Shown here: piece by piece, positions 1-45,158 of the stretch
Numbering within the stretch: position 1 is the stretch's first letter
Layout of the letters: every line of letters starts with the position of its first letter
Origin: a virus
Taxonomy: Duplodnaviria > Heunggongvirae > Uroviricota > Caudoviricetes
Strand: one strand, 5' to 3'
Length of the DNA stretch: 45,158 nucleotides
IMG/VR virus record: IMGVR_UViG_3300033067_000531
The notes under the pieces: generated by a model
Told to the model about the DNA's origin: nothing
Database searches by the model: none
Seen by the model: the letters and a program-made list of their open reading frames with translations, nothing else
Program-made: the position numbers and the translations under genes

Positions 1-188
1 GCAGGGAATGACTTGACTGGAATACCATGTAGTTCTGCCCATTGTTTACCAAGAGCGTCAGCACCCTTGGCTTCGCCACAAACAACCTCATCTATACCAA
101 TCCAAGGCGGTAGCGTAGCCATGTACCCTTGGAGATAAGTGAAGTCATTGAAGTCTCTGGAACCGGCAATGATTACTTTACTGGTCAT
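1..188 (-). CDS. SLOG/YspA-like (DUF2493-type) protein, truncated at window edge
   Basis: Hand translation MTSKVIIAGSRDFNDF...VVCGEAKGADALGKQWA; GSR and GxAxGAD motifs of YspA-like SLOG proteins. Confidence 0.7.
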   Translation of the reverse strand, partial: MTSKVIIAGSRDFNDFTYLQGYMATLPPWIGIDEVVCGEAKGADALGKQWAELHGIPVKSFP

Positions 189-417
189 GTTGTAATAGTG
201 TTCTGCTGTCGATTTCCCAGAATAGTTCTACGGCTTTACGGACATAATCTGAGTTGATATACTGACCTAGTATCTTTTCTTCGTTATTGAGAAGGTAGAC
301 TTTGCCACCCCAGATACCAGTTGAGTTACCAATCTTGTATACGGAACCAATAATCTTTCCATCTTGGTCGTCAAAGTATACCCACTGACCAAATTCTTTT
401 TCCGTCCATCGCTTCAT
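178..417 (-). CDS. hypothetical protein
   Basis: 79 aa ORF overlapping both neighbours in a minus-strand run. Confidence 0.7.
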   Translation of the reverse strand: MKRWTEKEFGQWVYFDDQDGKIIGSVYKIGNSTGIWGGKVYLLNNEEKILGQYINSDYVRKAVELFWEIDSRTLLQHDQ

Positions 418-698
418 AAAAGTTTACTTCCGGTTGTTTGTGCGTTGCATGTTACTTTGTATGGTGTACCATAGAAATATGGTTGATTAGGCCAAGATGG
501 TTGTGTCTCCCATGGATATGGTGACCTTGGAACAACTGGGTCTGCTGGACGTGTCATTTTGGCCAGATTGTAATCCATCTGAAGGTCACAGATATAGTGG
601 TCTAGGAGTTGGGCATAGATTTCCAATGTGAGTTGGTCGGTACCATCTGGTATATGTTGGTAAATCATTGCGTTAGTTAGATGTGAAAAATCGTTCAT
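414..698 (-). CDS. hypothetical protein
   Basis: 94 aa ORF with 4-nt overlaps at both ends. Confidence 0.65.
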   Translation of the reverse strand: MNDFSHLTNAMIYQHIPDGTDQLTLEIYAQLLDHYICDLQMDYNLAKMTRPADPVVPRSPYPWETQPSWPNQPYFYGTPYKVTCNAQTTGSKLL

Positions 699-1018
699 AG
701 TTCGCCTCGTTCTTTGCGTAAAAGATATAGTGCCTTATTATATACCCAACTGTCTCTGTGTGGCAAGTGGTTGCCTGTGGCACCGTCCCAGTCCTGGAAA
801 TGCTTGTCGTAGAAACCGATATTGAGGTATTGTGGGTTTTCTTTCTGGAGTTTTTCTAACTCGTCTGCCCATTCTTGCCACTTATGGTCACTCACGATAT
901 TGTCGTTGAGCTCATAGTAGATACAGGAATGTATCAGCATTTGGGCTCTGCGTTGTTTTATCTTTTCGGCAACTGTCTGTATTTCTACGGGTTGCTCAAA
1001 AAATGATTCGAGACTCAT
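695..1018 (-). CDS. stand-alone protein resembling subdomain Ia of NAD+-dependent DNA ligase
   Basis: HSCIYYELNDNIVSDHKWQEWADELEKLQKENP resembles the LigA Ia pattern H..YY..D.P..SD..YD....EL..LE...P. Confidence 0.6.
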   Translation of the reverse strand: MSLESFFEQPVEIQTVAEKIKQRRAQMLIHSCIYYELNDNIVSDHKWQEWADELEKLQKENPQYLNIGFYDKHFQDWDGATGNHLPHRDSWVYNKALYLLRKERGEL

Positions 1019-1200
1019 TTAAGTTCTGCTCTTAGGTAGAAATAGAAAGCCACTGCGGCCACATAAAGAAGTACTTGGACCCACAGAGATTTCTGGTTGC
1101 CCCATGTGGACATACTCATTAGAGTATAGAGCATTCCCAGTATGAAACTGAAAAGGTTTAGGTTCCACAGAGAAATGGCAAAAAATGAATGTAGGTCCAC
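1015..1200 (-). CDS. small membrane protein
   Basis: 61 aa, two hydrophobic segments. Confidence 0.55.
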   Translation of the reverse strand: MDLHSFFAISLWNLNLFSFILGMLYTLMSMSTWGNQKSLWVQVLLYVAAVAFYFYLRAELK

Positions 1201-1226
1201 GGAAGCTCCGGAAGCGCTGGAAAAAA

Positions 1227-1391
1227 TTAAGAGGACTTAGTGGAAGTATTAACCATGAAAAACATGAAGCCAACGTATGTCCACGGAGTCCAATCGTATT
1301 GTACTATAAGAAAGGTGGCCAAGGCAACGATAGCAAGATTATAGAGCAATCCCATTCCTGCAAGTACGGCCTGTGTTTTAGTTATTTCCAT
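1227..1391 (-). CDS. small membrane protein (54 aa, not in ORF track)
   Basis: Hand translation MEITKTQAVLAGMGLLYNLAIVALATFLIVQYDWTPWTYVGFMFFMVNTSTKSS. Confidence 0.5.
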   Translation of the reverse strand: MEITKTQAVLAGMGLLYNLAIVALATFLIVQYDWTPWTYVGFMFFMVNTSTKSS

Positions 1392-1512
1392 GGTATCTCA
1401 AATATAATTTAACGAGGTAGGCAAATTGACGAGGTTCGTGGTCTGGGTCCGGAAGGTCACCATAGATTTCCTGCATCTTTGCATAATGTTCTAAGATTTC
1501 CTTATCGCTCAT
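1378..1512 (-). CDS. hypothetical protein (44 aa, not in ORF track)
   Basis: MSDKEILEHYAKMQEIYGDLPDPDHEPRQFAYLVKLY...; start overlaps the stop of the upstream MazG-like gene. Confidence 0.55.
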   Translation of the reverse strand: MSDKEILEHYAKMQEIYGDLPDPDHEPRQFAYLVKLYLRYHGNN

Positions 1513-1802
1513 CATAAACCCTTAATGGAAGACCAAACCTTCAATTTTTCTTTTTTCTTTTGTCGTGCTTCGTTGACGGCACTATCTGAGATTATACACT
1601 TCTCAATCATAATGTCAACCATAGCAAGCAGGTCACCAATTTCTTCCTCTAGGTGTTCCTTGTTATTGACACCGGTCTTGGGATGTTTAGATTCCCAACC
1701 GAAACGGAAGATTTTGGAGACTGCTTGAGAAACCTCTGCACACTCTTCCTGGGTGATACAGAGGATTTCTTTGATTTCATTATCCATTAGAGATATGCTC
1801 AT
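1512..1802 (-). CDS. MazG-like NTP pyrophosphohydrolase
   Basis: EECAEV...LEEEIGDLL acidic motifs of all-alpha NTP-PPases. Confidence 0.8.
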   Translation of the reverse strand: MSISLMDNEIKEILCITQEECAEVSQAVSKIFRFGWESKHPKTGVNNKEHLEEEIGDLLAMVDIMIEKCIISDSAVNEARQKKKEKLKVWSSIKGL

Positions 1803-2037
1803 TCAATAATGTAGGGGCTGAACCAGAACCACCACGGACAAAATCTTCTGCCAAGTTCTCGGCATCATCTTCAGCACGAACAGTAGTTCTTTGGATTGGT
1901 TTCCCTTGAATGTACATCGCAACTTCATATACATCAAATTCACGGGACCATTCACTTCTCTTTAAACGGGTGACGGTGGCCTTACGGTCACCTTCATAAT
2001 ATTCAGAATATATTTCCATTTTAATTTCCTTATGCAA
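1780..2037 (-). CDS. hypothetical protein
   Basis: 85 aa ORF in operon. Confidence 0.65.
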   Translation of the reverse strand: MHKEIKMEIYSEYYEGDRKATVTRLKRSEWSREFDVYEVAMYIQGKPIQRTTVRAEDDAENLAEDFVRGGSGSAPTLLNEHISNG

Positions 2038-4207
2038 TCAATTTAATAAAACGATTCAGAATCACACGACTGGAGATTTTACTCTCGGTGTATTTCGTGA
2101 ATGCTGTAACCATACCACGTGTGGTGGCATTCTCTTTGAAAGTCAGTTCTTCTTCATCATCAGTATCTAGGGCATTTCCACGTAGAATGTAGTAATCATC
2201 AAAACCAGTGGAAGTCACAACAACAGAATTGTCCTTTCGGAATTTCTCCTTCACGTTTTCAGCAAACGGTATACGGTCTTGAATCTCCAGACCAACATAT
2301 TCAGGAAAGAAATAACCCATACGATATGAGATATCTTTGGTGTCACCAACAAAGAAACCAATAACGTGTGAGTTTGTACGTTGTTTCAACAAACGAACAA
2401 AACAATCGGTCTGTTGCATACCGTAACTACCAGCACGTTCAAAGACTTCTTCACAACGGGTCACAGGATCACGAATAACCATGTGACTGTAATTCTCACT
2501 CTTTGAATAACCCATGGAATCATAACTACTTTGCAACATGCAACCTTCACCATCGGTCAGGAATACGGTGTTGACAATCTGTAAACGGTTACGTTTCTGG
2601 AATTGAGGTACAATCTCGAATGCCGAAATAACAGCCTCATTCAAAGGAGTACCACTCAAGGCCATGAAACGTGGAATCTCACATTGCCATGTACGTTTAC
2701 CTTCAGCACCACCCATCTTCATCAAACAACTGGCTGCATAGGTGAATTCACTTGCAGACATTCGGTTGGAAAGCAAGTTAATCAAACCAAATTCTTTCAT
2801 GGCCACATCACCAGTTTTATATTGTGGTTTATACATGAAACTGTGTTCGGTCGATTCAGCAAAAGCATATACCTCAAAAGGAATATTAACCTTCTTACAG
2901 AACATGACAAGGTTCAACAATTGCTTGATTGTGTTCAGTAAGTGTTTAATCATAGAACCTGACCAGTCAACATACATGACTAGACCATGGGATTTACCTT
3001 GTGGTACAACCGTAATCTTTTTGAAGATATCTTCTGTCAATGTATATGAGTACAAACGATTCATATTCAAGTCACCGGTCTTTGCCGTAGATGCACGTTT
3101 CATTTGGTCAGCGTTCTTACGCAGCTCAAATTCTTTAACCAGATAGGAAACTACCTTGTTTGATTCTTTGCGATACTCATTAAAGAATTTTGGATTTGCG
3201 GTAAACCCAGTGGCACGCAAAAGTCTGAACATATCCTTGTAATCCATGATTTTGGATGTGTTAAACTTTGGCACATTCACGTAAGTATACTTTTCCTTAC
3301 CGTCCGAGAATAATTTATTCTCGTTTCTCTTGTAAGCATCATCAGTGAATGAACGGATTTGTTCTTCCAGCTCTTCTTCACTGATATTTGAACCGGAACC
3401 AGCTTCTGTTTCTGAAGAAAAATCTTCCGAATCGCCGTCTTCTTCACCACTTGCTTGAGTGGCATCAGTTTCTTCTTCGTTTTTGTCTTGGCCTTCGCCT
3501 TTTCCTTCAGGTTCACCGAGGTCAATGTGAATTTCCTCGTCATATTCTTCAGTTTCTTCTTCGGATTTGCCGGAATTGTCATCACTGTCACCTTCTTCGC
3601 CGCCGTGGACAACAACTTTTACCTTTTTCTTGAACAAATTTGGATTTTCTCGCAATTGTTCTTTCATAAACTCACAAATTTTCTTGGTGACTTCGATTAC
3701 GTCATCAAAAGTTTGTGTATTTTCGACTTCTTCGAGTAGTTTACGTTCTTCTTCGTCAAATTTTAGTGCAAGTGATGCCCCGACTTTGCAGTGCAAGTTC
3801 AACCGGTCAATAAAATTGAATTCGTTAAGGTCTTTTCCTTCAGTTTCAAAGAAATCATCAGAATAAAGAATTTGATAAGCGTTGATGAATGGTGTTTTGA
3901 TACCAGGAAACTTGGTTTTGATGCGTCTTTCGATACGAGCATCTTCAACAACGTTCAAAACTGACATGTTGACCTTTTGGTTCTTGGCTTTCTTCATGCC
4001 TTCCAAGGGTGTCCAGATAGCATGTGCTGATTCGTGACCCATAAACAAGTCATAAACGTCTTTGGACATTTCTTTATCTAAGATAGGCACAGTCAGAACA
4101 CGATTCTTCACATCAAAACATGCGGTATCCACTTTTGCTTGACGGATAATCAAATCTTCTGCTGCCATTAACTTGGCCAAAAGTGACTTTTGTTCAAATA
4201 AACTCAT
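2030..4207 (-). CDS. CobT-like protein: N-terminal HExxH domain, acidic linker, C-terminal vWA domain
   Basis: HESAH, NVVEDARIE, D/E-rich linker, MIDAS DWSGS, GTPL, FLTDGE. Confidence 0.8.
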   Translation of the reverse strand: MSLFEQKSLLAKLMAAEDLIIRQAKVDTACFDVKNRVLTVPILDKEMSKDVYDLFMGHESAHAIWTPLEGMKKAKNQKVNMSVLNVVEDARIERRIKTKFPGIKTPFINAYQILYSDDFFETEGKDLNEFNFIDRLNLHCKVGASLALKFDEEERKLLEEVENTQTFDDVIEVTKKICEFMKEQLRENPNLFKKKVKVVVHGGEEGDSDDNSGKSEEETEEYDEEIHIDLGEPEGKGEGQDKNEEETDATQASGEEDGDSEDFSSETEAGSGSNISEEELEEQIRSFTDDAYKRNENKLFSDGKEKYTYVNVPKFNTSKIMDYKDMFRLLRATGFTANPKFFNEYRKESNKVVSYLVKEFELRKNADQMKRASTAKTGDLNMNRLYSYTLTEDIFKKITVVPQGKSHGLVMYVDWSGSMIKHLLNTIKQLLNLVMFCKKVNIPFEVYAFAESTEHSFMYKPQYKTGDVAMKEFGLINLLSNRMSASEFTYAASCLMKMGGAEGKRTWQCEIPRFMALSGTPLNEAVISAFEIVPQFQKRNRLQIVNTVFLTDGEGCMLQSSYDSMGYSKSENYSHMVIRDPVTRCEEVFERAGSYGMQQTDCFVRLLKQRTNSHVIGFFVGDTKDISYRMGYFFPEYVGLEIQDRIPFAENVKEKFRKDNSVVVTSTGFDDYYILRGNALDTDDEEELTFKENATTRGMVTAFTKYTESKISSRVILNRFIKLIA

Positions 4208-4413
4208 TATTTCTTCTCTGTAATAACCAACACGTTACCGTTTTCTGTTTCCCGCACTTCTAAATTGAGTACGGTGCCTTCTTTCCAACCAGTTTCAACA
4301 ATTACTTCATCCGGAAACTGTAAAATGCAGTCTCCGGTGCCGTCATTCGTCTCCAGAATGTCCGCTTTGTACACTTTCTCGCAATTTGTCATAATTTTCT
4401 TGGTCTTTTTCAA
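4207..4413 (-). CDS. AbrB/MazE-like small DNA-binding protein (start may be 4392)
   Basis: GDCILQFPDEVIVETGWKEGTVLNLEV fits the swapped-hairpin pattern. Confidence 0.6.
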   Translation of the reverse strand: MKKTKKIMTNCEKVYKADILETNDGTGDCILQFPDEVIVETGWKEGTVLNLEVRETENGNVLVITEKK

Positions 4414-4602
4414 ATCCGGACATGACTGCCCAACGTTGTGTTACTTCCCAGACTGGTTTCCAGTCAAGATTCATAGATTTTTGCTCTGTGTTTTGGTTTT
4501 CGTTCATATTTTACCTCATTTTTATGTTTTATGACAGGCTTAATAGGTGTACGACACACAGGACGTTGTAAATGTACAACGAATGATAACTTCTTACTCA
4601 TT

Positions 4603-4935
4603 TTATCGCCTCATGCTTGAAATTTCTACAGCTTCCTGACTGTTAAACACAGGTACAGCATTTGATTTGTGAAGGGTAGCAATACCCATGACTTTTGTGC
4701 CAGTGTAAACTTTAGGTTGCGCTTTGGTAGCACTGCCGCCAACAGTGTTTAAAGATGGAATGTGTGGAGTTTCACGGACGTAAGACTTGGTCGGTTGCCA
4801 AGTGACGGCCTTGTACTTTACCGATTTCTTGGGTTCGTACTTTTTGACAATCGCATCCCATTCCGCAGCCAATTGCCTTTGCGCAGCATTTGGCTTGCGT
4901 GGTTTGCTTTTACGTGTATGTGTATGAATAATCAT
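4603..4935 (-). CDS. basic hypothetical protein, probably early-expressed
   Basis: 110 aa, GGAG RBS, directly downstream of a sigma70 promoter. Confidence 0.75.
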   Translation of the reverse strand: MIIHTHTRKSKPRKPNAAQRQLAAEWDAIVKKYEPKKSVKYKAVTWQPTKSYVRETPHIPSLNTVGGSATKAQPKVYTGTKVMGIATLHKSNAVPVFNSQEAVEISSMRR

Positions 4936-4959
4936 ATAAACTCCAACAGAATATAACGT

Positions 4960-5012
4960 ATTATATCATGTTAGAATTCAAATGGCAACATCAGTGTTGC
5001 AAATTCACAACA
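4960..5012 (-). promoter_or_regulatory. sigma70-type promoter with upstream palindrome
   Basis: Minus strand TTGCCA-N17-TATAAT with TGn extension (4960-4988); palindrome TGTTGCA-aatt-CACAACA at 4995-5012. Confidence 0.8.
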
Positions 5013-5014
5013 CT

Positions 5015-5194
5015 TTAGTAGGATTTAAATTTTGGTGACCTAGGAACGTATTGTGAATGAGATTCGAACTCATCGTAATACTTTGGTTTGCGTTGTTTGT
5101 CTTTACGCTTTTTCTTTTGGTTATATTCCTCATCGGAATAGTAATTGTCATCGTCATAGTTTCCTTTACGAAACTTTTTCACGAGTTTTGACAT
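5015..5194 (-). CDS. small charged hypothetical protein (59 aa)
   Basis: MSKLVKKFRKGNYDDDNYY...; AGGAG RBS. Confidence 0.6.
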   Translation of the reverse strand: MSKLVKKFRKGNYDDDNYYSDEEYNQKKKRKDKQRKPKYYDEFESHSQYVPRSPKFKSY

Positions 5195-5201
5195 ATTTCT
5201 C

Positions 5202-5573
5202 CTAACTTATTACCTCAAAATTGATACCACGAATTTTCCTCTCTGGGGTATCTAGTAAATCATGCTTTGTGACAAATGTTATATCAGATTTCGGATATAT
5301 CAACTTTATCAGTTTCAACAAATTACAGTAATTGCCTTTTGAATCATCAAACCTTAGAACTTCATCCACTGGACGTAATCCTAATAAAAAGTCGTGACGC
5401 TCATCGTAATTATTGTTTATAGTATTGCATCGTAAGTATACTTGCATATCAGAATGTAGTCCAACGATTAACCAATCACCCTTGGACTTACATTTCTCTA
5501 AGAATTTCAAATCTTCACTATTCACATAATCATAATCACCTGCCGTTACTATTAATTTGTCTTTTTTTGTCAT
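5202..5573 (-). CDS. cytidylyltransferase-like protein (TagD/RfaE-II fold) with degenerate HxGH motif
   Basis: GDWLIVGLHSD, ER...L..LRPVDEV motifs present; HxGH region reads GDYDYVNSED. Confidence 0.7.
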   Translation of the reverse strand: MTKKDKLIVTAGDYDYVNSEDLKFLEKCKSKGDWLIVGLHSDMQVYLRCNTINNNYDERHDFLLGLRPVDEVLRFDDSKGNYCNLLKLIKLIYPKSDITFVTKHDLLDTPERKIRGINFEVIS

Positions 5574-5998
5574 GGTAACATTTGTGGAAATGCCTCTTTA
5601 ACAAACTTATAATCTAAACCTCTCACATGTTGGTCTTTTTGAAAAATACCCATAATAATTTCAGCTTCACGTGGTTCGAGGGAGTTTAACATCTGAAATA
5701 GTAAATCAGTACGTTTCTTTTCTGTCAGTTTCTCTGCCGTTGGATCACCTTCACGGAAAATGTATAACTTTCTCAATTGGTGATGTAAACTATCGAAAGT
5801 AATTCCTGGTAGAACGTCATTTGGAATACGATAGTTGTCCGGCAACTCTTTCACTTTCCACTGAAAGTCCGGATGAAAGGTTAGTTTCAATACATCAACT
5901 AATGTTTGAGATAGATTCGAACCAATGACATTCATTCGTTCGGTTTTGTTTGTTGCTTTTTCAAATTCATCAAAAACTTCATAAAGTGGTTTCATCAA
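5570..5998 (-). CDS. conserved T4-like phage hypothetical protein
   Basis: 142 aa ORF coupled to rnh; KRTDLLFQMLNSLEPREAE motif. Confidence 0.7.
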   Translation of the reverse strand: MMKPLYEVFDEFEKATNKTERMNVIGSNLSQTLVDVLKLTFHPDFQWKVKELPDNYRIPNDVLPGITFDSLHHQLRKLYIFREGDPTAEKLTEKKRTDLLFQMLNSLEPREAEIIMGIFQKDQHVRGLDYKFVKEAFPQMLP

Positions 5999-6858
5999 AA
6001 CTCCTCAATAACTTCCATCAAGTTCTTCAACTTTTTGGAAATAAAATAATTCAATAGCTTGCCTTTTGGTGCAGGCTTCGTTTCTTCGTAAGTATTTATG
6101 ATTGCGTTCTTAATATCCGCAGGAATCAAACGCAGGTCAATCAGTGTTTGATTGCGTGAGAAACCGGTGTTTGCCACCGTATCATAATTTGTGTAATCCT
6201 CATTCAGGTATTTCTCCATACGTCCTTCAGTCATGCGCTTCTGACGTTGACCTGTTACGAATGTGTCACCAGCAGACATGATGTTAGGAATACCATCACC
6301 AGAATCTCCGTTGATGATTTTCATCTTCAACTCTTTCAGTGGATCTTCCGACACAAGGAATTTCTTCTGTGCTGGATTGTATTGTTTAATCTTGAAACGG
6401 TTTGCTTCATTGTACTGTTGCAGTTGCAGGAAGTCACCATCACTAGAGATAATCAAAATATCTTCGTGCATGACATGACGAGGTGCTAGTGTGCCGATGA
6501 TATCATCAGCTTCTGCGCCTTCAACGTCAATAACTTTGTATGGGAAATATTCACGTAGTTCATTACGGAACTTGGCCAACATATCAAAGATAAGGTGCCA
6601 GTCCAAATCAGACTTATCACGTGCTTTTTTGCGGTGCGCTTTGTAGAAAGGAAAGAATTCCTTGCGCCAGTATTTACGGTTATCAGAACACATCACAACC
6701 TCACCATATTCCTTACGGAAGTTCTTCAAGTGTGTGCGGATAATGTTCAGTACCATATGACGAATCAAATCTTCGTCTAAGGACATTTTTGGTTTTTGGT
6801 TGGCAATCTGTGCCATAAGGCCGGCCAACAGTACTTGGTTTAGGTCAACTAAAATCAT
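5995..6858 (-). CDS. rnh: T4-type RNase H (5'-3' exonuclease, FEN family)
   Basis: MILVDLNQ, YWRKEFFPFYKAHRKKAR, EADDIIG, SSDGDFLQL, GDSGDGIPN. Confidence 0.95.
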   Translation of the reverse strand: MILVDLNQVLLAGLMAQIANQKPKMSLDEDLIRHMVLNIIRTHLKNFRKEYGEVVMCSDNRKYWRKEFFPFYKAHRKKARDKSDLDWHLIFDMLAKFRNELREYFPYKVIDVEGAEADDIIGTLAPRHVMHEDILIISSDGDFLQLQQYNEANRFKIKQYNPAQKKFLVSEDPLKELKMKIINGDSGDGIPNIMSAGDTFVTGQRQKRMTEGRMEKYLNEDYTNYDTVANTGFSRNQTLIDLRLIPADIKNAIINTYEETKPAPKGKLLNYFISKKLKNLMEVIEEF

Positions 6859-6878
6859 AATGTATCTTAAAAGTGTGT

Positions 6879-7232
6879 TTAAGTTGGATTATAACTCAAA
6901 TTAGACCAGTTGTCAAATGTGTCGTCCACGAACTTGTCGGATGTGGTGGTTTTCTTTGCCACCAAACCATAGTAGTCACTTTTGACCATACGTGATACAT
7001 AAACCCTAGGATCAACCAGAATGGCTTGGAACCTTTCCAGTTCAATCACTTCATCTTCATCACTCATACGGAAAAGGATAATGTCATAGAAGTCACCCAT
7101 TTCGGTGCCACCAATCTTTTCACCTTCTTTTTTGTATGATGCCACATTAACATTCGTTAGTGTATCATCTTCTTCATGCGGAATAAAAAAGATAGCGTCA
7201 TAGTCTTTAATATCCCTTAGTTGTTCTAACAT
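6879..7232 (-). CDS. hypothetical protein
   Basis: 117 aa ORF. Confidence 0.7.
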   Translation of the reverse strand: MLEQLRDIKDYDAIFFIPHEEDDTLTNVNVASYKKEGEKIGGTEMGDFYDIILFRMSDEDEVIELERFQAILVDPRVYVSRMVKSDYYGLVAKKTTTSDKFVDDTFDNWSNLSYNPT

Positions 7233-7639
7233 TACAGTCCTTTAATGTGTGAATCTCTTACTCTTACCATGATCCAGGTATTGTAATAGTCATCACTTTC
7301 CAATACACCTCGCACAAATTGTTCTTTGGCTTCAAGATATCCTGCGGTGCCCTTAGTTAGACACAAATGTAGGATTTCTCGTTCAAAGTTCTCTTTGCCA
7401 TGTATTGTAACATCTTTTTTTAGTTCCTCGTTGGAACCGTAGTAAGTTTGCCAGTCCGAAGAAACCTTAAACTTCTTCTTCTTGCCTTTTACTTGTTTTG
7501 TCTTAGAGCTGTAGAAAAACTTCTTACCAATATATTTCTTATTGGTTTTTAAATTGGTGATAAGATAGACGAATCCATAATTATCACCAATATCTTCTTC
7601 TGTGAAATCTTCGTTATTATATTTCCAGTTTAATCCCAT
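7232..7639 (-). CDS. GIY-YIG endonuclease, endonuclease II (DenA)-like
   Basis: GFVYLITN...KKYIGKK, WQTYYGS, FEREILHL, YYN. Confidence 0.85.
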   Translation of the reverse strand: MGLNWKYNNEDFTEEDIGDNYGFVYLITNLKTNKKYIGKKFFYSSKTKQVKGKKKKFKVSSDWQTYYGSNEELKKDVTIHGKENFEREILHLCLTKGTAGYLEAKEQFVRGVLESDDYYNTWIMVRVRDSHIKGL

Positions 7640-7815
7640 TTCAAATCATCATCCGTTAAGTCATCATCTTCTATATATTCTTCTTGAATATCTTCGATGA
7701 CTTCCCCACAAAACGGACAATGTTCTGGTAGCTCAGTTGAAACTAATTGTTCAACATAAGCTACTTCGAAACTAGATTCACAATTCAGGCACTCGCCTTG
7801 TACTAATTTGGACAT
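7630..7815 (-). CDS. small zinc-ribbon protein
   Basis: CLNC...CPFCG with acidic tail. Confidence 0.7.
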   Translation of the reverse strand: MSKLVQGECLNCESSFEVAYVEQLVSTELPEHCPFCGEVIEDIQEEYIEDDDLTDDDLKWD

Positions 7816-7825
7816 TTAAGACTCC

Positions 7826-8812
7826 TTAATGAGCCCAAACATCACCCCATGTTCCTTGTTGTGCGCCTTTTGCATAATCTGTTGCACGATTCTCAAAGAA
7901 GTTGGTATGAGTTGGAGCGTTAATCATTTCTTCAACCCATGGAAGTGGATTGCGTTTAACTTTAAAAATACCCTTCATACCAAGACCAATCAATCGGCGG
8001 TCAGCAATGTAACGAATGTACTTCTTAACATCTTCTTTTGTTAAGCCTTCCATTTCATTCAAACCAAAGGCCAAGTCAATAAACTTATCCTCTAGTTCCA
8101 CCATCTTCTCCGCAATACTATAAATGCTAGACTTCAATTCATCGTTCCAGATTTCAGGGTTTTCGTTTATATAGGTCTTAAACATTTTCATCATATTCTC
8201 GGCGTGCATCGTTTCATCAACGATAGACCAAGTAACGATTTGACCCATACCCTTCATCTTACCATGTCGAGGGAAGTTTAACAACATAATGAAAGAGGAG
8301 AACAACTGCATACCTTCAGTAAAAGCGGAGAACACAGCAATGTGGCGTGCTGTATTTTCTTTTGTACTGTTTTGACTTGCGATGTTCAACACATAATCGT
8401 GTTTATTCTTCATTTCTTCGTATTCCAAAAACTCACTGTATGTTGTTTCTGGTAAACCAAGAGTTTCAATCAAATGACTGTATGCAGCAACGTGTAATGC
8501 TTCACGAGCAGCAAAACCCAACAACATCATGCGAATTTCTGGTTGCGGAAAATATGGAAGATAGTTATTCACATAACCACCAGCCACATCAATGTCACCT
8601 TGAGTGAAGAAACGGAAGATGTGTGTTAGAAACTGTTTCTCACTTGGAGTCAACTTACGTTTCCAATCCTTTTCATCTTCCAACATTGGCACTTCTGTAT
8701 GCAGCCAATGCGACTGTTCGTGTTTCAACCATGCATCATATGCCCATGGGTAGTTGAATGGTTTAAAGTTACTGCGTTCGTCTGTAACTCTAGTATTTGT
8801 CTTTTTAGTCAT
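7826..8812 (-). CDS. nrdB: ribonucleotide reductase class I beta subunit
   Basis: FFTQGD, EALHVAAY, EGMQLFSSF, DETMH, NFFENRATDY. Confidence 0.97.
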   Translation of the reverse strand: MTKKTNTRVTDERSNFKPFNYPWAYDAWLKHEQSHWLHTEVPMLEDEKDWKRKLTPSEKQFLTHIFRFFTQGDIDVAGGYVNNYLPYFPQPEIRMMLLGFAAREALHVAAYSHLIETLGLPETTYSEFLEYEEMKNKHDYVLNIASQNSTKENTARHIAVFSAFTEGMQLFSSFIMLLNFPRHGKMKGMGQIVTWSIVDETMHAENMMKMFKTYINENPEIWNDELKSSIYSIAEKMVELEDKFIDLAFGLNEMEGLTKEDVKKYIRYIADRRLIGLGMKGIFKVKRNPLPWVEEMINAPTHTNFFENRATDYAKGAQQGTWGDVWAH

Positions 8813-9050
8813 TTAACCAGTCCTCTAGTTCTTTTAGAGACTTTGTACCACTCATGCGTTTGATTTCGTTGTTGCCATCCAACATAATCATTGTTGGCAC
8901 ACCACGAACGCCATAATCAATTGCAGTCTCTTGGTTTTCATCAATATCAATTTCTTCAATCAGTACATTACTCTTAACTGATTCAAGATTCTTAGATAAC
9001 ATCTTACATGGTTGACACCATGAAGCACTAAATTTTAAAACTCTTTTCAT
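8805..9050 (-). CDS. thioredoxin
   Basis: WCQPC active site and VPT motif; lies between nrdA and nrdB. Confidence 0.92.
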   Translation of the reverse strand: MKRVLKFSASWCQPCKMLSKNLESVKSNVLIEEIDIDENQETAIDYGVRGVPTMIMLDGNNEIKRMSGTKSLKELEDWLND

Positions 9051-9054
9051 ATTA

Positions 9055-10866
9055 TTATCCTTCACAAGCTATACAATCATTACCTTGAGCCAGTTGTGAC
9101 ATATCAATTTCTTTAATCACTTCACGCTCAATCTTCTTAGATACTTTATCTGCCTTGGCAAGTTTCTCACTGCGGCAGTAGTACATCGTTTTCAAACCTT
9201 TTTTCCATGCCATAAAGTGAACAGCATGAATATATTTGATGTGACTATCTGGACGGAAGAACACATTTAGACTTTGTGCTTGGTCGATATATTGTTGACG
9301 GTCAGCGGCATGTTCAATCACCCAACGTTGGTCAATTTCCATAGAAGTCTTGAATACATCTTTGGTTTCTTGGTCCATCCAGTTCAAATGTTGTACAGAC
9401 CCATCATTAGCAATAACTGATGACCAGATATCATTATATTCTTCTTCACCCTTTGGTGTCAATGGTGCACCACTTGGTGACAAGTGTTTCATAATCACCT
9501 TATCCAAATATTTGTTCTTGTTTAAAAATGCTCCTGATAGAGTGTCTTGACGATATGCATTAGCACGCCAAGGTTCAACACTAGGAGAAGTATTTCCCAA
9601 GATGATAGACGAAGAAGCATTTGGAGCAATAGCCATAAGATGACTAAAACGTTGACCAGTGCCAACAGCATCCGGAGCTTCACCCCGTTCTTTGCCAAGA
9701 GCTTGATTAGCATCATCGAGTCCCTTTCTGATATTTTTAAAGATTGAATTGTTGATAGATTTTGCCATAGCAGATTCAAATGCAACATTCTTCTTTTGCA
9801 AATATGCATGGAAACCCAAGGCACCAACACCAATAGAACGTTCTCTCATTGCCGAGAACTTAGCACGTGCAATAGTGTCTGGTGCATTATCAATAAAGTA
9901 TTGTAACACATTGTCCAACATTTCAGCTACATCACGCAAGAACAATGGATGGTCTTTCCATTCATCATATGTTTCTAGGTTGTTGGAAGACAAACAGCAC
10001 ACAGCAGTACGTTTCTCGTTAGTTGCCAAGATGATTTCAGAACACAGATTAGATTGGTGTACCTTCAAACCAAGTTTCTTTTGGAATGGAGGCAAGTGTC
10101 TATTACTTGTATCAATGAAATGTAGATATGGTTCACCTGTGTGCATACGGAGTTCCAAAATCTTTTCCCACAACATCTTCGCTGATACAACTTCACGCAC
10201 TTCACTGGATGCTGGATCAATCAACTCCCATGAATCATCTGCGTCTTTGTCCAACATACAACGTTCGATGATTTCCATGAACTTGTCTGGAATGTTGATA
10301 CCGTGGTGAAGGTTCAAACAACGCATGTTTGGATCACCAGTTGGTTTACGCATTTCTAGGAAGGTGATAATGTCAGGATGACTAATATCGAGGTAAGCAG
10401 CATAAGAGCCACGGCGAGTACGTCCTTGGCGATAAGCCAAACTAGATGCATCGTACATTTTGAGGTGAGGCATAACACCAGTCGATTTATCGTCCGCCGA
10501 ACGGATACCAAAACCGACACCAACACCACCACCAAGCATAGAAAGCCAATTAGTTTCAGAAAGATTGTCAACTAGACCCTCCGCAGTATCTTCAATAAAG
10601 TTTAAGAAGCAAGAGATTGGCATGCCTCTCTTGCTACGACCAAATGATAAGATTGGTGTGGAATAGGACAACCAATGTTTACTAGAGTAATCATACAATC
10701 TCTGAGCATGTTCAGGATTGCTACTGAATGCTTTTGATACGAAAGCAAAACGGTGTTGAGGACTTGTTTCATCCTCTTTCATGTACGATTCTTTAAGTCG
10801 TTTGATACCCAATTCATCAAACAACTTATCTCGTTCTAAATCAATTTCTATTCCAAGATATTCCAT
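9055..10866 (-). CDS. nrdA: ribonucleotide reductase class I alpha subunit (short, no ATP-cone)
   Basis: ISCF, SNLCSE, IAPNASSS, KTMYYCR, C-terminal CIACEG. Confidence 0.97.
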   Translation of the reverse strand: MEYLGIEIDLERDKLFDELGIKRLKESYMKEDETSPQHRFAFVSKAFSSNPEHAQRLYDYSSKHWLSYSTPILSFGRSKRGMPISCFLNFIEDTAEGLVDNLSETNWLSMLGGGVGVGFGIRSADDKSTGVMPHLKMYDASSLAYRQGRTRRGSYAAYLDISHPDIITFLEMRKPTGDPNMRCLNLHHGINIPDKFMEIIERCMLDKDADDSWELIDPASSEVREVVSAKMLWEKILELRMHTGEPYLHFIDTSNRHLPPFQKKLGLKVHQSNLCSEIILATNEKRTAVCCLSSNNLETYDEWKDHPLFLRDVAEMLDNVLQYFIDNAPDTIARAKFSAMRERSIGVGALGFHAYLQKKNVAFESAMAKSINNSIFKNIRKGLDDANQALGKERGEAPDAVGTGQRFSHLMAIAPNASSSIILGNTSPSVEPWRANAYRQDTLSGAFLNKNKYLDKVIMKHLSPSGAPLTPKGEEEYNDIWSSVIANDGSVQHLNWMDQETKDVFKTSMEIDQRWVIEHAADRQQYIDQAQSLNVFFRPDSHIKYIHAVHFMAWKKGLKTMYYCRSEKLAKADKVSKKIEREVIKEIDMSQLAQGNDCIACEG

Positions 10867-10880
10867 ATATTACCTTATTA

Positions 10881-11231
10881 TTATTTTTTTACAAATGGTT
10901 TTAGTTCTGGTGGCGTCCAACCTTCTGGTTTCAGTACTTTACCATCACTTCGTTTATTCACTTTGCCTGTCACTGGGTCAATCTTAGCTAGATTTGAACG
11001 TGCAACTTCATTCCATGCACCTTGAACATCAAATCCTTTCATATGGCAATAACCTAGAATGACCCAAATCATATCCATACATCCATCAAGTTGGCCAACT
11101 TCATCACCCGCCAAATAATCCCTGATAAATTCATCAAATTCTTCACGGATTAGATTCTTATATAGTGTCGCATTTTTCTCATTTACTTCTTGCTCACAAG
11201 CTTCAATAAAAGTTTTTACATCATTATACAT
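10881..11231 (-). CDS. MazG-like nucleotide pyrophosphatase (PRA-PH-like)
   Basis: LIREEFDE...LDGCMD...EVARSNLAK...GKVLKPEGW. Confidence 0.85.
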   Translation of the reverse strand: MYNDVKTFIEACEQEVNEKNATLYKNLIREEFDEFIRDYLAGDEVGQLDGCMDMIWVILGYCHMKGFDVQGAWNEVARSNLAKIDPVTGKVNKRSDGKVLKPEGWTPPELKPFVKK

Positions 11232-11883
11232 TAACAAACTCCTCAATCATTGGGAAAATAGGCTTGATAGCATCAACACAGGCAAACGCAACATCACGGT
11301 GTTCTTTTTGTGTACCATTACCGCAACGAAGTTGTGCATAATGTACCCATGAACGCAAAGTACCATTCATGTACATGCGTGAACCAGTCATACCTTCAGG
11401 TAAAACGGCACGTGCTTGTTCTTTAGCGATGCCATGTTCAAGTGCCCACTTATAAGTGTCTTGACACATCATCTGAATGTTCTTTTGGTGGTTTTCCCAC
11501 TGATAAGCCAAACGGCGTGCATCATCATCAGTTCTATTCAATTCAATACTGTTCTGACGATTCTTAGTGTCTTGTAGACGACACTCTTTCAGTTCAAACG
11601 CAAGGTCAGCAACAGCATAACGTTGACTAAACTCTTGGAATGAGAAGGAACGGTGGCGCAAAATTTGTCTTGCGATATCACGTGTAGTCTCAATCTCCAA
11701 ACACACGGAAACCATCTCCAATGGACTCCAGTGTTGGTGCTTAATCAGATATCTAACCAGTTTTTCGGCTGTATCGGAGTTGTCCTGGTTACCAGGATTT
11801 GATACCCTTGCACAGTAAGCAATCTGTTCCAAGAGATTACGACCCTCAGGGTCTTGGGAGTAGTTAATTAATCTAACATTCAT
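11224..11883 (-). CDS. thyX: flavin-dependent thymidylate synthase
   Basis: RHRSFSFQEFSQRY ThyX motif; EQARAVLP. Confidence 0.97.
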   Translation of the reverse strand: MNVRLINYSQDPEGRNLLEQIAYCARVSNPGNQDNSDTAEKLVRYLIKHQHWSPLEMVSVCLEIETTRDIARQILRHRSFSFQEFSQRYAVADLAFELKECRLQDTKNRQNSIELNRTDDDARRLAYQWENHQKNIQMMCQDTYKWALEHGIAKEQARAVLPEGMTGSRMYMNGTLRSWVHYAQLRCGNGTQKEHRDVAFACVDAIKPIFPMIEEFVNV

Positions 11884-11884
11884 T

Positions 11885-12901
11885 TCACACCTTTTTCCAA
11901 TTAATAAAATTCAATTTCGCACTTAGATTCTGGAAAGTATTCTTTTCAATGATATCTTGTAGTTCTTCGGACGAATAACCATTCAAAATCATTTCATTGA
12001 CATCCTTTTCATCAATCATTTCAGGCCAAATCACAATACGATAATGTTCTTCAATTGCTTTTTCCATATGACGACAAATATCAACATTTCGTGGTTCGTT
12101 GTCATACACAAGAATCAATTTAGACTTGTCAATGTATTTTGCTGCGTTGGTCAGGTTGGCGTCAGCCGTTGCCACAGCGTTTTTGAGAAACATTGAATCA
12201 ATAGGACCTTCTGTGACATACACATCTTCTTCCTTATCAACAACATCTAGACCAAATAGTTTGATGCCATCATCATGCATCTTTACAGTTATGTATCTTA
12301 GTTTCGAACCAGCCAAGGCTCTTCCTTGAAATGCTACCAGATTCTTTTCTTCGTCATAGAACGGAATCACCAAACGAGGATCTTTCTCGATTAATCCGTC
12401 CTTTTCAATCTCCATTTGTACTTCAACAAAGTTTTTGTAATCTTCGGCATAATATAATGACGACCAATAAGATTCCGGTATTTGTCGCTTCTGTACATAT
12501 ACCTTTGCATAATGTTCTTCTGGTAACGAGGCCACGGACGGTAAGGGGAGTTTCTTCTTAAAAACCGGAGCACTTGTCTTAACGACCCCAATCTTAGTAT
12601 TGGATACTGTCTTTTTAGAGTCATCTCCGTTTTTGAATCTTTCGAGCGCATATTCTTTGAGTAGACTAGGATCCACTTTGTCCAGGAAGTTATAGAAGTT
12701 CATAGATGCACCACAGTTGTGGCACATAAAGAAATAGTTGCCTTTTTTGGCATACACGTAACCACGTGCTTTGGCTTTGTTCTTGGATGAATCGCCACAG
12801 ATAGGACAACGGAAGTTATAGAGGTCCGTTTTTTTCTGTGCGAATTTGGGCAGTTTAGCTGATGCCCTCAGCAAGAAGGTTCTATCAATGTAAATAGACA
12901 T
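11885..12901 (-). CDS. 61: DNA primase (T4 gp61-like)
   Basis: Zn finger RCPICGDS...CHNC; TOPRIM EGPIDS and DNE. Confidence 0.95.
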   Translation of the reverse strand: MSIYIDRTFLLRASAKLPKFAQKKTDLYNFRCPICGDSSKNKAKARGYVYAKKGNYFFMCHNCGASMNFYNFLDKVDPSLLKEYALERFKNGDDSKKTVSNTKIGVVKTSAPVFKKKLPLPSVASLPEEHYAKVYVQKRQIPESYWSSLYYAEDYKNFVEVQMEIEKDGLIEKDPRLVIPFYDEEKNLVAFQGRALAGSKLRYITVKMHDDGIKLFGLDVVDKEEDVYVTEGPIDSMFLKNAVATADANLTNAAKYIDKSKLILVYDNEPRNVDICRHMEKAIEEHYRIVIWPEMIDEKDVNEMILNGYSSEELQDIIEKNTFQNLSAKLNFINWKKV

Positions 12902-12926
12902 AACAAAATCAAAGACGAATAATGAA

Positions 12927-13364
12927 TTAGTTTAACAATTTAGAGATTATATCAAATTTAACGTGTGAAAGCAACCATACGATTACAATAATACCACCTG
13001 CAGCGGTCCACTTCCATTCCAGAATCTTCTTCAATTCAGAATCTTCCTTCTTGTTGTGTTCCTTTATTTCTGCACGGAGGCTCTTAATTTCTTCCATGAT
13101 TCTACGTTCCGTCAGTTCAATCTTATCAGCAAGATTCCTGTCGGTCGTGGTAATCCTGGAATGTAATTCCTTAATGTCCTCGGTGGTGTCTTTTTTCTTT
13201 TCGTCCATATCTTCGTAGATTTGTCCGACCATACGGTCTTGGTTTTCCATTAGACGGTCAATCACTTTGTCCATTTTATCACACAATAGGGTGATACTGG
13301 CAACCTGAGTTTTCAGGATACCAACATCGACTTGTAATTGTGTGATTTCTCGGTCCATACTCAT
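12927..13364 (-). CDS. coiled-coil protein with C-terminal TM helix
   Basis: Heptad-rich; WTAAGGIIVIVWLL; start at MSMDRE gives a 4-nt overlap with the upstream gene. Confidence 0.7.
   Translation of the reverse strand: MSMDREITQLQVDVGILKTQVASITLLCDKMDKVIDRLMENQDRMVGQIYEDMDEKKKDTTEDIKELHSRITTTDRNLADKIELTERRIMEEIKSLRAEIKEHNKKEDSELKKILEWKWTAAGGIIVIVWLLSHVKFDIISKLLN
12946..12974 (-). promoter_or_regulatory. sigma70-type promoter upstream of primase
   Basis: TTGCTT-N17-TATAAT with TGn, inside the 3' end of the upstream gene. Confidence 0.55.
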
Positions 13365-13558
13365 TTCTTCCCTGGAATTTCTGTACCTTCGAGTTTTTTG
13401 TGTACCTTTATGGTTTTGCATACTTTTTGTGGGTTGCCATCTTTGCCGATTAATGGTTTTCCGTCTTTACCAGTTTTATCGACACAGACTTGTTTTTCTT
13501 CAGCTGCAAATACGGTAGATGCCGCCATGATGGTTAACAAAGCAATAATTTTTTTCAT
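13361..13558 (-). CDS. small exported protein
   Basis: Signal peptide MKKIIALLTIMAASTVFA; two Cys. Confidence 0.7.
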   Translation of the reverse strand: MKKIIALLTIMAASTVFAAEEKQVCVDKTGKDGKPLIGKDGNPQKVCKTIKVHKKLEGTEIPGKK

Positions 13559-13779
13559 TTTTCGTCCTTTTTAGTAAATTTTTCGGATGCGGTAAAACCT
13601 AATCCTGCAATCACAATGTACATCATTGAATCCAGAGTATGTTCACTGACCTTTTGACCAGTATATAACTCAGTTAAGAATCCAGTAGCGCACAACAGAA
13701 ATGCAAGTAGTGTGATAACACGTTTGCTACTTACACTTCCATTAGTGCCGTCTGTCAGTAAACTATTTAGCCAGTTCAT
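13555..13779 (-). CDS. two-TM holin-like protein
   Basis: SSKR motif, two TM helices, charged C-terminus; in lysis cassette. Confidence 0.55.
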   Translation of the reverse strand: MNWLNSLLTDGTNGSVSSKRVITLLAFLLCATGFLTELYTGQKVSEHTLDSMMYIVIAGLGFTASEKFTKKDEK

Positions 13780-14216
13780 TTTTCAGGGTGTGGAGGTTGA
13801 GCTGGTGCTTCTTTGCCACCGAAACCGGTAACAACTTGAGGTGTGAATGTCGGTGCAGGTGTAAATGCAACTTGTTTTGCAGCTTGCTCCGGTGCAGGAT
13901 TTGACACCACGACTGGGGTAGGAGGTCTTTCCCATCCTTTATTTGCAGCTTCTAATGCAGCTCTCTGTGCATCTTTATCACCACCAGCCAACATGATACC
14001 AGATAGTGTACCAGTCAAGAATGTTGCGATAGGTACAATCAGTTCAAAAAACTTTTGGTCGATTGGTGAAATTGCGTTCAATGGTTGTGTAACAAAGATA
14101 AGTGAATACAAGACCACAAACACGATACCAAACAAAGTCAATGACAAGCAGATACCAATAAAGAATTTCAAACGAGCCATCAACTGCTCTTCGGTGTATA
14201 CAAAATTATTTTCCAC
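13776..14216 (-). CDS. two-TM membrane protein (holin/antiholin candidate), GTG start
   Basis: AAGGAG RBS before GTG; two TM helices, Pro-rich tail. Confidence 0.6.
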   Translation of the reverse strand: MENNFVYTEEQLMARLKFFIGICLSLTLFGIVFVVLYSLIFVTQPLNAISPIDQKFFELIVPIATFLTGTLSGIMLAGGDKDAQRAALEAANKGWERPPTPVVVSNPAPEQAAKQVAFTPAPTFTPQVVTGFGGKEAPAQPPHPEK

Positions 14217-14487
14217 AATTCGCTCCTTGATTTGATGCAGGTACAACAGGTACTGGTGTTGCTGCTGGTGTATCTTTAGGTGGACCCAAACGAGGGTCAC
14301 GTTGGCCTTTGAAGATGTGTTCTGGACATGTTCTATTCACATCACACAAAGGCATTTGACATATTTCTTTATCCCAGTTAGCTGGGTCTTGACATGGGTA
14401 ACGGTATCTATCACCGGAGAAGTACGCCAGTGTAAGTGGCAACAATAGAATGATGAGAAGATACTTTAATAGTTTCTTATCGTTCAT
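14206..14487 (-). CDS. membrane-anchored Cys-rich periplasmic protein
   Basis: N-terminal hydrophobic helix, then DRYRYPCQDPANW...C...C...CP. Confidence 0.65.
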   Translation of the reverse strand: MNDKKLLKYLLIILLLPLTLAYFSGDRYRYPCQDPANWDKEICQMPLCDVNRTCPEHIFKGQRDPRLGPPKDTPAATPVPVVPASNQGANCGK

Positions 14488-14488
14488 A

Positions 14489-15103
14489 TTATGCTCCAAA
14501 TACGTGTAATGCGTGTTCGTAGTGTTTGATACGGTCTTCCAAGCCGATTGTACCACCATTGATGCGTTTTGTCATGGTAACAATGTCACCAGAGTCAGCA
14601 TATTGGTTTAACTTGTTTGTTTCCCAGAACCAGCAGGCAGATTGAGCAGCACCCTCAAAGGTCTGCATGTATTGCGATGCTTCTTCTGGAGTAATACCCA
14701 AAGATGCAGCAAACCATGTGTAGTTCTCTTTACCTGTGACTTGAATCAGTCCACGACCACAATATCTCCATCCATCACCAGATTCTTCTGGACCATTACC
14801 CATACGTGAAGCATATACACGATTGGCAATCTTTTCTGGTTTGTTGGCATACTGTGATGCCAATTCATCCGTTGGGAAATACTTTGGGAATACTTTACGT
14901 AGTGATGCTGCTTTGTAGTTTAAGTTCTCTGCCAACCAGACGAAGTTGCCTGATTCGTGAGCACATTGAGCCAAGAAGGCAGCAATACGTTTTGGTGTGT
15001 TAATCTCATAATCTGGCAACAACTGACTTAGTGCGTGGTGCCATTGGTCGATATATGGATTCTTTGGAAGGATTTGTTTTAGTTGTTCTTTTGTCAATTC
15101 CAT
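14489..15103 (-). CDS. glycoside hydrolase family 19 endolysin
   Basis: AAFLAQCAHES, ENLNY, GDGWRYCGRGLIQVTG, TKRINGG. Confidence 0.93.
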   Translation of the reverse strand: MELTKEQLKQILPKNPYIDQWHHALSQLLPDYEINTPKRIAAFLAQCAHESGNFVWLAENLNYKAASLRKVFPKYFPTDELASQYANKPEKIANRVYASRMGNGPEESGDGWRYCGRGLIQVTGKENYTWFAASLGITPEEASQYMQTFEGAAQSACWFWETNKLNQYADSGDIVTMTKRINGGTIGLEDRIKHYEHALHVFGA

Positions 15104-15372
15104 TATTTTACATCCTCGAATATGCGTTTTTGTACTTGATACCATTCAATCCAAGCATCATTTTTCACATCACATTCGTAGTACGTAGAATAATTTAGAA
15201 TAACATTTTGTGCCACATCACTTAACTTGGCATCAGGGTTAAGTTTCAGTAAACGTGGACATTTCTCCAGACCATATTTAGGTGGCTCAGGAAACTTTGC
15301 GGTAACAGGAACAGTGGTTGAACAACCAAATAATGTCATTATTACCGAAATCAATAGTAGTTTTTTAGTCAT
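15103..15372 (-). CDS. o-spanin (Rz1-like lipoprotein)
   Basis: Lipobox LFGC, Pro-rich segment, two further Cys; adjacent to endolysin. Confidence 0.75.
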   Translation of the reverse strand: MTKKLLLISVIMTLFGCSTTVPVTAKFPEPPKYGLEKCPRLLKLNPDAKLSDVAQNVILNYSTYYECDVKNDAWIEWYQVQKRIFEDVK

Positions 15373-15556
15373 GTTTAAACCATGTATATTGAGATAATTC
15401 ATTCATCATAATCTCATAACTCACACGATTCCACATTGCTGCCCATTCCACAAACTTGGAATAGTCTGGTGTGTAATCTGCTTGGCCTTGCATCCAAGCG
15501 TGATACATTTTAAACAACTCACTTTCGAACATCATCGGTGGCTTTGTTATACACAT
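15365..15556 (-). CDS. hypothetical protein
   Basis: ORF filling the gap between the spanin genes. Confidence 0.5.
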   Translation of the reverse strand: MCITKPPMMFESELFKMYHAWMQGQADYTPDYSKFVEWAAMWNRVSYEIMMNELSQYTWFKHD

Positions 15557-15956
15557 CTATGAACTCCTTAGGAATTGTACATGAACTGTCGTATTTGACA
15601 ACTTCACGGTCTACATACTGTTTTAATATAACTTGCTTCTCGACAATCTTCTCTTTTACTTCCTCAACTTGTTCGTTGATTCTATCGTTAGCTTCTTTAG
15701 ATTCTTGTTCTGCCTTAGCTACCTTTTCTTCCATCTCTTTGACTCTATCCAACCATGCATGGTTGTCATAGATAGCACCAGACATAAAAGTACCCAAGAC
15801 AATAAAAAACACCGAGACAAGTTGTATCGGTGTCTTATACATGAAAATTTGTGGGATTGGGATGTAACGTAGTAGATATGTTGATAAGAAACCCAACACA
15901 CCTACTATCAGTGTAACATAAAAAATCCAATCAGGTAACCATTTCAAAATCCACAT
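15519..15956 (-). CDS. i-spanin (Rz-like)
   Basis: N-terminal TM helices, coiled coil, C-terminal CTIP. Confidence 0.7.
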   Translation of the reverse strand: MWILKWLPDWIFYVTLIVGVLGFLSTYLLRYIPIPQIFMYKTPIQLVSVFFIVLGTFMSGAIYDNHAWLDRVKEMEEKVAKAEQESKEANDRINEQVEEVKEKIVEKQVILKQYVDREVVKYDSSCTIPKEFIDVYNKATDDVRK

Positions 15957-15957
15957 G

Positions 15958-16341
15958 TTATACCTTAGGTAATGCTCTTCTCGCTAGATTCTGCATAACT
16001 GGATTACGTTTCTTGGACACACCAGGTTCTCTCTGGTCAGCAGGTAAACGTGAATCACCAGTACCTGCTGCAGCAGCAACAGTCATCATACCTTCTTCTT
16101 TGATATTGTCTCTGGCATTCTCGTAACTCTGTGCCTTAGCTTCCGCAGCACCGCCATGGCCATAAACACGTTCACGCGCAGCCTGTGCATGGTTTTCGGT
16201 TGCCTTGTCAGTCAGATGTTTCTTCTGTCTTTGAATTTCCTCAGAGTCGTGACGTTTGGTTGCTTCTGGACCCAATTTAGAAGCGTGGTCATCATCACAA
16301 CCACAACTCTTTTCTTGAATATAAGATTTAAACGATTTCAT
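15958..16341 (-). CDS. putative internal head protein
   Basis: N-terminus MKSFKSYIQE resembles the T4 capsid targeting sequence MKTYQEFIAE. Confidence 0.6.
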   Translation of the reverse strand: MKSFKSYIQEKSCGCDDDHASKLGPEATKRHDSEEIQRQKKHLTDKATENHAQAARERVYGHGGAAEAKAQSYENARDNIKEEGMMTVAAAAGTGDSRLPADQREPGVSKKRNPVMQNLARRALPKV

Positions 16342-16766
16342 TAGCAGTTCCACTTTCTTAGTGATTTATTGATTCTTGAATCTGGATCATTTGCAGTCTT
16401 GGCTGAGGTCAAACGTTTCTTCATGCCAGACATTCTAGCACAGAATGATTTACGGCGATTGGCAGCCTTAGAACCTGGTTTCAACTTAGATGGTTTGGTT
16501 GTAACCGCAGTCTTTAGTTTGGAACCTGGGTTTTCTCTACGGTAAGATTCAACACCCTTTTGGTTCAAACCACCAGATTCAGACTTACCTTCTTTACGTT
16601 GCCATGCAGCAGTTTCGTCAATCTGTGTTTCTTCAGGAACACAATTTGGTACAGTTCGACCATTCTTTTCTTTTGTACCAACAGCAGTATAACCTTTCCA
16701 ACAAGCTTTCTTTAGTTCACCGGTTGGTTTTTTTACTTCATTAATAAATTCTTTAAATGATTTCAT
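16341..16766 (-). CDS. basic putative internal head protein
   Basis: MKSFKEFINE N-terminus; CWKGY...VPNCV and RRKSFCARM modules. Confidence 0.7.
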   Translation of the reverse strand: MKSFKEFINEVKKPTGELKKACWKGYTAVGTKEKNGRTVPNCVPEETQIDETAAWQRKEGKSESGGLNQKGVESYRRENPGSKLKTAVTTKPSKLKPGSKAANRRKSFCARMSGMKKRLTSAKTANDPDSRINKSLRKWNC

Positions 16767-17149
16767 ATGCTTACCAAGACCTTTGCTACTTCTTCGTTAA
16801 ATTCTATGTCACGTGAATATATGTTTTTACCATTAATACCATAGATGGCATCAGGCATAAGATTCAAATACGCCAGAAACGTTTTGAGTATATCATAGTC
16901 ACGTTCATCTATTTTATAGAACAATATTCTCGATGTTGCTTCCGTACCAAAAACATTGTTCAATAGAATGATGTGATTGAGAATTAAGCGTTCCTTTAGT
17001 GACTTGGTCACTTTATATCTTCTGAATAGTCTCTTTAGATACTTGGTACGCTTAATGTCTCCTTCGAACTCAGACACAATACAATGTGGCGAATTATACG
17101 CTTTCATCGCATACATTATAAAATTGTCGTCATTCAAATCATCAAACAT
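16763..17149 (-). CDS. conserved T4-like hypothetical protein
   Basis: KYLKRLF...LKERLILNHIILLNNVFG motif. Confidence 0.75.
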   Translation of the reverse strand: MFDDLNDDNFIMYAMKAYNSPHCIVSEFEGDIKRTKYLKRLFRRYKVTKSLKERLILNHIILLNNVFGTEATSRILFYKIDERDYDILKTFLAYLNLMPDAIYGINGKNIYSRDIEFNEEVAKVLVSI

Positions 17150-17150
17150 A

Positions 17151-17172
17151 TTTAAAAGGGGCCGAAGCCCCT
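17151..17172 (-). terminator. intrinsic terminator with cUUCGg loop
   Basis: Minus strand AGGGGC-TTCG-GCCCCT-TTTAAA directly after the 17177-17857 stop. Confidence 0.8.
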
Positions 17173-17176
17173 GTTA

Positions 17177-17857
17177 TTAAAGTACAGTCAATGTTACGTT
17201 AGCGGATGTAGCTGTTACGCCTTCATCAGCAGCTGTAACCACAACACGCATTAATGTACCGTTATTAGCGGTAGTTGCTGGGATTGCAATCAATGTATCA
17301 CTTGTCTTGCCAGCCCAACGGATGGAAGCAGTGTTAGCAGGAATGTTTGCCCATGTGTTGCTACCGTTCAGGTATTGCCATTGATATGTCAATGTAGCAG
17401 CAGTGTTGCCGTCCAATGCAGCAGTTGTAGAGAATGTTACAACGTTAGCAAATTCTGTGTTAGCAACAACAGATGCGTTAGATGGACCAGTCAATGTGAT
17501 AGAAACGTTAGCATAAGTTTGTGCGTCACCATCAGCACCATCAGCAGACATACCGGACATTGCAACAAGAACTTCTTCCTGTACACGACCAGCACGGCCA
17601 CCAGAACCTTCAGTTCTCATTACCCAACCTGTGTGTACACGGTTAGATGTGGATGCTTCTTGTGCGTCTACTGCGAACAAACCGACTGTTGCACCTGTGG
17701 TGTATGCATCAGCTGATGTATTTGCGTATAGTTTCGCTACGTTGGCGGCCGTTGGTGCGGAACCATGGCCTTCTACTTGTGCCACGTTCATAATGGCTGA
17801 ACTAACTGCCCAGTATGGAGCGTTAGCTGCGTTATCGTTATTTCCCCAAGATGACAT
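17177..17857 (-). CDS. virion structural protein with C-terminal Ig-like domain
   Basis: A/T/N-rich; HTGWV...GRVQEEVLVAM; LTYQWQ...RVVV...SANVTLTV Ig-like pattern. Confidence 0.7.
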   Translation of the reverse strand: MSSWGNNDNAANAPYWAVSSAIMNVAQVEGHGSAPTAANVAKLYANTSADAYTTGATVGLFAVDAQEASTSNRVHTGWVMRTEGSGGRAGRVQEEVLVAMSGMSADGADGDAQTYANVSITLTGPSNASVVANTEFANVVTFSTTAALDGNTAATLTYQWQYLNGSNTWANIPANTASIRWAGKTSDTLIAIPATTANNGTLMRVVVTAADEGVTATSANVTLTVL

Positions 17858-17901
17858 TTATATTTCTCCTTAATTAACCGAGGGTTATGTTTCCTATTTA
17901 T

Positions 17902-19656
17902 TTAAACGCTTTTTTGCGGCTTTTTCGTTTTCATCATTGGATCAATTTCAATGGTGTCACGGGGTTCGCCAGTCAGTGTCTTACCACCTTGTAGTACCGC
18001 AGCTGCCTGTGGTGCTTCTCTAGTGGAATCCATTGCCAATTTTAAGACTTTTGGTCTTTTTAGTCCTGCAACAGATTTGTCTTCCTTTTCATGGTCGTAC
18101 ATTTCTTCTGTTACTTTTTTCTTTGCACCCAACAACAACTTCACTTTCTTAGCTGTTGATTTATCAGTATCGTCTGGGTTGTTAGCACCGTCTCCAGGTT
18201 GATTACATGCAGCCATTGGTTCCAAAGATTCTTTGAAGTGTGCAATAGCTGTTGCCTTCTTACCTTTTGCAGTAAGAGTATTCACCGCAGCCTGCGCTTG
18301 GTGACCATTGGAGAACTTCTTCCATGGTTTGCCGTCAATATGTACGGTGTGTGGACGATCCATGGTAGACTTGGCCTTGAACTTCGGTTTACCATAACCT
18401 TCGTCATCCTCACGTGGTTTCTTTGCAAAACCAGTACGGTTATCATCGTAACCGTTACCTTCATCTAAGACTTCTTCGGTCTTATATAATGTTTGGTTAC
18501 GTAAAACATCAGCAACAGTACCTAAGTTTTTATGCTTGTGGTCTGTTACCTTATGGTTAGACTTTGCAACTTTAGATTGTCTCAACTGAGCAACAGTATT
18601 GAAGTGTAACTTGGTGTCATCATCACGATGCACCCAATAACCTTCCGTCACAGTTTCTTCTTTGACCTTAGTCCAGGTACCAGGACGTTCTAGGTTTGCA
18701 TAACGCTCGTGGTCTCTGAATGCTTTGCTAGCACCAGCACTATCACCTTTCTTTTGTGCATCACCAATCTTTTCAAAAGATGAATCGACCTTTTTCTTTA
18801 GTTGGTGACCACGAACAATCTTACCAATGATAGACTTTTTATTGACTTCTTCATTGGCTAAAGAATGATGGTTGATTTTCTGTTGTCTATCAACTTCTTT
18901 GGTGTTCTTTTCCAACTCTTGTTTCTTCTTTTCTGCTTGGCGCTTAGCTTCATTTCTGTTAGATTCTTCAGCATCCTTTGCCCATTTCGCACGAGTACTT
19001 GGACTAGGAAATGCACCAGCAATAGAATGTGCTTTACTTGCGGCACCTGCGGCACCAACACCAAGAATACCCTTCAAAACACCACGGCGAGAAATGTCTT
19101 CCTTGACAGTTTTCTTTTCATCATCTTTCTTATAAGATGCTTGCATACGAGCCGCAAGAGACTTCATATCAACGGGTTTCTTTTTGGCCAGTTCTTTCAC
19201 ACGTAATACTGTGGACTGATAATCACCACCATAGTTTGCTTCTTTGGCTTCCATGTATGCAGTTAGTGTTTGTAAAGAAGAAGCGTCTAATTTTTCAACT
19301 TCTTCCTTGATGATTCTGCCATACTGGTCCATTGACAAAGTGCCTTTGCCACGAAGGGTAATCAGTCGTTCTACCATCTTGTGTAGGTCGATATCAGATT
19401 TTAAATCTTCACGAGCGAACTCCAAAACACGAATCAACAATGGAATATCCATGGTGATTGTGTCTTTCTTATCTACAGCTTCCATCACATTATCATTGAT
19501 GTGGTGCATCATCCAAGTCTTAAACTGTGCAGTCTTGGAATGTGCAACCTTTTGATCCTTAGTGGCGAAATCTGGATTGATACCTCTAGATTTCAAATAA
19601 CGATTCAAAAGTGGTGTTTCTTGTAGTGTCTTTTTGATTTTATCAAATTTTGACAT
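17902..19656 (-). CDS. modular, highly charged putative internal head protein
   Basis: K/E-rich 584 aa; short modules separated by (V/L/I)xE sites. Confidence 0.65.
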   Translation of the reverse strand: MSKFDKIKKTLQETPLLNRYLKSRGINPDFATKDQKVAHSKTAQFKTWMMHHINDNVMEAVDKKDTITMDIPLLIRVLEFAREDLKSDIDLHKMVERLITLRGKGTLSMDQYGRIIKEEVEKLDASSLQTLTAYMEAKEANYGGDYQSTVLRVKELAKKKPVDMKSLAARMQASYKKDDEKKTVKEDISRRGVLKGILGVGAAGAASKAHSIAGAFPSPSTRAKWAKDAEESNRNEAKRQAEKKKQELEKNTKEVDRQQKINHHSLANEEVNKKSIIGKIVRGHQLKKKVDSSFEKIGDAQKKGDSAGASKAFRDHERYANLERPGTWTKVKEETVTEGYWVHRDDDTKLHFNTVAQLRQSKVAKSNHKVTDHKHKNLGTVADVLRNQTLYKTEEVLDEGNGYDDNRTGFAKKPREDDEGYGKPKFKAKSTMDRPHTVHIDGKPWKKFSNGHQAQAAVNTLTAKGKKATAIAHFKESLEPMAACNQPGDGANNPDDTDKSTAKKVKLLLGAKKKVTEEMYDHEKEDKSVAGLKRPKVLKLAMDSTREAPQAAAVLQGGKTLTGEPRDTIEIDPMMKTKKPQKSV

Positions 19657-19657
19657 A

Positions 19658-19843
19658 TCATTTACCTTTTTGGCCTAATTCTTTTCTTAGTTTTTTCATC
19701 GCCGTTTGTGCTAGATTTTTTGCTCTAGACATTGGTGTGTGAACCGCACCTGATTTATCCTTAACGAACTCTGGTGATGATGTTGTGTTATATGGTGGAA
19801 CAAACGGAACACTGTCGTCTTCCGGATGTTTGCCCTCATTTAC
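19658..19843 (-). CDS. 61-codon reading frame in the -1 frame of the upstream gene (candidate frameshift extension)
   Basis: VNEGKHPEDDSVPFVPP...KDKSGAVHTPMSRAKNLAQTAMKKLRKELGQKGK*; begins at A_AAA_AAG and stops just before the next ATG. Confidence 0.6.
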   Translation of the reverse strand, partial: VNEGKHPEDDSVPFVPPYNTTSSPEFVKDKSGAVHTPMSRAKNLAQTAMKKLRKELGQKGK

Positions 19844-20325
19844 TTTTTTTTTTCTTCGCCTTCTTCTTGTTCTGGCTTAGAAGTTTGTTTTCCACCACCG
19901 TAACGAGTGCCTTGTTTTACACCAGAACCACCAGATGGTTTAGGACCAGATTTAACGCTGTCTTTTGCAGCCTTAACCATATCATCCCAACCTTCTTCGA
20001 CTTGTTCTTGTTCTTCTTTACGCAACAGTTTGAAGTCTTGTGCATCAATCTTGTTGTTCTTGTTCTTGTCGATTTTGTGTTGGTCGCCTTTTAAAGCTTC
20101 ATCAACAGATTCAGTTTCTTCATTCTGTTTAGAATAATATGCACCAAGAGCCATCTTCTTACGTTGTTCTTTGGATTTACCAGCGAACTTAGGATTGTCA
20201 GAATTCACAAAGTCTTTGATCCAAGCACCTGCATCAGCATCCTTGGACATTACTTCTTGTACCAACTGTTCAAAAATTGAGTTGTTTTCGAACTGTTCTT
20301 TGAATTGTTTTAATGTTTTTGACAT
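19840..20325 (-). CDS. putative internal head protein with EF-hand-like loop
   Basis: MSKTLKQFKE N-terminus; DKNKNNKIDAQDF; ends at an A10 run. Confidence 0.7.
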   Translation of the reverse strand: MSKTLKQFKEQFENNSIFEQLVQEVMSKDADAGAWIKDFVNSDNPKFAGKSKEQRKKMALGAYYSKQNEETESVDEALKGDQHKIDKNKNNKIDAQDFKLLRKEEQEQVEEGWDDMVKAAKDSVKSGPKPSGGSGVKQGTRYGGGKQTSKPEQEEGEEKKK

Positions 20326-20326
20326 A

Positions 20327-22243
20327 TTACACCGCCTTCTTTCTTTTTCTTATTGTATCATAGGTGTATCCCACCTTGTTGTTTGGATTCTCTATTGGTT
20401 CTTTATTATCAGAACCACTCAAAGTTCCAACGAAACCAGATTCTGGTTCATTTTGGAAACCTTTTGTCTCTTTAATAGTTTTTCTGAACTTCTTAAAGTC
20501 TTTCGGTCCAGTTTCCAATGGGTTAGGTTTTGGACCACCTGCCATACCTGCGAAGTTGACAACATCAGCATTACTTGCTGTTGGACCAATCGTATCTTCG
20601 CTGTATGTTTGATTACCCAATCCAGCACCTGCAGCGGCACCTTGGCCACCTGCACGTGAGTCGTATTCTGGTCCAACGCCAGAAGGTGTGCCGACTCTAC
20701 TTGCTGAATTTGATTTGTCGCCATTTCTTAAACGTCTGATTTTGTCTGCGTCTTTACTGAAGTTGCTTTCTTTCGGCTCTGCGAACTTCTGGATGTGCGG
20801 GTTTGTTTCTTCATAGACTCCTGACCAGGCGCCACCTGAGTGTCCTTTTTCGGCTGGGTCTTTTCTGACACGGAGCGGACCTTTGATTTGGTCTGTTTCG
20901 GTTCCGATTTTTCGATTATCTGGGATGATACTGCCAAAATCTTCTGCTCGTCCTGTTGTGCCTTTGACAATTCTGGCGTTTCTACTTTCTTTGAGCCTTT
21001 GAACAAAGCTAAAATTCTTTTGAACATTGTTAGTTTCCTTAACTATAACATGATTATTATTTAGCTTACCATGGGTTTCCATCCAACGGTATGCTTCTGA
21101 CATATAGGTATTATCATCAATAAACATATTCAACTGGTGATATATTTCTGTGATATCTTCCTCTATCGTTTCCAGAGAATCACTATTATTCAAATCAATA
21201 AAATTAGTGAAATTCTGTTTATACGATTCTTTACAAGTTTGAGCCAGTTCCCACTTTTCTTGGCGAATAGACTCAGCAATCATCTTGGTCAACTTTTCAT
21301 TTCTGGATTGACTAACTTCATTTGTGGTGTTGACGAACACCATGGTTGTCGAATAACCCAATTCCTCAAGCTCTTCTTTGATTGCAATCATTCTGGTGTG
21401 GTCGTCCGCAGGTCCATTAATAACAAGTGGACCACGTTTACGGATAGCTTCTCTACGGAAATCATTAGATTGTTCCGCAAGATTTCCTTTATCCATCAAG
21501 TAGTTATACGCTTGAGTTGAAGTAATTTCTACGGCCTTTTGTTCAGCAATCGCTTCACGGATAACAATATCTTTACCCGAACCAGGACCACCAGTAACAA
21601 AGATGGCCTTGAACATACCACGATTCACGTTCTCATTCAATCCCATGCCCTTACGAACATCACGGAATAATTCCTTTGCGTGTTTCTCTGGTACGTGTTG
21701 AGGTACACCCTGTTTGAATGACACAAAATCGTTGTTCTTTGCATGTTCACGCATCTTAGAAGCGGACATACCTTCTGCACCTTCGGCATCAGGATCACGT
21801 TGTCCAGCAGATTTAACTTCAATCTTCTTAAAGTTAAACAGTTTACCTGGACCTTCTCCGTTGTACTTTTCCAACTTCTCTTGATATTCTTGTAATCTGT
21901 CTGAACCTGCAACCATCACTAAATGGTCGTGGCCAGCGGCATGTAATTTGGCAGCATGTTGCAAGAATGTTGGGTGCTCTTTGGTTGAGTGTTCAATGTT
22001 GGCACCAGGAAAGAAACGTTTTGCATGTTTCAACTTACTCTTAACATCTAGTGGATTCTTCTTAATATCAGAAGAATGTGACACTATGATGTGGTGGGGC
22101 GCATGATAGTCTTTAGCAATCTCTCTAACCCTGTTGACCAGTTTCTCGTGACCAATTGTAGGTGGATTCATACGGCCAAAGGCCATAACAACCGGCAAAT
22201 GGGTTGCTGCGTCTTCTTGTAGTTTTTCTAAAAAACTTTTCAT
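20327..22243 (-). CDS. HxGH-class nucleotidyltransferase fused to a P-loop kinase domain
   Basis: FGRMNPPTIGH, VAGSDR, MSASKMR; Walker A GGPGSGKD; MKSFLEKLQE N-terminus. Confidence 0.8.
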   Translation of the reverse strand: MKSFLEKLQEDAATHLPVVMAFGRMNPPTIGHEKLVNRVREIAKDYHAPHHIIVSHSSDIKKNPLDVKSKLKHAKRFFPGANIEHSTKEHPTFLQHAAKLHAAGHDHLVMVAGSDRLQEYQEKLEKYNGEGPGKLFNFKKIEVKSAGQRDPDAEGAEGMSASKMREHAKNNDFVSFKQGVPQHVPEKHAKELFRDVRKGMGLNENVNRGMFKAIFVTGGPGSGKDIVIREAIAEQKAVEITSTQAYNYLMDKGNLAEQSNDFRREAIRKRGPLVINGPADDHTRMIAIKEELEELGYSTTMVFVNTTNEVSQSRNEKLTKMIAESIRQEKWELAQTCKESYKQNFTNFIDLNNSDSLETIEEDITEIYHQLNMFIDDNTYMSEAYRWMETHGKLNNNHVIVKETNNVQKNFSFVQRLKESRNARIVKGTTGRAEDFGSIIPDNRKIGTETDQIKGPLRVRKDPAEKGHSGGAWSGVYEETNPHIQKFAEPKESNFSKDADKIRRLRNGDKSNSASRVGTPSGVGPEYDSRAGGQGAAAGAGLGNQTYSEDTIGPTASNADVVNFAGMAGGPKPNPLETGPKDFKKFRKTIKETKGFQNEPESGFVGTLSGSDNKEPIENPNNKVGYTYDTIRKRKKAV

Positions 22244-23430
22244 ATGTTTCTGATTCCTGCGAAATTTCTTCTGGAGAATTCTGCTCTATTAACAAACTTA
22301 TCTGTTTCCTTACCGTGGTGGAATACATATCCTTCTGGATTTGCAGCTTCACCGCCGTGTTCATGTTGAAACTCTTGGTGTTGATTCATAACATCAATCA
22401 ATACACCTTTTGCTTTTTGTAGGTGTCCATGTAACTTGAATACATTATTGTAATGTTTTCTGTTTCTATCAACCTTATCCAATTCAGACTTTAATTCTGT
22501 CTGCTTGGCCTTTTTGTTCTTTTCAACTTTAAGTTTGTCGATTTCTTTGTTTTTCTTGGATTCCAACCAGTTCTTAAAGTTGTTATGATTAGCTTCTTCA
22601 CCGGTACGAACAGTGTGGTTCATATAGGCTTCTAATGGACCACCGACACCTTGGTGTGCTTTGGTACCAGCATACATATCGTCACCATGAGTATCATGTA
22701 CTGCTTGTGCAGCTGACATATGTTTGTTGAACTGTTTTTGTTGTTCTTTACTAAAATGAACCTTTGAAGTGTCCATTCTAGGATCCACAGAGAATACATC
22801 AGGATGTTTGTTGAAATTCTCGTGGTCAACTTCATGGTGTGCGTTCAAGTTAGCAGCACTTCCATGGTATGACAGGTGAGTAACCACACCAATTTTGGCC
22901 TTACGTACAGCCAAATTGTGTTTGCCGTGGGCAGTATATGTTAGACCGGAAGGGTTTGGATGGAAGGAAACACTGTCACGGTTGGTTTTTTTATCTTCAT
23001 CCGAGAACATCATATCACCTTGGTAAACACCTTTCTTCGGTGCAACCTTTGGTAGATGTTTCAGTGCATCTTTAAGTTTTTGTGCCAATCCTGGAGCATG
23101 ACCGTGGTTCTTGTCAATATCATCAGGAGTGTAGTTAATTTTAGGTGTTTTGTTGAAAGCCGACTTAGAAGCGACAAAAAACTTACCTGTTTCTGGATGG
23201 TGACCATACACAATTGCAGGTGAACCATCATATTTTGTTGTTAGTTCCGAGGTCTTTTTGCCTTGTTTAATATGCTCTGCAGCAGCAGACAAAGACGAAA
23301 TGGCGTGCATAGCACCCTTTTCACCATTTTGTAGGTGACGGTCTTCTACGTGAGTCAAATGTTTAATTTGTCTACTGGCACCTTCTTCGGAGTCCTCTTG
23401 TTCGACTATAAACTGTTGGAACGATTTCAT
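22240..23430 (-). CDS. ligase/capping-type covalent nucleotidyltransferase-like protein
   Basis: TKYDG (motif I), YQGDMM (III-like), EGYV (IV), DKFV (V-like); MKSFQQFIVE N-terminus. Confidence 0.6.
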   Translation of the reverse strand: MKSFQQFIVEQEDSEEGASRQIKHLTHVEDRHLQNGEKGAMHAISSLSAAAEHIKQGKKTSELTTKYDGSPAIVYGHHPETGKFFVASKSAFNKTPKINYTPDDIDKNHGHAPGLAQKLKDALKHLPKVAPKKGVYQGDMMFSDEDKKTNRDSVSFHPNPSGLTYTAHGKHNLAVRKAKIGVVTHLSYHGSAANLNAHHEVDHENFNKHPDVFSVDPRMDTSKVHFSKEQQKQFNKHMSAAQAVHDTHGDDMYAGTKAHQGVGGPLEAYMNHTVRTGEEANHNNFKNWLESKKNKEIDKLKVEKNKKAKQTELKSELDKVDRNRKHYNNVFKLHGHLQKAKGVLIDVMNQHQEFQHEHGGEAANPEGYVFHHGKETDKFVNRAEFSRRNFAGIRNI

Positions 23431-23470
23431 TTATACCTCTAGATATGCAACACACTTTGGTTGCCATTTA

Positions 23471-23478
23471 TATTTATA
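23471..23478 (-). promoter_or_regulatory. T4-type late promoter
   Basis: Exact TATAAATA on the minus strand about 40 nt upstream of the 23430 start. Confidence 0.7.
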
Positions 23479-23932
23479 CGTTTTTATCCATCAAACCTAC
23501 GTAGTCTGAGCAGACACCATAACAGTTTGATGTAAATTGGTTTACGTCATCCAGTGACATATAACGTTCTGGCATAACACATACACTGTGTTCAGACAAC
23601 ATTTGTCCTGGGTATGTCCAGATATAACCTTCACTGGTTAATGTGAAACGGTCTTCTTCGTGCCAGAAGTAGTTGAATTTCTTATGTTGTTTACGTAACC
23701 ACACCAGAGCATCCAAGTTCTTTGCATGAATCCACAGAGGATTAATGGAAAGGAAAGAATAGTCAACTTTATGTGTTGGTTCATCGTGACCCAAGAAAAG
23801 TTGACCATTTTTAACCCACAAATCAACCTCACAATCATAACCTTGCCTTACGGCCTTCATAATTTGTTCTGGATGATTCTCTAATTCTTTATCTGGTCCC
23901 TGCGTTAGACCTCTGTGTGCGATGTAAATCAT
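23474..23932 (-). CDS. glycerophosphodiester phosphodiesterase-like protein
   Basis: IAHRG...EN...GYDCEVDLW...LGHD. Confidence 0.8.
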   Translation of the reverse strand: MIYIAHRGLTQGPDKELENHPEQIMKAVRQGYDCEVDLWVKNGQLFLGHDEPTHKVDYSFLSINPLWIHAKNLDALVWLRKQHKKFNYFWHEEDRFTLTSEGYIWTYPGQMLSEHSVCVMPERYMSLDDVNQFTSNCYGVCSDYVGLMDKNV

Positions 23933-24648
23933 TGATAACCGTATGTTTGTTTATGTGCATATTCACCTTTGGGTGTATGCATCAACATCTTGTCAATTGC
24001 AACTTCCTCCCAAGGGAAACTCATTCTACGGAAAAGGTGTTCTGATATGATATGTGGACACAATACGTTAGTTTCACGATAGAGTGCAGGTAACGCAGTC
24101 AACATATTTGAGAAAATAGTCATCAACCACGGATTACTGACCTGTAACATATCACCGGTACCTTGACCTAGATGGTTCCTATGTAGGATAGTATAAAACT
24201 TGTTGTTATCAAACTCTGGTAATTGATGTTTGAATACCATATCTGGCCTCATTCTAATCACCAAATCATAGTGTTTACCTGTTCTGGCAGTATAATCATT
24301 CATTAGTTCCACACCCTTGTGTAGTTTGTAGAACATGGAGATAATATTGCGTTTCACGTGAAAGTGGTTTTCATACAATTCTGCATGTTGTTCGAAACCT
24401 GCACGATAAGGTTCAAAATCTTCAAACACCATACTAACTGGTTTGTATGCTTCCTGAACTGCGGCCGTATCAATCTTAGGACTGTTGGCAACGAAACCTT
24501 CTTTACTATGTGGATCCCACCAAGCCTGTTCGTCCCATGCATGAATGAAAACGTCAGGATTCCATCTATCCAAAATCATCTCTTTGGTGTTTGGAAACAC
24601 TTGGTCCCAGCAACGCAAGTGTCCTGTCAAAATCAATGCGACTTTCAT
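23929..24648 (-). CDS. putative glycosyltransferase-like protein
   Basis: MKVALILTGHLR, DVFIHAW, YDLVIRMRPD pattern; in glycan cluster. Confidence 0.6.
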   Translation of the reverse strand: MKVALILTGHLRCWDQVFPNTKEMILDRWNPDVFIHAWDEQAWWDPHSKEGFVANSPKIDTAAVQEAYKPVSMVFEDFEPYRAGFEQHAELYENHFHVKRNIISMFYKLHKGVELMNDYTARTGKHYDLVIRMRPDMVFKHQLPEFDNNKFYTILHRNHLGQGTGDMLQVSNPWLMTIFSNMLTALPALYRETNVLCPHIISEHLFRRMSFPWEEVAIDKMLMHTPKGEYAHKQTYGYQ

Positions 24649-26012
24649 TTGTGATGGTCCAAGTAGTGATTCAAATCTTCTGGTGTTCCTAGTCCCCACA
24701 TACGGTCAATATTCTTAACACGAAACTTCTTGCCGTCAGCAATAGCTTCATTGAACACTGGACAAACATAGAACTCATTATTCACACGAATGTTCTTCTC
24801 AATCATTTGTTCTGCATACTTCACATAGTCAGAACCACGGTTCCAATAGTAAATACCCACAGTAGCGATGTTAGAAATAGGATTCTTTTCTGCCACTTCT
24901 TCAACGAAGCCATCTTGGTTGAGTTTTGCGAACGACCATTTCGGATGAGTAGATTCAAACGTAATGATACCACCGTCAATACTGTCAGCAGTAAAAGCGT
25001 ATAAACATTCATTAGAGTTCCATTCCACAAATTGGTCTGAGTTTGCCATCAATAGTGGTTCATTGTTGTTGATTAAATCCTTCGCCAGGAGTGTGGTACA
25101 TGCAGCACCCTCAGTCACACCATCAACTTGGATTATATCACATCCTGGTGCAATTAGATTCAAAACCGACTGTAAATTATACTTTTCGTAGTGTTCTTTC
25201 TGAACCAGGAAGATAAAGTGTGCATCCACGTTCAAATTATCCACAACCACCTGAATCATAGGCTTGCCATTTACATCAATTAGTGGTTTAGGGAAAGTAT
25301 AACCGGCTTGTGCGAATCTGGATCCTGCACCTGCCATAGGAATCAAAACATTCATTTTCTTATTTCTCCATGGTACTTGTTTCTTTTTAACACTATCAAA
25401 CTCTTTACAGAATTCCATAAAAGTGTCATACTTCAAATCATATGCATCTTTAACCGGATATAAGTGAGCACCAGAGTTCATGGCACCTTCTCGACCGATG
25501 TGTGAATCTTCTACAATGATTGTATCTTTAGGTAGTGCCTTTAATTTAGTCATACACTGCCAGTACATTTCAGGAAATGGTTTCGGATTAAAAACATCCT
25601 CATTACTGACAAAGTAATCCACAAATTGCATTGCGCCACATGATTGTAATGCAATCTTAACCGTTTCACGAATACTGTTTGATGCAACCGCAATTTTCCA
25701 ACCACGATTTTTCAATACACCCATAGCAAGTAACGCTTCTTTGTTGAAGTATGCATTAGGAATTAATTCGAAGGTGGCCTTTTGTTTGTCACCCCAAATT
25801 TGGTCATAATATTGAACAGGAAGACCTTTATCTTCCGTCAACATTTTCAATTTCTTGGTTGTGTTTAGACCGTCATACTTACTCAAGTGTTCTTCACGTG
25901 TGATGACATATTTTTCATCGACTTTACGTAACGCTTCGTTCAAAGAATCAAAGTGTAAATCACGTGAATCTAGTAGTACACCGTCCAAATCAAAAATAAC
26001 TAACTTGTTCAT
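24645..26012 (-). CDS. HAD phosphatase fused to sugar-phosphate nucleotidyltransferase
   Basis: FDLDGVL, KPFP, EDS; then PMAGAGSRF...PKPLI, NSDQ, AEK, LGTPEDL. Confidence 0.9.
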   Translation of the reverse strand: MNKLVIFDLDGVLLDSRDLHFDSLNEALRKVDEKYVITREEHLSKYDGLNTTKKLKMLTEDKGLPVQYYDQIWGDKQKATFELIPNAYFNKEALLAMGVLKNRGWKIAVASNSIRETVKIALQSCGAMQFVDYFVSNEDVFNPKPFPEMYWQCMTKLKALPKDTIIVEDSHIGREGAMNSGAHLYPVKDAYDLKYDTFMEFCKEFDSVKKKQVPWRNKKMNVLIPMAGAGSRFAQAGYTFPKPLIDVNGKPMIQVVVDNLNVDAHFIFLVQKEHYEKYNLQSVLNLIAPGCDIIQVDGVTEGAACTTLLAKDLINNNEPLLMANSDQFVEWNSNECLYAFTADSIDGGIITFESTHPKWSFAKLNQDGFVEEVAEKNPISNIATVGIYYWNRGSDYVKYAEQMIEKNIRVNNEFYVCPVFNEAIADGKKFRVKNIDRMWGLGTPEDLNHYLDHHK

Positions 26013-26824
26013 ACTTTATTAAATTCATTGAATAATACAAATGGATCCAGTCCTTTTTGGTGGTCTGGAATCTGATGCAACTCAAACAATTCAGGATTCA
26101 ACAAAGTCGAAATCAAGAAAAGTGTTTGGTCATCATCCACTAATTTATTAGACATTAAAATCTGGAATGATTTGTTCATCAGTTGTGACATTACACTCCA
26201 CATTTCTTTAGAAGCAACAGCCTTAGCACCCAAGATGTGAACATCGTTTGATGCAACCAAATCCTGTAATGAACGACCTTCTTGGTAGTCGTGATACTTG
26301 AACAGATGAATTTTCGTTGGATCAAAATCATATTCCCACTTCATGCTTGGTGGAATCTTTGATGCATCACGACAGTAACCAAAATCAATCCATGCAACCA
26401 TGTCATTAGACACCAGATTATTCTTGATGGCCATATCCACAAAAGTTGCTTTTAGATTGGTGACCAAAACATAGTCGGCATTCCAATATTCAGGATTCAA
26501 ACGTTGTGACTTATAAATCAAGTCTTGATATTCTTTATCTTGGTGTACCTTGACAATTTCTTCACGCACTTTGGCATATGCGCCACGTGGATCAAATTCA
26601 ACAAACTTAGTTTTGTCTTCCTTACCTGCACGTAATGGTCGCAACTTCTCAATGATATCTGGTGTGGAGAAAACAACCATTTCATTTTCTAGTTTTGCTG
26701 TATGTGAAAAACGTTCGATGTAAGTATCAACCGAACGTTCGAGATAATGGGGTAATCCCTTTTCAGGTTTCCAATCACCACGACCAATGTCATAGAATGC
26801 TGTAACGATAGTGATATTAGACAT
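26009..26824 (-). CDS. HtrL/YibB-like putative glycosyltransferase
   Basis: ITIVTAFYDIGRGDW, AWIDFGY, DDDQ. Confidence 0.75.
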   Translation of the reverse strand: MSNITIVTAFYDIGRGDWKPEKGLPHYLERSVDTYIERFSHTAKLENEMVVFSTPDIIEKLRPLRAGKEDKTKFVEFDPRGAYAKVREEIVKVHQDKEYQDLIYKSQRLNPEYWNADYVLVTNLKATFVDMAIKNNLVSNDMVAWIDFGYCRDASKIPPSMKWEYDFDPTKIHLFKYHDYQEGRSLQDLVASNDVHILGAKAVASKEMWSVMSQLMNKSFQILMSNKLVDDDQTLFLISTLLNPELFELHQIPDHQKGLDPFVLFNEFNKV

Positions 26825-27650
26825 ATTTCTCCATTATAAATTTCTTCCACTCAGGTACTCGGTCGTACTGGTGAACAATATAGAATTCGTTACCTGATGC
26901 AGTTAAGAATTTACCATCTTTGAATACTGGCGGAACTTCTGTCCAGAAAGGTCTGAACTCGTCCACTTTGGTTGGGTCGTTCATTGTGCCTGCTTGCAAA
27001 GTCCATGCGGTAGACATTGGTGCAGAATAAGTAACGTCTTTGTAGGGTTGGGTGTTGATAAGCATGTTGAATACTGCTTGGTCAACAATTGGAATAGGAC
27101 GATTGATACCGTTTGCGAACATATTGAATACTAGGTCTTTAACGTATTCAGATTCACCACCGATAACTCCACAACAACAGATTCTCATGTTTTTGAATCC
27201 TAATGTTTCGTAGAAGTAATCACCATACGCTTGACGTAGGTTGTCTCTGTTCCATGGTTCATCTTTGTAATACATGGCTTCAGATGGTGCAACTAACTTG
27301 ACACCCGAACGACCAATGTTATTTGCTTCCAACCATTCAAATGGATTTTTCTGGAAGATAACATCTTTAACATCGGTTGTAATTACATAATTGTAATTTG
27401 CCCAATGTGTTCTTAGGTATTCATAGATTGATAGAAAACGGAGAACGTGAACTGGAATGTTTGCTTGTGGCATTTCTACCAATTCAAACTTCTTTTCTTT
27501 TAACCAGTCTCTTGTTTCCTGATTGATATTACTGACACACATAACTCGATGTGCATCTGGCATAGTATCTTCAATAGACAACACCCAAGGTTTAATTTGG
27601 TCAATGTTGTAATTGAAAATACCACCAATGATTAGGTTCTTTTTCGCCAA
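26817..27650 (-). CDS. GT-A fold glycosyltransferase
   Basis: TDVKDVIFQKNPF, DQAVFN, VHQYDR. Confidence 0.75.
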   Translation of the reverse strand: MAKKNLIIGGIFNYNIDQIKPWVLSIEDTMPDAHRVMCVSNINQETRDWLKEKKFELVEMPQANIPVHVLRFLSIYEYLRTHWANYNYVITTDVKDVIFQKNPFEWLEANNIGRSGVKLVAPSEAMYYKDEPWNRDNLRQAYGDYFYETLGFKNMRICCCGVIGGESEYVKDLVFNMFANGINRPIPIVDQAVFNMLINTQPYKDVTYSAPMSTAWTLQAGTMNDPTKVDEFRPFWTEVPPVFKDGKFLTASGNEFYIVHQYDRVPEWKKFIMEKYV

Positions 27651-28348
27651 GGGTATTCTCCATTATATTTCTGTTTCATAAATTCATTACCGTTCAGGAA
27701 GAACTCCTTTTGTACAGACAATTGTGTATTGCCTGTTCGGTAATTCAAAGTATAGTCACTGTTAGTACCATATGTAGTTTGCGATTTTAACACATGCATC
27801 AACATTCTGTCAACTTCAGGAACACCAGGTTCTCTTGCTTTTCGATACCAGATTGGACTTAATTGCAAAGCCAATTGTTTTGGAAAGAAGTAACAACCAA
27901 CATCAACGAACTGGTCACCAATACATGATTCCCAAAGTCCTAGTGATTCGCAGTCGTCATTACAAACATATTCACCATTTGTGTCAACGATTTTTCGTAA
28001 GGAGTATGCCCAATTAACACCAGTCTCCATAATCTTCATCAGGGATTCGATATGGGTAGGTTCCAACCAATTATCCTCATCTAGGTAACAGATGTACTCA
28101 CCCTTTGCTAGGAATGCACTGGCACCGTACATACGGTGTCCATTAAATCTGTCGGTGCCAACGGGATAAGGTAGGTCAATAACATCAATGTGTGGATATT
28201 CGGAACAGATAACACGACCTTTGGGTTGTCCGTCCACGAATACTAGATGTTGTACATTTTCATAAGTTTGATTTTTGACAGACTCGATGGCCTGTCTCAA
28301 GTATGGTGCACCAGTTGTTGGTGTCACCACAGTCACCATAGGTTTCAT
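27632..28348 (-). CDS. glycosyltransferase family 2
   Basis: VTVVTPT...LRQAIESVKNQTY...VDG...YLDEDN. Confidence 0.9.
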   Translation of the reverse strand: MKPMVTVVTPTTGAPYLRQAIESVKNQTYENVQHLVFVDGQPKGRVICSEYPHIDVIDLPYPVGTDRFNGHRMYGASAFLAKGEYICYLDEDNWLEPTHIESLMKIMETGVNWAYSLRKIVDTNGEYVCNDDCESLGLWESCIGDQFVDVGCYFFPKQLALQLSPIWYRKAREPGVPEVDRMLMHVLKSQTTYGTNSDYTLNYRTGNTQLSVQKEFFLNGNEFMKQKYNGEYPWRKRT

Positions 28349-28351
28349 AAT

Positions 28352-28615
28352 TTAGTCTCTAGTTAATGATTTAATTCTCTCGATTTGTTTATCTAAGATT
28401 GGTTTACGGTTTGGCCAGAAGATGTATTCTTTGTCGCCGGTGTCACGTAGTTTCTCCAAGAAAGGAATGATTAGTGATTCTAAATCTTCCAATTTCTTTT
28501 GGTAATGTAATGCAGTTTCGTCTGCTGCGATTTCAGCCTTACGACTGATTCTTTCTTCATATTCTTCTGCTGATATGGCAGAGAATCCAAAATCGTCATC
28601 AATATTGTTTTTCAT
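28352..28615 (-). CDS. conserved hypothetical protein
   Basis: DDFGFSA...EYIFWPNR. Confidence 0.7.
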   Translation of the reverse strand: MKNNIDDDFGFSAISAEEYEERISRKAEIAADETALHYQKKLEDLESLIIPFLEKLRDTGDKEYIFWPNRKPILDKQIERIKSLTRD

Positions 28616-28617
28616 AA

Positions 28618-29688
28618 TTAACTATACTTAATAAAAATACTACTGTTCTTGGTAGCAGAAGAACCATATCCAAAAATCCATTTGGTGACTTCTTCCGATT
28701 TCTTGCTCTTCTTTAATGCATAACAGTAAGCAACACCCAAGTACTTAGACATCCACCACACCTTGTCTCGTTTATGATTCATCTTGGCCTCAAGTGCTAA
28801 ATCCTTGACAGACTTTTTGTTACCTGAAAGGTCTTTAAACATCTTGGCGAATTCTTCTAATGTTTTGTCGGATGGTTTTTCAATCTGTGTACCAAATGCA
28901 GAGGGTTTCTGCAAGTCTTTCACCTTACAATCTTGAGCGATTGATATCAACACACCACCACCAATTTTACCACCAGCCGCAGTCTTACCCTTGATTTCAC
29001 CTTGCCAAGATGAAGTTACTGGACGACTAGAGAAATTTCTCAACTGAATTTCACCTTGTTTACCTTCAGATTCATATTGAATGTAAATGTCCTTAGAATC
29101 ACCCATGTTTTGTCCCAGTTTGAAACCGACAAAGTTTGCGTTCGGTGGTTCACCATCATTAAATACTTTGGAGTGAGCAGGACCCTTAGGAACTTTCTTT
29201 AGTGAAATGCCAACAAGTTTTTTTGATTGATATTGGTCGAAGATGTAACCATTATAGTCTTGTAGTGTGGTCCAACCTTTTTGGAATTTAAAGTTTTTCT
29301 CAGCCATCCAAATGTCGGCTGGGTTCCACTTGTCATCACCTGAAATTCCACTGTCTTTTCTGAATCTACCAAATTCTGAATAGATGCTGCTGACAAGGTC
29401 ACCACCACGGTAAAACATGTACTTGGAACCTTTAGACAATTTGAAGTCTTTGAATATTTGATTGGCGGTAACAATAACACTATGATACCATTCTGCACCC
29501 AAACCATCAATACACTGTTTCAAGGTTCTATCACAATCGGCTGTACCAATAGTTTTATTACTGATTTCGGTGATATCAGTTAAGTCTTTACCTAGAAATT
29601 GTCTGGTTGCACATGCATAAGCCTGTAGACTTTCTGCTAATGCTGTTACCTCTGCTCCTGCACCTGAACCTGATTCAGCCATGTTCAC
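28618..29688 (-). CDS. hypothetical protein with PD-(D/E)XK-like motif
   Basis: E...DKWNPADIW...GISLKK; GATAAATA late-promoter variant just upstream. Confidence 0.55.
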   Translation of the reverse strand: MNMAESGSGAGAEVTALAESLQAYACATRQFLGKDLTDITEISNKTIGTADCDRTLKQCIDGLGAEWYHSVIVTANQIFKDFKLSKGSKYMFYRGGDLVSSIYSEFGRFRKDSGISGDDKWNPADIWMAEKNFKFQKGWTTLQDYNGYIFDQYQSKKLVGISLKKVPKGPAHSKVFNDGEPPNANFVGFKLGQNMGDSKDIYIQYESEGKQGEIQLRNFSSRPVTSSWQGEIKGKTAAGGKIGGGVLISIAQDCKVKDLQKPSAFGTQIEKPSDKTLEEFAKMFKDLSGNKKSVKDLALEAKMNHKRDKVWWMSKYLGVAYCYALKKSKKSEEVTKWIFGYGSSATKNSSIFIKYS

Positions 29689-29703
29689 CCCAAATAAAAG
29701 TAT

Positions 29704-30813
29704 TTATCGGATAATCTGAATGTCTTTTCCTGAAGTCCAGACTTCCAATTCACTTCTCAAACGGCCTTCATTGTGTAGTGTTGCATAACGATTGACTGCC
29801 TTGGTTCGCCACCATTCAATCAAGTTTACCAGTTTATGTTTTTCATAGTTTTCACCAGGAATAAGCACGTCCGTCTTACAATTCACATAGTCGACCATGT
29901 TCTTGAAACCATAGTCACTGATGTAATAACGTTTCTGCTCTGTCAACCCTTTAGCCTTCTCAATCGTTTGGTTGAATGTCAGTCCTTCAGGTTTACCTTT
30001 TAAGGCTGCTTTAGTAAGAGCAATAATCCTCATGGTAATCTTTAGTTTCTTGCTAGAGGCCTCTGGATCAACCAATGGTCCCACTTTGCCTTCCACATAG
30101 TCACGTAAATCATCATATGTTTTACCGTGCATCATAGGCACAAAATCACTCTCTGTCAAGCCTTTGTATCTGATATATGGTTTCATGCCATCATATTGCG
30201 ATACTGTCTTAGAACTACCATACAAACTGGTAGTCTCAAACAAACAAAGATTCATTCCATACTTCTTGTTTACAATCTCACGTACTTCGTGACTGGTACA
30301 GATTGCTGCCAACAGTTTACCACCAAGGTAATTGTAACCGAATGGTTGTGCAGGAACGATAACAAAACCCATCATAGATGAATTATTGAATCTCTGACCC
30401 CATTCTTTTTGTTGTGTGAATACTTGACCAAGCATTTCATTACGAGGTTTGCAGTTAATAACTGGAGAACCAAGACGAATGAAACCAACAAACTTACCGG
30501 TTGTGGTTTCTTTGACAGCCAAACGTAATTGACGACCAACAGGTGCAATGTTGATATGTGAACTGGTGATGTTCAACAGGTTTGTCCATGTTTCGTTATC
30601 AATCTCACACACCTCAAAGTTCATATCTTTAGGATGCATGGAGAAGTCCTGAAACAGGTCATCTTCCAATGGGAATAAAGGATTGGATGGTAGGTCTGCC
30701 AGAGAATTTAATTTCTGGTCACGCATGTACTCGTCAATACGATTGAAATTACCGAAGTAATCTTCAAATACTTTTGCACAATGTAGTGCTTCGTCAAACT
30801 TTAAATCCATCAA
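29704..30813 (-). CDS. DruA/DUF4338-like protein
   Basis: GRQLRLAV...GFIRLGSP...PFGYNYLGGKLLA...TTSLYG...SQY. Confidence 0.65.
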   Translation of the reverse strand: MMDLKFDEALHCAKVFEDYFGNFNRIDEYMRDQKLNSLADLPSNPLFPLEDDLFQDFSMHPKDMNFEVCEIDNETWTNLLNITSSHINIAPVGRQLRLAVKETTTGKFVGFIRLGSPVINCKPRNEMLGQVFTQQKEWGQRFNNSSMMGFVIVPAQPFGYNYLGGKLLAAICTSHEVREIVNKKYGMNLCLFETTSLYGSSKTVSQYDGMKPYIRYKGLTESDFVPMMHGKTYDDLRDYVEGKVGPLVDPEASSKKLKITMRIIALTKAALKGKPEGLTFNQTIEKAKGLTEQKRYYISDYGFKNMVDYVNCKTDVLIPGENYEKHKLVNLIEWWRTKAVNRYATLHNEGRLRSELEVWTSGKDIQIIR

Positions 30814-32191
30814 AATTCTTCTTCATTGGTTTTTCTCTGTCACCAAAGGTGTTCAGAGGTTTATCATTATGTCCTGCATCGGCCAAACCTTCTTGTGCTG
30901 ATTGTTCAATATCAAACAAACGCATCTTAGAACGGTCGATACCAACGGTGAAACGTTTATAGTAGTTAGGATCATTGTAACGGTTCTTCAATTGTTTTAC
31001 CATCAACTGACCCATTGCTTCAAGTTCTTCGGATGAAATCAAGGCAAACATCAAGTCAGCGGTTGCTGGCAAACCAAAAGATTCACTTGTGTCTTCCAAC
31101 CCTGGATCGGATGATGTAAATCCGCTTCTTGTAGTTTGTGTAGCAGAGATGATTGGGACTCCGAACTCAACAGCAAGACCTCGCAATTCTTCTGCAATTG
31201 CTTTGACATAGGTATAACTATTAACGTTGGCTCCGGCTTTGAGCCTAGAACTGCAACAGATATTAAGATAGTCGATACAAATAAGGTCAGGTACGAAAGA
31301 TTTTTTAAGTTGAAGTTCATTTAATAAAGACCTGAAGTGTGTAGCGGATGCTGATGCTGTTGGATATTCTTTGATAATCAATTTACCTACGGTCTTTTCA
31401 CGTAGTCTAGAAACCTTACGGTCGAACATTTCCTTTGGCATGGACATTAAATCGTCCACTGTCACATTCAATAAGTTTGCATCTATACGTTCAGCAATCT
31501 TTTCTTCAGCCATTTCCATGGTAATGTACAAAACGTTCTTACCTTGTACAAGAGCACCAGCAGAAACATGACACATAAAAAGAGATTTACCCACGCCAGT
31601 TCCGGCAAGAGCGATGTTGAGTGTTTTGGCAGGAAGACCGCCCTTAGTGATTTTGTTGAAGAACTCAAGGTCGAATGGTAATCGTTCTTCTTTTCTGTGG
31701 TAGAAGTCGTATCGTTCATCTGTATTCTCCAAATAGTCGTGACCAACAGAGTTGTCAAAACTTATAGCCAAGGCTTCCGAAAGTAGAGTGGGAATCGAAC
31801 CTTTTTCTCGGGTTTTGTCCTTCCCTTCAAGTATAGAAATTGACCCCAATACAGCATTGTAAATGGCCTTTTCTTGGCAGAACTTTTCGGTTCTATCAAC
31901 AAGCCATTGAAGTTCGGATTTGTCCTCTGAAGTTTCTCTAATTTCTTTAAGAGTCTGTTCGCATCTGTCCACCTCAACATCTGTGAGATTTCGTGATTCT
32001 TTGATGGCCAATGCAATCGCTTCAATCGAAGGTGGTACATTGTAACTTTGTACGAATTCGTGGATTGCATTGAACACCTTGCGGTCTGAACTCTCAGTGA
32101 AGTACTCCGGTCTAATGAACGGCAGTACTTTTCTTGTATACTCATCATTGTAAATCAGATTCTTTAGAATCGTCTGTTCCACTCTCATCAA
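30794..32191 (-). CDS. 41: replicative DNA helicase (T4 gp41-like)
   Basis: AGTGVGKS, ITMEMAEE, IDYLN, ATQTTR, KQLKNRY. Confidence 0.96.
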   Translation of the reverse strand: MMRVEQTILKNLIYNDEYTRKVLPFIRPEYFTESSDRKVFNAIHEFVQSYNVPPSIEAIALAIKESRNLTDVEVDRCEQTLKEIRETSEDKSELQWLVDRTEKFCQEKAIYNAVLGSISILEGKDKTREKGSIPTLLSEALAISFDNSVGHDYLENTDERYDFYHRKEERLPFDLEFFNKITKGGLPAKTLNIALAGTGVGKSLFMCHVSAGALVQGKNVLYITMEMAEEKIAERIDANLLNVTVDDLMSMPKEMFDRKVSRLREKTVGKLIIKEYPTASASATHFRSLLNELQLKKSFVPDLICIDYLNICCSSRLKAGANVNSYTYVKAIAEELRGLAVEFGVPIISATQTTRSGFTSSDPGLEDTSESFGLPATADLMFALISSEELEAMGQLMVKQLKNRYNDPNYYKRFTVGIDRSKMRLFDIEQSAQEGLADAGHNDKPLNTFGDREKPMKKNFDGFKV

Positions 32192-32474
32192 TAATATCCT
32201 GTTCTAAATTGCCTGACATTAGGTTCACCAAAAGTGGACCAATGTATTCTTTAAAGTCACTATCGCTTTCCAATTTCTTGGGTTTCATAACTGGTGATTC
32301 TAACACATAATAGGCAAAAAGTAAATAGACATTACCATGGCGTTCTTCAAACTTTACCTTACCGTATTTAAAAACGGTATCCTTGTAAGGACCCGTTAAT
32401 AATTTGATATGAACTGCTGTGCCGTCATCCTTTGGATAAATGAAACAGTAATCAGTACCTTCAATTAGTTCCAT
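32145..32474 (-). CDS. gp40-like head vertex assembly chaperone (by synteny)
   Basis: Small ORF between uvsX and 41, as in T4; start MELIEG. Confidence 0.5.
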   Translation of the reverse strand: MELIEGTDYCFIYPKDDGTAVHIKLLTGPYKDTVFKYGKVKFEERHGNVYLLFAYYVLESPVMKPKKLESDSDFKEYIGPLLVNLMSGNLEQDIIDESGTDDSKESDLQ

Positions 32475-33531
32475 TTGAGGTCTCCACATCAAAAGTTTCC
32501 TCCACATCACTCGCAAGGATTTCTCCATGTGCCACACGATACTTACTCTCAACGAAATCTTGGAAAGACTTCTGTTTCAGAATAGGTAACCAGAAGGCGG
32601 ATGAATTGGTATCCTTTTCACGGTAGTTCTTTTCTTCAATCACACCATCTTGGTCAACACGCTGGTACCAACCTGCCTTAGGTTTAACTACATGTTTAGA
32701 TTCAAGAGCAATGTCCAGTAGGCCAGACCACTTGCTAATGCCACCGTCATGCAATACAGTAACAGGGATTTTAGATTTTTCACGAACATACCTAGATTTT
32801 TCAACGTTAATAACAAAGTGGTAACCAACAACTTCAGTACCTTCTTTTTCTTGTTGACGGCCAATAATGAAAATGTTGTCGGCAGAGTAATATGAACCTG
32901 TACCACCACCAACAATATCTTTAGGGAACATACCAATTTCTTTGTATGTGTGATTCACCACAATCATTGGAATGTCTTTAAGTGACAGGTGAGGTGTAAT
33001 CATACGGAACAATGACTTGACCTGTTTGGCACGAGACATATCAGCCACAGACTTACCATCAAGAGCATCATCAACTTCTTTCTTAGAAGCCAAGTTACCG
33101 ATGGAGTCAATAACAATAATCAAATGGTCTCCACGTTCCAATTGTGTGAGTTGTTGCATCACATCAAACTTCAACTGTTCAATATCGGTAAGAGGAGTAT
33201 GCAATACACGGTCTGTATCAATACCAAATGAATCAAAATAAGATTGTGGTGTACCGAATTCAGAGTCATAAAATAAAAGTGCGGCATCAGGATATTTGTC
33301 AAGGTAAGATTTGGCCATCAACAAAGAGAATGCTGTCTTAAAGTGCTTGGATGGACCTGCCCACATTGTAAGACCTGGTGTTAGACCACCATCTAATTTA
33401 CCAGACAGTGCAATGTTGATTGCTGGTACTGCCGTAGGAATCATGTCCTTGTCGGTGAAGAACTTGGACTTGGAAAGAATAGCAGATTCCTTGATTGAAC
33501 TATTCTTCTTAATTTTATCTAAAATACTCAT
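32461..33531 (-). CDS. uvsX: RecA-like recombinase UvsX
   Basis: AGPSKHFKT, YDSEFG, IDSIGNLASKKE, VNHTY. Confidence 0.96.
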   Translation of the reverse strand: MSILDKIKKNSSIKESAILSKSKFFTDKDMIPTAVPAINIALSGKLDGGLTPGLTMWAGPSKHFKTAFSLLMAKSYLDKYPDAALLFYDSEFGTPQSYFDSFGIDTDRVLHTPLTDIEQLKFDVMQQLTQLERGDHLIIVIDSIGNLASKKEVDDALDGKSVADMSRAKQVKSLFRMITPHLSLKDIPMIVVNHTYKEIGMFPKDIVGGGTGSYYSADNIFIIGRQQEKEGTEVVGYHFVINVEKSRYVREKSKIPVTVLHDGGISKWSGLLDIALESKHVVKPKAGWYQRVDQDGVIEEKNYREKDTNSSAFWLPILKQKSFQDFVESKYRVAHGEILASDVEETFDVETSNGTN

Positions 33532-34697
33532 TTTTTATCCTTTTCACGAAATGAATAACTATCATCATAATCATACTTAGTTATTGCTGGAATGGTCGTA
33601 CCTATTTCATCAATAACGATAAGATTGTCTTGTGGTATTTGTACCGTCTTAGTCTCAACACTAGGTGATTCCTTTGGTTGTTCTTCCTTTGGTTGCACCA
33701 TTGGTTTCAAATCTTTGAAATGCACAAAAGGTTGTTCGAGATATGACTTCTTAACATTGTGGTTTTCATCATGCATTTCCTGAATTGATTTTATCATCAA
33801 CTCATTCAACTTATCCATAGTCATATTATAAGTGTTTGCTTGTTCTTCCGAAGTTACTGCTTCAGGCAAAACACTCTGCAATTCTTGTGCAACAAACCCA
33901 ACAGGTTCGGTTGGTTCTTCGGCCTTTGGTGGTTTAACTTCCACAATCTTCTTTTGATTTGCAAGTGAGATATTACCAGCAATCAACAACAGAATGGCCA
34001 ATGGGTCGAATACAATAATGATTAGACCGATTACTAACCGAACGGCCTTTTCAACAACGCCGTTTCCAGCCTCCTCACCGTATGCCAAGGCGGCAACGTA
34101 TTTGATAGGCCCAAGGTCCGCTTCTGCTTTCTTAAGCTCCACAGATAACGGCGCAAGTTCCTCTCGGTATACGGCAATATTCTTTTGCGACAATTCAATT
34201 TGCGATACCAGACGACCACGGTCTTTTTGTTGAGAACGGCGTAGTGTCTGCGCTTGCAAGATACCTTTTTCATCCGTTGTTCTGCCAACCGTTTGGTCAA
34301 CAATCGCATCAAGCTGTTTAAGTTCTTTGCGTGATTCTTCAATAGTTTCTCGTTCAACACGTATCTTTTCCTCTAGCAATTCAACTTTAGATTGTAATGG
34401 TGATGTATCACTGGAATGTTCCAGGTGCGCCTTGGACAAATATCCAAAGATACCCATAGACGTAATAAGCATAAGAATCGTAACAGCAACGGACAAGTAT
34501 CCTTTCAATAGGAGACCTGCACTATGCCAGTTACGATACAACCAAGAAACCGTTACCAGTTTGGATGATTCTAGTACTGCACCCATAATGACCACAGGCC
34601 AAAATGAACCAGGAAAAATCTCAGCCAAACCGATAACGGAGTAATAAGCCGCTACGGCAGATAATGCAATAGCGGTTAAGAAAGTTAGGAATATCAT
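33528..34697 (-). CDS. multi-TM coiled-coil membrane protein
   Basis: Three N-terminal TM helices, coiled coil, IIVFDPLAILLL TM. Confidence 0.7.
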   Translation of the reverse strand: MIFLTFLTAIALSAVAAYYSVIGLAEIFPGSFWPVVIMGAVLESSKLVTVSWLYRNWHSAGLLLKGYLSVAVTILMLITSMGIFGYLSKAHLEHSSDTSPLQSKVELLEEKIRVERETIEESRKELKQLDAIVDQTVGRTTDEKGILQAQTLRRSQQKDRGRLVSQIELSQKNIAVYREELAPLSVELKKAEADLGPIKYVAALAYGEEAGNGVVEKAVRLVIGLIIIVFDPLAILLLIAGNISLANQKKIVEVKPPKAEEPTEPVGFVAQELQSVLPEAVTSEEQANTYNMTMDKLNELMIKSIQEMHDENHNVKKSYLEQPFVHFKDLKPMVQPKEEQPKESPSVETKTVQIPQDNLIVIDEIGTTIPAITKYDYDDSYSFREKDKK

Positions 34698-37249
34698 CCG
34701 AAAAATGCCTCTAGTGAGTTAGTCTTTTCAGCCTTCCAACCCATGCAATCTAAGATAACTTTAATAGGGTCCAGAAATGCTTTGTCGAATTGTACATCAT
34801 AATCAATATAATCGTCAAGCCCAAATTCTGGTGGAATTCGAGAAGGATAAGAAACCACATCTTCTTTGAAATGATTTGGTAGTTTCAAATAGGTAAACTT
34901 CAACTTCTCACCATCTTGAATCAGTGGATACTTCTTCTCTAAACCCAACAACTTCAAATTGTGGTTGTATAGAATTGCACCACGAACATGAATTGGTGTG
35001 CCTTTCTTATACAGAGTCACGGAATCAGAATAGGTATTTAAACCATTCAGACCACGAGGGAAAGAGATTTCTTCTGGTGGTAGAGTTTTGAATTCTTCAC
35101 GGAACTTCTTAATGAAGGTTTGAATGTCATTCTCGGTACCTGTCATCATCAACGCCACAGCATCCCACATTCTTTCACGAATGGCTGATGGAGTGGAAGA
35201 CTTAATCATTTCCAAACCCATGACTTTAATCTTAGGTTTGGCGTACTGCACACCTTCGTTGTTATACACATTCAAAATGTAACGTTTCTTGGCAGTCCAA
35301 ACACCTTTGTCGGACAAACCTTCACGTTTCATTTGCATCTTTTGAGCATATGCGTTAACGTAGTTAGCAAGTTCAGTGTAACTCTTATCAATAAAAGGTT
35401 GAAGTTTATCCTCACAGATTTTGTCCATGATGGAGATGATGCGAGTAACATCAGATTGGTCTTGAACAAACTTGTCGATAAGAGGACCAAGTTTAAGATA
35501 AATCGAGTCAGTATCGGACGCAATAACATAATCCACTCCTTCTGTACCGACCAATTTGTTCATGTACTGGTTTATTTTGTTTTCGATCCAGCGTATTGAG
35601 AGCTGGCCCGCTGTAGTGACTCCAAGAGCCATGCGTAGGTCATAAAACCTAAAATACTGACTTCCCAAAGCGCCGTAAGCGGAGTTAAGGGATACTTTCT
35701 TTGCGAGCTGTAGGTTGTTGTATCTGGCGATTCGTTTTTCAATTTCGTATTGTTTTGATTTGTCTTTTTCATTTTCTTTCTCCTGTTGGGCAGCCAACAT
35801 CATGTTTTTAAATTTCTTACGGTCAACATACATTTCTTCACACATAGCAGGCAAGAAACCTTGTTTGTCGGTACGGAAGAATTGACCGTTTGGTGTGATG
35901 GTAACACCTTGTAAACCGGATAGGTCGATTTCTTTCTTCAACAACTTTTCAACAGTCACACCTTGAGATAGGATACTTCTCATTTCTGGTGTATAGTTCT
36001 CAGGATCAATTAGAGTTTCTGGTGAAATATTGTATTGCATCATCAAGTGCGGATACAATGAGTTCAAGTCGAATGAAGCCACAAATTTATGAGCACCAAC
36101 TTGAGGTACTTTAACATAAGCTCCTTCAAACATGCCGTCTTTTTCTTGTACGTCACGTGGTGGTACAATGATATTCTTTGCCAACAGGTAAGAATATGTC
36201 ATAGAGTCCCACATACGAGTCTGTGCAAAGATATCTTCGTAGTTACATTTGGTGTCGTAAGCAAGGGTCAAACCAAGTTCCAACAACTTCAACTTCTCAT
36301 CAATACGTTCAACCAACACAACGTCTTTAATGTTGTATTCAATAAACTTTTGATGATTCAAACGATACAGTGCATGTAGGTTGTCATATTCATCATACGA
36401 CAATTTACGTTCACCAATTTCCACGTTTGCGATGTTATCCAAACGGTAGGATTCTTGTGACTTACCACCTGGCGCATACCATTTGTAGAGTTCAATATAA
36501 TCGAGTTGTTCAACACCCAAGAAACCGTATGCAATCATCTGACGACCATTTACGATGGCTTTACGTTCAGTGATAACTTTCCAAGGAGACAACATCTTGG
36601 CTTTATCTTCACCGAGAATCTTACGGAAACGATTAACCAAATAAGGAATATCGAAGAACTTGGTGTTCCAACCAGTCACAACATCTGGTGTGTGTAGTGC
36701 CCAATGTTGAATGAATAGGTTACAAAGAGTCCATTCATCTTTACATTTGATGTATTGAATGTCGATACCTGGATTGGTTTCATCCAAGGAGTTGTCGTAG
36801 TCACCGCAACCCCAAACAATCATACGACCACCAAGTTCTTTCAAACCGATGGCAGTAATTGGTTCGTTGGCCAGATATGGGTCAGGGAAACCATTTTCTG
36901 AACCAACTTCAATATCAATATTGGCAACTAGAATCTTGTCCAAGTCCCAGTCAACCATACCAGGATGTTGGTCTGAAATAAATGCATATTCGTATCTGGT
37001 GTTACCATAGATTTTAGGTGCACCAGGAATGCCGTCATACTTCTTAAAGAAGTCACGTGCTTCACGCATGGTATCAAACTTCTTGCGCTCAAGTGGAACG
37101 CCATCCAAAGAACGGTATTGTGTTTGTTTTTTGGTTGGTAGGTAAAGTGACGGTTCGTATTCAACACGTTGTTTGATACGTTTACCATCCATGATACCAC
37201 GGTAGAGAATGTAACTACCGTAAGTCTGAACGTTTGTGTAAAAATCCAT
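34694..37249 (-). CDS. 43: family B DNA polymerase (T4 gp43-like)
   Basis: DIEV exo I, FDLNSLYP, KVSLNSAYG, SDTDS, KKRY. Confidence 0.98.
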   Translation of the reverse strand: MDFYTNVQTYGSYILYRGIMDGKRIKQRVEYEPSLYLPTKKQTQYRSLDGVPLERKKFDTMREARDFFKKYDGIPGAPKIYGNTRYEYAFISDQHPGMVDWDLDKILVANIDIEVGSENGFPDPYLANEPITAIGLKELGGRMIVWGCGDYDNSLDETNPGIDIQYIKCKDEWTLCNLFIQHWALHTPDVVTGWNTKFFDIPYLVNRFRKILGEDKAKMLSPWKVITERKAIVNGRQMIAYGFLGVEQLDYIELYKWYAPGGKSQESYRLDNIANVEIGERKLSYDEYDNLHALYRLNHQKFIEYNIKDVVLVERIDEKLKLLELGLTLAYDTKCNYEDIFAQTRMWDSMTYSYLLAKNIIVPPRDVQEKDGMFEGAYVKVPQVGAHKFVASFDLNSLYPHLMMQYNISPETLIDPENYTPEMRSILSQGVTVEKLLKKEIDLSGLQGVTITPNGQFFRTDKQGFLPAMCEEMYVDRKKFKNMMLAAQQEKENEKDKSKQYEIEKRIARYNNLQLAKKVSLNSAYGALGSQYFRFYDLRMALGVTTAGQLSIRWIENKINQYMNKLVGTEGVDYVIASDTDSIYLKLGPLIDKFVQDQSDVTRIISIMDKICEDKLQPFIDKSYTELANYVNAYAQKMQMKREGLSDKGVWTAKKRYILNVYNNEGVQYAKPKIKVMGLEMIKSSTPSAIRERMWDAVALMMTGTENDIQTFIKKFREEFKTLPPEEISFPRGLNGLNTYSDSVTLYKKGTPIHVRGAILYNHNLKLLGLEKKYPLIQDGEKLKFTYLKLPNHFKEDVVSYPSRIPPEFGLDDYIDYDVQFDKAFLDPIKVILDCMGWKAEKTNSLEAFFG

Positions 37250-37252
37250 TAA

Positions 37253-37564
37253 TTAGCCTGTAATGATTTGAGGTGCGGATGTTTTTTCATCGCTATTAGA
37301 TAACATTGAATTATATTCGGATAGAATCGCCTTGTCAACTGGATATGTGTAGACAATGTGTAAAGGTTCCAGAAGAAGTGTCGATCCTTCCTCCGCATAT
37401 TCTGGCCATGGTGCGAAACCTAAAGAAGGAGGACCACCCTGGATTTGTGGTGGCATTAATTTGATGTGTACTGTGTTGGAGACTTGTACTTGGCCTGTCT
37501 TGGTGGGTTCAACGGTTGCAATAATTTCTTCACCTGTGACCAATTTGATGCCAATAATGTTCAT
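37253..37564 (-). CDS. small Sm-like fold protein of T4-like phages
   Basis: IKLVTGEEIIA N-terminal motif; start at MNIIG. Confidence 0.65.
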   Translation of the reverse strand: MNIIGIKLVTGEEIIATVEPTKTGQVQVSNTVHIKLMPPQIQGGPPSLGFAPWPEYAEEGSTLLLEPLHIVYTYPVDKAILSEYNSMLSNSDEKTSAPQIITG

Positions 37565-37589
37565 AATTTGATTCCAATCAATAAAAATA

Positions 37590-37597
37590 TATAAATA
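37590..37597 (+). promoter_or_regulatory. T4-type late promoter for the plus-strand genes
   Basis: Exact TATAAATA upstream of the 37684 ORF. Confidence 0.65.
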
Positions 37598-37604
37598 ATA
37601 ACAC

Positions 37605-37633
37605 ATTATATATGATTTTGTCTGAACCTGCAA
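37605..37633 (-). promoter_or_regulatory. sigma70-type promoter of the replication operon
   Basis: TTGCAG-N17-TATAAT upstream of the 37564 start. Confidence 0.7.
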
Positions 37634-37683
37634 TAGGTTCGTGCGTTGTTTACCAGTCTTGACAACATCATTTCCCTGAGAAC

Positions 37684-38466
37684 ATGGATCCATTTACATT
37701 ATTTGCGCTGGCCAATGGTGCAGTAAATGCAGTTAAGGCCGGTTGTAAACTTTACAAAGATATCAAAGGCGCCGCCGGTGAGGTGAAGGACGTCCTAAAG
37801 GACATGGATGAGCAATTTAAAAAGTTGCATCCTCCAGAAAAACCTCCGACCATAGAACAGAAAAACGCCTACATTAAGCAAAAGAATGAGGTTGTTGAAC
37901 TCAACAAGAAGGCCAATTCTGGTGAACAATTAGGTGTATATCAAGAGATTGGAGAACACCTTGGAACATATTATGACAACTTCTATAAGTGCATGGCAGT
38001 ATTCGATGAAGAAGAACACCGTGCTGAAACCGAAGTTTATACTGGTGATGCTAGTTTAGGTAAACGTGCTTTACAACGTGTGTTGATGCGTAAACAATTG
38101 GAACAAATGTCCATAGATTTACGTGAACTGATGGTGTATCAAAGTCCTCCAGAATTGGGTGCTTTGTATACAGAAGTTGAAGCAATGATGAAACACATGG
38201 GTGAAACTCAACGTGTTCTAATTTCAAAACAAATGAAGTCTGAACATGCAGCTAAAATCAGAAGAAGAAAACAACTCCAAAGATTGAGAATTGATATTGC
38301 TTGGGGAATAAGTGTTTTGGTTATGGTTGCTGCAATTACCATAACATTTGCGATGGTAGTTGAAGATAGAATCAAGAAGTATCCACATTTAGGTACAGAG
38401 TGGATACCAAAGACCGAAGAACAAAGAAGAATAGAATCTTTACCGAAGAAGTATATAGGACGATAA
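37684..38466 (+). CDS. helical hypothetical protein with C-terminal TM
   Basis: 260 aa; the only long plus-strand ORF not shadowing another gene. Confidence 0.8.
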   Translation: MDPFTLFALANGAVNAVKAGCKLYKDIKGAAGEVKDVLKDMDEQFKKLHPPEKPPTIEQKNAYIKQKNEVVELNKKANSGEQLGVYQEIGEHLGTYYDNFYKCMAVFDEEEHRAETEVYTGDASLGKRALQRVLMRKQLEQMSIDLRELMVYQSPPELGALYTEVEAMMKHMGETQRVLISKQMKSEHAAKIRRRKQLQRLRIDIAWGISVLVMVAAITITFAMVVEDRIKKYPHLGTEWIPKTEEQRRIESLPKKYIGR

Positions 38467-38609
38467 TGCTACGACAAATTTCAAATTGGTTATACACTAA
38501 TGGTTTGGTATTTGCATCATTTCTGATTAACTTACTATCGGCATCCATCACCATAATAGTGTATTTGATTATCGCACTTGCTGTTGCATGGTGGGATAGG
38601 AACACATAA
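38466..38609 (+). CDS. small hydrophobic protein (47 aa)
   Basis: TAATG coupling with the upstream gene; hydrophobic. Confidence 0.5.
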   Translation: MLRQISNWLYTNGLVFASFLINLLSASITIIVYLIIALAVAWWDRNT

Positions 38610-38640
38610 AAAAACCCAACACAAGGTTGGGTTCTATTTT
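38608..38640. terminator. bidirectional intrinsic terminator
   Basis: AACCCAAC-acaag-GTTGGGTT between convergent genes, flanked by A- and T-rich tracts. Confidence 0.75.
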
Positions 38641-38833
38641 ATTTTTTGATTATGTTTTCAAAGGCTTCATCTTCTGCCTTAGAGTCTTCCAGTTCCTGTA
38701 TGGTAGGAGGAACATAAACATAAGGAACTCTTGGTGGTTTTTTACCAAAAATAATTTCGTGACCTTCTCGATATTCTTTTGTGACCGTGCCGGTCTGAAT
38801 ACTGTCACCAGTTATATCGTTGGTTGCCGCCAT
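38639..38833 (-). CDS. hypothetical protein
   Basis: MAATNDITGDSIQT; GGAG RBS. Confidence 0.65.
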   Translation of the reverse strand: MAATNDITGDSIQTGTVTKEYREGHEIIFGKKPPRVPYVYVPPTIQELEDSKAEDEAFENIIKK

Positions 38834-38835
38834 AC

Positions 38836-39081
38836 TTAGTCTCCGTAAATGAAGATTACATGTTCGATATCAACAACATAAGTTTCACCTTCAGCCTTCA
38901 TTGCGCCATTCCAGTTCAAAAGAACTTGGTCGCCAATTTCAACTTCGGTCACTTTAGGACCTAAAGCAATAACTTCACCACGATCCGGTTCTTCTGTACG
39001 TTGTAAGATGATACCGCCAGCAGATTGTTTCTCGGCTGCAATTCGTTTCACGGCAATTTTAGATGCTAATGGTTTAATCAT
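38836..39081 (-). CDS. groES: GroES-like co-chaperonin
   Basis: IKPL...SAGGIIL...GEVIALGP...VEIGDQVL. Confidence 0.9.
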   Translation of the reverse strand: MIKPLASKIAVKRIAAEKQSAGGIILQRTEEPDRGEVIALGPKVTEVEIGDQVLLNWNGAMKAEGETYVVDIEHVIFIYGD

Positions 39082-39096
39082 AATGTCCTAATAAAA

Positions 39097-39173
39097 TGGT
39101 TGCAATGGCTGGATTCGAACCAACGACCTCCGAGGGTATGAACCTGGTGAGATGACCTCTTCTCTACACTGCT
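39097..39173 (-). tRNA. tRNA-Met(CAT), initiator-like
   Basis: Cloverleaf, CAT anticodon, 1:72 mismatch, encoded CCA. Confidence 0.75.
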
Positions 39174-39180
39174 ATAAAAA

Positions 39181-39249
39181 TGGAGCGGCGATACTGATTC
39201 TCACAGTAGTCACGGGAGGGCATCCACGTGACGTTATTACGTTCGCCGC
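39181..39249 (-). ncRNA. atypical tRNA-Gly-like RNA
   Basis: Acceptor GCGGCGA/TCGCCGC-T-CCA; 5-bp arm with TGAGAAT loop; long arm with TGCCC loop; no normal D arm. Confidence 0.65.
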
Positions 39250-39256
39250 ATAAACT

Positions 39257-39330
39257 TGGAGCGGGATAAGAGAATCGAACTCTTAACCGGAGATTGGAAA
39301 TCTACTGTTTTACCATTAAACTAATCCCGC
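39257..39330 (-). tRNA. tRNA-Gly(TCC)
   Basis: Cloverleaf, TT-TCC-AA loop, U73, CCA. Confidence 0.93.
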
Positions 39331-39466
39331 ATACATCTATATATACATCATTTTGAAATGTACTATCTACAACACAAGCATGTGGGAAGCCTGTGCTTGA
39401 TAGTTCGTCACACCACCAACGCCTTAACATTTCAAAATGAGGACTCTTTCGAATCCTCATAAACCA

Positions 39467-40912
39467 TTACAACACTTTGTAACGGTCGTCCATGATGGTT
39501 TTAAGCATCACGGCTTCTGGAGTGAAGGTTTCGATATCACCCGCAAGCATTGGCTTAACCACTGCTGGAGAGAAACCAGAAACCATTGCAACACCAGACT
39601 TGTTGAACTTAACTGGAGCGTTTCCATAAGAAGCGTTCAAGTTCCAGAATACCACACGTGGCATTTCGTAACCTGCTTCTGCATACTTACGTGCAATCAT
39701 TTGGATTGCGCTTTCGTCATATTCAACACCTTGGTCGAATTGCATGTCAGACAAGATTAACAATACCTTAGGCATTTCGTCTTGTGCAACATTACCCTTA
39801 CGAGCAACTTCCAAAATCTTGTCAAATGCACGGTGCAAGTTGGTGTTAGCCACTTCGCCAGTGTTCATTTGGGCAATCTTTTGGTTGATGTTACCCTTCA
39901 AGTTAACCAATTGTGGGTTACGGCTGAAAGTCAAGAAAGTGTCCTTGAACTTACCAGTGTTCTTGTCAGCAAGGTACAATCCCAAAGAGATTGCAACGTC
40001 CAAACAAGACAACCCAGACTTTGAACCATGTCCGCCAGCAGCGCAGGTCATAGAACCAGAGGAGTCAACCAATGGTAGAATGTCTGCATCACCAACGTAG
40101 TTTGGCAAAGCGTCCCATTGTGCTTGGATCAAGTCCAATTCGGTCTTGTCCCAATTCATTGAACGACCATATCCAGTAGAGATACGACCCTTCAATACAT
40201 CGTAAGGGAAAACTGCCGAAGCGTTTACCTTTACTTCAACTGAACGTTCAGCCACTGGCTTCACTAATTCAGCAACGTATTGTGCATACAATGGAGTGTT
40301 GCGGTTGAAAGCCTTTTTGTAACGGGATGCCGCTACGGAAGGCACGTGTGAAAAGTTGATTGAGTTCCAATCCTTTGCACACATTTGGGTTTCAACAACC
40401 TTGGTCATTTCAACCAAGGACTTACGATAGAACTTTGGTGACATTCCGAAGAACGCACGGATTTCTGCCGCAACTTTACCCTTGCGTGGAGTCCACTTTG
40501 CTGCCAAACCATTACGTTCACGCAGCGCATCACCTAACATGGTGTATGCATGAGACTTCATCACATCAGTGTTGAAAACGAAGATATCGTCCCAACGACC
40601 TAATTCTGGCACTTTAGCCAATAGAGCCTTACAGGCTTCTACATCAGTTTTTTCCAAATAACGAAGGATGTTACGGAAAGTTTCACGTTCACCAGCACCA
40701 CCACGAACGTCACGTACCCATGCAGCAACACGTAATGCTAAAGCACGGTCTTGAACGAACGCAGCAACAAAAGCTGGAGTGATATCTTTACCACGGGAGG
40801 CACCGATATTGTAGAACAAATCCACAACTGCATTAGAAGTGGACTTTAAAGCCTTCATACCGTTAGTGGTACGAGCTTCTTGGTTAACAACGGCATTTAC
40901 AAAAGTGTTCAT
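39467..40912 (-). CDS. Ro60/TROVE-like protein (DUF2828-type) with C-terminal vWA domain
   Basis: RDVRGGAGER, GRWDD, AAKWTPR, VPSVA, MIDAS DSSGSM, LSDMQFD, VFWNL; GAAGGA RBS before ATG 40912 (481 aa). Confidence 0.8.
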   Translation of the reverse strand: MNTFVNAVVNQEARTTNGMKALKSTSNAVVDLFYNIGASRGKDITPAFVAAFVQDRALALRVAAWVRDVRGGAGERETFRNILRYLEKTDVEACKALLAKVPELGRWDDIFVFNTDVMKSHAYTMLGDALRERNGLAAKWTPRKGKVAAEIRAFFGMSPKFYRKSLVEMTKVVETQMCAKDWNSINFSHVPSVAASRYKKAFNRNTPLYAQYVAELVKPVAERSVEVKVNASAVFPYDVLKGRISTGYGRSMNWDKTELDLIQAQWDALPNYVGDADILPLVDSSGSMTCAAGGHGSKSGLSCLDVAISLGLYLADKNTGKFKDTFLTFSRNPQLVNLKGNINQKIAQMNTGEVANTNLHRAFDKILEVARKGNVAQDEMPKVLLILSDMQFDQGVEYDESAIQMIARKYAEAGYEMPRVVFWNLNASYGNAPVKFNKSGVAMVSGFSPAVVKPMLAGDIETFTPEAVMLKTIMDDRYKVL

Positions 40913-40934
40913 AATTAAATTTCCTTCAAAAAAC

Positions 40935-41129
40935 TGGATGATTGGAGAACGTAACTTATTTTCTGGTCGCCTCCTGGTTATCTCCACGACCCTATTCAGT
41001 AATCGCCACTGAAACCGATTCCATATTCAACGGACACTATTTGATATTCTATCAACACTATACCATATTTCAGGTCTTTCGTAGTATCAGAGTTTCCTCT
41101 GTTTGTTAATTTTCTGCTGAATTCATCCA
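40935..41129 (-). ncRNA. scaffold RNA copy A (195 nt, multi-hairpin cargo)
   Basis: TGGATGA-ATT-CAGCA...TCATCCA-GTTTTT. Confidence 0.65.
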
Positions 41130-41139
41130 TTAAAACAAC

Positions 41140-41303
41140 AGGTAAGCTTCCTACTTTTTGTTTACAGTGAGAATATCGAAACTCACCTCTCTGAACTTAT
41201 TTCAGTAGTAGACTTCAACGCACTCGGTCACGACTCCGTGCTCCATCTATCGCTACCATAAGGACTCAGAACGACAGTTATTAATTGCTGCTGTAACTTA
41301 CCT
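41140..41303 (-). ncRNA. scaffold RNA copy B (164 nt)
   Basis: AGGTAAG-TTA-CAGCA...CTTACCT-GTTGTTT. Confidence 0.65.
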
Positions 41304-41337
41304 AAAAACTTATTCAATGTTTCATAACAAAGATGTT

Positions 41338-41390
41338 ATTATATCATTAAAAACTTGTAGAGTCAATAGTCATGTTGCAGGATTGCAACA
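41338..41390 (-). promoter_or_regulatory. sigma70-type promoter with upstream palindrome, reading into RNAs B and A and the Ro60-like gene
   Basis: TTGACT-N17-TATAAT with TGn (41338-41366); TGTTGCA-ggat-TGCAACA at 41373-41390. Confidence 0.85.
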
Positions 41391-41397
41391 TATTTTT

Positions 41398-41471
41398 TGG
41401 TGCCCCATGAGAGAATCGAACTCCCATCCTCGGATTACAAAACCGATGTTCTGCCATTTAACTAATGGGGC
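41398..41471 (-). tRNA. tRNA-Thr(TGT)
   Basis: Cloverleaf, TT-TGT-AA, CCA. Confidence 0.93.
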
Positions 41472-41479
41472 AAAAAATT

Positions 41480-41553
41480 TGGAGCGGGTACCGAGAATCG
41501 AACTCGGAAATAAACCTTGGCAAGGTTTCAGGTTACCTTTACATCATACCCGC
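41480..41553 (-). tRNA. tRNA-Gly(GCC)
   Basis: Cloverleaf, TT-GCC-AA, U73, CCA. Confidence 0.93.
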
Positions 41554-41562
41554 ATATAACTT

Positions 41563-41591
41563 ATTATATATCAAAAATAATCTCTTGGCAA
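41563..41591 (-). promoter_or_regulatory. sigma70-type promoter within the tRNA array
   Basis: TTGCCA-N17-TATAAT, AT-rich upstream. Confidence 0.75.
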
Positions 41592-41621
41592 CAGCCTTTT
41601 TAAAATTATTTTTGGTATATT

Positions 41622-41707
41622 TGGTACGGCCACCCGGACTTGAACCGGGACGCACTAAGGCGGGAGATTTTAAGTCTCCTGTGTACTACCAATTTCACCA
41701 TGGCCGC
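41622..41707 (-). tRNA. tRNA-Leu(TAA)
   Basis: Long variable arm, CT-TAA-AA, CCA. Confidence 0.93.
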
Positions 41708-41712
41708 ATATC

Positions 41713-41787
41713 TGGTCCGGCGTAGAGGAATCGAACCTCTATCAGAAGGGTAGAAGCCTACTGTATTATCCATTATACTAACGCCAG
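41713..41787 (-). tRNA. tRNA-Arg(TCT)
   Basis: Cloverleaf, CT-TCT-AC, CCA. Confidence 0.9.
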
Positions 41788-41793
41788 ATTGTT

Positions 41794-41870
41794 TGGTGCC
41801 CTCTGTGAGATTCGAACTCACACTGTATGGCTTCTAAGACCATCGCCTCTACCAATTGCGCTAAGAGGGC
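41794..41870 (-). tRNA. tRNA-Leu(TAG), short variable loop
   Basis: CT-TAG-AA loop, A73, CCA, 77 nt. Confidence 0.88.
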
Positions 41871-41977
41871 ATAAATATTTTACATGAAAAAAGACAACGA
41901 TTACTATCTTAAAGAACTGTGGCAAATTGCACAACAGTATCCTTATATAGAAACCAAATTCTCTACAACAACTAAGG

Positions 41978-42006
41978 ATTATACACCATCCTACCCTAAA
42001 AGGCAA
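41978..42006 (-). promoter_or_regulatory. sigma70-type promoter within the tRNA array
   Basis: TTGCCT-N17-TATAAT. Confidence 0.65.
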
Positions 42007-42039
42007 GAGCTAGAATTTAAACCTTTAGTATTAAAAAAG

Positions 42040-42113
42040 TGGTGCTCTCGCCGAGAATCAAACTCGGGTAACATCCGTACCAAGGATGTGTAATGTCACT
42101 ATACGACAAGAGC
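42040..42113 (-). tRNA. tRNA-Thr(GGT)
   Basis: TT-GGT-AC loop; T-loop TTTGATT; CCA. Confidence 0.88.
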
Positions 42114-42119
42114 AATAAC

Positions 42120-42223
42120 AGGATGCAGTGCTAAAGACCGGGACTCGAACCCAATGCACACCCCCAGCGGGCCGGCCTGCCGAAGTTTTGGAGGCAGTTG
42201 TTTTATGTTGCAGTATTCATCCT
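42120..42223 (-). ncRNA. scaffold RNA copy C (GC-rich cargo with T-arm)
   Basis: AGGATGA-ATA-CTGCAA...GGG-TTCGAGT-CCC...CATCCT-GTTATT. Confidence 0.6.
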
Positions 42224-42231
42224 TAAAAGGG

Positions 42232-42376
42232 TTCCGAACGACCAACTATCTTTCTCAAGGACTCATTGGCTTGTCTCGTATAGGAGAGTTTAACTACCTT
42301 GTGTTGCTACTGGTGTGTCAGTCTCAAGAATAGGGACCTAGCGCACAAGGGACTCAATCCAAACGTCTAGTTCGAA
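42232..42376 (-). ncRNA. putative structured RNA of unknown class
   Basis: Ends pair (CGAAC-TA-GAC/GTC-GTTCG); internal CTTGTG/CACAAG helix; no ORF. Confidence 0.45.
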
Positions 42377-42380
42377 ATTT

Positions 42381-42455
42381 TGGTGGGTCATCAGAGAATC
42401 AAACTCTGTTCTTCCGGTTAAGAGCCGGTTGCTTCATCACTTAAGCTTATAACCC
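42381..42455 (-). tRNA. tRNA-Lys(CTT)
   Basis: CT-CTT-AA loop; T-loop TTTGATT; CCA. Confidence 0.9.
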
Positions 42456-42533
42456 ATATAGAAACACACTAGCTTGCAAGACTACTATTAACCCCACGGG
42501 TACGCCGCTGTTAATAGTCAGTGTGTTTTTATA

Positions 42534-42610
42534 TGGTGCCCACGGCGAGATTCGAACTCGCACTGTACAGGTTTTGAATCTGTTGCCTCTACCAATTGCG
42601 CTACGGGGGC
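42534..42610 (-). tRNA. tRNA-Leu(CAA), short variable loop
   Basis: TT-CAA-AA loop; body paralogous to tRNA-Leu(TAG). Confidence 0.88.
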
Positions 42611-42620
42611 ATAAAATAAC

Positions 42621-42732
42621 AGGATACCTTTTTCGTTGCTCTACCAATTGAGCTAATCTTCCATCAGAAAGATACAGGAATCGAACCTGCGACACACGGC
42701 TTTGAATGCTATGTAGTTGCTGCAAGTATCCT
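42621..42732 (-). ncRNA. scaffold RNA copy D: YrlA-like RNA with circularly permuted tRNA domain
   Basis: AGGATAC-TTG-CAGCAA...T arm, loop-closed 7-bp acceptor stem, D arm...GTATCCT-GTTATTT. Confidence 0.8.
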
Positions 42733-42741
42733 TAAAATAAC

Positions 42742-42839
42742 AGGTTAGTTTTTTTGCAGTGGGAATTGAACCCACAAGGTTTCATTAAAAGTGAAATTGC
42801 CAACCATTGGCGTTGCTTGATTTTTGCTGAACCTAACCT
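42742..42839 (-). ncRNA. scaffold RNA copy E: tRNA-Lys(TTT)-like cargo without CCA
   Basis: AGGTTAG-GTT-CAGCAA...D-like arm, TTTCA-CTTTTAA-TGAAA, GTGGG-TTCAATT-CCCAC...CTAACCT-GTTATTT. Confidence 0.75.
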
Positions 42840-42844
42840 TTAAC

Positions 42845-42920
42845 TGGTGCCACAAACTGGACTCGAACCAGTAACACATGGATTTTCAATCCACCGCTCT
42901 ACCATTGGAGCTACTGCGGC
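42845..42920 (-). tRNA. tRNA-Phe(GAA)
   Basis: Cloverleaf, TT-GAA-AA, CCA. Confidence 0.93.
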
Positions 42921-42930
42921 ATAAAATAAA

Positions 42931-43098
42931 TTTGTAAGTAGTTCCGCCTCGTCCATTCGGAACCATTTCGGTTGGTGTACGTTCAACTTAGAGGTACGTA
43001 GTAATAGATGTTACTTGCCAGTTGCCATGTTGTCGGACTCGAACCGTTAGCTCACAAAGTTTTCGAGGCTTTGCTTTCACATCATCTACACTTACAAA
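42931..43098 (-). ncRNA. putative structured RNA with 9-bp terminal stem and T-loop
   Basis: TTTGTAAGT...ACTTACAAA ends; internal CGG-TTCGAGT-CCG. Confidence 0.55.
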
Positions 43099-43101
43099 AC
43101 T

Positions 43102-43175
43102 TGGTACCTCGTGAAAGAATCGAACTTTCTTATCCCACTTGTAAGGAGGGTGTTCTACCATTAAACTAACGAGGC
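43102..43175 (-). tRNA. tRNA-Val(TAC)
   Basis: CT-TAC-AA loop, CCA. Confidence 0.9.
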
Positions 43176-43188
43176 ATAAAATTTACTT

Positions 43189-43263
43189 TGGGCAGGAATA
43201 CCAGGATCGAACTGGTGATAACGGAATCACAACCCGTGGTTTTACCACTAAACTAATTCCTGC
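43189..43263 (-). tRNA. tRNA-His(GTG)
   Basis: TT-GTG-AT loop; G-1:C73; CCA. Confidence 0.92.
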
Positions 43264-43313
43264 CCAAAGTAAACTTTGGAATTTTCAACCGTGTTTATTC
43301 ACGGGGGTCTGTA

Positions 43314-43802
43314 TTATACACCAAGTGCTTCTTGTTCGGCAAGAATCCGTTTCAAACGGTCAGCACAGAACGAAGCAGCAGGTGCATCAGGTTTAACCAT
43401 AGGTGTCATGTTACATGTACCTTTGATATAACCGATAGCTTGTTGCACAACGCATGAAGAACCATGTAGGTCGGATTTGTTCAAGTCCAAATGAACTTCA
43501 ACGTGTCTATCTTCTAATACGTCCTGCATTTCCTGGAACAATTCTGATACCTTGTAAACTTCGGTCATCAGTCTCATTGCAGGTTTGCTTTTCTTGTGGT
43601 CATAGTCAATTTCACGTTGAACATAACCGAAAATCTTACAACCATGGCGGCCATTGATATGAACAACGACAGCCAAAGCATAATCGGCATACCAGACACC
43701 GTTTACTCTGATACGTTCAGAGTCGGCACCAAGGTAAACCTTTGTATCTGAACCTTGGTTCAAGATAAAATCTTTAACTTCTTGAATGTCGAATTTACTC
43801 AT
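43314..43802 (-). CDS. RNase H-like YkuK/DUF458-family protein
   Basis: VYLGADS, AVVVH...G, RLMTEV, EVHLDLN, KPDAPAASFCADR; AAGGTG RBS. Confidence 0.8.
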   Translation of the reverse strand: MSKFDIQEVKDFILNQGSDTKVYLGADSERIRVNGVWYADYALAVVVHINGRHGCKIFGYVQREIDYDHKKSKPAMRLMTEVYKVSELFQEMQDVLEDRHVEVHLDLNKSDLHGSSCVVQQAIGYIKGTCNMTPMVKPDAPAASFCADRLKRILAEQEALGV

Positions 43803-43824
43803 ATCAATCACCTTTCTATAAAAA

Positions 43825-43898
43825 TGGCACCTCGTGAGAGAATCGAACTCCCGCAAACGGACTTGGAAACCGTTGTGCTACCATTACACTAACGAGGC
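43825..43898 (-). tRNA. tRNA-Trp(CCA)
   Basis: TT-CCA-AG loop, G73, U31.U39 mismatch. Confidence 0.8.
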
Positions 43899-43909
43899 AT
43901 ATAAACAAC

Positions 43910-43970
43910 AGGATAATTTTTGCGTTTTCAATTACAAGTTGAATGCTTTTTGATTTGCTGAACTTATCCT
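43910..43970 (-). ncRNA. scaffold RNA copy F: lone Thr(TGT) anticodon stem-loop cargo
   Basis: AGGATAA-GTT-CAGCAA...TTCAA-CTTGTAA-TTGAA...TTATCCT-GTTGTTT. Confidence 0.7.
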
Positions 43971-43975
43971 AAAAC

Positions 43976-44054
43976 TGGCTCCGTGTGAGGGAATCGAACC
44001 CACCTAATCATTGATTAACAGTCAAGTCCTTGCACCTTGCTTGGATTTCACGGA
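43976..44054 (-). tRNA. tRNA-Asn(GTT), atypical D arm
   Basis: CT-GTT-AA loop, G73, CCA. Confidence 0.8.
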
Positions 44055-44140
44055 ATAAAATTGTGTAAGTTCCTACTAGCACCCATCGTTACTTACAACC
44101 GTTGAGCAGCCATGCATCGAAACAAGACTGCTATTTGCTC

Positions 44141-44214
44141 TGGTACCCCCAACAAGAATTGAACTTGTGATAATCGCTTATCAAGCGAACGTTATACCAT
44201 TTAACTATAGGGGC
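44141..44214 (-). tRNA. tRNA-Ile(GAT)
   Basis: TT-GAT-AA loop, CCA. Confidence 0.9.
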
Positions 44215-44222
44215 ATAAATTT

Positions 44223-44297
44223 TGGAGGGCAATAAGAGAATCAAACTCCTATTTCAAGGTTCGTAGCCTCGTGTATTATTCATTATACGAATTGCCC
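44223..44297 (-). tRNA. tRNA-Arg(ACG)
   Basis: CT-ACG-AA loop; T-loop TTTGATT; CCA. Confidence 0.88.
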
Positions 44298-44303
44298 ATA
44301 AAT

Positions 44304-44379
44304 TGGTAGTTCAGGTGAGACTCAAACTCACGATAGACACCGTATGAAGGTGTTGCATTAGTCGCTATGCTACTGAACC
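44304..44379 (-). tRNA. tRNA(CAT), elongator Met or Ile2
   Basis: TT-CAT-AC loop; T-loop TTTGAGT; CCA. Confidence 0.82.
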
Positions 44380-44507
44380 ATTTTAGAAACACTCTGCCGA
44401 GTCCTTGAATCTCATGTTGACCCTACTTCCTGGCAACTTTTACCCTTATATCCGGATTCAAGGTTACTCGATGTGCTCCAGTGTAGTCAATCAAAGTGTT
44501 TTTAAAA

Positions 44508-44582
44508 TGGTGGAGGCCGAGGGAATTGAACCCTTCTAGACACGATCCTTGCAAGGGAACGCCGTAGCCCACTACTGCCCCC
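44508..44582 (-). tRNA. tRNA-Ala(TGC), atypical minimal D arm
   Basis: CT-TGC-AA loop, G3.U70, A73; D arm GTAG-TGGG-CTAC. Confidence 0.75.
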
Positions 44583-44706
44583 ATTTTATCAAAACACAAA
44601 GGCAATACTAGGACGCTACTTGCGTTGAGTCCGTTCAAACCTATGTGCTTCAAAAAAATAACTGATTATTTGTCTCATTATACGCCATCAGTTACGGCGA
44701 GGCTCA

Positions 44707-44780
44707 TGGTCAGGGTAGCAGGAATCGAACCTGCGCTACAAGAGTCCAAGACTCGGCGACTACCATTATCATATACCCTG
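44707..44780 (-). tRNA. tRNA-Pro(TGG)
   Basis: CT-TGG-AC loop, C1-G72, A73. Confidence 0.78.
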
Positions 44781-44785
44781 AAAAA

Positions 44786-44861
44786 TGGTCTCCATAGAAG
44801 GATTTGAACCTTCACCACATGCTCCCAAAGCATGGACGCTACCAGGTTACGCCATACGGAG
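44786..44861 (-). tRNA. tRNA-Pro(TGG)
   Basis: CATGC-TTTGGGA-GCATG, C1-G72, A73. Confidence 0.9.
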
Positions 44862-44870
44862 ATAAACAAC

Positions 44871-44925
44871 AGGATACGCTTTTTTTCAACCAATAGAAAA
44901 GTTTTGAAATTGCTGAATGTATCCT
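44871..44925 (-). ncRNA. scaffold RNA copy G (minimal, 55 nt)
   Basis: AGGATAC-ATT-CAGCAA...GTATCCT-GTTGTTT. Confidence 0.7.
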
Positions 44926-44931
44926 AAAACT

Positions 44932-45006
44932 TGGCTCCCCAGACACGGATCGAACGTGTGACCAAACGATTAACAGTCGTTTGCTCTACCTCTGAGCTAC
45001 TGGGGA
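44932..45006 (-). tRNA. tRNA-Asn(GTT)
   Basis: Cloverleaf, CT-GTT-AA, G73, CCA. Confidence 0.93.
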
Positions 45007-45158
45007 ATGAATTTGTGCTATAACCTGGTGGGTCAATCGTCAGTATACTAACGACAGTCCAAAGCGGGACTGAATCAGTTGATTGTGGTGACTGTATCAT
45101 AAACACCGCAGTTATAATCTGGCGATAACTACAAAGAATCCCCAATCATATGGCTCTT

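Follow-up and report, generated by a model that had tools for sequence, protein, structure and literature searches.

A recurrent frame break at a conserved A10 tract marks a candidate programmed -1 recoding site in a modular phage gene

The locus and its reading frames

The window, by which we mean the whole 45,158-nt stretch of viral DNA analysed here, carries on its minus strand a 161-aa gene (19840-20325) whose last codons are GAA GAA AAA AAA AAG TAA. A sequence-only reading of this DNA had pointed to an in-frame A_AAA_AAG heptamer at the stop codon and to a start-less 61-codon frame that fills the gap up to the next ATG, and had proposed that a -1 shift joins the two. Both sightings are correct: the heptamer occupies 19849-19843, the TAA stop (19842-19840) lies directly 3' of it, the -1 frame runs from 19843 to 19661 and terminates at a TGA (19660-19658), and the next ATG stands at 19656. 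The features of the locus are these:

19840-20325, minus strand: 0-frame ORF for the short product, 161 aa plus TAA, from the ORF list and its translation
19859-19863, minus strand: GAAGG, Shine-Dalgarno-like, 9 nt 5' of the heptamer; absent upstream of the run in L148, L057, L023 and in a second gene family (see below)
19844-19853, minus strand: tract of exactly 10 A (T10 on the plus strand), a run prone to RNA-polymerase slippage that holds the candidate ribosomal shift site
19843-19849, minus strand: A_AAA_AAG heptamer in phase with the 0 frame, the phase being identical in 7 of 7 frame-split members of the family
19792-19839, minus strand: predicted RNA hairpin, core stem 19797-19834, minimum free energy (MFE) -17.7 kcal/mol, z -3.73
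19661-19843, minus strand: -1 frame extension of 61 codons, VNEGK...HTPMSRAK...GQKGK, a conserved C-terminal module reached only through a -1 shift
17902-19656, minus strand: next gene, 584 aa, its ATG at 19656 lying 2 nt past the -1 frame stop

The apparent 180-nt gap between the 161-aa and 584-aa ORFs is occupied by the extension, and the layout is the same in L356, a contig from an ENA assembly (ERZ4209298) that represents a near-identical phage with few substitutions. A search of the gap found no minus-strand terminator or promoter that would account for it, and a scan of the 61 codons found no ATG, GTG or TTG in the -1 frame ahead of codon 38. Apart from the A10 tract, no homopolymer of the window exceeds 7 nt; from composition, about 3.7 T-runs of at least 8 would be expected.

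A Shine-Dalgarno-like stimulator about 10 nt upstream is optional for -1 signals of the dnaX/IS3 type. The GAAGG that had been noticed ahead of the site is present at 19863-19859, but it is missing from other frame-split relatives and so is not a conserved stimulator; judged by this distribution, it is probably incidental. The window also contains 20 tRNA genes in an array (39097-45006, minus strand), inside or just past which it ends. None of the 20 is a lysine tRNA gene, and therefore no phage tRNA in the window bears on the decoding of AAG.

The extension is the C-terminal module of one protein

A search of IMG/VR with the 161-aa protein returned 72 related loci. In this first survey, 13 of the 15 loci carrying both parts had the module and the upstream modules in a single ORF. 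A second survey, seeded with the C-terminal module alone, yielded 80 loci, of which 78 were in frame with a long upstream ORF, one (L148) was frame-split and one was cut by the contig end. The junction in the in-frame relatives reads ...KKKVNEGK..., ...KKKVSEGK... or ...KKKVTEGK... (KKKVxE), and the first of these is exactly the peptide that a -1 shift would yield in the window.

The nearest in-frame relative, L001, shares 93% identity over the module. Between the window and L001, 19 of the 24 nucleotide differences in the extension fall at third positions of the -1 frame, and the codon changes number 17 synonymous versus 4 non-synonymous; against L356 they number 2 versus 0, both substitutions in its extension being synonymous in the -1 frame. 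By these comparisons the -1 frame encodes part of the same protein and is under purifying selection, and the relatives strongly support the proposal that a -1 shift adds a conserved coding stretch to the C-terminus.

The TAAATG at the end of the 161-aa gene also sets an ATG directly after the stop, where a 42-codon ORF (19711-19839) opens, and one might suppose that this ORF, or the 61-codon piece by itself, is translated as a separate gene. What is a third position in the -1 frame is a second position in the ATG frame, so the 19 of 24 differences from L001 identify the -1 frame, and not the ATG frame, as the conserved one; the 42-codon ORF was rejected for this reason. The -1 frame, for its part, lacks a start codon ahead of codon 38, and the piece invariably forms the C-terminal end of a longer protein in the relatives. 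Two separate genes are thus hardly credible here.

Frame-split and in-frame relatives

L356 was found by protein search through its 160-aa protein, which ends in ...EEGEEKKK, and it carries the same G-A10-GTAAATGAGG as the window. Five divergent contigs (L148, L057, L326, L273 and L023), representing at least three further lineages, are split in like manner. Their sets of upstream modules differ from that of the window, and their C-terminal modules are 42-69% identical to the window's. In all five, the A10 opens at the second position of a GAA codon and is followed by G, with the module in the -1 frame and the 0-frame stop either immediate or one codon on. The A_AAA_AAG-stop and -1 frame, whose retention in related phages the sequence-only reading had proposed as a check, are therefore kept in six other contigs, and A10 with a -1 offset is found in 7 of 7 split contigs of the family, the window included.

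In-frame relatives differ from this state in a consistent way. The 80-locus survey found no in-frame A10 or A11 in the window's family; instead, 16 of the 80 loci carry A9 as three AAA codons, and the other in-frame relatives have a broken run, such as AAG AAG AAA GTG. The uninterrupted in-frame A9 occurs in L001, L025, L155-L167, L180 and L199. Neither one-step neighbour of the in-frame A9 (A8 needing -1, A10 needing +1) was seen in the family, and what separates the window from L001 at the junction is an indel of 7 nt flanking the run rather than the length of the run. Each split lineage is closer to in-frame relatives than to the other split lineages; the split state is thus scattered among in-frame ones, and the frame state has therefore changed several times. 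Homologues are overwhelmingly in-frame fusions (about 80). This comes close to the uniform picture of in-frame fusions lacking a slippery site that had been named as speaking against a shift, yet the picture is not uniform, because six other contigs keep the A10 and the -1 frame and many in-frame relatives keep A9 at the same place.

The tract also stands out on the scale of whole genomes, where long runs are mostly avoided. The complete relatives of 176 kb and 238 kb each have one A10 in the genome, and it is such a junction; those of 174 kb and 157 kb each have one A9, and it is an in-frame junction, which suggests that an A9 tract is maintained even where no shift is required. Larger relatives have a few ordinary A9 runs elsewhere in the genome. 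In two of them these runs were considered as further junctions and rejected, being an RBS region and ordinary in-frame KKK codons.

A search of metagenome contigs with the window-specific junction pattern gave no match, and a looser pattern gave mostly unrelated matches together with two more split relatives. Some IMG/VR and metagenome contigs may come from related samples, so the number of contigs should not be read as a number of independent events; independence is better judged from distinct junction contexts and divergent flanks.

Long homopolymers are classic spots for base-calling errors, and the sequence-only reading had listed such an error as an alternative, in which case the true state would be A11 or A8 and a single ORF of 222 or 221 aa. 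The same A10, however, is present in the independent assembly of a near-identical phage and in five divergent contigs from other samples, no relative shows the supposed in-frame A11, and the nearest in-frame relative is separated by the 7-nt indel. Moreover, A11 tracts do appear in assemblies of the second gene family described below, and those need a -1 shift too. We regard an assembly or sequencing error as very improbable; judged across these contexts, the frame break is real and recurrent and is no error.

The hairpin downstream of the run

A hairpin 3' of the shift site had also been noted. It is present, with none of 200 dinucleotide shuffles folding as well (these shuffles being the basis of its z-score), but its MFE register is slightly off the pairing first noted, and the spacer ahead of the core stem is 8 nt, UAAAUGAG, within the 5-9 nt that is classical for -1 signals of the dnaX/IS3 type. 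The hairpin is kept in L356, L146 and L147, where the stems have changed and still pair.

No significant downstream structure was found in L148, in L057/L326/L273 or in L023, that is, in three of the four split lineages of the family, and the hairpin is therefore not a general requirement. L146 and L147 are in-frame A9 relatives, yet they retain it; the hairpin is therefore not bound to the split state alone. In the window it is likely a stimulator of ribosomal -1 frameshifting.

The same cassette in a second gene family

Contigs with the pattern GAAG-A8-12-GTAAATGA were then sought, and 19 contigs of an unrelated gene were recovered. The cassette common to the two families consists of A10 or A11, then GTAAATGA, an 8-nt spacer and a hairpin. 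In the second family, an ORF of about 100 aa ends in ...DVDKDGEIEGSDLAALRAKNEEKKK-stop and is followed by a start-less -1 frame of 135-138 codons beginning VNEN..., as in L079 (2379-3118, equivalent to about 193500-194250 of G001) and in L074-L132. A protein survey with the downstream part found A10 or A11 splits in all relatives of at least about 63% identity, in seven different local contexts. Among the 22 scorable split loci (16 distinct junction sequences were aligned), all have A10 or A11, and all scored splits need -1 with the exception of L123. Distant relatives at 44% identity (L134-L140, about 1480-1900) are stand-alone genes that open ATG AAA AAA AAA AGT, with the A10 in frame directly after the start codon.

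In L123 (1478-1581) the run is A11, the upstream ORF lies in the other off frame (+1/-2) and there is an apparent deletion in an EF-hand-like loop. Recombination or misassembly may explain this contig, or it may be one that polymerase slippage alone could rescue.

The second-family stem-loop has about 19 pairs and the same 8-nt spacer. In the 16 aligned junctions, 84% of cells are paired, versus 33-57% when the partners are slid, and doubly changed paired cells number 24, versus 5-9 in the slid controls; two adjacent pairs show all four Y-R combinations. Single-sequence hairpin z-scores range from -2.3 to -6.2 in the split genes, versus -0.7 to -1.1 in the stand-alone relatives. On these alignments, the second-family hairpin is well supported by covariation.

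In the 238-kb genome, the second-family gene is flanked by the portal gene and that of the Peptidase_S77 prohead protease, and a Gp23-type capsid gene follows downstream; this is the slot that genes 67 and 68 occupy in T4. The family has no significant PHROG or Pfam match. Its downstream part opens with a hydrophobic, membrane-helix-like segment.

A proposed mechanism and its competitors

The mechanism that we infer is that the A10 is a maintained programmed -1 recoding site at which ribosomal and RNA-polymerase slippage act together to give products of 161 and 222 aa; we would put the probability of this reading at about 0.5. That recoding takes place by one route or the other is very probable. 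Most ribosomes would read GAA GAA AAA AAA AAG and stop at TAA, giving the 161-aa form. A fraction would be shifted one base back and would read ...EEKKK-VNEGK... and 61 further codons to the TGA, giving a 222-aa form that carries the family's conserved basic C-terminal module.

Two routes could lead to the long form. In the first, lysine tRNAs would slip in tandem by -1 on A_AAA_AAG, stimulated by the hairpin that begins 8 nt downstream and possibly helped by the adjacent stop codon as well. A -1 ribosomal shift needs just this heptamer of the X_XXY_YYZ type, with 6 A and a G, which is the best bacterial heptamer. In the second, RNA polymerase would slip on A10/T10 and add one extra A to the mRNA, so that standard translation gives the long form. 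A review describes efficient slippage by bacterial RNA polymerase on tracts of 9 A or T (PMC5009743), and the A10 lies above this threshold of about 9.

The mixed model is proposed because an in-phase heptamer, an adjacent stop codon and a spaced hairpin coexist with runs of at least 10 A in every split gene. The run is conserved beyond the heptamer: all 7 split contigs of the window's family have A10, and all 16 distinct second-family junctions have A10 or A11. Since the split relatives all keep at least 10 A though the ribosome needs the heptamer only, transcriptional slippage, which the sequence-only reading had listed as an alternative, would be at least a contributor. The ribosomal mechanism put forward there stands in part: in the window's lineage, conservation of the downstream hairpin speaks for a ribosomal share, but the retention of at least 10 A in all split relatives points to the polymerase as well.

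It could also be that RNA-polymerase slippage alone makes the 222-aa form, with the hairpin incidental or serving some other purpose. This would fit the 10 or 11 uninterrupted A in every split member of both families, on runs long enough for efficient slippage (9 or more; PMC5009743), as well as the frequent breaking of the run in in-frame relatives that have no need to slip. It would also fit the three split lineages of the window's family without downstream structure, and L123, whose +1/-2 requirement polymerase slippage could supply and a -1 ribosomal shift could not. What it leaves unexplained is the structure: the second family has a long hairpin at a fixed 8-nt spacing, with compensatory changes, that is weaker where no shift is needed, and the window's hairpin shares the spacing, has a z of -3.73 and survives sequence change in its subclade. 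A structure 3' of the run cannot act on a polymerase that is still on the run. Furthermore, the nascent-RNA hairpin of the Roseiflexus IS630 type that might assist polymerase was looked for 5' of the run, and no consistent structure was found. We hold polymerase slippage alone to be a real possibility, though not a probable one.

In insect endosymbionts, poly-A frameshifts persist through slippage, and the break in the window's gene might likewise be a tolerated mutation beside a mutable poly-A, where unavoidable slippage supplies enough full-length protein for the lesion to persist. Most relatives manage without a frame break (about 80 are in frame), the split lineages are scattered among them and the protein is modular, with modules often gained and lost, all of which would suit such a leaky lesion. 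A tolerated lesion would not be expected to sit, in 7 of 7 split contigs, in one specific state, with A10 starting at codon position 2, then G and an early stop, while the one-step neighbours of the in-frame A9 (A8/-1 and A10/+1) are never seen. Nor does it sit well with an extension that is still under purifying selection, or with an identical cassette fixed throughout a second gene family. A tolerated frameshift is accordingly improbable in our view, and the maintained site with two slippage routes remains the reading that we prefer.

A possible two-way isoform switch

GTAAATGA encodes VNE/D in one frame, and each of its two off frames contains a stop, TAA or TGA. With A10, the 0 frame ends at the TAA and the -1 frame runs on. 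In the A9 in-frame alleles (L001/L146, L025/L147), the 0 frame runs on, and a -1 slip would meet AGT AAA TGA. The fact that these two A9 alleles keep the hairpin suggests that both types of allele make a short and a long form, and the frames suggest that A9 and A10 alleles would each yield the two forms in opposite proportions.

A wider reading, which we advance tentatively and with some doubt, is that poly-A, GTAAATGA and a hairpin after an 8-nt spacer form a portable two-way isoform switch in the capsid-interior proteins of T4-like lake phages. A slip would yield the short form in the in-frame A9 state and the long form in the A10 state, lineages would flip between the two states, and flipping between A9 and A10 would reset the amount of C-terminal peptide loaded into the head. 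The unit would have been exchanged between the window's family and the unrelated gene pair upstream of the prohead protease.

What the protein may be

The 161-aa protein comprises a DUF6321-like N-terminal module, an EF-hand-like DKNKNNKID loop and an EEGWDDM...GGSGVKQGTRYGGGKQ module. One tblastn match is annotated DUF6321, and relatives give Pfam EF-hand matches. The relatives range from 160 to more than 550 aa and are likewise modular, with DxNxN..D loops and a basic C-terminal module among their parts, which are joined by acidic linkers that end in (I/V)DE or VEE. Neither piece of the target gene has a match in PHROGs or Pfam, and no likeness in sequence or fold to a known internal or core protein was found in PHROG, Pfam or the ESM Atlas, where the model of an in-frame homologue is of low confidence (pLDDT 0.55, pTM 0.23) and has no informative neighbours. 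A search of GenBank phages revealed no close relative, matches being limited to the cytidylyltransferase gene and to a DUF6321-like stretch in cyanophages.

In T4, the protease gp21 cleaves behind L/I-x-E, and a targeting sequence of 10 residues stands at the N-terminus of the internal proteins (PMC9026906). The N-terminus of the window's protein, MSKTLKQFKEQFE, and its module borders VDE, VEE and VNE bear some resemblance to this pattern, with valine replacing L/I at several sites. The complete relatives G001 and G002 encode a gp21-type (Peptidase_S77) prohead protease, and relatives also have a Gp23 capsid protein. The window itself covers only genes of replication and nucleotide metabolism together with tRNAs, and no protease was seen in it.

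The label of internal head protein is thus drawn from the N-terminal and (I/V)xE motif resemblance and from the gp21-type protease in relatives. Because the motifs resemble those of T4 and the relatives encode such a protease, a packaged and protease-processed protein is a reasonable reading, and by analogy an internal head role for the 161/222-aa protein is plausible. The protein would probably enter the capsid, and cleavage at (I/V)xE by the prohead protease would then free the C-terminal peptide behind VNE.

The upstream neighbours in the window (20327-23430, minus strand) are a 638-aa fusion of cytidylyltransferase-like and P-loop kinase-like parts and a 396-aa protein (phrog_455) that carries a KxDG ligase-type motif. 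The N-termini of both, MKSF..., resemble the T4 capsid targeting sequence. A 128-aa protein with Pfam DUF7207 (16763-17149, minus strand; E 7e-37) is encoded in the same block of small late-looking genes.

Implications

Abundant uncultured T4-like freshwater phages thus keep the slip signal in modular proteins whose place is probably inside the capsid. Gene callers systematically truncate such genes and leave false intergenic gaps. Slippage at these sites may set the stoichiometry of head-internal components. The natural allele pairs, in-frame A9 versus split A10, with or without the hairpin, are well suited to separating ribosomal from polymerase slippage.

Comparison with known systems

Phage recoding is textbook knowledge for tail chaperones and a few capsid genes. 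To our knowledge, recoding has not been described for T4 core or internal genes, and a literature search found no description of frameshifting in prohead core or internal proteins. The mechanism of slippage on poly-A is itself already well known; it is in this class of phage gene that we found no published recoding.

Like the window's gene, the phage tail chaperone genes G/GT and T7 10A/10B are late genes in which a minority product carries a -1 C-terminal extension, presumably at a fixed stoichiometry. Unlike them, the window's gene is neither a tail chaperone nor a major capsid gene, and its shift site is a long A-run.

The T4 core and internal proteins (gp67, gp68, IPI-III, Alt; PMC9026906) offer a parallel of another kind. 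The relatives of the window are T4-like, with Gp23 and Peptidase_S77, and the modules of the window's protein are bounded by (I/V)xE, with VNE after the junction. The second cassette family lies between portal and protease, as genes 67 and 68 do in T4. The difference is that the window's protein has no sequence-family match to any T4 protein.

Of the transcriptional systems, Thermus thermophilus dnaX and Shigella spa13/mxiE undergo programmed slippage on runs of the A9/T9 type (PMC5009743). As in the window, a homopolymer of at least 9 stands at the end of the short ORF, one added mRNA base gives the long form, and the run length is conserved beyond ribosomal need. The window differs in adding a conserved hairpin at a spacing of the frameshift type. 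Citrobacter rodentium tssM is reported to undergo transcriptional frameshifting on a poly-A tract that interrupts the gene, with short and long variants both made; it differs in being a bacterial secretion gene (PMC4256274).

The closest ribosomal counterpart is E. coli dnaX (tau/gamma), which has the identical in-phase heptamer, an upstream SD, a stable stem-loop a few nucleotides downstream and a stop near the shift site, and which makes two products in a set ratio from one gene. There the shift truncates, whereas in the window it would extend; the polarity is the same as in the in-frame A9 relatives L146 and L147, where a -1 slip would truncate. The window further differs in its run of 10 A, in an SD-like element that is not conserved, and in encoding a phage structural-type protein rather than a replicase subunit. 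By analogy, then, the signal works like that of E. coli dnaX in its heptamer and hairpin, and like those of Thermus dnaX and Shigella spa13 in its long A-run.

What the first reader, a model, noticed from the sequence alone, without database searches (positions are those of the whole stretch)
39467..44925. Candidate new RNP system: Ro60-like (DUF2828-type) protein plus seven modular scaffold-and-cargo RNAs
Seen: seven minus-strand elements share one frame (A 40935-41129, B 41140-41303, C 42120-42223, D 42621-42732, E 42742-42839, F 43910-43970, G 44871-44925). Their 5' ends are TGGATGA-ATT-CAGCA, AGGTAAG-TTA-CAGCA, AGGATGA-ATA-CTGCA, AGGATAC-TTG-CAGCA, AGGTTAG-GTT-CAGCA, AGGATAA-GTT-CAGCA and AGGATAC-ATT-CAGCA. 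Each 3' end is the reverse complement of its own 5' heptamer (6 of 7 nt in C), so the stem covaries, and a GTT(G/A/T)TT trailer follows. The inserts are unrelated (elements 55-195 nt), but several mimic tRNA parts. Two copies lie between a promoter and the RBS of a helical+vWA gene. Established: Ro60/Rsr proteins bind Y RNAs at a stem formed by the 5' and 3' ends, a second module recruits effectors, and bacterial YrlA RNAs have a tRNA-like second module. Inference: the stem plus CAGCA is the protein-binding handle (it does not match the GNCGAA-type Rsr site as I recall it). The phage would then load one protein with a panel of tRNA-mimic cargos, for example as protected decoys for tRNA-targeting defences or as adaptors.
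Basis: partly seen in the sequence, partly recalled or inferred. Interest (0 to 1): 0.93.

Follow-up and report, generated by a model that had tools for sequence, protein, structure and literature searches.

The report
Phage Ro-like protein with handle RNAs
A freshwater phage encodes a ring-shaped Ro60-like protein next to seven small RNAs that share one conserved "handle" but carry different tRNA-like pieces, and the same protein-RNA pairing recurs in many unrelated phages and bacteria, which points to an undescribed ribonucleoprotein family.

Summary
All seven minus-strand elements are at the stated coordinates, each with a 7-bp terminal stem, N-U-W-CAGCA and a GUU-rich trailer. They are far beyond chance. 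A covariance model gave 160 of 160 hits on the gene strand in 66 related sources, with strong stem covariation.

The neighbouring gene (DUF2828 plus DUF7788) folds as a full-length Ro60 ring plus vWA domain (Z 21.3 to Xenopus Ro60).

The same handle lies beside, or in the same genome as, this gene in Felix O1, Listeria, Staphylococcus, Enterococcus, Campylobacter, Mycobacterium, Vibrio, Synechococcus and jumbo phages, and in 31 of 80 bacterial loci. It is absent from six control phages without the gene, two of which carry canonical TROVE Ro60.

Cargos are anticodon-stem-loop mimics, a YrlA-type T-arm/D-arm module, an acceptor-less tRNA and larger conserved folds.

No Rfam family reaches threshold. 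The closest matches are YrlA and, unexpectedly, Dictyostelium Class I RNA, which shares stem, UUACAGCAA and 3' CUG.

Direct binding and the decoy or adaptor function remain inferred.

Verdict: a real, widespread and apparently undescribed Ro/Y-like RNP variant.

The parts
39467..40912 (-). Gene for a 481-aa Ro60-fold protein (DUF2828 + DUF7788/vWA; PHROG 850 'RNA-binding protein')
   Evidence: Pfam DUF7788 at 8e-44, DUF2828 at 7e-20, weak VWA. PHROG 850 at 9e-132. AlphaFold model with pLDDT 87 and pTM 0.86. The Foldseek top 12 hits are all Ro60/TROVE. VIA-align Z 21.3, rmsd 3.9 A, 412 residues aligned to 1yvp_A. Invariant D283, S285, S287, T357 and D389 in 35 homologues; I read these as a MIDAS motif.
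40935..41129 (-). Element A: 195-nt handle RNA lying in the 5' leader of the gene (TGGATGA-ATT-CAGCAG ... TCATCCA-GTTTTTT)
   Evidence: 7 of 7 pairs. An RNA-library contig at about 95% identity spans 40803-41177 (weak evidence).
41140..41303 (-). Element B: 164-nt handle RNA with a conserved structured cargo
   Evidence: In an alignment of 14 B-type copies, 10 of 22 predicted pairs carry compensatory changes.
41338..41366 (-). Sigma-70-like promoter TTGACT-17-TATAAT upstream of B, A and the gene
   Evidence: 11 of 12 matches, TG extension. This is a consensus match only.
42120..42223 (-). Element C: 104-nt divergent copy (CTGCA variant, 6 of 7 stem pairs) with a T-loop-like hairpin
   Evidence: R1 scores 19.3 bits, E 0.16. 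The CTGCA variant recurs in 8 of 163 unique elements of relatives.
42621..42732 (-). Element D: 112-nt handle RNA whose cargo is a YrlA-type module (T arm, short hairpin, D arm)
   Evidence: Rfam YrlA scores 39.7 bits (gathering score 69) over model positions 23-87 at 42632-42698.
42742..42839 (-). Element E: 98-nt handle RNA whose cargo is a tRNA body without an acceptor stem (D arm, anticodon arm with loop CUUUUAA, T arm)
   Evidence: Rfam tRNA scores 32.3 bits at 42755-42816 with the acceptor positions deleted. R1 scores 34.9 bits.
43910..43970 (-). Element F: 61-nt minimal handle RNA. Its cargo is a 5-bp stem with the 7-nt loop CUUGUAA, like an anticodon stem-loop with 'anticodon' UGU
   Evidence: R1 scores 79.9 bits.
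44871..44925 (-). Element G: 55-nt minimal handle RNA
   Evidence: R1 scores 74.3 bits. Rfam Dicty_Class_I_RNA scores 30.5 bits (gathering score 41.5) over the full model length.
41398..45006 (-). Surrounding tRNA array in which elements C to G are interspersed. Each element is followed within 6-11 nt by a tRNA, another element or the RBS
   Evidence: ARAGORN finds 20 tRNAs in the window. Rfam tRNA hits include one more at 42384-42455. Spacing was read.

Best explanation
The seven elements are genes for small non-coding RNAs of one conserved family. They are co-transcribed with the phage's tRNAs and with the neighbouring gene.

Each RNA has two parts. The constant part is a handle: a 7-bp stem that closes the 5' and 3' ends, the single-stranded word (U/A)(A/U)CAGCAA directly after the 5' arm, an A-rich run before the 3' arm, and a 3' C-U-G-U-type tail. 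The variable part is a cargo. In this window the cargos are two minimal hairpins (one anticodon-stem-loop-like), an acceptor-less tRNA body, a YrlA-type T-arm/D-arm 'elbow', a T-loop hairpin RNA and two larger folds.

The neighbouring 481-aa protein is a diverged member of the Ro60 fold (HEAT-repeat ring plus vWA/MIDAS domain). By analogy with Ro60 and Y RNA, it most likely binds the handle, so one protein is loaded with a panel of tRNA-mimic modules.

My preferred function is that the RNP presents tRNA look-alikes to tRNA-directed host factors, either as protected decoys for anticodon nucleases or as adaptors that tether such factors or RNA-repair and decay enzymes to the ring.

Shown here: the RNA family, its covarying stem, its strand and position bias, its co-occurrence with the gene across phyla, the Ro60 fold, and the tRNA-like cargos.

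Inferred: that discrete RNAs accumulate, that the protein binds the handle (about 0.65), and the decoy or adaptor role (about 0.35).
For: RNA family.
- The seven copies are verified.
- 163 unique copies with 24 different 5' heptamers occur in relatives.
- 160 of 160 CM hits lie on the gene strand, with strong covariation.
- In four complete related genomes of 166-177 kb, 18 of 18 hits lie within about 6 kb upstream of the gene on its strand.

Protein.
- The Foldseek top 12 are all Ro60/TROVE at E 4e-9 to 5e-7, full length.
- VIA-align gives Z 21.3 over 412 residues, against <= 11.8 for vWA-only hits.
- UniRef names plant DUF2828 proteins 'TROVE domain-containing'.

Co-occurrence across phyla.
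- Elements with the same handle lie beside the gene in Felix O1, Listeria LP-048, Mycobacterium Aegeus and Vibrio QD01, and in Synechococcus, Staphylococcus, Campylobacter and Enterococcus phages.
- Phages not used in training also have them: PhiImVa-1, J2-1 and DirkDirk, and, by whole-genome search, GAP32, AsFcp_4 and QD01.
- In bacterial genome loci there are 38 hits, 36 on the gene strand, in 31 of 80 loci.

Controls. T4, T5, phiKZ, SPO1, CcrColossus and Bxz1 give 0 of 6 with DUF7788 and 0 of 6 with an R2 hit. The last two carry canonical TROVE.

Cargo.
- YrlA module in D and a tRNA body in E.
- 35 of 69 minimal elements have a 5-bp stem with a 7-nt Y-U-NNN-R loop, against a mean of 0.3 (maximum 3) in shuffles. 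The same holds for 17 of 44 cross-phylum hits.
- The commonest 'anticodons' are UGU (12), UUU (7), GGA (5) and GUU (2). Lys(UUU), Thr(UGU) and Asn(GUU) are the reported targets of the PARIS nuclease AriB (abstract of PMC12409363).

RNA-repair context.
- RtcB, an RNA ligase and an HD phosphohydrolase lie downstream of the gene in Listeria LP-048.
- An RNA ligase lies directly upstream in GAP32.
- A natural fusion joins a 2'-5' RNA ligase domain to DUF2828 and DUF7788.
Against: - No binding or expression data exist for these RNAs. The only RNA-library evidence is contigs, which cannot show ends and may contain DNA.
- The protein does not hit Pfam TROVE, and its sequence similarity to Ro60 is marginal (E 0.12).
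- The handle lacks the GNCGAA Rsr site, so the Ro/Y analogy rests on fold and gene order.
- In GAP32 the RNAs lie about 200 kb from the gene. In 49 of 80 bacterial loci no hit reached E <= 0.01.
- Four complete relatives of this phage lack RtcB.
- The anticodon tallies count related sequences, not independent events, and AT-rich composition favours U-rich loops.
- In the Listeria phage CKA15 study, the most-read non-coding region maps by my coordinate transfer to a ROOL RNA, not to the three handle RNAs.
- R1 and R2 were built from sequences first picked by my own pattern.
Confidence: 0.7

Rival explanations
1. The elements are processing or insulator cassettes of polycistronic tRNA transcripts. 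In this view the stem plus U-rich flanks are RNase sites that punctuate the array, and they only appear linked to the DUF2828 gene because that gene tends to sit in tRNA arrays.
For: - In this window each element is followed within 6-11 nt by a tRNA, another element or the RBS, and is flanked by U-rich tracts.
- Many copies are interspersed with tRNAs in relatives, in Felix O1 and in Vibrio QD01.
Against: - The elements lie beside the gene where no tRNA is annotated nearby: Mycobacterium Aegeus and DirkDirk, Campylobacter CP30A and Synechococcus BUCT-ZZ01.
- The large tRNA arrays of T4 and T5 have none.
- A spacer would not need a conserved CAGCAA word or conserved structured cargos.
Confidence: 0.08
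2. The handle is a cis-acting leader element through which the protein autoregulates its own mRNA. The dispersed copies would then be decayed or secondary copies.
For: - One or two copies lie between a promoter and the RBS here.
- Copies lie directly upstream of the gene in most related loci and in many bacterial loci.
Against: - Copies lie downstream of the gene in Mycobacterium and Staphylococcus phages.
- They lie kilobases away among tRNAs, and about 200 kb away in GAP32.
- The dispersed copies keep perfect covarying stems and organised cargos.
- Autoregulation is compatible with the RNP model and does not exclude it.
Confidence: 0.1
3. The elements are unusual tRNA genes or tRNA pseudogenes, whether permuted, split or carrying insertions. 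The 7-bp terminal stem would be an acceptor stem, and they would yield functional or vestigial tRNAs without any dedicated protein.
For: - The stem is 7 bp long, like an acceptor stem.
- E scores as a tRNA at 32 bits, and D and C carry T-arm-like hairpins.
Against: - The minimal elements (55-61 nt) have no D or T arms.
- No element has an encoded CCA or a discriminator context.
- In E the acceptor positions are deleted and 19-nt and 10-nt linkers separate the stem from the body.
- This view does not explain the conserved CAGCAA word or the link to the gene.
Confidence: 0.04
4. The elements are miniature mobile elements with terminal inverted repeats that have spread within tRNA arrays.
For: They have inverted termini, occur in multiple copies per genome and carry variable inserts.
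Against: - The inverted termini differ between copies yet stay complementary (24 heptamers; covariation). That is the signature of an RNA helix, not of a transposase site.
- The strand bias is absolute.
- No target-site duplication was seen by eye.
Confidence: 0.02

Closest known systems
Ro60/Rsr with Y RNAs, especially bacterial and phage YrlA (Rfam RF02553; Chen et al. 2014, PMC4201824, passages read; Thermus phage phiLo Ro60, PMC12135203, passages read)
   Same: - The protein is a ring plus vWA domain.
- The RNA genes lie beside the protein gene on the same strand.
- The RNA is built as a terminal stem plus a second module.
- The tRNA-like T-arm/D-arm module of element D aligns to YrlA positions 23-87.
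- RtcB and RNA-ligase genes lie nearby in some phages. I recall a comparable rsr-yrlBA-rtcBA operon in Salmonella; I saw only the search listing of PMC7790460, which describes an RtcB/RtcA RNA repair operon regulated by damaged tRNAs.
   Different: - The protein belongs to the Pfam DUF2828/DUF7788 families and has no Pfam TROVE hit.
- The handle is stem + UUACAGCAA + CUGU, not the GNCGAA/CGAA bulged helix.
- There are many RNAs per genome (seven here) with several cargo types, including bare anticodon-stem-loop mimics, instead of one or two Y RNAs.
- Phages with canonical TROVE Ro60 (CcrColossus, Bxz1) have no such RNAs.
Dictyostelium Class I RNAs (Rfam RF01414; Kjellin et al. 2021, PMC7919456, passages read)
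   Same: - Both are about 55-60 nt long, begin with a 5' G and have a short covarying stem that joins the ends.
- Both carry a single-stranded conserved word directly after the 5' arm. The Rfam consensus reads ...CCUUACAGCAAU, and the phage word is (U)U(A/U)CAGCAA.
- The interior is variable.
- Both end with a 3' C-U-G(-U) after the stem.
- It is the best Rfam match for the minimal elements: 30.5 and 32.5 bits.
   Different: - The match is below the gathering score of 41.5.
- Class I RNAs are eukaryotic Pol-driven genes with a DUSE promoter, reported as unique to Dictyostelia.
- Their known direct binder is the RRM protein Rnp1A/CIBP.
- I could not test here whether dictyostelids encode a DUF2828 protein.
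Stable small RNAs of unknown function in phage tRNA clusters (T4 rnaC/rnaD; T5 RNAI, RNAIII, RNA1, RNA2 and others), as annotated in the records
   Same: They are small stable RNAs encoded among phage tRNA genes. Some are annotated as tRNA-like, and their function is unknown.
   Different: T4 and T5 have neither a DUF7788 gene nor any R2 hit, so they are not members of this family.
Phage-encoded tRNAs that evade or neutralise tRNA-targeting defences (T5 tRNAs against PARIS AriB; PMC12409363 abstract read, PMC11464382 listing only)
   Same: Both are phage tRNA-array products aimed, in my reading, at anticodon-directed host nucleases. The commonest mimic 'anticodons' (UGU, UUU, also GUU) coincide with AriB's reported targets.
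   Different: Those are complete, functional replacement tRNAs. The elements here are incomplete mimics fused to a protein handle. A decoy action for them is untested.

Membership tests
Ro60 / TROVE protein family | Full-length fold: HEAT-repeat ring followed by a vWA domain | tested here: met
   Model with pLDDT 87 and pTM 0.86. The Foldseek top 12 are all Ro60/TROVE, aligned over about 520-580 columns. VIA-align Z 21.3, rmsd 3.9 A, 412 residues, model range 7-462 against 1yvp_A. The top 10 are all Ro60/TROVE, and the next hits are vWA-only at Z <= 11.8.
Ro60 / TROVE protein family | Match to the Pfam TROVE profile (PF05731) | tested here: not met
   hmmscan of the protein lists only DUF7788, DUF2828 and a weak VWA match at E <= 0.01. 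The Felix O1 genome has no PF05731 match, whereas Bxz1 and CcrColossus do. UniRef does name plant DUF2828 proteins 'TROVE domain-containing'.
Ro60 / TROVE protein family | MIDAS motif in the vWA domain | tested here: met
   D283, S285, S287, T357 and D389 are invariant in 35 homologues. Assigning them to the DxSxS...T...D MIDAS pattern is my reading from general knowledge.
Ro60 / TROVE protein family | Binds a Y-type RNA through the stem formed by its ends | not testable with these tools
   No RNA-protein co-folding or binding assay is available. Only co-occurrence could be shown.
YrlA / bacterial Y RNA (RF02553) | Reaches the Rfam gathering score (69 bits) | tested here: not met
   The best score is 39.7 bits for element D and covers only model positions 23-87. 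L050 scores 37.7 bits.
YrlA / bacterial Y RNA (RF02553) | GNCGAA(N)G Rsr-binding motif near the 5' end | tested here: not met
   A regular-expression search for G.CGAA finds none in any of the seven elements. The motif is as defined in PMC4201824.
YrlA / bacterial Y RNA (RF02553) | tRNA-like module (T arm, acceptor-like hairpin, D arm) | tested here: met
   Met for element D. By eye it is also present in Felix O1 L075 9427-9551 and in two Enterococcus PEf771 elements. It is absent from the minimal elements.
YrlA / bacterial Y RNA (RF02553) | Encoded within a few kb of the Ro gene on the same strand | tested here: met
Dictyostelium Class I RNA (RF01414) | Reaches the Rfam gathering score (41.5 bits) | tested here: not met
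   G scores 30.5 bits and F 15.3 bits. L050 4297-4353 scores 32.5 bits. Felix O1 and Listeria elements gave no hit at E <= 1.
Dictyostelium Class I RNA (RF01414) | 5' G, a short covarying terminal stem, and a conserved 11-nt word directly 3' of the 5' arm | tested here: inconclusive
   The stem and its covariation are met. Of the word CCUUACAGCAA (Rfam consensus), the phage consensus keeps U-W-CAGCAA and Felix O1 keeps UUACAGCAA. The first two or three positions differ.
Dictyostelium Class I RNA (RF01414) | 3' end C-U-G-U, with the C pairing to the 5' G | tested here: met
   The 3' arm ends ...CC, followed by U-G-U-U in 163 of 163 unique elements, although GTT was part of the search pattern. 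R2 hits from other phyla end CUGU, CUUGU or CCCGU. The Class I feature is described in PMC7919456.
Dictyostelium Class I RNA (RF01414) | DUSE promoter about 60 nt upstream; a dictyostelid nuclear gene | tested here: not met
   This is phage DNA with sigma-70-like promoters, so the defining genomic context does not apply.

The most novel reading that the evidence does not exclude
The phage and bacterial CAGCAA-handle RNAs and the Class I RNAs of Dictyostelium are one RNA class. In this reading both are the cognate ligands of the DUF2828/DUF7788 branch of the Ro60 fold.

That protein branch occurs in tailed phages, bacteria, giant viruses, fungi and plants.

Two orphans would then explain each other. 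Class I RNAs, whose function is still unresolved in the papers read here (PMC7919456), would be Y-RNA analogues. DUF2828 proteins would be their ring-shaped partner.

In phages the same scaffold would display anticodon-stem-loop and tRNA-elbow mimics to disarm or recruit tRNA-directed host enzymes. The Listeria phage homologue was detected in purified virions, so it is possible, though untested, that the protein or RNP enters the cell with the virion.
Probability: 0.22. Interest if true: 0.95.

Novelty: new variant of a known kind. Interest (0 to 1): 0.88.

Why it matters
The work defines a concrete, searchable RNA partner for a very large orphan protein family. A profile-free search found 6,024 representative clusters at E <= 0.001, and 701 isolated phage genomes carry the gene. 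These include Felix O1-type phages of E. coli K-12 and the Listeria biocontrol phages P100 and A511.

It extends the Ro/Y-RNA principle, one ring protein with a modular RNA that has a handle and an effector module, to a second protein branch. That branch has a different handle and a whole panel of tRNA-part mimics per genome.

It gives the many 'stable RNAs between phage tRNA genes' a testable role in the current question of how phages cope with tRNA-cleaving defences.

It also offers a directly testable lead on the long-unexplained Class I RNAs of Dictyostelium and on DUF2828 proteins of plants and fungi.

Tried and rejected
- **Close phage relative.** Megablast of the region against 50,697 phage records found only tRNA matches.
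- **Sequence search of the PDB.** phmmer found nothing. A profile search gave only marginal Ro60 vWA matches at E 0.12-0.85, so the fold search was needed.
- **Whole genome of the window.** None is held. I used four complete IMG/VR relatives instead.
- **RtcB in those relatives.** 0 of 4 have it. An RNA-repair operon is therefore not a constant companion.
- **Extension of the terminal stem into the 3-nt spacer.** Spacer position 2 can pair in 151 of 163 elements, but with no covariation, and positions 1 and 3 pair in 44 and 81 of 163. I did not count this as a helix.
- **MFE folding of the minimal elements.** It was noisy in this AT-rich sequence and was replaced by an explicit hairpin test with shuffles.
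- **A Dictyostelium DUF2828 protein.** 'Longer' and 'near' homologue searches returned fungi and plants only. The Atlas returned giant-virus, fungal, plant and phage clusters. Paper searches for DDB_G0281243 and for the Pfam/InterPro identifiers gave nothing useful. Avesson 2011 is not held. The question stays open; absence is not shown.
- **Motif in print.** Searches for DUF2828, for Y RNA/Ro-like/phage terms, for the motif letters (swamped by primer sequences) and for the family identifiers found no description of these RNAs. Subscription journals and bioRxiv supplements are not covered.
- **Expression.** Only contig-level runs were available. One metatranscriptome holds exact contigs of the gene and a 95%-identity contig across element A. 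Several array bins had no cover in that run, which says nothing either way.
- **Listeria CKA15 abundant RNA.** By coordinate transfer the region 26,236-26,727 corresponds to the ROOL RNA, not to the handle RNAs. The paper gives no coordinates for its other two abundant regions.
- **R1 and R2 on Vibrio QD01, GAP32 and AsFcp_4 loci.** There were no hits within +/- 6 kb. Whole-genome searches then found hits elsewhere in these genomes.
- **Earlier notes of this scan.** Nothing bore on this finding.

Full report
**What is in the window**

The minus strand of 39.0-45.1 kb is a phage tRNA array. ARAGORN finds 20 tRNAs in the window, and Rfam adds one more at 42384-42455. The array ends in a 481-aa gene at 39467-40912.

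The rest of the window encodes a DNA polymerase, a UvsX-like recombinase, a DnaB-type helicase, a primase and ribonucleotide reductase. No isolated phage is close at the DNA level. Near-identical DNA occurs in many freshwater metagenome runs.

**Check of the observation**

The elements are A 40935-41129, B 41140-41303, C 42120-42223, D 42621-42732, E 42742-42839, F 43910-43970 and G 44871-44925.

- Six have a perfect 7-bp terminal stem. C pairs 6 of 7.
- Each 5' arm is followed by three bases and CAGCA (CTGCA in C).
- Each 3' arm is followed by GTT(G/A/T)TT.
- A sigma-70-like promoter (TTGACT-17-TATAAT, 41366..41338) precedes B, A and the gene.

A loose version of the pattern has a background of about 7 hits per strand in 45 kb. 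The specific pattern does not.

I fetched 74 IMG/VR loci that encode homologues of the protein at 66-93% identity. In these the pattern occurs 203 times on the gene strand and once on the other strand, and 69 of 74 loci have at least one copy. Three of the five empty loci have essentially no DNA upstream of the gene.

The 163 unique copies use 24 different 5' heptamers. Their lengths cluster at 50-69, 90-129 and 140-220 nt.

A covariance model built from 45 minimal copies (R1) found 160 hits at E <= 0.001 in 717,520 bases searched on both strands. All 160 are on the gene strand.

On the resulting alignment:

- 99.9% of cells pair.
- 6 of 7 pairs show compensatory changes.
- 225 cells carry a double change, against 53 +/- 5.6 in shuffles.
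- When the partners are slid by 1-3 columns, pairing drops to 35-49%.

That alignment is fitted to the model, which favours the structure, but the margin is very large.

In four complete or near-complete related genomes (166-177 kb), 18 of 18 R1 hits lie within about 6 kb upstream of the gene on its strand. There are none elsewhere.

**The protein**

Pfam gives DUF7788 (8e-44), DUF2828 (7e-20) and a weak VWA match, but no TROVE hit. PHROGs files the protein under phrog_850, 'RNA-binding protein'. Sequence searches of the PDB are at best marginal.

An AlphaFold model built on 35 diverse homologues is confident, with pLDDT 87 and pTM 0.86. Its 12 best Foldseek matches are all Ro60/TROVE proteins. 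They include Xenopus and human Ro60, Deinococcus Rsr and Thermus phage phiLo Ro60, aligned over the whole length at E 4e-9 to 5e-7. The next matches are vWA domains alone at E > 1e-3.

VIA-align gives Z 21.3, rmsd 3.9 A and 412 aligned residues to 1yvp_A. The ten best chains are all Ro60/TROVE, and vWA-only chains reach at most 11.8.

D283, S285, S287, T357 and D389 are invariant. I read them as the MIDAS motif.

The family is very large:

- 6,024 representative clusters at E <= 0.001.
- Homologues in 701 isolated phage genomes, where some are already labelled 'Ro-like RNA binding protein' or 'RNA-binding protein'.
- Members in fungi and plants, where UniRef calls several 'TROVE domain-containing'.
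- Clusters in giant viruses.

**The RNA-protein pairing is general**

By pattern and by eye, the same architecture sits next to the homologous gene in very different phages.

| Phage | Elements | Position |
|---|---|---|
| Felix O1 | Four in the tRNA array (AGACCNN-(U/A)UA-CAGCAA ... NNGGUCU-GG); one carries a T arm, a hairpin and a D arm | Just downstream of the gene |
| Listeria LP-048 | Three | Within 340 nt upstream |
| Mycobacterium Aegeus | Two | At the gene's 3' end |
| Enterococcus PEf771 | Four in tandem; two carry YrlA-type modules | Upstream |

R1 also found copies directly beside the gene, on its strand, in Synechococcus, Staphylococcus and Campylobacter phages.

A second model, R2, was built from 25 copies taken from seven phage lineages. 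It was then used on sequences that had not contributed to it.

- Vibrio phage PhiImVa-1: four hits just upstream of the gene.
- Pseudoalteromonas phage J2-1 and Mycobacterium phage DirkDirk: hits near the gene.
- All 13 hits at E <= 1 in that search were on the gene strand.

Three T4-like or jumbo phages had no copy within 6 kb of the gene. Whole-genome searches found copies elsewhere:

- GAP32: five clustered at 306-312 kb, with the gene at 106 kb.
- AsFcp_4: two at 3 kb, on the same strand as the gene.
- QD01: one about 7 kb upstream.

I also took 80 loci from bacterial and archaeal-MAG genomes that encode homologues at 32-60% identity. R2 found 38 hits at E <= 0.01 there. Of these, 36 are on the gene strand and they fall in 31 loci. 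Most lie within about 50-500 nt of the start codon or just after the stop. The two minus-strand hits are both in L130, directly upstream of a partial gene match.

**Controls**

T4, T5, phiKZ, SPO1, CcrColossus and Bxz1 have no DUF7788 match and no R2 hit at E <= 0.01 over their whole genomes. This holds even though T4 and T5 carry large tRNA arrays with annotated stable RNAs, and CcrColossus and Bxz1 encode canonical Pfam-TROVE Ro60.

So the handle tracks the DUF2828/DUF7788 branch. It does not track tRNA arrays as such, and it does not track Ro60 in general.

**The cargos**

- Element D aligns to positions 23-87 of Rfam YrlA, the T arm, short hairpin and D arm, at 39.7 bits.
- Element E contains a tRNA body at 32.3 bits with the acceptor positions deleted. 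Its anticodon loop reads CUUUUAA.
- C, D and E carry T-loop-like GTTCRANYC words.
- Among 69 elements of 80 nt or less, 49 have a 5-bp stem with a 7-nt loop. In 35 of them the loop fits Y-U-NNN-R, the signature of an anticodon loop. Shuffled interiors give means of 6.2 and 0.3. Element F is one of these, with loop CUUGUAA.
- The three-base 'anticodons' are UGU 12, UUU 7, GGA 5, UCU 3, UGA 3, GUU 2 and three singletons.
- In the cross-phylum hits, 17 of 44 have such a hairpin. UUU is the commonest, at 5.
- The B-type cargo is a conserved structured RNA. Ten of its 22 predicted pairs carry compensatory changes across 14 relatives.

These tallies count related sequences, not independent events, and the sequences are AT-rich.

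**Comparison with known RNA families**

No Rfam 15 family reaches its gathering score on any element. The Rsr site GNCGAA, as defined in PMC4201824, is absent from all seven.

The best match for the minimal elements is Dictyostelium Class I RNA. G scores 30.5 bits and L050 4297-4353 scores 32.5 bits, against a gathering score of 41.5.

The Rfam consensus reads G-stem-CCUUACAGCAAU ... A-rich ... stem-CUG. Element G reads GGAUAC-AUU-CAGCAAUU ... AAAAAAAGC-GUAUCC-UG. Felix O1 elements carry UUACAGCAA exactly. Among the 44 cross-phylum hits, the commonest words are UACAGCAA (16) and AACAGCAA (9).

Kjellin et al. (passages read) describe Class I RNAs as follows:

- about 60 nt long, with an invariant 5' G;
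- a short covarying stem;
- an 11-nt single-stranded motif next to the 5' arm;
- a variable interior and a transcribed 3' CUGU;
- not found outside Dictyostelia.

The preprint version names four pulled-down proteins: GuaB, NdkC, the uncharacterised DDB_G0281243, and CIBP/Rnp1A. I could not determine whether dictyostelids have a DUF2828 protein. The resemblance is therefore a lead, not a membership.

**Context that bears on function**

- In Listeria LP-048 the gene is followed by an HD phosphohydrolase, RtcB, a 'tRNA amidotransferase' and an RNA ligase.
- In GAP32 an RNA ligase lies directly upstream, and a CCA-adding/2',3'-cyclic phosphodiesterase gene lies 4 kb downstream.
- One metagenomic protein fuses a 2'-5' RNA ligase-superfamily domain to DUF2828 and DUF7788.
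- Four complete relatives of the present phage have no RtcB.
- The PARIS nuclease AriB is reported to cleave tRNA-Lys(UUU) and tRNA-Thr(UGU), and secondarily tRNA-Asn(GUU). T5 counters it with its own tRNA variants (abstract of PMC12409363). Those are also the commonest mimic 'anticodons' here.
- The Listeria phage CKA15 study (passages read) found the homologous protein CKA15_055 in purified virions, with 20 peptides and 57% coverage. It speculated that nearby abundant non-coding RNAs might be Y RNAs. By coordinate transfer, its most-read region corresponds to a ROOL RNA (90 bits), not to the three handle RNAs.
- For the window itself, one freshwater metatranscriptome holds exact contigs of the gene and a 95%-identity contig across the gene start and element A. 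This is weak, contig-level evidence.

**Interpretation**

The best-supported reading is a Ro/Y-type ribonucleoprotein built on a different protein branch and a different RNA handle. One ring-plus-vWA protein is paired with a panel of small RNAs. Their constant stem, CAGCAA word and CUGU end form the docking site. Their variable modules imitate parts of tRNA.

Shown:
- the RNA family and its covariation;
- the positional and strand linkage;
- the cross-phylum co-occurrence with controls;
- the Ro60 fold;
- the tRNA-like cargos.

Inferred:
- stable accumulation of the RNAs;
- direct handle-protein binding;
- the function.

I prefer decoys or adaptors for tRNA-directed host enzymes. The reasons are the cargo types, the anticodon tallies and the RNA-repair neighbourhoods. 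I put that step at about one in three.

The rival readings each fail on specific observations, which are given under the rivals. They are processing spacers, a purely cis-acting leader, odd tRNA genes and MITE-like elements.

**Novelty**

The label 'Ro-like' for the protein is not new, and the general Ro/Y principle is well known, phage examples included.

I found no description, in Rfam 15 or in the papers searched, of the RNA family itself, its handle, its modular cargos, its distribution, or its likeness to Class I RNA. The paper library does not cover most subscription journals or bioRxiv supplements.

I therefore class it as a new variant of a known kind.

Noticed in passing
L076 4469-5020 (Listeria phage LP-048, NC_024359): A ROOL RNA match (90 bits, gathering score 99.1) lies in the tRNA array about 1 kb upstream of the DUF2828 gene. 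By coordinate transfer it corresponds to the most-read 'non-coding' region 26,236-26,727 of phage CKA15 (PMC12282133). The authors of that paper could not identify the region.
   Followed up: partly
window 43314-43802 (-): A 162-aa ORF inside the tRNA array matches Pfam PF04308 RNaseH_like (5.7e-15) and phrog_11311. It could be an RNA-processing enzyme for the array or for the handle RNAs.
   Followed up: no
window 42384-42455 (-) and 43979-44054 (-): Rfam finds a tRNA at 42384-42455 (50 bits) that ARAGORN missed. By eye its anticodon loop reads CUCUUAA. A weak tRNA-like match (24 bits, below threshold) directly precedes element F.
   Followed up: no
L081 4128-4960 (Enterococcus phage PEf771): Each of the four tandem handle RNAs is preceded by a conserved repeat of about 50 nt (GGTTTTG..CATAG.T.C.ACC....GG..GCC.GA.CATA). 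Its role is unexplained. It may be a promoter or a processing signal.
   Followed up: no
P0152 (metagenomic protein, 905 aa): A natural fusion of a 2'-5' RNA ligase-superfamily domain (PF13563) with DUF2828 and DUF7788. Other long forms carry zf-CCHC or SAM_PNT domains (P0154, P0156, P0157).
   Followed up: no
Listeria phage CKA15 (PMC12282133, Table 1): The DUF2828 homologue CKA15_055 was detected in purified virions (20 peptides, 57% coverage), although it is encoded outside the structural module. This may mean the protein or the RNP is packaged.
   Followed up: no
L085 4504-5769 and 11396-12511 (Cronobacter phage GAP32): An RNA ligase gene lies directly upstream of the DUF2828 gene, and a CCA-adding/2',3'-cyclic phosphodiesterase gene lies 4 kb downstream. 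The five handle-RNA hits, however, lie about 200 kb away at 306-312 kb.
   Followed up: partly
L130 7572-7814: This locus holds the only two minus-strand R2 hits among the 38 in bacterial loci. They sit directly upstream of a partial gene match (residues 128-478), which may indicate a local inversion or rearrangement.
   Followed up: no

What the first reader, a model, noticed from the sequence alone, without database searches (positions are those of the whole stretch)
42742..42839. Non-chargeable tRNA-Lys(UUU) mimic in copy E
Seen: GCA...GCCA-ATGGT-TGGC (D-like), anticodon arm TTTCA-CTTTTAA-TGAAA, T arm GTGGG-TTCAATT-CCCAC, then TGC. There are only about 3 bp of acceptor stem and no CCA; the scaffold replaces the acceptor end. 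No normal tRNA-Lys(UUU) lies in this window. Established: tRNA-Lys(UUU) is the target of the anti-phage nucleases PrrC and PARIS AriB. Inference: a decoy or inhibitor for such nucleases, or a sponge for Lys-tRNA modification enzymes.
Basis: partly seen in the sequence, partly recalled or inferred. Interest (0 to 1): 0.75.

Follow-up and report, generated by a model that had tools for sequence, protein, structure and literature searches.

The report
Acceptor-less tRNA mimic on Ro60 handle
A freshwater phage encodes a small RNA shaped like a tRNA without its amino-acid end, mounted on a handle shared by RNAs that lie beside a Ro60-like ring protein; it is usually arginine-like, only here lysine-like, and probably acts as bait for bacterial tRNA-cutting defence enzymes, which is untested.

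Summary
The structure is real: minus strand 42739-42839, a 7-bp closing stem plus CAGCAA handle around D, anticodon (UUU) and T arms in normal order, a 3-bp acceptor stub and no CCA. The 31 distinct homologues covary (99% paired). Two claims fail. Lysine is not conserved: UCU(Arg) 19, UUU 3, others 9, and one UUU/UCU pair is otherwise identical. A normal tRNA-Lys(UUU) lies about 270 nt past the window edge in a 99%-identical contig. The RNA belongs to a handle family beside a DUF2828 protein that folds like Ro60; a homologue, Bas63 gp130, is a reported anti-defence gene. This scan found the family, and proposed the bait idea, before on other DNA. Tested here: cargo anticodon arms match bacterial Arg, Lys and Thr tRNAs (positions 31-39), while the same phages' working tRNAs deviate (35:0 paired; 20:0 at coarser clustering), mainly for those three anticodons (9/112 versus 136/217 E. 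coli-like). That fits bait plus escape tRNA. Binding, expression and protection are unshown, the host is unknown, and lineages are related. It is not YrlA (handle motif and arm order differ). New variant of Ro60/Y-RNA tRNA mimics; bait function about 45%.

The parts
42833..42839 (-). 5' strand of the 7-bp closing stem of the handle
   Evidence: pairs with 42742-42748; 100% paired in 31 homologues, 4 of 7 pairs with double changes
42824..42829 (-). Invariant unpaired CAGCAA motif, presumed protein-binding site
   Evidence: identity 1.0 across 31 class-E sequences; binding is inferred
42814..42816 (-). 5' strand of the 3-bp acceptor stub (pairs with 42756-42758)
   Evidence: stubs of 2-6 bp in all homologues
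42799..42811 (-). D arm with invariant GG (G18 G19 equivalent)
   Evidence: 4 of 4 pairs covary; GG in 31 of 31
42780..42796 (-). Anticodon arm, UUU here, UCU in most homologues; A31-U39 as in most bacterial tRNA-Lys
42759..42775 (-). T arm
42739..42758 (-). 3' acceptor stub, A-rich linker, 3' strand of the closing stem and GUU tail; no CCA
42618..42732 (-). Sister handle RNA (copy D) with permuted, YrlA-like arm order
   Evidence: Rfam YrlA 39.7 bits, E 3e-6, below gathering 69
43907..43970 (-). Sister handle RNA (copy F) carrying a lone Thr(UGU) anticodon stem-loop
44868..44925 (-). Sister handle RNA (copy G), short irregular hairpin
39467..40912 (-). Ro60-fold protein (DUF2828 + DUF7788, PHROG 850), 481 aa, presumed partner
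42845..42920 (-). tRNA-Phe directly upstream; copy E starts a few bases after its CCA

Best explanation
Copy E is one wiring (handle in place of the acceptor stem) of a family of phage Y-RNA-like RNAs. Shown: the gene is conserved, folds as a tRNA elbow plus anticodon arm, cannot carry an amino acid, and lies upstream of a Ro60-fold gene on the same strand. Inferred: it is cut out of the tRNA polycistron by ordinary tRNA processing, binds the Ro60-like ring through the CAGCAA handle (about 80%), and displays a host-type anticodon arm that occupies or is cut by host anticodon nucleases, while the phage's altered working tRNAs keep translation going. The class is mainly Arg(UCU)-like; this copy is a Lys(UUU)-retuned allele.
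For: Covariation: 99.1% of cells paired, 16 of 21 pairs with double changes, slid controls 36-46%. Among UCU members the anticodon arm is the most conserved arm (stem 0.94, loop 1.0, versus D stem 0.48 and T stem 0.64). Positions 31-39 of class-E UCU equal the modal bacterial arm in 18 of 19, the phages' own tRNA-Arg(UCU) in 6 of 40; UUU cargo 10 of 14 versus own tRNA-Lys 2 of 31; UGU cargo 22 of 23 versus own 1 of 41; paired by lineage 35:0, 20:0 and 7:0 at 95, 85 and 80% clustering. Working tRNAs are E. coli-like in 9 of 112 for these three anticodons and 136 of 217 for seven others. Lys(UUU) and Thr(UGU) are the main targets of AriB, Thr(UGU) of P2-OLD, Lys of PrrC and RorSlfn5, and tRNA-Arg a lesser target of GkaRloC. 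The protein folds like Ro60. All 7 distinct class-E sequences found without the protein that have the gene within reach on their contig have it downstream on the same strand. Bas63 gp130 (39% identical) counters Ppl defence.
Against: No binding, expression or protection data; the one RNA run held only relatives. gp130 alone rescued T7, without any handle RNA. Resistant phage tRNA-Thr did not shield host tRNA from P2-OLD by competition. Copy E has G40 and UCU members lack U39, so neither fits the E. coli AriB site exactly. No phage-defence nuclease with Arg(UCU) as main target was found in the papers searched. 56 of 67 short cargos have A31-U39 whatever their anticodon, so part of the match may be intrinsic to the scaffold. 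Lineages are related, the host is unknown, and the bacterial sample is small and skewed. 9 of 31 members carry other anticodons, some not decodable (UCA).
Confidence: 0.45

Rival explanations
1. Classical Y-RNA role: the handle binds the Ro60-like ring and the tRNA body tethers a host RNase such as PNPase or gates the ring; the anticodon is an inherited leftover of a tRNA-Arg(UCU) gene.
For: This is the shown role in Deinococcus and Salmonella and, in vitro, for Thermus phage phiLo. The elbow (GG in the D loop, UUC in the T loop) is invariant, and the anticodon changes in 12 of 31.
Against: Does not explain why the anticodon arm is the best conserved arm, why most short sisters are nothing but an anticodon stem-loop with consensus C32 U33 A37 A38, or the contrast with working tRNAs.
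Confidence: 0.2
2. Sponge or recruiter for enzymes that read the anticodon arm: t6A37 or xm5U34 modification enzymes, or Arg, Lys and Thr synthetases.
For: 61 of 98 cargos are U34-N-U36 against 136 of 1195 working tRNAs; these anticodons share both modifications (established knowledge). PrrC activity depends on modifications. Host-like arms would suit these enzymes too.
Against: The phage needs the same enzymes for its own tRNAs. UUC and UUG, which share the U34 modification, are almost absent from the cargo.
Confidence: 0.15
3. Sensor: the loop is a tripwire; its cleavage by a host nuclease releases or activates the Ro60-like protein or recruits RNA repair.
For: Predicts the same host-like arms. 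Y RNAs gate Ro60. The protein is active against Ppl on its own.
Against: No direct evidence; no RNA ligase or kinase was identified among the window proteins scanned (the genome is incomplete here).
Confidence: 0.12
4. One reading: the class is a dedicated tRNA-Lys(UUU) decoy for PrrC or PARIS that stands in for a missing tRNA-Lys.
For: This allele equals the modal bacterial Lys arm at 31-39, and differs from the modal class-E arm at 31, 35 and 39 together.
Against: UUU in only 3 of 31; the other two UUU copies keep the Arg-type C31-G39; the phage has a normal tRNA-Lys(UUU).
Confidence: 0.05
5. Decaying tRNA pseudogene captured inside a repeat.
For: Weak folding z-score; a few members have odd anticodons.
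Against: Compensatory changes in all four helices, 31 intact variants, varied positions in the cluster.
Confidence: 0.03

Closest known systems
YrlA Y RNA with Ro60/Rsr (Rfam RF02553; Chen et al. 2014, PMC4201824)
   Same: About 100-nt RNA with a closing stem, a short unpaired 5' motif and a tRNA-like D/T elbow, encoded within 4 kb of a Ro60-fold gene on the same strand.
   Different: YrlA has GNCGAAN0-1G and the order T, closed acceptor, D, with the Ro stem at the anticodon position. Copy E has CAGCAA, the order D, anticodon, T, keeps a full anticodon arm, and has the handle at the acceptor. The protein is DUF2828, not Pfam TROVE.
Thermus phage phiLo Ro60 with Yrl1/Yrl2 (PMC12135203; PDB 9KOP, 9L5Y)
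   Same: Phage Ro60 fold (best structural match) with several small RNAs upstream.
   Different: 14-16% identity; CGAA motif; no tRNA anticodon cargo reported in the passages read; acts on PNPase in vitro.
Bas63 gp130 (PhageMaP, bioRxiv 10.1101/2024.10.10.617714)
   Same: Same protein family (39% identity), beside a tRNA cluster; the authors guessed that Y RNAs lie there, and four handle RNAs do.
   Different: The RNAs were not identified; the protein alone counters Ppl; no class-E RNA was found in Bas63.
Nuclease-resistant phage tRNAs (T5 versus PARIS; PMC10264068; PMC12445682)
   Same: Same conflict, and the working tRNAs here show the expected deviations.
   Different: Those replace cut tRNA and are charged; copy E cannot be charged and keeps the host-type arm.
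Canonical tRNA (Rfam RF00005)
   Same: D, anticodon and T arms with the usual invariant bases.
   Different: No 7-bp acceptor stem and no CCA.

Membership tests
YrlA Y RNA | Within 4 kb of a Ro60 orthologue, same strand | tested here: met
   1.8 kb upstream of a Ro60-fold gene; homologues 0.2-9 kb
YrlA Y RNA | GNCGAAN0-1G motif near the 5' end | tested here: not met
   0 of 215 handle RNAs and 0 class-E RNAs; CAGCAA instead
YrlA Y RNA | Permuted tRNA module (T, closed acceptor, D) | tested here: not met
   Copy E is D, anticodon, T; neighbouring copy D is permuted
YrlA Y RNA | Rfam RF02553 gathering score | tested here: not met
   No YrlA match listed for copy E at E up to 5; copy D 39.7 of 69 bits
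YrlA Y RNA | Bound by the Ro60 protein; carries tRNA modifications | not testable with these tools
   Needs binding assays and modification mapping
tRNA | D, anticodon and T arms with invariant bases | tested here: met
tRNA | 7-bp acceptor stem with NCCA end | tested here: not met
   2-6 bp stubs running into the handle in all 31
tRNA-Lys(UUU)-specific mimic | UUU anticodon conserved among homologues | tested here: not met
   3 of 31
AriB substrate (E. coli B185) | U36-A-A-U39-C40 at the cut site | tested here: inconclusive
   Copy E keeps U39 but has G40; binding without cleavage not excluded
Ro60/Rsr (partner protein) | Helical-repeat ring plus vWA domain | tested here: met
   Model pLDDT 75.7; Foldseek E 2e-9 to 9KOP; VIA Z 15.1, rmsd 5.3, 393 aligned; top ten rows all Ro60
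Ro60/Rsr (partner protein) | Pfam TROVE match or sequence similarity to solved Ro60 | tested here: not met
   Only DUF2828 and DUF7788; no Ro60 chain by phmmer or profile

The most novel reading that the evidence does not exclude
Many phages carry a retunable library of uncharged anticodon baits (bare stem-loops, acceptor-less bodies like copy E, permuted tRNAs) on a Ro60-like ring, which neutralises tRNA-cutting defences; the baits would also reveal a common, undescribed defence nuclease against tRNA-Arg(UCU).
Probability: 0.4. Interest if true: 0.85.

Novelty: new variant of a known kind. Interest (0 to 1): 0.66.

Why it matters
Known phage answers to tRNA nucleases are resistant spare tRNAs and repair enzymes. 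An RNA bait would be a third kind, and would give a function to a Ro60-like family found in about 700 phage records, including Felixounavirus, Listeria, Campylobacter and mycobacterial phages. The anticodons on the baits would predict which tRNAs are attacked in nature (Thr-UGU, Arg-UCU, Lys-UUU, Ser-GGA). The idea can be tested in Bas63, for which a knock-out library is reported.

Tried and rejected
No whole genome is held; L231 served instead. A first viral pattern was too loose and gave noise. The bacterial tRNA pattern had one N too many, so that sample is enriched for copies with a one-base insertion; the first tally was discarded for host counts and redone with ARAGORN, one gene per genome. 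With only the 7-nt loop, UUU shows no contrast, and U32 in Thr(UGU) is common in bacteria (22 of 43), so the loop-only test overstates the Thr case. L073 was removed as a false parse. Read-laying gave contigs only: two runs carry the copy E region without differences, and there is no evidence of expression. No class-E RNA was found in cultured phages. Ten paper searches found no description of these RNAs; the library lacks most subscription journals. The class-E tree is mostly unresolved, so the direction UCU to UUU is by majority only. Complex prediction was not used because it does not score RNA.

Full report
Observation. On the minus strand, 42739-42839 reads: a 7-bp closing stem, three bases, CAGCAA, an A-rich linker, a 3-bp acceptor stub, D arm, anticodon arm (loop CUUUUAA), T arm, the other half of the stub, an A run and the closing strand. 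Rfam scores the core as tRNA (32.3 bits) and ARAGORN ignores it. None of 200,000 shuffles of the insert gives both arms in tRNA spacing. The description is right. The remark that no tRNA-Lys(UUU) is present is an edge effect: contig L231, 99.1% identical, extends 794 nt further and has a CCA-ending tRNA-Lys(UUU).

Setting. The window is from a T4-like phage (family B polymerase, UvsX, helicase); the sequencing runs that carry a label and share part of it are freshwater or aquatic. Copy E lies in a cluster of more than 20 tRNAs, 1.8 kb upstream of a 481-aa DUF2828 protein. Its model is helical repeats plus a vWA domain, and the ten best structural matches are all Ro60 proteins. The family has matches in 701 phage records. 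In 85 related loci the handle occurs 267 times, 263 on the plus strand of loci mostly oriented to the gene, and never in shuffled controls. Cargo falls into bare anticodon stem-loops, acceptor-less D-anticodon-T bodies (class E), permuted YrlA-like modules and longer RNAs. Handle RNAs also lie near the gene in five cultured phages, Bas63 among them.

Class E. Protein-anchored loci and pattern scans, two of which left the loop free, gave 31 distinct sequences. All four helices covary. Anticodons: UCU 19, UUU 3, UCA 3, UCC 2, and CAU, CCG, UAU, UGA once each. A37 is invariant and U34 occurs in 29. L019 (UUU) and L032 (UCU) differ only at position 35, and UUU sits on three branches. Class E nearly always follows a tRNA's CCA, though the tRNA differs, which suggests release by tRNA processing (inference). 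Of 16 distinct sequences found without using the protein, 7 have the gene downstream on the same strand; the other 9 have at most 3.4 kb of sequence held downstream.

Test of the bait idea. A bait should look like the host's tRNA while the working tRNA should escape. Over positions 31-39 the modal bacterial arm (16 of 22 genomes for Lys, 12 of 19 for Arg-UCU, 13 of 43 and tied for Thr-UGU; all equal to E. coli) is matched by 10 of 14 UUU cargos including copy E, 18 of 19 class-E UCU and 22 of 23 UGU cargos, but by only 2 of 31, 6 of 40 and 1 of 41 working phage tRNAs. Within loci the contrast is 35:0, 20:0 and 7:0 when lineages are merged at 95, 85 and 80% protein identity; without Thr it is 17:0, 10:0 and 4:0. 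For seven other anticodons the working tRNAs are E. coli-like in 136 of 217 cases, against 9 of 112 for these three. In this phage, tRNA-Lys has G31-C39 while copy E has the host-type A31-U39. Limits: shared ancestry inflates the counts, the host is unknown, the bacterial sample is skewed, and short cargos favour A31-U39 anyway.

Known nucleases. AriB cuts Lys(UUU), Thr(UGU) and Asn(GUU) and needs U39 (10.1101/2025.02.04.636281); copy E keeps U39 but has G40. P2-OLD prefers Thr(UGU) (PMC12445682). PrrC cuts Lys and accepts stem-loops; GkaRloC also cuts tRNA-Arg (PMC3025547). Bas63 gp130 counters Ppl and does so without RNAs, so the protein has at least one RNA-independent effect.

Mechanism. 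Shown: conserved fold, no chargeable end, linkage to a Ro60-fold gene, host-like anticodon arm. Inferred: expression, binding through CAGCAA, bait function (0.45). Rivals are a classical Y-RNA tether (0.2), a sponge for modification enzymes or synthetases (0.15), a cleavage sensor (0.12), a Lys-only decoy (0.05) and a pseudogene (0.03).

Comparison and novelty. It works like a Y RNA, but it is not YrlA: motif and arm order both fail. It is not a tRNA. I found no paper describing the RNAs. This scan reported the handle family, and the bait idea for bare stem-loops, on other DNA; those notes are not evidence. What was tested here is the acceptor-replacing wiring, its Arg(UCU) bias, and the contrast with working tRNAs. 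Verdict: new variant of a known kind, interest 0.66.

Noticed in passing
window 42381-42455 (-): A CCA-ending tRNA with anticodon CUU (Lys) and an unusual T loop; Rfam 50 bits, missed by ARAGORN.
   Followed up: partly
window 43976-44056 (-): A second tRNA-Asn(GUU)-like gene with an irregular D arm; Rfam 24.1 bits, below threshold.
   Followed up: no
window 42240-42370: Non-coding stretch without Rfam match that contigs of several relatives share with small indels, in the RNA run too; possibly another structured RNA.
   Followed up: no
window 43314-43856 (-): RNase H-like gene (PF04308, PHROG 11311) inside the tRNA cluster.
   Followed up: no
window 44870-44924 (-): Copy G scores 30.5 bits (E 0.011, below gathering) against Dictyostelium Class I RNA.
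   Followed up: no
L235:13718-14555 (Bas63): Four handle RNAs between the annotated tRNAs; one is permuted with an anticodon-like arm and overlaps the annotated hypothetical gene bas63_0137 on the other strand, which may be spurious.
   Followed up: partly
L234:13758-13824 (Pseudomonas phage Milchi): Handle RNA with a bare Lys(UUU) anticodon stem-loop just before the real tRNA-Lys: a cultured test case.
   Followed up: partly
L035:9637-9733, L074:8017-8112, L023:986-1080: Permuted handle RNAs with ACCA encoded in the acceptor loop, so processing could give a chargeable end, as reported for M. smegmatis YrlA.
   Followed up: no
L003, L007, L014, L015: ARAGORN calls class-E RNAs as ordinary tRNA-Arg or tRNA-Lys, so phage tRNA counts can include them.
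   Followed up: partly
window 29704-30813 (-): Protein with a Druantia DruA match (PF14236, E 3e-10) in the replication region.
   Followed up: no
window 41398-41471 and 41713-41787 (-): The working tRNA-Thr(UGU) has a U31-U39 mismatch and tRNA-Arg(UCU) has C38 and a stem mismatch, as expected of escape variants.
   Followed up: yes
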